Below are positions 1-49,400 of a stretch of 49,400 nucleotides of DNA, one piece after another. Source of the DNA: Trichoplax sp. H2 (taxonomy: Eukaryota); the NCBI GenBank assembly GCA_003344405.1, contig NOWV01000018.1, positions 806,001-855,400 on the forward strand. Direction: 5' to 3'. Position numbers and translations under genes: made by a program. Within the stretch, counting starts at the first letter, position 1; each line of letters begins with the position of its first letter. The notes beneath the pieces are model-generated. The model saw nothing but the letters and a program-made list of their open reading frames with translations. It was not told the DNA's origin and did not search any database.

Positions 1-16
1 TTATCCTTGCTTTTAG

Positions 17-2695
17 GTTAAACAGTCATTCTTTGATACCGATGGATCTAACAGTTTATTGCCTAAGCATCGAGCTCTCCTCTCAACACTCAAAAAGCAT
101 GATCCAATTCGCGATGAAAATGAGGGCTATGTAAATTATTTACGATTGTTATTCTGTTACAAAACACAATCAATAATGTATAATTGCAATTTTGCTCGAT
201 TATTCATCTTACGGATAATTTCTTAGTTTAGTCTCAAACTGTTATATTACATAAAAATATTTATGTGCATTAATGTTTCTGACTCGATTAAACTCAAAGG
301 GCCCTGGTTACATGAAATCAGAAACCCTTGCCAAATTTCAGGGACAATCTCTACGTAGAGGTATGAGCCGTGTAATAAAGAAAAAATGAGATAAACTCTA
401 TAAAATACAAAATTATTAGTAAATGTTTTGATAATTTATTGCTTTAAAATCTACTCTAAACTTTTTATATCTTACCGATGTGAACAGCTAATACGGCTGA
501 TAGTACTATCGGTCGTAAAGAATTATCTGGTTTCTCCAAAGCATTTACGACGGAACCAATTACCTTTAGGGCATACACCGCTAAGGTAGAAAATACGAAA
601 CTTCCTACTGTACGTTATCTCGTAAATTAGGAACTAATTTAAAATTCCAATCAATTTTCTAGCCAAATTATAGGCTACCTGATAGTGTAATGAGGCAAGA
701 TTTTTCAAGTATTAAGAATTTATCTGTAAGTTTTGGCTTAAAATGGAAATATCCTCGTTGATACCAGACATTATCTGGCATATAGTGTTATATTCACTTG
801 GAAATCTTGGGAAGCTAACAATAATAAGAAAATTTTCTTTAAGATAAAAATTTATACTATTTTGTCTGCTTGATATTTATTAAAGATTTAGCATTAACAA
901 ATTGCACTTGGTGGTTAAAGTTTTAACGAATTTGATGATGGTAACTAAATATACGCGTGTTGTTGCATATGTTAACGTTTCGTAGGGGAAAGAAACATTC
1001 CCATCTATTGCAAGCCGTGGTCGACGTTCAGATGGCTATACTGAAGGGACAACGACCAAGAACGTGTATTTGGAAAACAGTAATTTTCATGTAAGAGAAT
1101 TAAATAACTGGACCAGTGTAGTGGTGATAAATAAAGAATTACTAACAACGAGATGGATGTAGTTTTACCGAAGATTTACTGCTCGAGTACAATTTTAAAA
1201 TGTAAAATTTTGAAGTGAAAATTACACTGTCATCTTTAATTGCTTGATAAATAGGGATTTACTGATCAAGAGGATCTCCATCCCAAAGTCAGAGACTATT
1301 TAAAAAAGAAGGATCCTCTGGAATACGTTAACATCACGAATCCTACCAGGAATATAAAGTAAATGATACAACTATTAAGGCTATTTTATGTTTAGCTTTC
1401 TTCGGTTTTTACTATATTTACGTGAAAACAGATTTACACAATAATTTGTAGAATAGCTACAGTTGTGAAGATATATATTGTACTGCAATTAATGAGATTA
1501 CAGTATACTTATATCTTAATTAGCATCGAATAATTGGACTGTATAGTATTTGCGATGTTTAAAATGTCATCATGACATATATCCGATGAAAAAAATTTAA
1601 AGATAGTCGCTAACTGTTAAAGTCAATTCTTAAGGCTAAGCGCAGTATTTTTCCCCTGATATAAAATACCATAGTTTCCGAATACTTCTAATAAATATAG
1701 TAAATCGAAGCAAACTGGGGGAAAATCGTAGTATCTAATAGTTAGCCCTTCCACGTTATACTATACCTATCTTTTGCACAAAGTAAGATACGCTGTCATA
1801 GCATTTTTTCAATGGTATTGAGAAGTTTTCGTGACTCTTTTTCTTCCAATTCGCTTGGCAGTTTGAACAAGATCCAATTTGATGGCAGATTGGTTCGAGA
1901 CAAGTCTAATAGTGAAAAAATTGGTCTTGTTAAATATGGCAATAAGGTAATTAGTAGCAACGTTAAGATGAAGTACATCTAAATATTTCACTTTTAATCA
2001 GTAATAATTTTATAAAGCTAATGATAAATAACAGAGTTCTATCGTTTTAGGAACTATCTGGATTTACAACTAATAATATATCGAAAATTAACAATTTCGA
2101 TAGAGCAAATGCCGCAGAGGGTTTTTTGACTACTTACAACGCCAAGTATATACTAGTTATAGTAGATAATTAATAAATAGCTAAAGTAATTGACAATGTT
2201 AACCTTTATTTGATTTATAATTATGATAATTCTCTAAGGTCTTTAAATTAACTTAATTAAGTAAAGTAATTAAATTTTGGTCTAGATGTGCATGTAATTT
2301 GTTTCCTAATCATTAATTTATATATTTATTTCATCGCATTAAAATTTTTGCTAAGCCTTAAAGTTATTCCTTCTTAGGTTTAGGAACGTGAATTCAGGGA
2401 AAAATTTTTCGCAGAGATCTCCTGCCAATATTAATCCAGCAAAGCCTGATGGATACACCAAAAGCATCCAAGTTCATAAGAGTTCCGATACAACAGCTGC
2501 GCTTCGGAAGTTGAATCCTTATGTCGCAAGGTAATCTAATCGATATTAAATTCAGAAACTATCGTTTGTTGCCTGTATTATTTCAGATTAATATTAATAG
2601 CTTTCTCATTTATCGAATATTGTTCTAGGAGTATCAAGCGTCGGGATCCTTATTATGATGATCATGTCTATGATCATAAAATACGTAGAAAGTAA
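17..2695 (+). CDS. SAXO4: Stabilizer of axonemal microtubules 4 / PPP1R32 (IIIG9)-like ciliary microtubule inner protein; 3' portion, 5' end outside the window
   Basis: Ten GT-AG exons join in phase: 17-130, 300-360, 488-585, 663-725, 986-1090, 1255-1358, 1862-1946, 2051-2145, 2378-2530, 2629-2695 (TAA). Translation includes DPIRDENEGYGPGYMKSET, TIGRKELSGFSK, SVMRQDF, GKETFPSIASRGRRSDGYT, KELSGFTTNN, FLTTYNAKF, PDGYTKS and LRKLNPYVARSIKRRDPYY. These match, in order, motifs I recall from vertebrate PPP1R32/SAXO4 (SIGAKEGSGFTK, SVTKSDF, KEPTGFSLNN, YLTTYNQG, LRHLHPHVGRTLTSADPFY). Confidence 0.85.
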
Positions 2696-3759
2696 CAGAC
2701 TTGCATCGTATTAAATTGTTATGCAATTATTTATATTGAGTTAATTGCATTTGTTTCATAATGATATATCCTCTTGAATTATGTAATAGCGGTAAAGTAT
2801 GTTATATTATGGTATTTAAACTACCTTAATGGCTAGCGTGAGATAAACCAATGTCATTTAAGCTTGAGATATCAGGCTGATTCTATCATAAGTTCGTTTT
2901 TAATTTGCAACAATCTTAGTAATAGTGATGCTTACATAGAATTACTATATTTTAAAGCTTCGACAGGCTCTTTACAAGTCTGGATTTCACGAGCTCTTAA
3001 TGTGGCATACAATTGGGTCTTGTAGTTTTGCTAAAACATTAGCTGATATGTAACAACAAGACTTTATCTCTATAATTATAAAAAGTGATATCAGTATCTC
3101 AACATATATTTAAAATATCTTATGCAAACGTTCAGTATCTTCAGTACGGTGTAATTTGGTCTTCTTAAAACGATAATCAATCTTAATGTGGATTGAATAA
3201 ATGAAAGATATTCATGAAAAATGTTTTGCCTACATAATATGTACGGTTAGTTTATCGTCCTAGAAAATTTATCCTTGGTTGTCCATTTTTATGAAAGCAA
3301 TAGCCAAAATAGCTCATGAACCAAGGCATTCTATAACCGTATTCATTTAACAGCTAGCTAATCATAATTACTATCGTGATAATGGATTTGAGCTTCAGAC
3401 AGTGCGATTGAGTAATAACTATATCATTAATATCATTTTGATCAAAATGATCAATCGGATAGTATTCGTCTTGATTAACCGTAGTAAGGTTTACGAAATT
3501 GCTAATATTAAAGAATGACGCTTAGTGGACAGATTACATAACTCGATTCTAAATTTTACATCATGCAAAAGCATGCATTCAGAAGCTTTGTAGTATGCAA
3601 TACGATGGAATTTGTTGTAACACAAATAACACTAAATACAATTTCGTTGAATAGAAGGAAAAGCCATCTTTAATTTTAGCAAAGAGCTGCTATACTATTT
3701 GATGTCTCGCAAACGTATGGGATGTTGTACGGACCATATAACAATATCAATGTCGGCTC

Positions 3760-4552
3760 CGGCTCCTTCGTTGTTCACTGACTAACAAGTAAAACATACT
3801 CTTAACGATAATAGCGAATCAACTAAACAGTTACGATACGAAACATGTCAGCAATTATGTCAAATCTTTAGTAAAATTTCTGAAAAATTACTATTTATCA
3901 ATAATCCTATTCCAGTTCGATGGTATGAAATTCTACAATTACTTCTAGAAGAAAGGGAAGAAAAGACGATAAAGAAGATACTTACTAAGGCAGAAATTAA
4001 AGACTTGATATCCATACATCATTTAGCTGAAGACGGATAGAATATAGATCATTTGTTATCATACTTGCATGATATCGGACAAATTGTCTATTGTGATAAG
4101 GACAAGATTTTAAGTAAAATGATAGTATCAGATATCGATTGGATGATTGAGGTATTTTGTTCATTAATTCAAATTACACTTTTCAAATCTCCTCATACCG
4201 ATGACTGGACAGATTGTGAGAAGATTAAGATTACTGGTAAAATAAGTGAACGATACATTCGACATGTTTGGTTTAAATTTAATCTAGATGACGATCATCG
4301 AAATGATGTATTATCTCTTAGGACTCATTACCATATACTATGTTCAGCAAGTGAATTGAAAGGAAATGATCATATCTATTTTATTCCATATCTTCTTCAT
4401 ACACAACCTAAGGGCGATGAATTATATCCATGGAATAGTGCAAAGTCGAAATGTATCTATTTAGAATTTGATTAGGAAGAGTTACCTAGTATTTCTGATA
4501 TATTTTATTGTTTGATTCCACTATGTAGCAAAGTATTCATATCAACGCAGCC
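3760..4552 (+). pseudogene. Roco-family (Roc-COR) gene fragment, COR domain, with in-frame stops
   Basis: One frame reads ...LFTD*QVKH...FINNPIPVRWYEILQLL...AEDG*NIDHLLSYLHDIGQIVYCDKD...IVSDIDWMIEVF...YFIPYLL...YLEFD*EELPSISDIFYCLIPLC. IPxxW, LxxLHxxGxIxY, IxDxxW and YFIPxLL are typical COR motifs. Stops at 3783-3785, 4038-4040 and 4473-4475 interrupt the homology. Confidence 0.75.
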
Positions 4553-4720
4553 GAAAACAGTCCCTATCAAAGTATCTGTAGAGACATAGATGAAAATGGT
4601 CCCTATCAAAGTGTGTGCAGATATAGACGAAAACGGCCCCTATCAAAGTGTCTGTAGAGACACGGACGGAAATGGCCGCAACCAAAGTGTCTGCAGAGAC
4701 ACAGACGAAAACGGTTCCTA
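4553..4720 (+). repeat. 39-bp tandem repeat, about 4.3 copies
   Basis: Units start at 4553, 4592, 4629, 4668 and 4707; consensus gaaaacggtccctatcaaagtgtctgtagagacacagac. The second unit is 37 bp (2-nt deletion). Confidence 0.92.
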
Positions 4721-7700
4721 ATTATTATTGATTATACTCAAAATTAGCGTAATATACTATCGTTTCATGACCGAATTAAATATTTTATAACATTGAAGTA
4801 CGGTCTGGTATTTTCTGCGATTTTTTCTAAACTAGAAGTTGAACATTTACGTCAGTTTTTTATTTTAGAATGTTAATTAATTTTATGATCTGAAATGTTA
4901 AGCAGTCAATGTTGGATTAAATAGTTACGTGGGTCGAGTTATATTGTAAAATATGTTGCAATGACAATTATTATTGTTAGCGAACTTTTATTAAAATCTT
5001 TTGAAGTAGTCATGTTATATATATATATTTTAATTACTTTAAAGGATGTTTATATTCGCTTATATAATGTTTTACCACATTAAAAATAACGTTCTATTTA
5101 AGTGTATTTTGTCAAGTCGTTCATTGATATAAGACTTCATGTAAGAGCTGTTTATTTTATACTTCCTTAAATTTTAGGTTGAATACGGTATTACTGTATG
5201 TAGATTGTTTTACCATTAGAATAGTATTTTAACATTTTGATTATTGAATTTTTGATTTCAATCATTCGGAATTATAGATAAATGAATTTTTTTCCTCCAT
5301 TCTCAACATTAACGTTAATATGCGAAGTTCAATTAACTGGATAGCAATTGCCTATGTAATAAAATATCAGTCATATTATTTATCGCTCATCATCATCTAT
5401 TCAGAAAATTTACATTTCGTTATGTATTGTTACTATGACTAAAATTATATGTTCATGAGAATGTAGCAAAATCAGGCTCTGCCTATGCTTTAAGATAACA
5501 TACTAAACTGCCTAAAGCTTGTAAATTGTTTATTATTCGATACTACATTATTAACTAAAGAAAATTATATTATAAATAGCAAAGATTTACATTATTAAGT
5601 AAAGAATATCCTACTACAAATAGCAAAGATTTCTTGAAAACAAGCATCAAATCTAAATTTTGTAAGTTTTTTTTATGCTTGTATTGACGGTTGCTAGGAA
5701 ATTTATTGTCTTTGATGAACGGACTAATCATTACAATTATCAAGTATTCATTTTGATATTGAGCAAACAATAATTAACTAAACGCATAATTACTGATGAA
5801 ATAGTAGAAAAATTTAAGTTTATTACATTGAAGTTGCGACTCTTTGTTTCAATGTCTTAATTTATACCAACACAGAAGTCAATGATAAAATTCGAAAAGT
5901 CAATAATTGAGAATTCTTCGCTTTCATGTTCTACGGTATGGATTTGTGTTGATCAAGATATACACCTATTCATTTATCTTATTAATGATAATTCGCACCT
6001 TTAAGTGGTACTACTTTAATATCAGTATGAAACGAATTTGAAATGCAAAAACAATTTACTTTGCGACTTTTATAGTATAGCATTTTCGTATGAGCACTTT
6101 ACCAGAGTAACGTTCATTTTTCTTCATAACCTTAAGCGCGGCTACGAGTATTATCTTTAATTTGCATGATCTTATGAGAGTTCAACGCTAAGTTATAAGG
6201 ATTTAATACAGTACAGTACATATGAATATATTCAAGGTAATGCATTAGTACACTATAGCTCGTATTTAGCCATCTAACAGAAAATGATCAATTGCACTAT
6301 AGCCTAATTTATTGACCTCATCCAAGAATTGTCCAGCAATAGCTAATTTGGGCTCACCATCTTAAATTAATCATTTTCTACATTTAGAGAGGAGCCTTTA
6401 GTGGATAAATTAGATAACCCTATTTTAACTTTCATATGATGGAAGAGCATGCTTCACGAACTTGCAATACGCAGTATGGTGGAATTTACTGTAACGTGAA
6501 TACAGCTAAATCCAACTTGCTGAATACGAAGACAAGCGCAATTTTGATGAATAGCTTCCATTTCCTCCTACTATTTTATATCTCGTAAACAGATCAAGGG
6601 TATACACTGTCTTCAATGGCGGCTCAGCATATTGCTTATCTATAAGCAGTAACTAACTGCGTTATTCTCATAGAAGAACAGATTCTTTACATGTTGAATC
6701 AGTAGCTACTGCCATGGACTACAGTATTTAGCCTATCTTAAGCTATAATAATTATTCATCACTCAACCAATTAGAAGTCTTCGTTGCGTAATCAATTATT
6801 CTCTAAAATACTATAGTTCATAATAGAGTCTGTGCTAAATGACATTTCTATGCTTTATAAATGTTCATTCATTTAAATTTTGATTAGAATTCCTGAACTT
6901 ATACACGTATATTGGCCAATAAATTATTACGTATATATTGAATAATGTACCTGTTACAATAGTAGTGTAAGGATTTTGTATTTACATATAAAGTATGTGT
7001 TACAGTTAATAGACAAGTTTATATGTGACCTATGAAGTTTCTATTAAATCATATCAAATGCGATGGTATTTCTCAGAATCGAATCCTATTTTAATTTACT
7101 AAATTAAAAACGTCTAAATTATCCTTTGCATATTTAAATAAACACTTATTCATTCGCATATGGTATAACTCCAATTGGGAGGGCTTTTTCGATTACACTT
7201 TGCTATTTTTACGAAGCCTCAGTGATGTTCTGGCTTAAGATTATACGTGTAGTAGTTTCTCTTTCAAATTATATCTTTAGGTTTTACTATAAATTTTAGC
7301 CTTTGCATTTGTGAATATGTTAACGGCAGATACCATACATTACGAATCAACAATTTTCATCTAGAACTCTATATAAAGTAGAGAGTACTAGTATAAATAC
7401 ATTACCTGAATGAGGACTGTACAATACATTTCGTTAGTATTCTTAATGCTAAATATATTTAATGATTTCTTTTTGTATCCTTAAGTTAGAATAGATTCCT
7501 TAAAGGCTTTAAAAAATCCAAAGACTCTTCAAATCTACTATATAAATGTACATCGATGTACCATAAAGGACCCACGGCACATTTTCTTAAATAAAGTATC
7601 ATCATGTGTAGAGAATAGTTCAAATGCCTATGATATTTACAGGTATCAGTTTAGGGAGACCTATACGAAAAGACTTAAAATGAATTTGAAATACAAAAAT

Positions 7701-10497
7701 ATAACGCTACACATCTTGTTTTCTCGCTTGAGATTGAAATGCAATAATGTGCAACATATGAACACTTTACTTGATTAATATTCATTTTCTCACAATAAAT
7801 AAGCATGATTAATAGCAATGTCCATAATTATATATGGTTGATTAATTTTTAGTCATAAAAATTTAGTTACTGGAAATAAATCTAGATTTAACACATGCAA
7901 TCAATGTAGTATGTATATAATCATATACTCTGGTTTTAAGTTATACGCTCGTATAGTAGAAAATAGGTGATCACACTATAATTTATTGATACTACGCTAC
8001 TAGCGATTTCGTCACGGCTAATTTGTCTAACCATCCCTAATACATTACTTTCTGTCGTATGTATAAGGTAAAATAAATGGATTACTTAGCCTAATCTTAA
8101 CATTTTATTTACATAAAATTGGATCACCCTTTGCTTTATATTTAGTTGAAAATGGACAGTACCGGTACTCCATGAAATAGATATGAATAATGCATGAGAA
8201 TAAATAGACAAGTACATAAAATACGTATATTTACTAAGCAAGAAACTGTAACATGACTAGTGTTATGTGTTAAGATGAATGAATCTGAACTGGGAGTTAA
8301 GCTAAATCATTTATTTTCTTGTTTTCTCAATAGCAAAACTGCAATCTATTTAAGGGAATTCGATTTTAGATTTTATTAATAAAATGAGCATAGTATTATG
8401 ATATTAAGACTAAACAAACTGTTTTATAAATATACGAGCATAGAATTTCTTTTTTCACTTTAGCAATGCATGACTTATTATAGACATGTTAGGTTAAAGG
8501 CAAATAGATACTACTAATTGCATAGCTTAGATGATAATCTAACAATACTGCACATCGCTTATATGCGAGGATACTATTGAAATGATAAGGTTGATCAGTG
8601 CAGAAAAAGATTAATCAACTTGTGGATTATCGCGTCAATGAAATAGATTAACAACCTTAAGAGTAGACATCAGCTTTATTGATATAGCTAGGCCTAATCA
8701 ACACGCTAGCATTTAAATGCAATGGATTGAATATCAGCATTCTTCATGAACAAGCGAATAATTGATGAATAGAAAACAGATTGATCAATCAGCCTAATCG
8801 TAAATTCACCAATAACTAAATAGTCAATACTTTTATCATCGGTTTTCGTAGGTTCAAAGTTATGAAAAGACCTAAATACATAACTCTCACGGTAGTCTTT
8901 AATCCATTTTATCTGTAATCAATTCTTTTATACATTGGATTGAAAGGAATGCATATCAATTAGATATTATCTCGTTAGCGGAGCTGGTATCTTTTCAATA
9001 ACACTATACGTTTATTTACATTTATCAGAATAATTTACTACAGTCGTGAGAAATAATGCAATCTTACATCGTTAGCTAGTCTAATTTAATTGGATTATTA
9101 TCATAACCCTTTCAATTAGGAGCACCTTTAGCTTTCAAAAATGCGTAACATGTACATTGCTTTTGGATCTTCATAGTTTTTGAATCTTGATGTAAATAAA
9201 TGGATAGATTAGTTTCTGTAGCGATTGCGGCCTCAACGAATAATTAATAACACCCATCTGTTCTTTTTATATCCGTTTGTTTCTTTGGCGCGCTATCAAT
9301 TTTTATCGTTTTATTTCACCCTTTATCTGACGTATGATTTATGGATCATAGGTTGGATCTGTTATCCAGTGATGATGCTGATGAATATGTTCTATGTACA
9401 CATTGATGAAAGGTAAAGAATAGGAGAGTGACGACGTCAGAATGTTAACGCATATGTTTAGAAAGCTACCAACAATATTTGTATATCGATGGCATGGATG
9501 ATCAGTGAATTGTATAAACTTCATATTGTTCTCTCTTAACTAGTTGTATAGTACAATTTAGGCAATTAGTTGGAATTGACATCTTTTATATCCGATTGTA
9601 TAAATTACATTTAATTACCTTGGAGTTCATAATGTAAATATGCTGCTATTGGTCCACTTAATCGTTACCTTTATGTCATGTAAAGCTTACTACTACGATA
9701 CTTAACTACTATTCTAAATTGCCGATACGCGTCTACCCATTTTTCTATCCAACATATACAGTAAGATGAGATTACAACGTTGATTACAACTAAGGAATTA
9801 CAGTATTTTCCATCGCATAATAAACAAGAATTAAAATTGTGCCGTATCTAAGTTATCACTTTAGATATCTAATCTTTTTTCAATTATTGGTTTGGAATTG
9901 GATCCTGCATGGGAAGTAATATCCAATGACAACGAAAACAAGTAAGTCAAGATAATAATTAATAGCAAAGAGTAAACATTTTATCGATAAAAAATCGGCC
10001 CCGTTATTCAACTAGCTGCTGTTATACAGCCATCTTGTTAAGACAAAATTACCTATAAAATATATTGGTAGAATAGTAATGGTGACCATTTGGATATGTC
10101 AAGAGAAAGAAAAAACACTCTGTTCTCTAACAATTTCTACTCTGATAATAACGATAAGTTCTCATAAAAATTCTGAGAACTAATTACTGTACAAGTTATT
10201 TTAACTTACTGTACCTCCTAAGCCAAAAAATGATTTCTATTTGCTCTTTGTCTTCAATATTAATGTACCGTGTTTTACTAATCTCCTCGTTGGACATTAA
10301 AAGATGGCCCAGTCTTAATGTATGTAAACTAGGCGTAGAGTGATATAACATTGTCGTGGGAGTAGCGATCGGTAAAGGATGAGTCATAGTGTTTTCATAT
10401 TTGCTACAAAAACTCAGCATGAGCTAAAATTGATACCTTCCAATACCTTTTTTCTTACTCAGAACGTCTTTCTTTGCCTTGATAACTAATTTCCGTT

Positions 10498-10990
10498 ATA
10501 CAATAATTTAACGAAGGTGTCATATAAGTCCAAGTGATAGTTCATTTATTAATAGTTGGGCTTTAACGGAAATTGTAAAGATAGATTAGGCTAAAAGATT
10601 CCAAAGTACTATAATGAAAATAAATCGAGGAAGTAGTTTGGGTGATCATAAGGCTAATGGCTTTTTTGATGAACGGTGCAACATTATTTTCGATGTTATC
10701 ACTTCCTATCCAGCTATAATGGCGGTCATGTTTGATCGTCATTAATATCTCAGAATTAATTTTACGATTACAATTTAATATAATAACTCTAAGCACCTAT
10801 TCCTAAACCCTTCCTATTGCGGGAGTCTATGGAATCATCATCATTCAATCCGATATTTGTATTAGCATTAAGAAATTGAACTGTCTTATAACATGAAAAA
10901 TTAAAAATTTGACTGTCCTTATGGTATATACGGTCGCATCATCATTATTCTGTCGAAGGTACCAAAATAGTAAAATCAATCGGGTTTACG
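10498..10990 (-). pseudogene. Possible decayed class C GPCR (mGluR-like) Venus-flytrap domain fragment
   Basis: Minus strand gives DFTILVPSTE* (~10945-10978), then RVIILNC...HYSWIGSDNI...VAP (WIGSD at 10698-10712), then YNFR*SPTINK*TITW...YC. This resembles the mGluR motif order FxRVVPSD...ARVVV...WxGSDxW...YLKLRPETNHRNPWF...C. Two stops fall at positions one substitution from Leu and Arg codons. Similarity judged by eye only. Confidence 0.35.
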
Positions 10991-13900
10991 TAATGAGCAC
11001 AAGGATAAGTAAAGTTTCTCCAATAGAAAAGAAAGGTAGATATCAATCCGAGCAAACTATTCGAATCAAACGACCACAATATAGACTGATGGAATCAGAC
11101 TCGTACACCCGCTGATATCTCTACATTAATTTTAAATCGATCTTGTCCCGTCAAATACTGTAATAACGATTAAGGATCATTCTTTATTTCTATTGATTAT
11201 TATTATCTACCCATTAATGACGATATGATTGATTTTTCTCATGGTAGATGTAACAAAAAGCAGCCATTAGACACCCTCTAACATGAACTAATTTTCTTTG
11301 ACACCATGCGAACTATTAAAGTTAACAATTGAGAACTGAATATAAACGACAGTTTAATTTCCGTCATGGTAATTGTTTATTTTTACTCGTTAAAAAATGA
11401 GAATCGAGATGAAGTTGCAGCAATTTGCCACGTTAGAATAGTGGTTGATGATAATTATGCATTTTTTTACATGTTCAATCCATTATCTAAATTGTTACTG
11501 TAGTATATCGTTAAGTTTTTACTAATTGGATCAGTAGAAAGTCATTTTAATGTGAAAACTAGGTAATAGGATTGTCTAGGCAGCAAGCATCTTTGTTCGA
11601 AAGTTTTCAAAGTTGCAATAATGTAACAATAAAATTACATTAAACACATAGTTTTACATTAATTAAACTATGGAAACTCTTAATAGATGGCGTTAGTAAA
11701 TCGTAGATGTATTTTAAATCTATTTTTTGAGATCTGTAGAGTCATTTTAGCGTTTTTTCATTTCTCTGCATATAACATAAATATGATCAGATAAAAGTGG
11801 AAGAGGGTGGGAGGGGAATTTTGTCTCGTTTTTTTTGTCTTGATCTCGTCAAATTAATGATAAGTAAATGATGTAACCTCTATTACTCTTGCACACGATT
11901 CCAATTTCATTTTAATATGAAAGTTACCATCACTGCCCTACCAAACATATTGTAAGATATTTAATACTTTATCGTTGATCTTGGTTTGCTTATTCCTTCA
12001 TCATTGTACGAATATTAAAGTCTACTTATACGGTTATACTGTTAGCTTATTACAACAGAAAATAAAATCATCAAATCAATAATTCGTGGACTTCCCATTT
12101 TTATCGGAGTAATTAAAGTTACTTACATTCTGACCTTATCACCGTTAAATAAAAAAAACTATCCTAGTAATCATTATTTAATTCTTAGTAACTGGAATTG
12201 TTTTATTAAGCAATGTTTATGATTATTTTGATATAATTGAACAACTTTAGATATTATATCGTGACGCCGTGGAATTGAGATAAATTCCCTTTGATCAGAT
12301 CATCAAGGCTATCATGTCATTTAAGACTACATTTTGGTAGTGGTTTATACTCCGCTACAGTTAAACTCAAGACTTTCATGTCATTTAGTTTCTCCGAATT
12401 ATCGTAGATTATAATTTTAATTGAGGCGGTTATCTGCGCCCTCTTCCTATAATTTACTTTCAATAGACACTACTAAAAGTAACCTTAGCAATTTGACTTA
12501 TTCGCTTAAACGACATAAAATAGTCGTTACTTCAGTTTATATCCAGCAGATACTATAATTTCCTCCTGTAACTATGCTCAAGATTGATAAAGGATCATGC
12601 CGATTTAAAGTTTATCTATAACCGCGAGTTACTTGCTAACTATAGTTAAAGATTATGTCACATAATTAACCGTTAATGTATGTTTTATAGATAAACTTTG
12701 GTTAGCATTTTATACTGATTGTTACTACACTCGATAGGCTAGGGTTATAACTATCTATAAATTGGGAAATTATTTCCTTTGGTAATGATTATTACTTAAA
12801 AAATGCTGATGATATTAGATTATTTGCCTTTGGGTAATATATTATGCATGGGATGGAAATACACATGATAAAAAACGATGATCGGCGATTATGACGACAA
12901 TGATCATCCATGAAGGAGGCTAAGTAACGAGGGTTGGATTTCTTTCCCATAGCATCATTGTCATACAGTAGTATAGGGCATAACGGTCATGAAAGAGTGA
13001 TGTAGGATAATAGTAAGGGTAGAAAAGCGGCAATATAAGCGGACAATAAAACCAGGAGGCGATTTGAAAACAATATAAATAGATTTACATGATAAGAAAG
13101 AGACCAAGGAAATTTATTATTTTAATGCCCCCAACATCGATAAAGGCTCAATTAAAGCGATCTAAACTTCAATGATGACATCTTATTTGCTATTCATTGC
13201 CACGATGGTAGCAATATGTCCATTTTTTGAAGGTAGTGTTAACCATTTTTAGAAATAAGGACAGTGTGACCGTTGATGAATTTAATTCTATATTGGTCAA
13301 GTTGAATTTTCTAACCATGCCTGCCAACATTTTTATGTATTGTCATTCTCATGTCAATTATGCATAACGTTGATGAAAATCATCATCGCTATCATGTGAT
13401 TGATCAACTATCGATCTGATATGGCTTTGATCTCTATGCCGTGATGGCATAGAGCCAAGCCATGCAGTTGGTCATTGGATATTATTATTTTTAACACGTT
13501 AACGGGTGATAAAAATCAAACGTGATAATGCTATCTTTGACTTTTACTCAACACTAACTGTTCAAACACGATTATCAACCACGATATCAATAGTAATGAT
13601 TTTCCTTCATTCATGTAGCAGTAGGATTAGTGCATCAGAATGCGCTACTCTCCAACCTTCAATTAATTCCGATGATACTGTATGATGTAATGATGACAAC
13701 ATTTTATGCTATCAGTTGCTATGGTAGGTTACATAAGAATGGTAGAAATGTAAACATCGTATAAGTCATTGCTAAAATTATAACCGTCTGTTTTATCCTA
13801 CCATGGATCGCGTTTTAATGTTGATTTCACGTAATTGACGTTTAATTCTCACATTGCTTCCCTATGGATATTTATGCAAGGATAGTTTGTAACTTTCTAA

Positions 13901-14708
13901 TATGTAATAATTTAATGGGAGATTATTTTAGACCATCAAAAAGGGAAATATCCATCAGTCGTTGCATGCTATTTAATCATCACGGGAAAGCACGTGATAT
14001 CATTTGCTTACTGCAGACGACATCGATCGGGACAATAATATTTCTGGGCGTTTACTGTACATCGATCTGTGGATAATTAATCAACATTGGTATTTTTAAC
14101 GTTCCTCTTGGAGTATTTGTTTATGCCCGTATAAGATGTATTCAGTTTATAGTAGATACTCGATCAACTCGAGTATACTAATGGTACAGTAGATGAGTGA
14201 TAGTAGCGACTTAAATCAATATCATTCACGTTGGTAACGGTTGAAATAAAAAATAATAAAATATTGCCGTTACAATGACGACGAAAACTGTTCATAATAA
14301 TCCTCATGTTACCGCGATCTAATTGTGACCAATTACATTCTTTTACATCATTTGTTTGTATTATTCTTATCCTTCATGATAAAAAGGATGTTTCCTTGAT
14401 TAAATTGTTTCCTTTGATGAGACGATTGATCCTATGATATGATGATGATGATTGTTGAATGCTTTGCCTGGTACTGGATGGATGGCGCAAGTCCACGACA
14501 CAATGTTTATTATCTACTCGTTTTGAATCAAGCTGAGAAAATGAAGACTAAGACGGTACCATCGATCCCATCGACCGATTCAATACTTGTTGCTATTCTA
14601 TCCCTTACATTATAGCCCGGATCGCCATTGCATTTCATTCTCTTCGAATTAGGTTACAAAGTACAACTACCGTCGCTGTAGAGAATTCTATTCATTTAAA
14701 TCTTATTT

Positions 14709-15120
14709 CTGCACAGATAATTTGATGATCCTACGCATCGCGTTGCTGCATGATTTGACATCATCGCCATAGCTATCCACGATTTTTCAGATCTCAAATG
14801 AGTCCAGCTCCTCATCGCCTACTCCCCAACGACTCGTACTTCCGCAAAACATGAGCATTTTATTCTATTTATACTAATTCATGTTGCAAAATTTGAACTA
14901 GTCGACTACAGTAAACTACATCGTCGTCACTGTTTATCTTTTAGTCAAAAGCCATTTCATCGTATTCATTTTTATGCTATGACTGCACAGACAATTTCAT
15001 CCTCCTATCTATGGAGTTAATTGATCATTTCCTATCATCGCCCTAGTCATGCAACACTTTTCGACATGTAGTATTTCAAATTGGAGCCATTTTTTCTCAT
15101 TACTCACTACCTCACTCCTT
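14709..15120 (+). repeat. Diverged direct duplication, period about 274 bp
   Basis: ctgcacagataatttgatgatcctacgcatcgcgtt...atcatcgccatagctatccacgatttttc (14709-) versus ctgcacagacaatttcatcctcctatctatggagtt...atcatcgccctagtcatgcaacacttttc (14983-). Confidence 0.55.
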
Positions 15121-18100
15121 CGCCAAGACATTACCATTTAATGCCATCCGTGCCTGTCCTAAGGCAGAATGCCAACAACTTACGGACAAAGGAACGGACG
15201 GATGTCTCTCGTCATACGTCATATTCACTCTTCCATGATCGTGTTCTTCTCAGTCGTGTAGATATCGCCATATGATACGCATACTACATTCTTGGCGTTA
15301 TACTGTTCTACTAGTTTGTTACTGACCGTAAGGACGGTACTACCATAGAGTTTTCTTTCAAGAGAAACTCTATGCAAAAAAGCAGAAAGAGGATGAGAAC
15401 AGCTGCGGGGGAGTCCAGTGAGCCCCTGAAGATTCATCAATGCCCTAGTGACGTTCATGGCAACAATTTTGCCTTCTAAAATGGCCAGTCGTCTTTTCTG
15501 AGCAGGAAAGAATCTTTCTAAATATCCTTAATACATCACTAATCAACTTTCTTAAGAGTACAGGATGATGACAAGGTCTAGAGAAATGGATTTGTTTCTT
15601 CTTGATCATCCTACAGTACAGTATTCTCTTATTAACCATGATGCAAGCGTAGACGGGCCGTTGCTTTGACAACCATCATGGACGATTTAGTATTACTCGA
15701 CTGTCAAGAGAGTAAATGATATGATGGCCACCATTTTAATTTATGTATGCCTGTAGCAATGTTACCGTAGAATTTTATGATGAACTTTTCAACATTCCAA
15801 TTAATATCAATAGCACGATTGAACTCAACTAGTTCCAAAAGAGGACAGTCAAAGTAGTGGCATCCCCCGGAAATAACCCCAACTGTAATCATCCTATAGA
15901 TACCACAATTATACAATATCAGTAATCATGGCAGATAGTAAGATGATTACACTTAATTGCTATTCGACAGTTTATTTCATCAAGGAGTATTATCGACCAT
16001 GGCATCCGGATAACAGTTAAACCGTATCAATAATAACAGTCATTACACACCTTAATGCTATCATTGTAATCTAAGCGATTGTCTTAATAGAAAAAATACA
16101 TTTGTTAATGTGTCAAGAAATGGATTGATTGATCGATGCTGGGAAAGAAAAGTAGAAAGCCTGCATCAAAAGGAAATAAGACAAAAACCTTATATAGTTG
16201 AAATAAGACAATATAGTTTAGAAACAATGATTGGATAGTCATCAATGGGTCAAATTGTATAGGTCAAATTAACAACATTGAAAATTGAATCCAATCATCA
16301 ATTTACCGTTCGTATTCTTTTACAGTTATTATGCTAATAGCCAGTAATTGAACAAAATTATAGTCATCAGGGGATATTAATTATTCACATTCAACAGCCA
16401 CGACATCTTTATGAGGAATAATGAAGAGGAATAGTAAGAATAATTTGTTTTGCCAATCTACTCATTTCCAGCTATTGTCAAAAAGACAAAGCAATCCAAG
16501 TCAATTCTCAGCCAGCATCCATATTATTTTTCTCCTTCATGTTGTTACTCGAAGCCTTAGCAGCAGTTGATTTTTTTTTCTTCCATCCTTTGGCTTGCCG
16601 TCAATCTTAGTCTATTTCATTAGACTTTATAACACTTACTCTCCTTGAATGATCACTTTCATGCCGTATTTCATATGTCAACGTCAAGATTAAAGCTACG
16701 AAAACGTTAAGGGCTAATACATAAAAATGTCCCGCACAGGCAAGTTAAATAGATACGTAAAAAAGAATCATTTTCTACCTTCAGTGTTATTTCTATCGTG
16801 CGCATACCAAGAAAAAAGCAAGCGCATAAAAAACAATATCCTAGTTCAATCGAATTGCATCACCTTGAAATTGCCCATAGACGTTCAATGTGCTATTTCA
16901 AACAGACTAAAACTTTCTATCACTTTGATACATCATTTCAAATTACTTTTCGCCACATTTTTACACTTTTCAACAATCTAAATTACGTATCTTCGTGCAA
17001 CAATATCATCCGCCTATCAAAACGATACTATGTCCAACTATTTTTGATTTAGCTATTCAACCTGATGACGTAGCGTTATATGTCTTGATTGCTATCGATA
17101 ACGTAGAATTAAAATAATTGAGGATAAATATAATTAACCTACATTCGAAAATTCGATCACAGTACTTTAGTCAAGTTATTCACTGTAATCAAGAAGAAAG
17201 ACATAACAAAATATATTCTACAAGATCTATAATCTTCTTTATTCTGAAAAGAGAGATCGACTGTTAAGATTACTGTTGGTGTTAATGTTTCAAGATTATT
17301 TAAATTTTGTTTCTTCTTGAGGAACAAATACAAAAAGTTTACACGCACACTATAATGTCTAATATAAACGATATTTAATATTGACAACGGATGAATTTGT
17401 TTAAATACACATCTAGCGCCAAAAGTCAATCCTTAGTTAATAAATAGAATGTTAGTATAACGTGCATTAGTTTCTTCCATTCTCCTTCCAATTTTTTTGA
17501 TAACATGGCCGACTTGATAGAATATAGCCTGCAAGATTAGCCGTTATCAAGTGTTACAACTGGCTAACATTAGCGTTACTTTAATTGTATATCCCATTCC
17601 TTTGATCTTTTACTTCATTTAAACACCTTCACCATTACATGATTATTGAGTAACGATTGTTTCCACTCGGATAACTAATAATACATTAATGTAAAATAAC
17701 ACCGAATACGATAGATTGAAAATGACTTGATTTTTTAGCTAAAGAAGAAAGAGAGTTCTCCTATCATTGGTTGTTCTTTACACATTATTATCAATACCAT
17801 CAAGATGCTCATCACATAAGTAGAAAGCATTGATCCTATCCTGCGACGATATCAGTCTAAATTGGCTTACATAAATCAAGAATAGATTTTGATACATGGT
17901 TTTAGCTATTTAGGATTAGTAAACCCTAATTATATCATCGAGTTAATAACAAGTTTATATTTCATTCCCTATATCACTAAACTCAACACTTTTTAATAAC
18001 AATGACGATAGAGGATGAGAAAAATTTACAACTAGCAACATCACAAGTTTTGTTCATCCTTGAAATTTACAAGCATCTAAACAAGGTTTTGATTAAAAAT

Positions 18101-18980
18101 GATGACATCTGCTCGTCCGTCCCATTTTCCTTTTCTATTAGAAAATTAGTTGTTTCTATTAATTGTCAGATTTCCTGTTAAATTGCCAGTTAAAATTAAT
18201 GTCACTTACTGTAATTATGATTGACTGATTAATTCATTACATGTCATATAACTTAAATACGCAAATTAGGTAAGGAAGGCATTGAGAAATCTTGACAATC
18301 TGAAATGAAATGAGTATGTACCATCATAAAAAATAGATATTAACCTAGCAATAACGGATACTATCTTAGGACTCACTGTTGTAGAAGAACTAGTGATCAG
18401 ATTTTGGTAATTAATTACCATACTTTTATGATCTTCATCATATCAGAAACGCAATGACCAATCTCCATAGCAATATGAAGAAGATTATTTTCAATCATGA
18501 TTGTGAAAGAAAATCGATTTTAGTAAACGATCATGTAACAACTTGATTGATCAATGCTCAGTATGATGATCTACCACGACTCCATTTAAACAAATTTTAA
18601 TGGAGAAAGATCGAGATGATAATGAACGATTACTATCCAAATATTCTTCGATATTAATAGGATCAAAATTAGAGTAATTGAATTCTTAATCAGTAACAAG
18701 ATTGGCATGATAATAAACTATAAACGAACACCTGGAACCTGCTAACTTTTAATGTAGTTAATTTACAAATGATAACATTTGAGAAAGATGAAAACAATGA
18801 TTTAAACTCTACTAGTTTAAATAATTTAAATATATTTTATACGAATACGGCCATAAAAAACATCTAAGCAGCAATTTTCAAATATCTAACTGATTGTTTT
18901 AATAAATCTACCTGGGAAATATTGCAAATCGATAGCACCCGTTGCAGTACTAAAGAGACTAATGGTATAATTCATAGGAT

Positions 18981-19083
18981 AATTGATTTACAGCTTTCTT
19001 GTATATCTCATCGGTAACCTTATGTTATAAGAAAATCGATTTACAGCTTTCTTATATATACCCATCGGTGATTTTATGTTAAG
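18981..19083 (+). repeat. Tandem duplication of a ~53-bp unit (2 copies)
   Basis: aattgatttacagctttcttgtatatctcatcggtaaccttatgtta (18981) and aatcgatttacagctttcttatatatacccatcggtgattttatgtta (19034). Confidence 0.85.
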
Positions 19084-19289
19084 ATTGTCTGCAAAAACGT
19101 CTAGATACAATTTCTGTAGGGTTAACATTAGTTTGAATTCGGATTATAAAGATAGATTGTTTAATATATTGAGAAGATAGTTGTTCAAATCTATAGCTAA
19201 ATAGCGTCGTTGAGAATTTTTGATCGCATTAGAAAATTTCTACCATTCATTTTGTTTGTTAAACATTTCAATACTTTACGACAAATAAA

Positions 19290-19890
19290 TTTAAATCGTA
19301 TCTAGTCAATTAAAACATGTGAAGACTATTATCATTTTTCTATCTTTGTGACAATATTACTCGTTGATCATCACTTATGTCCGTATCCGGCATTAATTTA
19401 ATAGTTAAACTATTTCAGTTGGACTTTTCAATAGCTTATAAGTCGAGTTGATTAGATAAACTTGGAGCTTATCAAATGATATTTATTAATTTTCTATGGA
19501 ATAATGAAGCCATTTTTCCTCTAACGTATTCATTTCTCTAATGGAGAACTGCAAACAATTTGGTCGAGTTGGCTAGTCTTCAAAATCATTAATTTCTAAC
19601 TAAAACACCTCTTTGAACAACAATTTTTTTATAGAATATTTGCTAATATTGTCAAGGAAAGTTATTGAAAGCTCTGCCATGTCTTTTATAATCAAATTTA
19701 TTCTTACATCATCGGCCTTAGTTAATATAATCACTATTTCAAAAGTAATCTTTAAGTCGATTAGAAATGATCGTATTTTCATTTTATATACTAAACTATT
19801 TTCTATATTCCTTACATGAACATCGTTTATCCATTCTATTATTTTCTGTAAGCTTCTACATTGTGACTTGTCTCCATTTTGTTTCAGTTA
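19290..19890 (-). pseudogene. Possible second decayed Roc-COR remnant
   Basis: A stop-free minus-strand stretch (19600-19887) reads SLQKIIEWINDVH...FEIVIILTKADDV, resembling Roc WLxxIH followed by the G4 (T[HK]xD) motif. About 350 nt downstream, YCHKDRKMIIV...ID* resembles YCDKDKILSKMIVSDIDW of the 4-kb COR pseudogene. Confidence 0.3.
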
Positions 19891-21298
19891 ATATAAAAGT
19901 ACATGAAATTTTAAGCACATTCATATCGATTAACCGTATTGTAAATTCATACTTAAAATATAGCAGTCCATTATACCATTATTAATCTTTTAATATCATC
20001 CTGAGTTATACTGGATATTGAACATATTTCAAAGAATCTTCTCTTACGAAAAAGAAAGATTGTAATGGGAATAAATTATCGAAATTCTCCCGGATTGCTG
20101 CCCATTATAGATTGCAGGAGAATATGCTAAAAACGCATAATATAGACAATACGCTATAACCTATGGCTAGTAATAGAGAAAATCAAATTGGTATATATTA
20201 ATCCTCTTACCTCAATTTGACCACCAGCTGTTGATGTTGACTGCAATCGATCGTGACTATTGAGTTTTAACAAATGTTTGCGAAGTTAAATTCAAAGGAA
20301 ATAATCAATGCACTCATCACTTTTATTCAGTCATTTTCAAAAAAAATCTCAAGCGTTAAGAAGGCAATTGTAATAGGGTAGAATAAATAGATAACTTAAT
20401 ACTTTGAAATAATATCGGAATTAATTCTTAAATCATTGAAAAAAATGCAGCCATGAATAATACTTAAATATTTTAAGCTAAATATGATACAGATTAATAG
20501 AATAAGATCGGTGACCTTTCATTGCTTGGGCGATTAGATCATTGATATGTTTTATTCAATCCTGGAGATTTACTAACCAGTTAAGATGTAAACTAATCAT
20601 TAAAAAGTTAACTTCATGCTATCATACATTAAATGAATCATTTACATTCGAGATGGAATCGACCACAGTAGGTAAAAGAGAAGCTAAAGTTCTTATAAAT
20701 GATGGGCCTTACAACAGTTGTCTTTTTACATGTTAGCAGATTTATCAATGATGACAAAATCTTTTCCTAACTTATCGAGTTAATATCATCTACCCATACA
20801 AGGAGTAAATTTCTGAATAGCAAAGGAAATGGTTTGACACCTCCAATAAATCTAACTGTTTTATATTCCAAGTTGCACTAACATGAAAAACGAATCACTA
20901 GTTGATATCTACTGTATGAATATGCACTCAATTATTTCAACTTGACCCTAGCGGTAGCGAATAAACATGCAGCTGGTAATTCTCGCCAGATTATTTCCAT
21001 TCAATACATCTTGACTCTAAAGTAGTAAATTCTTACAGCTTTTACTGATTAGCAGTCTTATAAAGCAGCGTAAATTCTACAAATAAAAGCTCCAATCTAT
21101 CAATGTCATCGTCTCTATTTTTCCATTTCATTTTCAGCCTTTTTGTATTTATTTCGTGGCCATTGATTTACGAATATCATTTTAATCATGTATGCCTAAA
21201 CAATTCATTCGTTGTTCATCTATTTTATCGATTATCCTAGAACATAGTACCAAAATGAAGTAGGTAGATTAACATAATTGTTTTTCATTCTATTGCAG

Positions 21299-23941
21299 CT
21301 TCGGGCCCTCCGTACATATGCCTTTGCACGCAAAGTTGCAATGCAGCATTAAACGAAAGACGCACATGTACAGCTCAAATTAGCTGTTTTCATAGCATTG
21401 TTAAGAATAATGCCACTGGAGTTATTGAAGAAAATCATGGCTGTTTCGATCATATACTTCAAAGTAAATTTTGTGGCCGCCAAACTCCACTTTCATCGGT
21501 GGTGTGTTGTAAAAGTAATTACTGCAATGATAATGTTCATGGAACTGGAAGCGATAAAATACGTGCTACACTACCAATTACTACACCTACTACAGGTAAT
21601 AAAAGAAGTAAATCATTCATTTTTATTTAGTAAAGTTAATTGCAATTCTATAGCACTGATTGCTCTTTTAATACAAATTAAATGTTAACTGTATGATTTT
21701 ATCTTTCCTAATATCACTTTCTAGCTGCCACAACAGGCCAAAGTATTGGTGGATCGGATGGATTTATGCTTGCGTTAACTATTGTTATTCCTGTCTTAGT
21801 ATTATTACTAGTAGCTGCTATTGCTGTATGGCTTATACGAAGATCGCATCAACGCCATATGAGAGAATTATCGTCAAACAATTTGAAAGATCTAGAATTA
21901 AACCTTAAAGAGCAAGTTCCTTACTACCCACCAGATCGAACAGCAAGGTCGACCACAGATTATACATCGCAGCAAACTGGTATGCAAACAGAAATGACTT
22001 CAGGCAGTGGTTCAGGAGTTCCTCGCCTAGCTACGCGTACATTGGCTAAAGATGTTAAATTATTAAATGTTGTTGGTAAGTAGAGGCCAAGATAATTTGA
22101 AGTTATTGGCTATAATTATTCCATTGGTTTTGACTTTGCTCTTATAAGGCACAAATGTACTCAAAACCCAAAGTGCTAGAAATAGATTTGCATAATACTA
22201 TAAATCGATTTCGATAAGTTTTCCCATCCTAGCATTAAAGTTGCATGACCCTAGATAATGTGTATCTTAAAGATTCCATAAATTGAGATCTAGTAATATC
22301 AGATAGTATTAAAGATCGAAATATCATAAAGTCTTTCATTTGTATTATGGAGTCTTAGCTCAAAGTTTGCTATATCCATTTCTATAAGATACTGCAGTTG
22401 TTATATTTAAGTTATAGAAAACAATGTCGTTCACTTTCGCTTCTAAAGATGGATGAAATTGAACCAGTTTCTTATAAAATGCGATTAGAGAGGCTTTTTC
22501 TAAAGTGTTATGTACTGTATTCTTTCCCGCAGTATCCATTAAAATCAATCAAAAAGTTTATATCAATGATTTAAATTCGCCTTTTCCTCTTCATACTGTT
22601 AATCGATCATTTTCTCACCTATATCTTGATTTGGCTATGATATTATTAGGTAAAGGTCGTTATGGCGATGTTCGTAAAGCTAAGTATCATGGGCAAAAAG
22701 TCGCTGTCAAAATATTTTCTTCGCGCGATGAAAGATCATGGTTACGTGAACGGCACATCTATGAAAACGTCCTTACTCGCCATGAAAATGTACTGTGTTA
22801 TTATGCATCTGATATGACTTCCAGCCAATCCTGCACGCAAATGTGGCTAATGACCCAATATCATGAGAATGGATCATTATATGATTATCTACAACGTCAA
22901 GTACTTGACCCATTAGAGCTGCTACGTTTAGCTTACTCGGCTTCAAGTGGTTTAGCCTACTTACATACAGAAATTGTGGGAACGCACGATAAATTAGCTG
23001 TGGCACATCGTGATGTTAAAAGTAAAAATATTTTAATTATGGACAATGGTAACTGTTGTGTGGCTGACATGGGCCTTGCAGTTACATTTAGTTCTGATCG
23101 TGGAATCCTTAATCTCGGCGATAATCCTAAAGTGGGTACCAAACGTTACATGCCACCAGAAGTTTTAACTGAACGATTCAATCAAGACAATTTTGATTCA
23201 TTCCGCAAAATGGATGTTTACTCATTTGGATTAGTTCTATGGGAGATCGCTAGAAGATGTAAAACAGAATGTAAGTATTCAATGGACGAGAATGAATGAT
23301 ATGGTGAAACTTACTAATTGAATCATCTTACGCTTAAAATGAATAATTAACATCTTCTCATTTCTCCTCTTAATGATATAGATGCCGATGCCGATGAATA
23401 TCAACTGCCTTACTTTGGTAAAGTTCCTAATGATCCTTCGGTCGATGAAATGAGAAAAATAGTGGTTGAAGATAAAATAAGGCCACAAATACCCAAAAGA
23501 CTCAAGAACCATGAGGTAAGCGTATTATTTATTTTGGTCACTCCTAAATCTAACTGTATATCATACCATTAGGATAGGACAGTTTTCGAGATCCGTTATA
23601 GTTTCTATGATAATCCGTAAATTAACAGTCATATTACATCGTTTTTTATGGATAAAATCATTGAAATTAAATCATCTAATTAGATATACAAGATATCATA
23701 CTTAATTAAGAAGGTTGATCAGCGATTATGCCTTTTATTAATTGTATGGTTTCTTTCAATTATTCTATTGATGAAATAGATTTTAAGGCCATACTGTAAA
23801 GTAATTCGAGAATGCTGGAGCGAGAATCCAAGTTCAAGATTGTCCATGCTACGAGTCAAGAAGACATTGATGAAAATGGTCAATAAGCTAGAATTTCAGA
23901 AATCGAAAGATTTGGCATCGAGTAATGAGGCAATAGCGTAA
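21299..23941 (+). CDS. ACVR1: TGF-beta/BMP type I receptor Ser/Thr kinase, ALK1/2 (ACVR1/Saxophone) class; signal-peptide exon not identified
   Basis: Exons 21299-21595 (10-Cys ectodomain ending CCKSNYCN), 21725-22075 ([27 protein letters not shown] box TSGSGSG), 22650-23270 (GKGRYG, VAVKIF, L45 loop [37 protein letters not shown]), 23382-23515 and 23780-23941 (ECW...[14 protein letters not shown]). All junctions are GT-AG and in phase. The ASDMTS L45 loop is diagnostic of ALK1/2. Confidence 0.93.
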
Positions 23942-25579
23942 AATTATAAAGGCAGTTGATTCAAATATAAATATTTCAGAATTTTATAGACGGCAGCAAT
24001 GCATCCATCGGATTCCTCGTTTTATTTCTTTTTAATTCGTTTCAAGCTAGTCATTATTGAGAACTTGATGACAAATGAAACTTATACCCTATTGTGATAA
24101 GTATTGTCGTCGTACCCTCTTTGGGTTACTTCTTCATCTTGCGCGTTTATTTACTTCTACCTGATAGTTATTCATTATCAGTTAGAAATGTTAATTTGTT
24201 TCATTTTTTTTTTACATTTTTTTGAGGGACTTTTTTAGTTTTTAATTAGCAAAGCTAAAGTTTTGACCAATGCTTCTATTAATGCCATGTTGTGTTCGAG
24301 ATAGTAGATAATAAGGCTTCTATAAAGCCATTTCTTACCTTTGTGAAATATCTGCACTTTATCAGAGTATAACCTTATACTAGTAGAATTGCAGCCATCT
24401 CTACTTTTCAGACACTATTTGTCTGATTTATTGATATTATCTTCCTGTAAATACCTTTTATATCGCATGTACATCCTACTTGTCATGAGCAAAAATGTAG
24501 CGATAACTAGAAAGCGACAATTGAAAGTGATGAAATTAATTTTGGTAGCTATATCATATCGTTAAATGATCTGGTATCGCTGATATTGACATATTAGTGT
24601 ACATAAATTTGCGCGTACTGTACTGTATATACTTATATGAGTATTGATATCTCATATACACGTACGTTTATTCCAACATGTAGACTTTTCTTACATGTAT
24701 AATACATATAAGATTATGTATACAATCCAATTTGTTTGTATTCTGTTTTTAACTATTAATGATTAAATAATTTACTACTGATAGAAATCAACCTTGTACA
24801 GTACAGTATATGATCAATCCTATAGTTACTTGTAGTTTAGCAAATACTACGATAATTACTAACATCTCCAAATTGGATAGTAATCCTGTGATCTTTATTT
24901 TTTATGCATAATTCCACAGTATCAGATTCTATTGGTCAAAGCTAACCATTTTAACTATCAAAGTCGGTGTAAAAAATTGCTTTGCTTGGATTATGATTTG
25001 TCTAGGTCAAATTACGATATAAAATTTATAAAAAATATCTCTATAAATTTCTATATACACATACACATATATATTTGTGTATTCACAATCATCAATCGCT
25101 AGAAGATATTCTTCTAGCAAACTAAAGATTTCGAAGTATTTTCCTTCAAGTGTTACATTTATAAATTTTAAGGATTTTCTTTTCTTTTGTTCAAATTTTT
25201 TAAAGAATAGCTCTAATCGTACATGTCATCACAATTTCGCATTGTCGATAAAATGCACAATTTTGCTAAATTTCCTTACACGCTATACCTGAATAATTAA
25301 AATTGTTTTCATTTCCAACAATAACAGTATATGTTCATGTCTTCAAACTGAAAATTTTATTTTATCATGAACATAAAAATTAATGTATTATATATTATAA
25401 TTTGTTTGACTGTATTGTTGGCTTCTTAATTTTCGGTCTGTAATATCAAATTAACATTGATTTGTAAATATATAGCTGACAATCACTATCTTCAGTTGAA
25501 TAAATCGGCTTTCTTAACAATTAATCACATGATGTTGTCTAATGAAGTTGTGAAAATTGCTTAAATTTAATTGCTATAG

Positions 25580-25617
25580 TAGTACAGCAGTATCTAAAGC
25601 CTAGATCTGCTGTACTA
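25580..25617. repeat. Inverted repeat / hairpin (16-bp stem, one bulge, 5-nt loop)
   Basis: tagtacagcag(t)atcta-aagcc-tagatctgctgtacta. Confidence 0.7.
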
Positions 25618-27063
25618 AATTTAAACTACAAATAATCAGTATTGGCGTATAATTTAAACACTGATCAAAATCATTTTGATATAGGTGATTATGTAGCTAC
25701 ATTTTATAAAACATTACTGAGACAAACAGAATCAGGTATCGACAAAACTCTAAGTTTCTAAGAGAAATCCTATGTTCAATTGTTCATTACTCTTTCAACA
25801 TTACTACCAATTTTAAGAAAGAAGGATGACATGTGCTATGTATATCAACATAAAAGTTCCTTTATCGATATCGGACTTTTGGATAAGTTGTGCAGCATAA
25901 CAGTGAAAAACTCAGTAATATTAAATTGATATAAAATTAGTTTTGGGTGCTATTTATTATGTAACTATGCTGACAATGTCTGGTTTCTTTTTCATTACTT
26001 TTAAGTAGCATTACTATCGATAATTCATGGTTACACGTGATTTTAATTCTAAGTAGCACTTGATAATGAGTACCGGTAATTCTTTAGTATTTACAGTTGT
26101 GTGGTTGGTTATAATTTTAACCCAAAGCTTGCAAATGTTAAATGAACGACTGCGAATATCTGTTGATTGCACCCCTTAAGTCAAATGGAACAAATTATAC
26201 ATGATTATTGCATGAACGTACTACCGTAATGATAAGAAATTAAAAATGAACTGCACTTTAGGAATCGTTTTTAAGCCATCATTTTAGCAAGCACTTAAAC
26301 AAGATACAAAATGATTGTAATATGAACTCTTTTATTTTCTAATAGCTAATATTTAATTCAAGGACATGGCAAAATGATGCCGCCTGTATTTTAATATGGT
26401 ACTATTAACACTCATATTTTATAATAAATACTGTTCGCACCAAATCAGACAATATGCAGCTTAGCAACATGTATAGGCAAGGTTGCTAACAGCAGTATCA
26501 TTGCTATATATAAACCATAGAATACTCTATGTACTATCACTGGAATTAATCAAAGGGATTACTTTCCAGGCTCGATGGTACAATTTAAAAGATATGTCAT
26601 TATTAACTAATGTAAGACATTGTTACATCACCAGTCATGAGATAAGTTTTACGAAGCAGAAGTTGCCGCTGCATCAACCATTATATTCGTCACCTATGTT
26701 AACTGCAACACGAATACCCTAACTATGAGAAATTTCTTATCATCGGGGAATTTAAGAAAAGTTTATATTACAAGTTCAAATTCCAGTCAAGCTTGTTTCA
26801 TGCAGAAATATATCCAAAGTAAACTCGCCCATAAGTCCACTCGATTGTTATAAAAACAATATGTTAAAAAGCAACATTCAAATGGTATTCTACTGCAATA
26901 TAAACATTTATATAGTATTAATTCTATATTAATGTCACGATATATGTACAAGACGTGAATACAGCATATATAATATATACAGTAGAAAGTACAAGCTATG
27001 TGCCAGCGAGGTTTAGCAAAACTGTGAAGTTAAGAATCTTGAATTACGAGCATTTTAAACAGT

Positions 27064-30000
27064 TTAAATTTTCATATCTCCGCTATGCAACAGACTATGC
27101 AATGTCTTCTTTACACGCAACACAGGCAGTCTAGATTCATTGTTGTCCGACCAACATTCCCTAATGATCTTGCAAATTGGACTGATGAACTGCATTTCAT
27201 ATAAAAGAACATTTAATTAGGCATTAATGTCTATTTCATCAAAGACGATTCAAAACTACACATGCTTCATGTGAAGGCAGCTACAGCGATATGATACCAA
27301 TATGAAATGGAGATTTATTAATTGACTGTGAACTGTTTTAATAATAACTTTTAAAATAGGCACACTTACCGGGTGAATCTCCCATTCTTTCTTCAAACGA
27401 GGACGTCTCTTACCTACTACAACGACTCTTCTCATCTCTTCTATGCTAGGATCATGGGGTACCATTTCCGAAAAACAAGGCGCATAATCGTCTGGAGTAC
27501 CTACAAGATTGTTATACGCGTATAAAGTTAGATTGAAGCAAATACTCTACCTTATGAGTTTACACAGATAAAATTCAAATTATGAGCGTGAAACCTGTTA
27601 TGTTACTTCGAGACAAAACTTCCCATAACACTAAACCAAATGAATAGATATCCGCATTTTTAAAAGCGTCGAAGCTTCTCATGTTCAGAGTATCTTCTAT
27701 GACTTCCGGAGGCATGTAACGTCTTGTGCCAACTCTCTCGTTAGACGGTATATCAATAGTATTTGATTTTGAATAATAACACACGGCTAACCCCAAGTCT
27801 CCAATTGCACAACTTCCATCTTTCTTTACCAAAATATTATTACTCTTTATATCACGGTGAGCAATAGCTGGTTTTCCTACATCATAAAATTTTACTATTA
27901 TATATCTACAACTAGTTTAACTACATATAACTTACACAAAACGATATAATAATACTTAGTGTAATTGTTTCCTATATTCCTTTACCTCTTATCCCTATCA
28001 TTTCAGTGTGCAGGTGGGCCAATCCACAACAAATTGAATAGGCAATTTTAAATAATGCTTCTTGATTTAAAGTGGTGTCGGATAGGTAATTAAATAAAGA
28101 TCCGTTTTCATGATACTCAGTTATTAGCCATAATTCTGTACATGTGCCAGCGTCCTTGTTATCCGCGGCTATGAACCGAAGAATGTTTTCATGTTGAAGC
28201 ATAACTACACGATTATAAAAAGTATAGCATTGTATGTCAATTGGGATATTGGAGATATCCTTAAAGCAATAGTGTAAATATTCACGTAATACTTTGTCAA
28301 TTAATCTCTAACTACAGCTTACCAGTTTGATAAATTCTAACTTCTCTCGACCAAGAAGCCTCTTCCTTTGATGTGAAAATTTTAACAGCGACATTATCGC
28401 CATGAAGATTTCCCAAATATACTGCACCATATCGGCCTTTTCCAATTGCCGGATACGATATTTTTGTCTTCTTAGCAACCGTCTCTTGCTCCATTATGCG
28501 TGAAATACCATTACGTGGGTCCATTGGTAAGGCAGAAGATCCCACACTGCTTGTTGACGCCCTTCTGCTTTCGGCCACGTTAGTAGGAGGTGGAAAGCAA
28601 AAATTCTGAATTGTTGCTAAAATTCGCTTCTTATTGGTTGTACCAGCTTCACCGTTTTCAAAATCACAGTCGCTAGAACCGTTGCGTCTTCTCCACCAAA
28701 TAATAATAACGCCGACCAAGATAGCTAAAAAACCAACTGATATTATAATCGCTATTACACTACTATCGGGATCCGTCGGCATTGATGTTGGATAATCACT
28801 CGAGGATTCGGTACTGTTCAATCTAGAAACTGTACCAGCGGTACCTATAGTATAGTGATATAAACAAAAGCAGACTACAGTAAATTTTTGGACTATAACT
28901 ACGCTCGTAAGTTCCGTCAAAATTTTTGTTACCAGGAGTAGTAGTTATCGATGAAGTTCCGTTAATTTTATTGCAAAATTCAGAGTAGCAGCATTTGCCA
29001 TACTTGGCAGTTAGTAACTTGCACTTTAGAGTCATATGATCTAAAGGATCTGAAGGGTTGCCAGAAGTTCGATTAAAGCAGCCAGCTACCCACAGTGAGC
29101 CTTCTAATTGTTGGTAGTCGTAATAACAAGCACCGTCAGTATAACAAACATTTCCAAAGCATTGTTGCCCTTCTTCGGATACTCTCTTAATACAATGGCA
29201 CGGGAAGGCTTTTTTACCTAAGTGGGAGTATAATAGTATAATAAAAAGCTGTAATATCTAAAAAGTATAAGTATCTAAGAAAAAATGCTAATTCAAAGTG
29301 GCATAAAAAAGCGAACTTAAGCTATACTAAAAAACATAATATAATACTCTGGCTAACAAGGAATGAAGTCTACGATACTGTAAGAGGCTGTAATGATAAA
29401 ATTTTTAAATCTCTAAAAAATTAGAACTTTGATAGAGTTCATTACTAGTATGAATGGTAGATAAACAGTACAATCATACGATATACGTATAATGAATTAT
29501 ACCAGTGTATTACACAAAGTACGTAAAAAGATATAGGGAAATTTTATCAGTAATAACTATCAATAATTCTTATTCTCTCGCAGTAATATGCAAAAGTCGT
29601 GCCTCGAATATCAACTATTGGATTGTATTTTCAGAAATCCTTATATATTCGTTTATACATACGACAGATACAGAAATATTTAATAAGATTTAATTCTATA
29701 CTATATCTAAGTAGTCAGCTCTACTGTACAAAGGTTATTTGACCAGTTTTTATATACTTTTACAGTAGCGTAAAAAGAAATCCATTGACTCTGAGTACTG
29801 TGTAGTATACCGTGCTATATCCGTTCAACATTAGATATAGTTTATATTAGTTCTAAATTATTTGCTATATAACTGAAAATTGAATACTTAACATTACAGT
29901 ATTGATAGATACCAATACTAATGATGCATAATATAGTACGCGAAAATAAGCTACGCATGCATTTACAGGATTAAATTCAACAATAGTAATGATATGGTTT

Positions 30001-32232
30001 TTAGCAAATGTTTGTTATTATTTTCGATTAATCACAAAGCAATGCCGAATATCCATTACAAAAGTAAGACAATATATTGTTTTCAACATTAATATGTATG
30101 TTTAACCGAATCGGTGGCCCTTTACAACCTGGAAGTTGTATAATATTCATTATCTTTGAAAATTCATTAATCAATATTGTTTTATAATACAAATTTTTAG
30201 TCCATTTGCGTAGTTTCTACTGAAACTTTACCAGTTTATCAAGATAATTGGACTTGGGCAATAATTTGCATTATTCTCATGGGAACCTTGTACCTCATTA
30301 AATGTTTTTCTTTAAATTTATACTCAAGAAAGGTTAAAAAAATCAACTTAACCGCCAATACTGCAAACTAATGGATGATAAACCTCAATCAACGATTTAC
30401 AGACTCTTTAAGAAGTATTCCATTACTGCCGTATAAACTGCATCACCGGATTATACTAAAACTATGAAGTACGGAACTCTCTTCAGCATGTCATTAACTT
30501 TTAACCTTTATAAGTAAAAAGATTCAATTATACTTTGTATAATAATACGAGTCAAAAACGCTAAGCCAGTAAAGTCTATACAATCTCGATTCATATGTTA
30601 GCGTTAACGTATATATGTTGACAGCTTAGGAATTCAATGCATCTATGTACTCAATTTACGTCTACAAAAGACAGAAATGAACAAAAAAGAATTAATGACT
30701 TCATTTTAAAATGTCTGATTAGCATAAAATTATATCTCAAGTAAAATCTATATTGCAATATAGTCAGTAATTACGCATTCTTTCTGGTGAAGAGAATATT
30801 TTAATGATTGTAATGCAACTGTGGCGCAATTATGTAAAATTAAACTCTATTTACGAATAGAAAATGGATAACAAACTGTTGTCAGGAGTTGAAAGCTTTA
30901 ACGATAGGTCAAGAATGTACAAGGAGCAGATGTGAAAACGTTAAGAGCGAGTTTTCGAATTTTTGGCACCATTTAGCATGACTGAAAGAGTTTTTAAAAT
31001 CACGACCTTACTCTGACTTCTTGTAGAATAAAGTATCCATTGATGGATTCCAATGTGGAATAATAACTAACGAACTACGTCTGTATGATTGATAGCAAAC
31101 AAAATTGGCAAAAACGGCTGCAGTATTGGAATCTACTGTTGTAATAGAACTATATGAATAATTTAATCATGATAAGATCCGTCATACTTTATTGCTCGCA
31201 TATACTGTACACTATTATACAGTGATAAACAATGCAATAATACAGATCTACTAAAATAGCTCATAACGACTACATTAAGGTAGAATGGCAATTATTCATC
31301 AGACACATTTCTTTATACTGATTAATCAAATGATTTTAATCCTTTAATGTGTAAGAAATCATAGACCGTAGCAATACATACTCAAATTCAATCATAAATT
31401 ATTAGTCAGCGACGTGAAGTAACCTTTATTGATTTCTAGTAAAAACGTAACTTTTAGATACTGTCGTTATGAATCTGGAATAAAATAAGGAAAGTAAATT
31501 GACAAATTTCCCATTTTCTGACTTTAATATTAACCTACTGCCGTTTACTATCAGACTATCAACTTATCTTTGTTGTTAACATTCAATGCATCCTATTTAG
31601 AATACGTAGTATTGAAAATGCATTTCTGATTCAAAGTTGAAATTACCCTTATTAATTATCAAGAGTACTGTATATCTAGATCCAAGTACATCTACAGTCA
31701 GTAAGTAAGTATACTTATAGTACGTATCATCATAGAATTAATATTTTCCTTACGATAGTAGCATTAATTAATTAAAAGTGCAGAAAGGGTGGAATAAATT
31801 GTGTGCTAGGAAATAGCTAGGTTAAGTCAATGGAAGCTTATGATACGAGTTTTAAAATTATTTGTGCTTTAATTTTCTTTTCAATCATAACTCTCCACTT
31901 TTACAATGTAGAGAATAGTAAAAAAGAGATACGATGATCCATCCTTTCTATTGCATATTACAAAAACTACTGCCGCAGAAGTTGCTACATCCTTGACAGT
32001 AGCTATTGAACTCATTTTGACATGAGTAACCCTATTGCGTTACCAATGAAAGTGGATTGTAATAACATAAAAAAGTAATCATTTCTACCCATTTGAAGAC
32101 AACTTTGTGTATATATACAATAATGATCCATCAACAATACTTACTTGGCGATGTCGGGCCAGTCTGTGCTATTGCCACAGACATTAAAAATAGCAATAGC
32201 AATAAAGGCATAGCAAGTTTTTCAGTAAGCAT
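27064..32232 (-). CDS. TGFBR1: TGF-beta/activin type I receptor Ser/Thr kinase, ALK4/5/7 (TGFBR1/ACVR1B/Baboon) class, 550 aa
   Basis: Seven coding exons: 32232-32145 (signal peptide [22 protein letters not shown]), 29217-28933 (10-Cys ectodomain, CCYSEFCN), 28844-28323 (TM, atypical GS region, GKGRYG, VAVKIF), 28204-27986 (MLQHENIL, L45 loop [15 protein letters not shown]), 27876-27595 ([26 protein letters not shown]), 27500-27370 and 27189-27064 (TAA). Total 1653 nt with consistent phases. The AADNKD L45 loop is diagnostic of ALK4/5/7. Confidence 0.93.
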
Positions 32233-34499
32233 GTCGGCCTTGAATCTTTCCTATCACCTACAGTATATGCAATCAAAAATGAAGAAATTAGGCAAGATTT
32301 TATCTATTAACTAATATTTAATGGAATCATATCTTTGATTGTTGTGCATTCTGGTGTTGGGGCTTTAGTTTACAGTAATCATTGTCAAAGTTTGCTGTCT
32401 CACTTTATGTCTATAGATTACTCCAATTTTTTGCTACATCTGTATTAATAGCGTTATTATTCGTTATCATTTTGATGCCCTTTCAATCAATTTCACTTCA
32501 ACGTCATAATATCATTAACGCAGTAAAGCAGAGTATGATGATGTCCTCTAACGATCGTATTGTATTTTCTTTTTGAAAAAAAAACTATACAATCAATCAC
32601 ACAATCGACTGCGCTCTCGAAGTTCCAGAGATTGAAAAAATTGGTCAAACATGATGAATGCCGTTTACTTTAATATTGTCCATTGCTAGTATCAACTAGA
32701 TCGCTATGGTATTGAACTAAATTCTAATTTTGAAATGAAGCCATTACGTGATTGGAATTTGATATTTTGTAGATTCTGTTGTTGTCGATCAAGGAATACA
32801 ATATTGCATTTGCTGATGTAATAATACAGTAAAGAGAAAAACAGAATTGTCAATACTACACGGTTTGTGTGCTGGAAACAGTCGTGCAGTAGCGATCACT
32901 ACGTTGACTGGTATCTTGTGGTAGACATGAAAATTGGATAAGTAACTTACTTTCTCCTTTCTGCAATGGACTATTTGAAAAATAACAACGATGTACAATG
33001 CATGACGAGTATTCGTCTATATAGGATGGAATAATTTACAAGCGTCAGTATAGAATAGAATTGAATAAACTAATTTTTTCTATTGTATGGAGTGATTATC
33101 CGCTATAATCAGGCTTGCAACACACTTAGGTAGATATAAATTGACTTTTTCATCCCATCGCCATTGGTAGTACTGTATTGAAATAGACTACCAGCTTCGT
33201 AGGACCATGGGTAGCTGTTGGTTGTCGTCTTTTCTATCGACATTTTAATTAATTACTATCTGCGTGCCTGCCGGTATGATATGTCGATGGATGGATTGCG
33301 TCTTTATTCTACTGTAGTATGAAGATGATGACGATGATAGCACAGCGATTAGGAGTCAGGATGGATGGAAGAGCAAAAAGTGCCATTTAGTGTGGCATTT
33401 TCCCCTTGTAATACTATTAGTCGTCTGCGGTTCTATACCTCTATTTTATGTATTCTTCAATGTATTTGCTACATCTTTATATGAATTTTCGATGGCCATT
33501 TTTTTCTTGAATGCGTTGTGCCACATACAGTACAGTAGCAAGCTTATGTATCCCCCCCCCCAAAAAAAATGGATGGTTCCACAATATACACCGTTGAACG
33601 ACACGATTGCTATCCTGACTTAAAAATAACCTTTAGGATCTTGAAAACGTTGTCTAGACGCCTATTGAAAAGTCTTTTTTTCCAATTCAAGATCGTGGAT
33701 AGCTAGGGAATGTGTTGTAGTCATAAAAAGCCATTTTGGATAGGATAGTTGGTGAAAATGGGACCATCGCTAGTGACAAGTCAAGTCTACACAACGCGTC
33801 GTACAGTCTGAAGCGTTGTATGGGCAAGGTGTTTTAGACAGTATGTTATTCTTCTTCACTTCCATACAGTATGGTGTTACAAAAAGAGTCACTGATTGAA
33901 CTTTCTACGTCTCTCTATAGATTGGAAAAACTATCGTCGGATGGAAAAGAAACATGCTTACAAGACTTGAATCTCTGAATGTATCAAAGAGAGAAAAGAG
34001 GGGAAACAAAAAAAAATAAAAAAAATATCCCCCCCCCCCAAAAAAAGTCAAGCAATAGAATAATGACCAAGGCATTACCCCAAATGTTGCAAGTTGTTTT
34101 AGCCTTGTTGTACAAGCGTTGGATCCAATCAATGAATAGAGGAATGGCTGGAAAGTTGTTGTCGCCTTGCCCTTGACAAGCGGTGCAGTCGATAATGTAC
34201 AATACGGCAAATTTGTCTTGTAATGCTGAAATCGGCAATCCTTTGAAAAAATCGATCACTCCATGAGACGAGAAGAACAATTAGAATTAATTAGTGTACA
34301 ACATTTTGCAGATCGATTAGTTGCACGAGATTGCTGAATATTGCGCCGGCGATTGGATACGTTGAGCGATTATGGTGATGACTGGTGAAGATGACTTTAA
34401 CGCCTTGTCTACTCTGTTATTATCATTGGATGATGGTCCAAACTGGTCAGTATGGGCACAGTATGGTACCGCTAGCGATGTGATGGGACGGCAATCTAC

Positions 34500-37050
34500 A
34501 GTAGCTGAAGAAAGGAGTGTACTGTAAATTGATTGATCTCCGTACTGTACAGTAGGCAGCACCACAGTGGAGAGTACTGTAGACTGTCAAGTCAAATATA
34601 AACAAACAGCCTACTTGACTGTCCATATTCTGTACCGTGGCGCAACGACTGGACTACTGTACTCCAGTTAACCTACTCTACTGGGTACTGTTATGCTAAC
34701 AAGGATTGCATTGCGGAGACTTTTCCTCCATTTCCTTGAATACTGTATAACATGATAATATGATAGCCAACAAGACGGAGCCCTATTGACGGACGCTGAC
34801 TACCTACGGATTTCTTATTGTTGCTGATGTACTGTACTGTACAGTATTTCACCGAGATAAGCAAGCAATATACTGTACTGTACAGTACAATCAAAAGCTT
34901 GGAGGAGAAACCTGCTGTACTGTACACTGTACAGTACTGCAGTTTGAAGGCAGTTTATGATCATTTTTTTGGACAGTGGGCCGTCTTTAAAGTTATTCTA
35001 CACTCCCTCAACAGGTTCTTTCATCGGTTCAACGCAAAAGTTATTGATTACCATCAAAAAATAGTTGACAAGCAATAGTGCATCTTGTTGACCGCTAAAC
35101 TTGTTTGATAATCGATTACAAATCGAGCGTGTACAGTACAACGCCTACAGTAGTGACACCGACAACCATAGTGTGGATAGTCTACTACAGCACATTACAC
35201 TGTACTACACAGTGTAATGTACTGTAGACCCGTTTCAAAGTGATTGTACTTGACTGTACACAGAAGAACAATGAATGACAGATTGATATGAATGCAACAA
35301 AAACAAATCATCACGTGATCGATCGCGAACTACTTTAGCTACCCCGGAGGTCGTCAATCAAAGCAGTTGTTGTTGTTTACCGTCGAATGTTCAACATGCC
35401 ATGTGACATTGCTTTCTGGCAATCAAATCAAATAAAACAAATTAATACTCAATTACCTTTTCATGTTCGATCCTTGTAAACAAGTGTGGGGTTCCATACT
35501 TTATACCGTAAAATCATCCATTTCCTTATAGTTATCAATATGGCCTACAGCCCAATTGATGGACCGCAAACAGAGGCATAAGGCTTTCCAGCTAGCAGTT
35601 TACTGCAGTCAGCAAGGAATGACGTGTTAGTTTGCAAGAGTGTGATGGTAGCGAAGTGAGCGCAGATTAATTGCTACCTAAAGTACTCTGTAGCCTGTAG
35701 TGGCATATCAATACTTGTACTTGTGTGTATATATATGCTGTAGATCGCATGCATAGAGACACCCGTTACCTTCACAAGTCTTTGCTTTCGACTTGCGGCT
35801 TCTTTAAATTGAATATTTTTTTTCTCATGACATTGGATAAGAAAGAAATTAGTAAAACACTGCTGTGCAATATACACAGTACAGCACTGTACATAACATT
35901 CTCTAGTGTACAGTATATGTCATTGTGTATCTATGACTTACCATTGTTTATCCCTACAGCAGTAAATGATGGATCACAACATTCCCAACAAACTATTTTT
36001 GTAGTAAAGTCCTAGTCTATACAGTAGGTGGATCATGATTGCAGTTGAATGATTCAACTTGAAAGTTAATCAGGAGCCAGTCAAAAATAACTCGTGATTT
36101 ACTGATCGCAGTTTACCGTACGTACATTTCAAGGTTTCTCTAGTTTACCAGTTGCCGAGGCGGACACACACTCAGTATGGCATTGTGTACATTAAAGTGA
36201 TTGTACACAAGCTGGATGTTGATGCTCGGTTTCATGGCCTACGGTAGCATACATTATATCAATACTGTACTCAAAAATGACCAACTCACTGTACATGCGG
36301 CAATCACGAATTCATCAGTAATCTAGATAAACTCAATATCTAGCTTTACTCATACTTTACTATGGTCCATTTCTAATAAGGACAAGATACTTCGATTAGC
36401 GACCACAGTCATAGACTTGAATGTTTTCTTTCCCTTACAAAATTTCAACATTACGGTCCGGCACGTACAGTACAAAGTGTCGGAGAAACTTGTACGTATT
36501 TAAACCAAAGCAAAATCAAAAAGTATGTACAGAACTTGAACAAATTGCATGTCAAGCCATAGAGCAGAAATCCAATAACACGAATCCATCGTTATAATTT
36601 GCGTACGATATCCAATTTCAAAGCCATTATTAATTAAAGTACTGTATTCCGATTGCGATAGTACTAAGGGAAAAATGAAGGTTTTGTACAGTACTGTCTG
36701 TACAGTGTACACTGTACTGGATCAGAGACTACTGAAAAGAAAGAGAGGGATGGCTTACCACTTTCGGTACAAAATAATATGGAGGGGGGGCTTTATCCTT
36801 TTCCTCGTTCCCGGTGTATAGTGTACTGCTGCAGACATGCAATACAGCTAAAATGACCATTAAAATAATCAGCCTCTCAATGATCATTAGTACAGTGAAC
36901 GATCGTTTCGTCTTCCTCTCTTTCCTTCTTTTGAGTAGGTTGGAGTAGTGGTCATGATAGGACACTAACCAACTATCAATCTGTTATGGTTCAATACTGT
37001 ACAGTATGAAGCTACCGTGTCAAATCTTACTGTACAGTCTTCAGTATGAC
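34500..37050. repeat. Region enriched in TACTGTA/TACAGTA/GTAC-based short motifs upstream of the ALK4/5/7-like gene
   Basis: Examples: gtactgtactgtacagta (34829), tactgtactgtacagtac (34871), ctgtactgtacactgtacagtactgcag (34915), tgtacagtactgtctgtacagtgtacactgtactg (36685), tactgtacagta (36995). Confidence 0.55.
35185..35227. repeat. Inverted repeat / hairpin (19-bp stem, one mismatch, 5-nt loop)
   Basis: ctacagcacattacactgt-actac-acagtgtaatgtactgtag. Confidence 0.75.
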
Positions 37051-38044
37051 TTGACTGGCGACACCTTGCTCCCATACTGAGTGAGGTAAGTTAGCAGTCT
37101 ACAATTCTTCCTTACCTTGATCGTCCTGATTCACGAGGATTGTCAAGACAGGTTGAGGATGAAATATTTATAACGGAGAGTTTATTCGGCAGTCAGTGGC
37201 ATAAAAAGACAGTAATAGTAATAGTGGCAATATTGTACTATAGAATAATTATACAGTGTACATGCCAGGTTTCTTTCTTTTTACTTTGATCAACATATAC
37301 TACTAAATAAATAGTATGGTGTATAACTGTATATTGTATAGTTCTACATAGTTCTACAGAGACGTACATGAATTCATAAAGTCATTCATTATATTACTAG
37401 CGGAGACATTCCCCTACATCCCTTTAGTAGTCCATGCCAGCGCCTTCTAAAATAGAACAAGCGAATACATGTCTTGCTTATAAGACAAGACTTTGAATGT
37501 ACTAGTGTACTTTCCAAGGAAGATCGGATTGCACTTCGTTCACAGTACCATCAGTACTGTGAACGAAATAAGCGTATTATCAATCATGAAGAGAAAGTCC
37601 TGCTTTCAATACTTCAATATTTTTTACTGGACTGGTTCGAAAGTCTTCCATAATTATTATTTTAGCCATGGAGGTAGAAGAAAATTAAATTACCTCCACA
37701 ATTCTAGCAAAACAACATAAACAAAGTAGTACTGTACTGTAACTTTCTATCTGTTAGGGATACCCTTGCTGTGTATTCGATTATTATTTATTTATTTAAA
37801 CCACAAACCAAAACTTGTTTTTTTCTAGTGATCATAAGTCTATAGTTACTTTCCTCCACAGAAGAAAAGGCTCAAGATATAATAACGGATGATAATGGTG
37901 TATCGAGGCCCTTGACAGTTTCGTAAAACTCAAGCTAATACTATAACTTGTAGCCATTTTTCTCGTGATCTATGCCACTTGGTTGATCCTACTGATGAGT
38001 TCATCAACGTCCAATGACATACTAGTTCCATTTTCCACCTTCGT

Positions 38045-39528
38045 ATTAATTCTAAAAGAATTATTTCGCCTTACACTAGCATATATCGTATTTTATGCTT
38101 TTTCAAATTTTTTGTCCTTTTATTTGTAAATGTAGTAAATTTATTTCACAGCAGTAGTTCAGTAATTGTGACCATAACCTCAACTTTTACACTCAATTTA
38201 GCACCGCCTATTTCAAGCATATAATCTTAAATTGCTGGATAAATAAGCTTAATGGACAGACTTAGTAAAGTCGATTGATTATTTTACTCACAGTGTATAA
38301 AAGAAAATCGATATCATCTATTTACTATACTGTACATTTGCTGGATAGTTTACTGTAATTCACTCAGTTGGAACTAGATCTAGTGATTCTGAATTTTCGA
38401 TTTTTTGTTAGGTCGTCATTGGCACATGATAGAAGAGATCACACAAGAGTGGTATTGAGTCGTTGCATAGACTGTATTAATACGGAATATTAGATATAGT
38501 AAATACATGTACTTTTTTTAATCGTAAATTTATGGTAGCCACTAATATCCAAATAGAAACCCGACAAACTTTATTAAGATATCCTCTATCCACCTACAGT
38601 ATAGTTAGTATTACTGTAGTACGCAATATGTCTTTAATACAAAATCATAAAGAGTATTTAGCACTTTTGCATCTAGAAATGATTTTAATGTTCTCCAAGC
38701 AGTTGCTATAATGAAGAATAGTTCAGATCCTTAATCTATAGGAAGATCTAATACATTGTAAAAATATTCAGCGCTATGTGATGAATAGTTACGAAAATGT
38801 GGTAGTGAAAATATCAACCAAGAGAACAGATTAGTTTATATCCATGTAATATATGCAGATTAATTCCAATATGCTATTTAGACATCGTACATTAGAGACC
38901 CCGTTTTCTTAAGTACAGAGTCCCTATCGTATATGTACTGCTTGAAGTTCAGACATAAAGGAATTGCAACAACCAGCTAATAGTATGAAATTATTTCTGT
39001 ATTCAATGGAAAACTACATTTTAAAGATAATATCATTGATGCGAAGTTTTATTTAGAAGAATTTTAAAGTACATTTTATTTTAATATATACTACTGCATT
39101 ATAACTTAAATGAAAGTAGCAGAAACTCTAAAAGCTCGGTAAAATAATTAGAAAAGTAAAGCAAAGATTCTGTTTCTAGCTATTCAGATCTTAGGCAGAA
39201 AATCACATCCTAAATTTCTAGTCATTTAGACAACGTTCAAGCACGCATGTTATGCAATAGGGAATAGCTAAAACTTTACACGTAGTTTATCTAAAATGCG
39301 TTATTACAACAGAAAATAAATTTAGTCACAACTGACGAACCCAAATAATTACCGGTAATTAATTAATTAATTAATATAATAGTCTTCTAAATGGTAACTT
39401 TACTTTATAACACTAAAGAATTGATAAAATCTTGTTTCCGTTTTCAGTAATCAGACATTTTTTATTCTTCAACTGTAACTTTAGAGATCGTAACCATTTG
39501 TAAGAATTTACGAGAATTTGAATACGTC
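38045..39528 (-). repeat. Inverted, diverged copy of the GRL 3' flank/intergenic spacer (homologous to ~45700-46890)
   Basis: Reverse complement of 38060-38200 (gtaaaagttgaggttatgg...aaataaatttactac...gcataaaatacga) matches 46745-46870. Also 38530-38700 matches 46300-46480, 39110-39240 matches 45975-46080, and 39430-39520 matches 45710-45810. Confidence 0.8.
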
Positions 39529-40980
39529 GCAAGTCTTTCTATTTAAAATCGCTAAGAGGAGGAAGTAGGTAGCTCGAGAAAAGAATAAAACATGAAATAA
39601 AGATTGCTATCACTTCATCAAGGATATCTGTGAAGATAAAGATTATATTTGCAGCAAAGCTAACAGTTTAATAGCTAATTTATCATCATTCATTTCTGTT
39701 TTTTATGATAACCTATAATGCGACAGTCGCGTGGATCCAGAAATATAGGCAGGCTAGCTGACTTAGAATATTATATACTGAACACTTGTATACAATATAT
39801 TGATGATATTTGTCATATTGTATTTGCGTTATCATGCAGATATTCATATATACTCAAGGTTTCGGTAGCACAATTCTAAACTCAGTTTATTTGGTACTAA
39901 TACTATTGAATATATCTAAAAATCTTATTCTATTGTAAGTTACAATCGGGATACGTATAATTAATTAATATTAGCAGCAATCTATGCTGCACAACAATAA
40001 CTGCATAGTAAATCGTTTGCTTAATGCAGATTTAAACTACATACCTTGTAGATTATGAAGATATAACCAGTAATGAGAAAGGATAGTAAATGAAACCTAA
40101 AAATGAACATAGATAATTGTAATAGTACAGTTCAAGAATTACTATTTAAGGCTAAAATTCAAAGGCTTTGTGATCACAAGTAGTCCTATAACATTGATAC
40201 CAATGGGCCCTCTTAGAAGGTAAGATTGCAATAGCGATAATTATAGGAAATTGAATTTTATTAGACTAACTAAAAAGAAAAGTTTCTTGTTGATTTTATT
40301 CATTTGCAAACAGTCGTTAATAAACAACTACCAAGTACAGATAGATACGATCTTGAGTTATTGATGTAGTGAAAATAAAACAGACGAGACTTAATACTTC
40401 ATTTTGATTACTGGATATTGGAGAGTACAGAATGCCGCTATTTTATTTCGAATCAGTTCGCGTATTTAGGTAGTGTAATTAATTAATATTATGATCTTTC
40501 GTCGTAAAATTACTACTATACATACAAGTATGTAGTTAATACTACCGTCTTTAAATACACTATGAAAATATCAAACGCTAACATACTTCGTAATGTATTA
40601 GCCAATTAATTATTGAACGATTAAAGCAATTTTACTGACAAACTACGTAGGACAGTATTATAAGTGACTACAAAATAACACGGAAAGATACTTCTATACT
40701 TTTAGGCCGATTTTACATTTCTGTATTTGCTATATAGAAATTTCAACATTCCATACAATAGCCTACCCCTGCTAATCTGTCGTTATCAAGGTTTCAAGTT
40801 TGTATAGAGCATATAATACTATTACAGAAGAATGCACCTAAATCCATTTATTAGAATATGATCCCGTTTAACGAATCTAGCATAATAGAATATTAAGCGA
40901 CAAAACTCAGTTACCTTGAAAGAAAGTTGAAATTGTCCTTTTGATAATAATAAATTTGCGAGTCAATGTAACATCACGAT
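39529..40980 (-). pseudogene. Third GRL paralogue, pseudogene (remnants of exons 2-4), inverted relative to the two intact GRLs
   Basis: Exon-2 remnant 40837-40767 (VHSSVIVLYAL..., 71 nt versus 69, frameshift and stop). Exon-3 remnant 40240-40150 (LSLLQSYLLRGPIGINVIGLLVITKP, 91 nt versus 90; acceptor AG to AA, donor GT to TT). Exon-4 remnant 39572-39529 (TYFLLLAILNRKT, first ~16 nt deleted). Intron sequence at 40840-40980 also aligns with GRL intron 1. Confidence 0.88.
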
Positions 40981-42689
40981 GTTTGCAGAATGATAATAAC
41001 ATAATCACTGCATGCTAGTTTATACTATATTGTCGTGTTTTTACAAAGATATCGTGATATCGTGATTCTTTAATTATCGCGTTCTCCTCAGTATTGGCGA
41101 TCTAAATGGCTGAATGATGAAAACTAACTTAGAAACTATTTTATCACCTGCGGTTATAATCTTGCAACAATTAAACGTATAATTATAACTTGATATCGAT
41201 TATTTAAAGTCCATAATAGCATGCAAGCAATTGAGAGCAAAGACAAATGGATATTAACTGAAATCTATCCAGTCTCTAATTTTAACACGATAAATTGCCA
41301 ATTGTATTTTTAACCGCTAAAAAGTATGTGTAATGGTGGTAAAAGAATGATGGAAGCTAGCTGAAATCTGTACTTTTGTAATACTGTAACTGCCAACTAG
41401 GGCATATCCATAAGATAATAAATTGCGAATGATTGAGAATAAAGAAGCACATTTTATCTACTATTGCTTTATAAATTTACCAATTATGTTAACTACCTCT
41501 CGACATTAATTGTAAAGTTTTTGACTATTAAGAACGTGGTGACTTTCTCTGTTTTAGTTGATCTTGTCCTTTTTGTGAAAGATTGATGATGTAATAATCT
41601 CAGTGGCAGACTCTAAAAACTTATAAAACGCATTTATATTTAATTTTTTCAAAAAGTTCATATTGTATTATATAGCATAGATACATCTATCGTTTTGGAA
41701 TTATTAATGCACGTATCGATTTTAGAATACAAATAGAGAAATATTTTAATCCTGATCAACGGATCATACGTTAAAACTCGCTCGCGTACAATATGCGGAA
41801 CAAATTTTCAGATACCACGATATTAAGCTCAAGTACCAACAATAACATTCATCGGTTTCATAAGAATATTCAACTTTTATTAAAGCATCTTCCATGACCG
41901 TATGCGATAATAATATCAGCTATTAAATAGAGTATTATGTCATAATTTATATGATCTTTTTACGTAAAGCTACGTTGTTAATAGTTACTAATCCAAGAAA
42001 TCCAATCGTTTTTTTAGCTGAGACTTTGTTAATCATGCTGTTAGGTTTAAACTAATAACAATTCTTGCTGGTATACAATTATATCTACGAGACTACTTTC
42101 CCTATTTTGGATGAATAAGAAATGCTCTTAATACTTTACATTTTTTATGATTTAGTCACATAGTCTATAGACTGTCGGAACTTATAAGAATGTAATAATT
42201 AATAAAATGCCTAATTACTAAATCATAGCAAAATACTGCGGTAGATAATAGCGCATACTAATTTCGTATATTATTATTATTCTGCAAGTATTGTAAAATT
42301 ATTGTTCATGTTGTATTTTATTACTATTATATCATGAATAATGATATAGAATCACACAGTACAGGATAATTTATATGACAATATGCTCTATTTTATCCAT
42401 ACACTCCCGTAGAGGAACAGTTGGTCGTAATGAACTACTGGTACTGCGTAATTGAGCATTTGAGCGCTTGTCAATTTAGAATACTTTAGCAGTGAAGTAA
42501 ATATATAGCGTGCAAAAGTAATAAATTTAAAATTAGTGCATGTGGACAGTCCATCACTTCGTGACAGGTACAACAACTATAACTATACTCATTAAAACCG
42601 ATAATTTAATCCAAACCATTGTTAAGTGTCGATTTTTAGATAATGGAAACTATTGTTTACAAGTTAACATTGTACACGTCTAATTTAAT

Positions 42690-42714
42690 AGATAAGATTG
42701 TGAGTCTATATAAA
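42690..42714 (+). promoter_or_regulatory. Putative core promoter of GRL-A: AGATAAG motif plus TATATAAA
   Basis: agataag 42690-42696 and tatataaa 42707-42714, ~105 nt before the ATG. Both are conserved at the same spacing upstream of the paralogue. Confidence 0.5.
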
Positions 42715-42818
42715 TTCATTAAATTGATAAAAAAATAATCAGCCATTACACTCCTTCGCAAATCACTTTAGCTCATATTTCCATCTCGGCATCTATAGTA
42801 GCAGAAAGCGATAACAAA

Positions 42819-45703
42819 ATGGAATCGAAAAGATCTAGTAACGATATAGTTTTAGTCAGTATAGACGAAGATCGAGAAAGTTCGAATGAAAATGGTACTG
42901 TGACTTATCATACTTCTACAAGGTCATCCCTTGAAAATAACGTAGACACAGAAAATAGTAATAATAGATTTGGCGTTGACGACGGCATCAGATCAGTTTC
43001 AAATTCTAACAATCCAATTATCATCGCTATTAAACCAATTTTATGCATATTAAAAGTATTTGGCGTGTACTATTCGGTTCCAGATAACAGTAATGTTATC
43101 AATACGCATTATGACGATTGCCGAAGTGCAATGTTAGCCGACTGTCAACTAAAAAAGAAACGAACAAGAAGAACTATCTTCACTCCTTTGCGACTTTATT
43201 CCCTAGCGGTTTGTTTTTTACTGTGGATTAATGCAGGACGATTCGGGGCTAATGTTTTTATATATCAAAATACATCTTGGATGCCATTTGTTATATTATA
43301 CGTTCTATGGCTTTTCCAAGTAGCAGGCAATGTATCTCTTTATTATTATATGTGCCATCGTAAGTTGCCGATACTCTTTAACCACATTAGTAAGATACAA
43401 AGTAACGAATGTCAAGACTTTTTAGCTTGTATCGGGCGTTATACTAGAAAACGATGTATCTATTTTCTGATTCCGGCGACGATCTTTGCCTCTATAAATA
43501 TCGTGTTTCCTATATTCTCTCAATTTGGTCCAATTACAGAATTGAGAGTTGTAATGGATGTGATAAATAGTCCATGGCAAAATTCTACTGTCTTTCCCTA
43601 CGTGTACATATTTGCAATTCACGTCTATTGTACAATAGCATGGATCTATCCAATGGTTCTATTTTGTTTATGCTGCTTGATAATGGCCCATAAATTCCAT
43701 ACCTTAACTAAACGCTTTAAAAAGGCGATTCTACGGAATAACAGCGATATTATCCGGACTCTAGCGATTTATCGAGAACAACATCAAGCGTACTGTGTTA
43801 TAACAGAATTACTTTCAGATACTTTCTCATTATTTATAGGTTACTTATACGTTACAAACCTTGCAAAAGCTTGCTTTAATTTATATCGCCTAATTTTTAA
43901 CTGGAGTGTAAATGGTTTGTTAATGAACATTACATTAATAATATGGTTCATTGCTACTACTGGTATGACTATAATAACTTCATGGGTTGCTTCTATTCTT
44001 AATGCAGAGGTACAGTATAACAATATTACACTAAACAAGTAATACGATGAAGTTTATTCTCTATTATTATTTCAATATATACGAATTCGAAGTTCGTCAA
44101 GAACGAGTACGCTTACAATACACTAAATTATCATGTTATCGATTTGTATCTATATAATCAATACTTATAATATTGTTAAATATATTAAACATAAAAATAC
44201 AAAAACTTGAATAATGATGTAAATAGACTCGTAAAATTGTTATCTAAATTTAGACAATTTCGACTTCCCTTTCGAAGTAACTAAGATTTATCGCTTAGTA
44301 TTCCGTTACGCTAGATTTGATTTAATGGTATTTTATTGTAATAAATATTCTTAGGCACATTCTCCAATATCAGTGTTATACTCTCTACAAACTCGAAATA
44401 TTGGTAACGACGGATTAGCAGAGGTAAGCTTTATCGCAATTTCTACATAAGTAATAACATAAAATCAAGTTAAAGTATATACTGTAAACATATTACTTTA
44501 TGTCGTATTGTACTATTTCGCAGTCACTCATAACATTATCGTATGTAGCTTATCAGTAAAATTACTTTTATTTTCTATTAATTATAATAAATTAGCTAAT
44601 GCATTACCAGTATTGAATATGCAGACAAAGTAATAGCAAATGATTGTAGGAAACAGTGAAGACTGTAGGCGCTATAAATAAATTAACATAACAAACTATA
44701 TTTGAGTATAATTGAAATAGACTGTAAAGCTATCTATATTCGGTATAATACAAGATGTCTATATTTAATTAAGAATATGTTACAGACTACAGTGAAATCT
44801 AAATACACTGCAATCAATAACTCAAGATATTGTCTATATGTAGATGGTAGCAATTTATTAACGATCGTTTATAACTGTATAAGATTAAATAAGTAATATT
44901 TCTTTAAAGCTGATCTAGTAAAATTCTAATAAAATTCAATTTTCTATAGTTGCTCCTATTTCAATCTCGCCTTCTAGCAGAACCCATTGGTATCAGTATT
45001 GTTGGAATGTTTGTGATAACAAGATCTTTGATTTTAACAGTAAGTGTTACCTACATTTCTTAAGATGTATTATTACAACTAACTAGGTACATTTTCAGAT
45101 CTCTATTTACAATTCTTTCTCATTACTGTTTATATTTATATAATGGGCGAGATATCGCAGTTTATGTCTAAAGTATAGTTTCTTTAGTGAGAAATATATG
45201 GGATTGAATTTAGTTGTCTTTACTGCGGTAGCTATCTTATGTAGGTACTAATAGGCGATATGGACTGCAGCTAATATTAATATTAATTCTATTTCGACCT
45301 TAACTTAAAATATTAGAAAAGATCCATTACATACATTCAGTTACGCCATTACCCAATAAAGTGATTTTAAGATTGTGGCATCAAAACTTAGTATACATTA
45401 CGTATAAGTATATAATTACATAGTACGTATATAATATAGGAGTATTAAGTCGGTAAGCCTGAGTCTCTTTCTAGATTCGCATGATTATACTGTCAATTAT
45501 CGTTTTATCAGAATAAGTTAAAATGAATGATATATGTAATTAATTAGCTGTTAGACTACTAGGTCTTCTGTGACTGTAATATATATCTTTACGGATATCT
45601 TTGATAACGCGATAGTAATCTTTATATTTTATTTTTTCTAAAGTTGCTAGGTATTTTTGTTACCTACTTCTTTCTTTTAGCGCAGCTACATGGAAAGGCT
45701 TAA
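42819..45703 (+). CDS. Grl: Gustatory receptor-like protein (GRL, 7TM ion channel superfamily), 469 aa (here GRL-A)
   Basis: Exons 42819-44009, 44355-44423 (AHSPISVLY...), 44950-45039 (LLLFQSRLLAEPIGISIVGMFVITRSLILT) and 45644-45703 (LLGIFVTYFFLLAQLHGKA*). Multiple TM helices, a C-terminal TYhhhhhQ motif and three phase-0 introns at the 3' end are hallmarks of GR/GRL genes. Confidence 0.92.
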
Positions 45704-47709
45704 ACGAATTAAGATTCTCGTGAGCGCTTACAAAGGGTTTACAATTTCTGAAGTTACAGTTACGAGGAAAAATACTGTTACAACTTAAGACGAAACCAAG
45801 TTTACATCAACTCATTAATAAACTATTTAGATGACTATTACACGAATTGACTACTATAGGATTTTTAATAAATCTATTTTATTGTCGTGATAGCGTATGT
45901 TATATAAACTGTACATATATCTTTAAGCTATACTCTGTTTACACGACGTATATTTTAAAAGTCGCTTTAAATAATTAAAATTTAGAACATAATTTTTTGT
46001 CCAAGATTTGGATATCAAGCACTAAAATACTGTTTGTAGTTGTTTTACCGAGCCTTAAAAAGTTTCAGGTACTATCATGAAAGTTGTCATGCAACAACTA
46101 GCTCGTCTTTGCAGTTTGCTTTTACAGATTATCTTGGTATCTAAACTTTAAATAATATGATATTTCTATAGAATATCAGAACTAATCTTTATGTTCTATG
46201 CTTCTAAGTACAGATTAGGTTCTGTTAGCTGACATTTTTATCACCACGTAACCCTGAACACTTGTACATTGCTGTAGATCTGGATTATCCTACACTATAC
46301 TAACTTCTTCGAGAATATTAAAGTCATTTCTGGAGACAAAAAAATTGTGATTACTGTTTATGATTTTATATTAAAGACATTATGACGTACGGTATCTAGA
46401 GTAACACCATATATACTGTAGAGAAATACAAGATATCTTGCTAATGTCTATCAGATTTCTGTTAGGATATTAGTTACTACTGTATATTGCAATTAAAAGC
46501 AGTAATTGTCTTTACTATCATAACTAACATTACATAGCATTACAATTTATGCAATACTAATACCGATGTACCGTAATACAATAAATCGAAAGTTTGGTAT
46601 CATTGTGTAGTAGATTAAATTATCCGTCCAATGTATAATGAAAAGATGACATGAACTTTCTTTTCTACTCTGTAAGAGTACAGTGATCGACTGTGCCTGT
46701 TCTTTCGTTTAGCCTCGCATATCTAAGACTAAGCACGAAACTGAAGTAAAGGGTTAGGCTATGATTGCAGTTTCTGCGCTACCATCATGAAAATAAATTT
46801 ACTATGTTACGAATGAGAGGACAAAAATTTATGAAAGCATAAAATACGAAACATATTACTGTAAGACGACGTTCATATTTCGCAGAATTAATTACAGTAT
46901 CATGTAATGCTTTCGCGTAAAGCTATATAATTTCTATTCCAAGAAATTTAATCGTTTTTTAACTAAGAATTTATTAATTAATCACGTCATTAGGTTAAAA
47001 TTGATAACAGTTCTTGCTGGCATACAATTTATCAACGACAATACTTCTTTATAAATGGAATCAGAAAATAGCAACAATGTACAGTATATGATACTCATGA
47101 CCAAAACTGGCACAGACTCTCTGTTGATATAAAAATGGGTGTCATTAATTATTTAAATTGCTGCACATATAGAACAATAGACTACGCTTTCAATACTTGC
47201 ATTTTATGATTCAGTCACCTAGACTACAGGAACTTATGAGAACGTGATAATTAACAAGACACCTAATCACTGAATCATAGCAAAACACTACGGTATATAC
47301 TGGTGCACAATAACCATGTTATTATTATCCTACAAGTATTAAAAAGTTTTGTTCATACGAGTACTGTATTGTGTCATGAATAGTAGAATAATTTGTCATA
47401 ATGAACTACTGTATAATTGAGCGCTTGTCAATTTATAATTCTTTAGCAGTGAAATACAGACCTGTATGGCATACGGTATTTGCGACAACATTAAATTTAC
47501 TAATGTTGTATTGTTTCCAATATATAGCATGTAACAGTATTAAATTTGAAATCAGTGCATTTGGACAGTCTATCCCTTTATTACAGGTAAAACAGCTATA
47601 AGTATACTCATTAAAACGAACAATTTAATCTAAACCATTGTTAAGTGTCGATTTTCAGGAGATAAAAACTATTGTTTAGAAGTTAAAATTGCTTATTATC
47701 TAATTTTAT

Positions 47710-47734
47710 AGATAAGATTTCGAGCCTATATAAA
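47710..47734 (+). promoter_or_regulatory. Putative core promoter of GRL-B: AGATAAG motif plus TATATAAA
   Basis: agataag 47710-47716 and tatataaa 47727-47734, equivalent to the GRL-A element. Confidence 0.5.
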
Positions 47735-47819
47735 TTGATGAAACAATAATCAGTCATTACGACCCTTCGTAAATCACTTTAACTCACACTTCTATATAGT
47801 TGCAGAAAGCGACAACAAA

Positions 47820-49391
47820 ATGAAATCGAATAAATTTAGTAATGATATAGTTCCACTTAACATAAATGAAGATCGAAAAAATTCGGATAAAAGTGGGACT
47901 ATAGCTCGTCATATTTCTACAAGATCATCCCTTGAAAATAACGTAGACACGGAAAATAGTAATAATAGATTTGGCATTGACGACGGCATCAGACCTATTA
48001 CAAATTCTAACGATCCAATTATCATCGCTATTAAACCAATTTTATGCATATTAAAAGTATTTGGCATCTATTATTCGAATCGTGAACATCGAACTTCAAT
48101 GTTAGCCGACTGTCAACTAAAAAAGAAGCGATCAAGAAAGACTTTTTTCACGCCTTTACGAATTTATGGCTTGGCGGTTTGCCTTGTGCTATGGATCAAT
48201 ACAGGACGATTCTGGGCTAATATTTTTACATATCAAAATACATCTTGGATGCCATTTGTTATATTATACGTTCTATGGCTTTTCCAAGTAGCAGGCAATG
48301 TATCTCTTTATTATTATATGTGCCATCGTAAGTTGCCGATACTCTTTAAGCACATTAGTAAGATACAAAGTAACGAAAGTCAAGACTTTTTAGCTTGTAT
48401 CGGGCGTTATACTAGAAAACGGTGTATCTATTTTCTGATTCCGGCGACGATCTTTGCCTCTATTAATATCGTGTTTCCTATATTCTCTCAATTTGGTCCA
48501 ATTACAGAATTGAGAGCTGTAATGGATGTGATAAATAGTCCGTGGCAAAATTCTACTGTCTTTCCCTACGTGTACATATTTGCAATTCACGTCTATTGTA
48601 CAATAGCATGGATCTATCCAATGGTTCTATTTTGTTTATGCTGCTTGATAATGGCCCATAAATTCCATACCTTAACTAAACGCTTTAAAAAGGCGATTCT
48701 ACGGAATAACAGCGATATTATCCGGACTCTAGCGATTTATCGAGAACAACATCTAGCGTACTGTGTTATAACAGAATTACTTTCAGATACTTTCTCATTA
48801 TTTATAGGTTACTTATACGTTACAAACCTTGCAATAGCTTGCTTTAATTTATATCGCCTAATTTTTAACTGGAGCGTAAATGGTTTGTTAATGAACATTA
48901 TACTAATAATATGGTTCATTGCTACTACTGGTATGACTATAATAATTTCATGGGTTGCTTCTATTCTTAATGCAGAGGTACAGTATAACAATATTACACT
49001 AAACAAGTAATACGATGAAGTTTATTCTCTATTATTATTTCAATATATACGAATTCGAAGTTCGTCAAGAACGAGTACGCTTACAATACACTAAATTATC
49101 ATGTTATCGATTTGTATCTATATAATCAATACTTATAATATTGTTAAATATATTAAACATAAAAATACAAAAACTTGAATAATGATGTAAATAGACTCGT
49201 AAAATTGTTATCTAAATTTAGACAATTTCGACTTCCCTTTCGAAGTAACTAAGATTTATCGCTTAGTATTCCGTTACGCTAGATTTGCTTTAATGGTATT
49301 TTATTGTAATAAATATTCTTAGGCACATTCTCCAATATCAGTGTTATACTCTCTACAAACTCGAAATATTGGTAACGACGGATTAGCAGAG
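47820..49391 (+). CDS. Grl: Gustatory receptor-like protein (GRL-B), tandem paralogue; continues beyond the window end
   Basis: Exon 1 47820-48977 (386 codons, donor GAG|GTACAG); exon 2 49323-49391 is identical to GRL-A exon 2. The window ends in intron 2. Confidence 0.9.
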
Positions 49392-49400
49392 GTAAGCTTT

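Follow-up and report, generated by a model that had tools for sequence, protein, structure and literature searches.

Gene structure and expression at the locus

The window (the whole 49,400-nt stretch of Trichoplax sp. H2 DNA analysed) carries two type I receptor genes arranged tail to tail. The gene on the + strand, which contains the GS-domain codon considered here, has six exons and is spliced and expressed, with a frame that is open over five spliced exons. The features to which we refer are as follows.

9926–9941, + strand: coding end of exon 1a, an alternative first exon (ATG at 9926, GT donor after 9941)
16727–16739, + strand: coding end of exon 1b, an alternative first exon (ATG at 16727, GC donor after 16739)
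21299–21595, + strand: exon 2, cysteine-rich ligand-binding ectodomain (Pfam Activin_recp)
21725–22075, + strand: exon 3, transmembrane segment (about 21763–21837), juxtamembrane region and GS domain (gene model, RNA junctions)
21997–22062, + strand: GS loop (TSGSGSG) and equivalent of the alpha-GS2 helix (translation, Pfam, PDB alignment)
22024–22026, + strand: Arg codon at the position of ALK2 Phe-198, an FKBP12-pocket contact (alignment to ACVR1)
22051–22053, + strand: GAT, Asp at the position of ALK2 Gln-207 (translation, PDB alignment, MAFFT column)
22650–23270, + strand: exon 4, G-loop, beta1-beta2 hairpin V-R-K-A-K-Y, catalytic Lys, L45 loop, HRD, DMG and activation segment
23382–23515, + strand: exon 5, kinase C-lobe (RNA junctions)
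23780–23941, + strand: exon 6, last part of the kinase domain, with the stop codon (gene model, RNA contigs)
26742–29217, − strand: neighbouring type I receptor gene in tail-to-tail orientation (five introns in RNA contigs, gene model, tree)

Part of the receptor stretch is contained in 20 of the 23 public-run rows listed for it, 13 of them with half or more of its words; these rows come from six studies, and three are recorded as RNA. Junctions were checked in the contigs of four runs (X4, X7, X9 and X13) from four studies bearing two near-identical organism labels. X4 alone is recorded as RNA, while X7, X9 and X13 were taken as RNA by guess and probably are, since their contigs are intron-less. 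The junctions 21595/21725 and 22075/22650 were seen in all four runs, the latter with a synonymous T>C at 22651 in three of them. Junctions 23270/23382 and 23515/23780 were seen in three of the four, X4 having no cover there, which is no sign of absence. Past exon 6, the RNA contigs extend into a 3′ UTR up to about 25124.

The Asp codon to which the earlier note had drawn attention lies in an exon present in the spliced contigs of all four runs and is unchanged in at least three. Across 21723–22076, the sole difference between X4, X7 or X13 and the window is 21914 A>G (Gln to Arg), distant from the GS helix, and the Asp codon is the same in all three; X9 has one difference somewhere in 21723–22074 and is left out of this count. 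The frame is open over five spliced exons, RNA contigs from four studies contain the junctions, and the codon is stable in at least three runs; that the observation stems from faulty assembly, a pseudogene or non-coding sequence is a negligible possibility.

In all four runs, one contig starts to fit the window at 22313 and a contig ceases to fit it at 23673, both intronic positions, with identical unlike letters beyond. These letters gave no match elsewhere within the window and may come from a further copy, a different transcript or the border of a mobile element.

At the 5′ end, the loose letters of the X4 and X13 spliced contigs match 9918–9941 exactly (exon 1a), and those of X7 and X9 match 16711–16736 exactly (exon 1b). 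Both variants start four to five codons ahead of exon 2 and have an in-frame stop upstream (TAA at 9917–9919 for exon 1a and at 16715–16717 for exon 1b), so that neither encodes a signal peptide. Consistently, the maximum KD over the first 50 residues of the receptor is 1.03, as given by a crude hydrophobicity scan only. A hydrophobic N-terminus is likewise missing from six of the 12 ACVR1-like homologues inspected, namely the models from Gigantopelta, Tubulanus, Lineus, Owenia, Antedon and Lingula. A candidate signal-peptide exon at 21103–21189 was rejected, as its phase is incompatible with exon 2 and the RNA contigs show other first exons.

The neighbouring receptor gene (26742–29217, −) also appears in spliced form in these RNA contigs, and its L45 loop is of the ALK4/5/7 type. 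It has a degenerate GS loop with an insertion and no SGSGSG, and its 5′ exon or exons lie beyond 29217. Elsewhere in the window, 42723–44042 and 47742–49010 (+) are two intronless paralogous ORFs of about 400–440 residues with a multi-pass membrane look, neither of which matched a Pfam family, and the ORF at 4041–4475 (+) has a COR-A (Roc/COR) match of 32.9 bits, slightly below the cut-off of 35.3.

A receptor of the ALK1/ALK2/Saxophone subfamily

The predicted protein has all the parts of a type I receptor: an ectodomain, a GS motif, a complete kinase and a single transmembrane segment followed by basic residues on the cytoplasmic side. The ectodomain in exon 2 matches Pfam PF01064 (Activin_recp; E value 1.6e-6, 29.4 bits, cut-off 20.9), and the GS motif in exon 3 matches PF08515 (TGF_beta_GS; 23.5 bits, cut-off 21.3), with TSGSGSG read directly as intact. 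The transmembrane helix, also in exon 3, is the hydrophobic maximum of the protein (KD 3.58, 11-residue window) and is followed by R-R-S-H-Q-R-H. Exon 4 returned Pfam Pkinase (E value 1.6e-29), and all catalytic motifs are present (G-loop, the Lys of VAVK, HRD, DxG and activation segment), with DMG in place of DLG and PPE in place of APE. Residues 1–203 of exon 4 align without gaps to the ALK1 and ACVR1 chains (275 bits), ahead of BMPR1B (265) and TGFBR1 (255).

The L45 loop determines Smad choice, the ALK1/2 type selecting Smad1/5. That of the receptor is of the ALK1/2 type (ASDMTS...TQ), where vertebrate ACVR1/ACVRL1 rows read ASDMTSRNSSTQ. In a FastTree phylogeny of 126 rows, the receptor groups with named ACVR1, ACVRL1 and Sax-type proteins in a clade of 46 rows (support 97), and reduced IQ-TREE runs recovered the ALK1/ALK2/Saxophone clade with 97–98 SH-aLRT. 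The ALK1/2-like identity assigned earlier from the letters alone is thus upheld, and the gene encodes a genuine Sax/ALK2-type receptor of the BMP branch and is expressed.

The nearest named proteins are 60–65 % identical to the receptor. Quick trees placed the receptor beside mollusc ACVR1 (97–98 SH-aLRT), a placement we rejected as unreliable because a constrained tree holding 21 bilaterian ACVR1 rows together without the receptor was 33.6 lnL better (p-AU 0.89). A protein atlas yielded generic kinase clusters only, a metagenome scan returned no relative above 63 % identity, and a search for exon-3 orthologues in related species at similar lengths gave 92 candidates, none of which scored. Two fragments of about 90 % identity (P0122 and P0272) begin downstream of the GS region.

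The receptor shares with human ACVR1/ALK2 (and ACVRL1/ALK1) its domain order, a GS helix and kinase that align without gaps and an ALK1/2-type L45 loop. It differs from ALK2 in having Arg in place of Phe-198 and Lys in place of Arg-375, in the absence of a signal peptide from the two transcripts seen and in the residues R, K, A, K and Y in place of Trp-223, Arg-224, Gly-225, Ser-226 and Trp-227. Its subfamily placement is the same as that of Drosophila Saxophone and of the Trichoplax protein 'TaSax'; the available portion of Huminiecki 2009 (PMC2657120) lists the Trichoplax type I receptors as one Sax-like ('TaSax'), one Tkv-like and one Babo-like, and makes no mention of the GS-domain residue. 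In the window, a Sax-like gene and a Babo-like one are neighbours.

The GS helix and natural variation at the Gln-207 site

Residue numbers (Leu-196, Pro-197, Phe-198, Arg-202, Arg-206 and Gln-207) follow human ALK2 as given in the accessible text of Chaikuad 2012 (PMC3481300). Translation confirmed the GS motif on the + strand and its GAT (Asp) codon. The earlier note had also aligned this motif without gaps to human ALK2, with Asp at Gln-207 and Lys at Arg-206, and a phmmer search against PDB chains bore this out (3h9r_A). In that search with exon 3, Asp is paired with the Q of 'ARQ' and Lys with its R, and the match is also gapless to BMPR1B and TGFBR1; the E values are weak (0.1–1) as only about 27 residues are aligned. 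The top-scoring chain, 6eix_A, reads 'ARE' at that spot, that is, E at the 207 site. An acidic residue (Asp) is therefore present at the Gln-207/Thr-204 position, and the reported change of the FKBP12-contact motif LPF to V-P-R was equally evident in the alignment to ACVR1.

Of the changes around this site, Arg at position 198 is the rarest, occurring in one of 126 rows (any polar or charged residue, 17/126). Val at 196 is found in 11 rows, and Pro-197 is kept here as in 97 of the 126. Lys at 206 is common (28/126) and occurs in human BMPR1B. The receptor keeps Arg-202, a basic residue at 206, Asp-269, Met-270 and the TSGSGSG acceptor sites; ALK2 Trp-227 is Tyr, and ALK2 Arg-375 is Lys. Read from these residues, the predicted receptor retains the phospho-acceptor loop and two internal brakes, with two putative FKBP12 contacts changed.

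We scored the 207 site in other receptors as the residue that lies eight positions ahead of the glycine of the G-loop, requiring both a G-loop motif and an upstream GS-like motif. Among the 150 best cluster representatives (50 % identity), 114 were scorable and had Q in 78 cases, D in 13, E in eight and T in four, the rest being I (3), S (2), H (2), A (2), R (1) and L (1); the remaining 36 lacked a G-loop motif (16) or a GS motif (20). The 120 closest proteins, mostly bilaterian ACVR1/ACVRL1, gave a narrower picture (106 scorable: Q 101, S 4, E 1, D 0). The site is thus near-fixed as Q in close bilaterian ACVR1/ACVRL1 orthologues, and Asp is unusual for this subfamily. The MAFFT column of the 126 tree rows, a set enriched by six nematode rows added on purpose, has Q in 90 rows, D in 17, E in 10 and T in two, with seven singletons. 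Of 19 metagenome loci, 13 could be scored (Q 9, N 2, D 1, E 1).

On a tree built without the trait columns, Asp required at least seven changes, and Asp or Glu at least 15, spread across the BMPR1, ACVR1 and TGFBR1 clades. Natural carriers include, for Asp, an ACVR1-like protein of Argiope bruennichi and a protein of Ostertagia and, for Glu, an ACVR1-like protein of Paralvinella, proteins of Potamilus and Macrostomum and a TGFBR1-like protein of Hydractinia. Among invertebrate type I receptors, an acidic residue (Asp or Glu) recurs naturally at the 207 site. A literature search, with subscription papers and supplementary alignments outside its reach, found no remark on natural Asp at this site.

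A type I receptor of Macrostomum lignano (P0251) reads V-P-K at 196–198 and A-K-E-V at 205–208, and so has in common with the window receptor the pairing of a basic residue at 198 with an acidic one at 207.

A search seeded with the Ostertagia protein led to the nematode SMA-6 family. Among the first 70 relatives listed, 43 were scorable and 34 of these have Asp. One of them (P0387) is Caenorhabditis elegans SMA-6 itself (NP_495271.1, Q09488, by exact look-up), in which Asp is the wild-type residue. According to the available part of Gumienny 2010 (PMC2873917), DBL-1 signals via SMA-6 and DAF-4, and body size is highly sensitive to the dose of the pathway: animals with reduced dbl-1 signalling reach 55–85 % of wild-type length, and extra dbl-1 raises length to 125 %. 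An Asp receptor therefore functions in a ligand-dependent pathway, an outcome that the earlier note had itself set down as counting against its inference.

SMA-6 and its nematode orthologues resemble the window receptor in being BMP-branch type I receptors with a natural Asp in the same column. Both also have the hairpin V-R-K-A-x-Y (V-R-K-A-L-Y in SMA-6 and V-R-K-A-K-Y at 22673–22690, +, in the window), where ALK2 has V-W-R-G-S-W; as only two lineages share it, this may be a coincidence. Unlike the window receptor, SMA-6 belongs to the BMPR1/Tkv side of the tree, has Q-A-A-L replacing the L-P motif and has a divergent L45 loop. The analogy is thus an indirect one, as it crosses subfamilies.

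We also considered compensation, in which an acidic 207 (Asp or Glu) would accompany either the absence of Trp-227 or a basic 223. As a raw count, 47 of 48 Asp carriers lack Trp-227. Once relatedness was controlled using independent pairs on the tree, no association was found for either 227 or 223 (five to nine pairs, too few, median p = 1), which leaves the idea unsupported.

FKBP12 contacts and the regulation of the receptor

In human ALK2, acidic forms of residue 207 are the engineered Q207D and the disease variant Q207E; in the window receptor, Asp is the wild type. The earlier note had proposed that a receptor with this Asp may have high basal Smad1/5 signalling or escape inhibition by FKBP12. 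The structural groundwork of that proposal (an ALK1/2-like receptor, the gapless alignment and V-P-R) holds, and its reading of Asp as a sign of ligand-independent signalling is not supported, since Asp is natural in 13 of 114 representatives, requires at least seven changes on the tree and is the wild type in the ligand-dependent SMA-6. As other invertebrate receptors, SMA-6 included, normally have this Asp, its presence here is probably no more than ordinary natural variation, and ligand-independent signalling by this receptor is unlikely.

The reading we favour, though with some reserve, is that the receptor is ordinarily regulated and that its Asp is one of several natural states of a site that varies where the GS helix ends, and no switch-on mutation. 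Like SMA-6 with the same Asp, such a receptor would still depend on ligand to bring it together with a type II receptor and on phosphorylation of the GS loop. By analogy with SMA-6, and given the retained brakes, ligand dependence is most likely. Telling against this reading are the near-fixation of Q in close bilaterian orthologues, the effects of Q207D in human ALK2, the joint change of two FKBP12 contacts and the different subfamily of SMA-6.

The brakes in question have been described for human ALK2. As set out in the accessible text of Chaikuad 2012 (PMC3481300), FKBP12 is bound chiefly through the inserted GS2 helix, of which Phe-198 and Leu-199 occupy the FK506 pocket; Gln-207 bonds with Glu-55 of FKBP12 and with Trp-227 of ALK2, and Arg-202 and Arg-206 bond with Asp-269. 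An 'electrostatic lock' between Arg-375 and Asp-354 of the activation loop, with Arg or Lys conserved in all type I receptors, is reported in the part of Botello-Smith 2017 (PMC5578689) available. The Q207D form of human ALK2 shows weaker FKBP12 binding and a moderately raised basal kinase activity, as stated in the available portions of Groppe 2023 (PMC10376983) and of PMC3481300.

Against this background, a receptor that remains dependent on its type II partner may nevertheless have a weakened brake, with Arg-198 and Asp-207 weakening or abolishing FKBP12 docking and loosening the packing of the GS domain on the N-lobe, such that basal activity would be raised and the threshold for activation lowered. 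We regard this possibility as tentative and distinctly less probable than ordinary regulation. Two FKBP12 contacts (198 and 207) are altered together. Position 198 belongs to the pair that enters the FK506 pocket, and an acidic residue at 207 should repel Glu-55 of FKBP12, as judged from the accessible text of PMC3481300; the Q207D kinase, in the portion of PMC10376983 at hand, binds FKBP12 less well. Arg-198, the rarest change in the alignment and unique among its 126 rows (polar or charged residues, 17/126), keeps weak FKBP12 braking plausible, and Trp-227 is replaced by Tyr. However, Val at the Leu-196 position with Pro-197, the phosphorylation sites of the GS loop and the Lys/Asp lock are all intact, and SMA-6, which is without the L-P motif altogether, still functions in a ligand-dependent pathway.

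A stronger form of the same argument is doubtful at best. Loss of both FKBP12 docking side chains (Phe-198 to Arg and Gln-207 to Asp), together with a negative charge built in where the GS helix ends, would in that case produce a high tonic level of signalling independent of ligand concentration. If this were true, a whole class of invertebrate receptors with Asp or Glu, SMA-6 included, would be held by a looser auto-inhibitory clamp than textbooks describe for vertebrates.

Least probable of these functional readings, and in our estimation very unlikely, is that the receptor is truly constitutive, its Asp acting as in engineered caALK2 so that Smad1/5 would be phosphorylated without ligand and BMP signalling would be tonic. 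The position of the Asp is identical to that of the Q207D substitution, and a simple animal with BMP signalling free of ligand control would be remarkable. Yet the same residue is the wild type in the SMA-6 pathway, which responds to ligand dose, and the phospho-acceptor loop of the GS domain, for which a constitutive kinase would have no need, is perfectly kept.

A residue that textbooks call 'constitutively activating' is a recurrent wild-type state in invertebrates, and one of its carriers is genetically ligand-dependent. This cautions against projecting the positions of gain-of-function substitutions in vertebrate receptors onto distant orthologues.

Follow-up and report, generated by a model that had tools for sequence, protein, structure and literature searches.

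Type I receptors are defined by the GS box, which hardly varies among them. According to the parts of the mechanistic literature covered here (PMC3481300, PMC7911104, PMC5865211, PMC8368100, PMC9876800 and bioRxiv 10.1101/170837), the phosphosites of TGFBR1/ALK5 are T185, S187, S189 and S191, FKBP12 binds type I receptors through L195-L196, every human type I receptor but no type II receptor has the Arg at R372, and R258 of ALK2 is the Arg that clamps the GS loop. Excerpts of PMC8368100 further present a model in which E250 meets the N-lobe of the type II receptor, and describe the basic NANDOR residues as needed for type II dimerisation or docking. Caenorhabditis elegans DAF-1, a type I receptor, has an altered GS region and, according to excerpts of a secondary source (PMC5865211), reportedly does not need type II kinase activity for signalling. 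For Trichoplax, Huminiecki et al. 2009 (PMC2657120) described TaBabo as one of three type I receptors, discussing, in the parts consulted, its deep branching and not its GS region. The receptor studied here, which a kinase tree places with ALK4/5/7, is probably TaBabo, because Trichoplax has two type I receptors besides this one, and they fall with Sax and Tkv; no accession or sequence to confirm the identity was found in the consulted parts of PMC2657120 and its supplements. The consulted text of the Trichoplax pathway papers (PMC2657120, PMC3169577, PMC5684314, PMC6501881) makes no mention of a GS change, and our literature search, which covered running text and few subscription papers, found no description of one; a printed alignment may show it. 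The placozoan receptor shares with TGFBR1/ALK5 and Babo/ALK4/5/7 receptors a common architecture, the L45 loop type, the catalytic residues, the Arg-Asp lock, the NANDOR box, LP and the Q-x-T helix. It differs from TGFBR1/ALK5 in lacking SGSGSG, in a 9-residue insertion, in a basic RR-x-S that replaces the acidic run, and in changes at the equivalents of R199 (Glu), W224 (Leu), E247 (Arg), R255 (Gln) and G261 (Arg).

We analysed a 49,400-nt stretch of Trichoplax sp. H2 DNA (contig NOWV01000018.1, positions 806,001 to 855,400; here called the window), in which the Babo/ALK4/5/7 type I receptor gene has seven exons on the minus strand with GT-AG borders (Table 1). Translation of the joined exons reproduces P0155 (RDD45165.1, 550 aa, recorded as TGF-beta receptor type-1, Trichoplax sp. 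H2) letter for letter. The protein combines a signal peptide, a Cys-rich ectodomain whose Pfam match is below cut-off, one transmembrane helix and a Ser/Thr kinase. Splicing was judged from assembled RNA contigs, from which rare isoforms drop out. The five joints of exons 2-7 are present in three of four runs (X4, X5 and X8, from three studies), and exon 1 was seen as a loose-end match, also in three of the four. X5 is RNA on record and X4 and X8 are RNA by guess; X13, with only short unspliced pieces, was excluded from the splice evidence. The first-pass annotation had placed the GS stretch within one open exon, and contigs from the three studies keep that exon whole: it is unbroken in X4 and X8, and in no run do the RNA contigs show a splice joint inside 28323-28841. 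The receptor gene is intact and spliced. The kinase portion of the receptor does not differ from that of T. adhaerens TRIADDRAFT_22033, whose 319-aa model starts at Met232, just past LP, and therefore lacks the serine cluster. A Sax-type gene (about 21100-23941, plus strand) and the Babo-type gene (27064-32232, minus strand) lie tail to tail about 3 kb apart; the RNA contigs of the two stop near 25124 and 26312, respectively, with no overlap.

Table 1. Features of the Babo/ALK4/5/7-type receptor gene, in window coordinates.
Feature	Positions	Strand	Evidence
Exon 1: start codon and signal peptide	32145..32232	-	RNA contigs' loose end at 29217 matches; P0155 model
Exon 2: cysteine-rich extracellular domain	28933..29217	-	RNA contigs; weak Activin_recp match, E 1.9, below cut-off
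Exon 3: stalk, transmembrane helix, entire GS-equivalent segment, kinase start	28323..28844	-	RNA contigs, P0155
Transmembrane helix, about aa 153-175	28693..28761	-	Sequence; helix in AlphaFold2 model
Juxtamembrane helix (aa 196-210), conserved; weak candidate for the alphaGS1 equivalent	28588..28632	-	Invariance; low-pLDDT model helix 196-207
Consensus RR-x-S for basophilic kinases (aa 218-221), with A, D or G as x	28555..28566	-	Three-sequence alignment
Serine cluster T222-P231, homologous to ALK5 T185-P194	28525..28554	-	Register counted back from LP against consensus
Insertion M232-R240, nine residues: four variable (three in P0152), then invariant NGISR	28498..28524	-	Alignment
Equivalent of alphaGS2 (I241-K250), with Ile-Met in the FKBP12-pocket positions and Glu (P0152: Gln) for the QRT Arg	28468..28497	-	Alignment
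Exon 4: kinase N-lobe with Q302 (ALK5 R255, ALK2 R258) and R308 (ALK5 G261)	27986..28204	-	RNA contigs, alignment
ALK5-type L45 loop (exon 4)	28134-28160	-	Alignment
Exon 5: HRD, DLG, activation-loop Arg419 (ALK5 R372 lock) intact	27595..27876	-	Sequence
Exon 6: kinase C-lobe	27370..27500	-	RNA contigs, P0155
Exon 7: NANDOR box (R529, R534, K536, K537 kept) and stop codon	27064..27189	-	P0155, alignment

Positions 28441-28566 of the minus strand form one open frame of 42 residues, and a reading of this frame found no SGSG. With L230-P231 set as ALK5 L193-P194 and residues counted backwards, T222, S223, S224 and S228 fall on ALK5 T185, T186, S187 and S191; the S189 position is Gly, with a Ser one residue on. 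The four ALK5 phosphosites thus correspond to two invariant Ser, one Thr present in two of three sequences, and one site shifted by a residue, and the glycines of the repeat are mostly gone. From LP to the Q of Q-x-T there are 12 residues against 3 in the family consensus, hence nine extra, and the QRT Arg position is Glu245. The missing GSGS repeat, the ~9 extra residues and the Glu had all been annotated at first pass and hold as stated against the minus-strand translation and the consensus. The accompanying claim that the canonical GS box had been lost stands for the SGSG repeat and the Pfam signature, and fails for LP, the Ser/Thr sites and the hydrophobic pair, which are kept: a Ser/Thr cluster, LP and a Q-x-T helix still precede the kinase, and L195-L196 aligns to I241-M242, a conservative, hydrophobic change. 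To call the GS box lost is an overstatement: by alignment this stretch remains a homologue of the GS loop.

How far the segment departs from other type I receptors was assessed with a profile and with two sets of relatives. PF08515 (TGF_beta_GS) gave no match at E<=10 on exon 3 and none on the full receptor protein, P0152 or P0168 (two orthologous exons described below). It matched both paralogues, the Sax-type neighbour at E 3.9e-5 and the Tkv-type at E 0.006, and these are its only two places in the genome (at 21991 and in the Tkv-type gene). Among the nearest relatives (119 non-self kinase hits, 118 anchored; largely from arthropods and lacking any named cnidarian, sponge or ctenophore), SGSG is present in 115 of the 118, the other three being without the region. 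All 115 SGSG-bearing sequences have Arg at QRT, and 114 have an SGSG-to-Q spacing of 11-13, against 20 in the placozoan receptor. By these counts the placozoan change exceeds ordinary variation. In a more diverse set the QRT Arg is kept in 50 of 56 SGSG-bearing hits, the rest having Gln, Ser, Ala or Lys; 92 of its 148 anchored hits lack SGSG and were not scored as divergent, being by eye mostly single-exon fragments that start in or after the motif. Since this Arg is replaced in several other type I receptors, Glu alone is not special, and among placozoan-type sequences it is not fixed (Gln in P0152). The charge upstream of the serines is also unusual. The ten residues before the cluster carry a net charge of +1, +1 and +2 in the three placozoan-type sequences, whereas none of the 167 canonical receptors scored has a positive net charge there, and [RK]R-x-S/T occurs within 12 residues of SGSG in none of the 168 canonical GS-bearing receptors among 268 examined.

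Because ctenophore type I receptors and most glass sponge ones are reported to have GS regions (consulted parts of PMC3169577 and PMC5684314), the placozoan state may be derived. Two other cases resemble it. An unnamed family (P0006, P0008, P0153, P0154) has a serine cluster without SGSG, a non-Arg residue at 255 and Arg at 261, as does P0158 (KAI2802700.1), a Sax-group receptor of the mite Blomia tropicalis with a degenerate GS segment. The family members also have a short insertion before a Q-x-T-like helix and an altered glycine-rich loop, and the mite receptor has Glu at the QRT Arg position; P0154 and P0158 lack a PF08515 match. The ESM Atlas assigned the P0154 family to no taxon. Their sequences differ from the placozoan one, with no RR-x-S adjoining the serines, and, since P0158 belongs to the Sax group, at least its divergence arose separately. 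The phenomenon is therefore rare, not unique.

A search for orthologues among near-length proteins returned two proteins from two candidates. P0152 and P0168 are orthologous exons 71% and 65% identical to RDD45165.1, single-exon fragments that we regard as placozoan on the basis of this identity. Searches for further orthologues returned only one unrelated bacterial locus in metagenome contigs and, among longer proteins, only the T. adhaerens cluster. Both exons show the same layout without SGSG. Across the three sequences, invariant positions number 8 of 26 in the stalk and 8 of 23 in the transmembrane helix, rise to 14 of 16 in the juxtamembrane helix (aa 195-210), and fall to 0 of 7 in the linker before RR-x-S. 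They then amount to 3 of 4 in RR-x-S, 8 of 10 in T222-P231 (including S223, S224, S227, S228 and LP), 0 of 4 in the first part of the insertion, 5 of 5 in NGISR and 16 of 18 in the residues that follow. Five serines, LP and RR-x-S are thus invariant in all three while the flanks have turned over. One amino-acid-changing RNA variant is listed in the segment, P211S (X5, X8), and it falls in the variable linker. Because a constrained segment lies between variable linkers, one of which holds the RNA variant, the segment is under selection, not decaying. The pattern is best explained by a rebuilding of the GS domain that predates the split of the three sampled placozoan-type lineages, with constraint ever since. 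Two cytoplasmic juxtamembrane cysteines (28597-28599 and about 28663-28665, minus strand) are likewise invariant in all three sequences; lipidation sites are a guess.

The receptor's best match of solved structure is ALK5 (374 bits, with BMPR1B at 360, ACVR1 at 352 and type II receptors at <=223), and in a 22-row kinase-only tree it groups with Babo/ALK4/5/7 at 95/95, bearing out the ALK4/5/7-like assignment of the first-pass annotation; placement in the Tkv group was rejected (p-AU 0.025). The branch is long (1.17). The tree includes no cnidarian, sponge or other non-bilaterian reference, and for want of an outgroup 'ancestral' status is beyond its reach; in a 53-row quick tree the type II outgroup landed inside the Babo group, and that tree was unused for rooting. 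Six of nine L45 loop residues are as in ALK5, and both paralogues have other loop types. The kinase motifs, initially noted as intact, align with the catalytic residues kept: the equivalents of K232, E245, D333, D351 and R372 are all retained, the lock being R419 plus D398, as are all four basic NANDOR residues for type II docking. Judged by kinase, architecture and phylogeny the receptor is a member of this family, yet the canonical GS motif does not recognise it. The Sax/ALK2-type neighbour has departures of its own, with Asp at the ALK2 Gly328 position (about 22990-22993, plus strand), a disease-mutation site in the consulted literature, and His at the E250 position.

Partner genes are present. 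The genome holds three type I receptor genes (Babo-, Sax- and Tkv-type), only one of them ALK4/5/7-type, a single type II receptor gene, four Smads including a Smad2/3 that ends in SQS, five ligands, one of them with nine cysteines (TGF-beta/activin-type), and exons of a multi-exon, animal-type FKBP12 gene (L031). A second FKBP (L024:1492-1863, minus strand) is a single exon with a single domain and presumably resembles plant FKBP12. We also considered whether the kinase N-lobe has co-evolved with the GS change. Departures were not enriched there (14 of 59 positions, against 20 of 90 in the C-lobe; Fisher p 0.84, with 115 of 119 hits used; P0169-P0171 and P0174, whose kinases are duplicated or partial, were left out), and R255Q, G261R, W224L and E247R therefore cannot be claimed as co-adaptation.

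In the AlphaFold2 model the kinase is confident and matches ALK5 (Z 44.3, rmsd 1.3, 301 residues aligned to 1py5). pLDDT is <50 over aa 203-233 and 235-243, and a canonical control (P0257) likewise falls below 50 in its GS loop; the low values therefore say nothing about order, and we dismissed predicted disorder as evidence on the segment. An untrimmed overlay on 1ias starts at model residue 197 and chain residue 175, a weak hint that helix 196-207 could be alphaGS1 and that the loop may have grown to about 33 residues.

Somewhat better than even, in our estimate (roughly 0.55), is the reading that this is a remodelled switch that the type II receptor still phosphorylates. It draws on the retained serines, LP, hydrophobic pair, lock and NANDOR box and on the presence of the partner genes. 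From the sequence, splicing, conservation pattern, orthology and partner genes we infer the biochemical steps as follows. The Gly-Ser repeat would have become a longer, glycine-poor serine cluster lying 8-9 residues farther from the alphaGS2 helix. Ligand, probably the single 9-cysteine one of TGF-beta/activin type, would bring in the single type II receptor, which would dock on the kept basic C-lobe surface and phosphorylate S223, S224, S227 and S228. Phosphorylation would open the Arg-Asp lock and, together with the ALK5-type L45 loop, recruit Smad2/3; FKBP12 would probably still be bound via Ile241-Met242. Several findings count against this reading. The clamp Arg (ALK2 R258) is Gln, with Arg in 115 of 115 references. 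The E250 equivalent is Arg and the G261 equivalent is Arg, against 115 of 115 and 113 of 115 references, respectively. ALK5 G261E reportedly blocks phosphorylation by the type II receptor. The long branch also weighs against it, as does the net basic run before the serines; a kinome-wide study of motifs, in its consulted parts, groups the TGF-beta receptor kinases with the acidophilic ones, including the phospho-primed CK1, CK2 and GRK.

That basic run might, though we think it fairly unlikely, have an alternative use, compatible with a type II-driven switch. The first-pass annotation had singled out RRAS, which we take to be a PKA-type consensus, and the motif is conserved in all three placozoan-type sequences. 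A basophilic kinase (PKA, PKG, CaMKII or similar) might phosphorylate S221 and so license or tune the type II step, the phosphate replacing the acidic residues that precede canonical GS loops; Smad2/3 output would then need both ligand and a second messenger. RR and S never change among the three, whereas x (A, D or G) and the flanks do, so RRAS appears to be more than noise. The absence of such a motif near SGSG in canonical receptors, the reversed upstream charge and the clustering with phospho-primed kinases point the same way. On the other hand, the three sequences share one ancestor and therefore record a single event, 3-6% of shuffled versions of the segment contain an RRxS/T, the Arg pair could have a structural role, and RR-x-S fits many basophilic kinases in the sources as consulted; no report of PKA action on a GS domain was among the matches listed in our literature search. 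Rather doubtful is the stricter form, a coincidence detector in which a cAMP- or calcium-driven kinase must phosphorylate the RR-x-S serine, thereby providing the negative charge that Asp/Glu residues give in other animals, before the type II receptor acts on the rebuilt GS serines and releases Smad2/3 signalling. If true, it would gate the TGF-beta pathway from GPCR signalling at the receptor level, in a nerveless animal.

The substitutions around the segment could also be read as a loosened brake, which we consider unlikely: the rebuilt segment would form no inhibitory wedge, and the receptor might be leaky or partly type II-independent, in the manner of DAF-1, its precedent. Several of the changed positions are activating disease sites in ALK2, according to the literature as consulted, among them R202 (Glu/Gln) and R258 (Gln, also in the orthologue exons P0156 and P0157); both Trichoplax paralogues keep Arg at the latter (ALK5 R255). 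The insertion displaces the L196-P197 pair of ALK2, and the combination of non-Arg 255 and Arg 261 recurs in the unnamed family and in the mite receptor. Yet P0107 and P0164 have the same 255/261 pair with a near-canonical GS loop, the equal departures in both lobes mean that general fast evolution may explain the changes, and the R372-D351 lock and NANDOR box are kept. The radical changes at the G261, E247 and W224 equivalents and the vanished Pfam signature would also fit a segment that is no longer an activation switch, in a receptor that is a poorly activatable modulator or is trans-activated by another type I receptor. This is improbable for the only ALK4/5/7-type gene of the three, which sits beside an intact Smad2/3 and keeps its catalytic residues, L45 loop and invariant serines. 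Least credible by far is an artefact, in which mis-assembly, a retained intron or alternative splicing conceals a canonical GS box: rare isoforms do drop out of RNA contigs, but the exon is whole in three studies and has the same layout in two orthologues, the insertion is 27 nt, none of 35 in-frame GT..AG pairs (>=40 nt, exon 3) lies between LP and Q, and no third PF08515 match exists in the genome, so that a hidden intron or alternative exon was largely ruled out.

Given the near-invariance of the GS box, a conserved and expressed natural rebuild would show what the switch requires (the serines, LP, the hydrophobic pair and the lock) and what it can spare (the glycine repeat, exact spacing and clamp arginine). 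With it one could readily test the choice of GS serines by type II kinases, and whether phosphorylation can supply the upstream negative charge. Should activation prove ordinary, the receptor would be a variant particular to its lineage and of modest interest. The segment is missed both by Pfam GS filters and by the public model from T. adhaerens, which is truncated.

Elsewhere in the window, two tandem ORFs on the plus strand (42723-44042 and 47742-49010) encode proteins of about 430 aa that are 85% identical and have several hydrophobic stretches; they match no Pfam family above cut-off and are possibly chemoreceptor-like, which is a guess. An ORF at 3786-4475 (plus strand) has a COR-A (ROCO-type) match below cut-off (E 7.4e-8) and continues the frame of another ORF across one stop codon, possibly as part of a broken gene.
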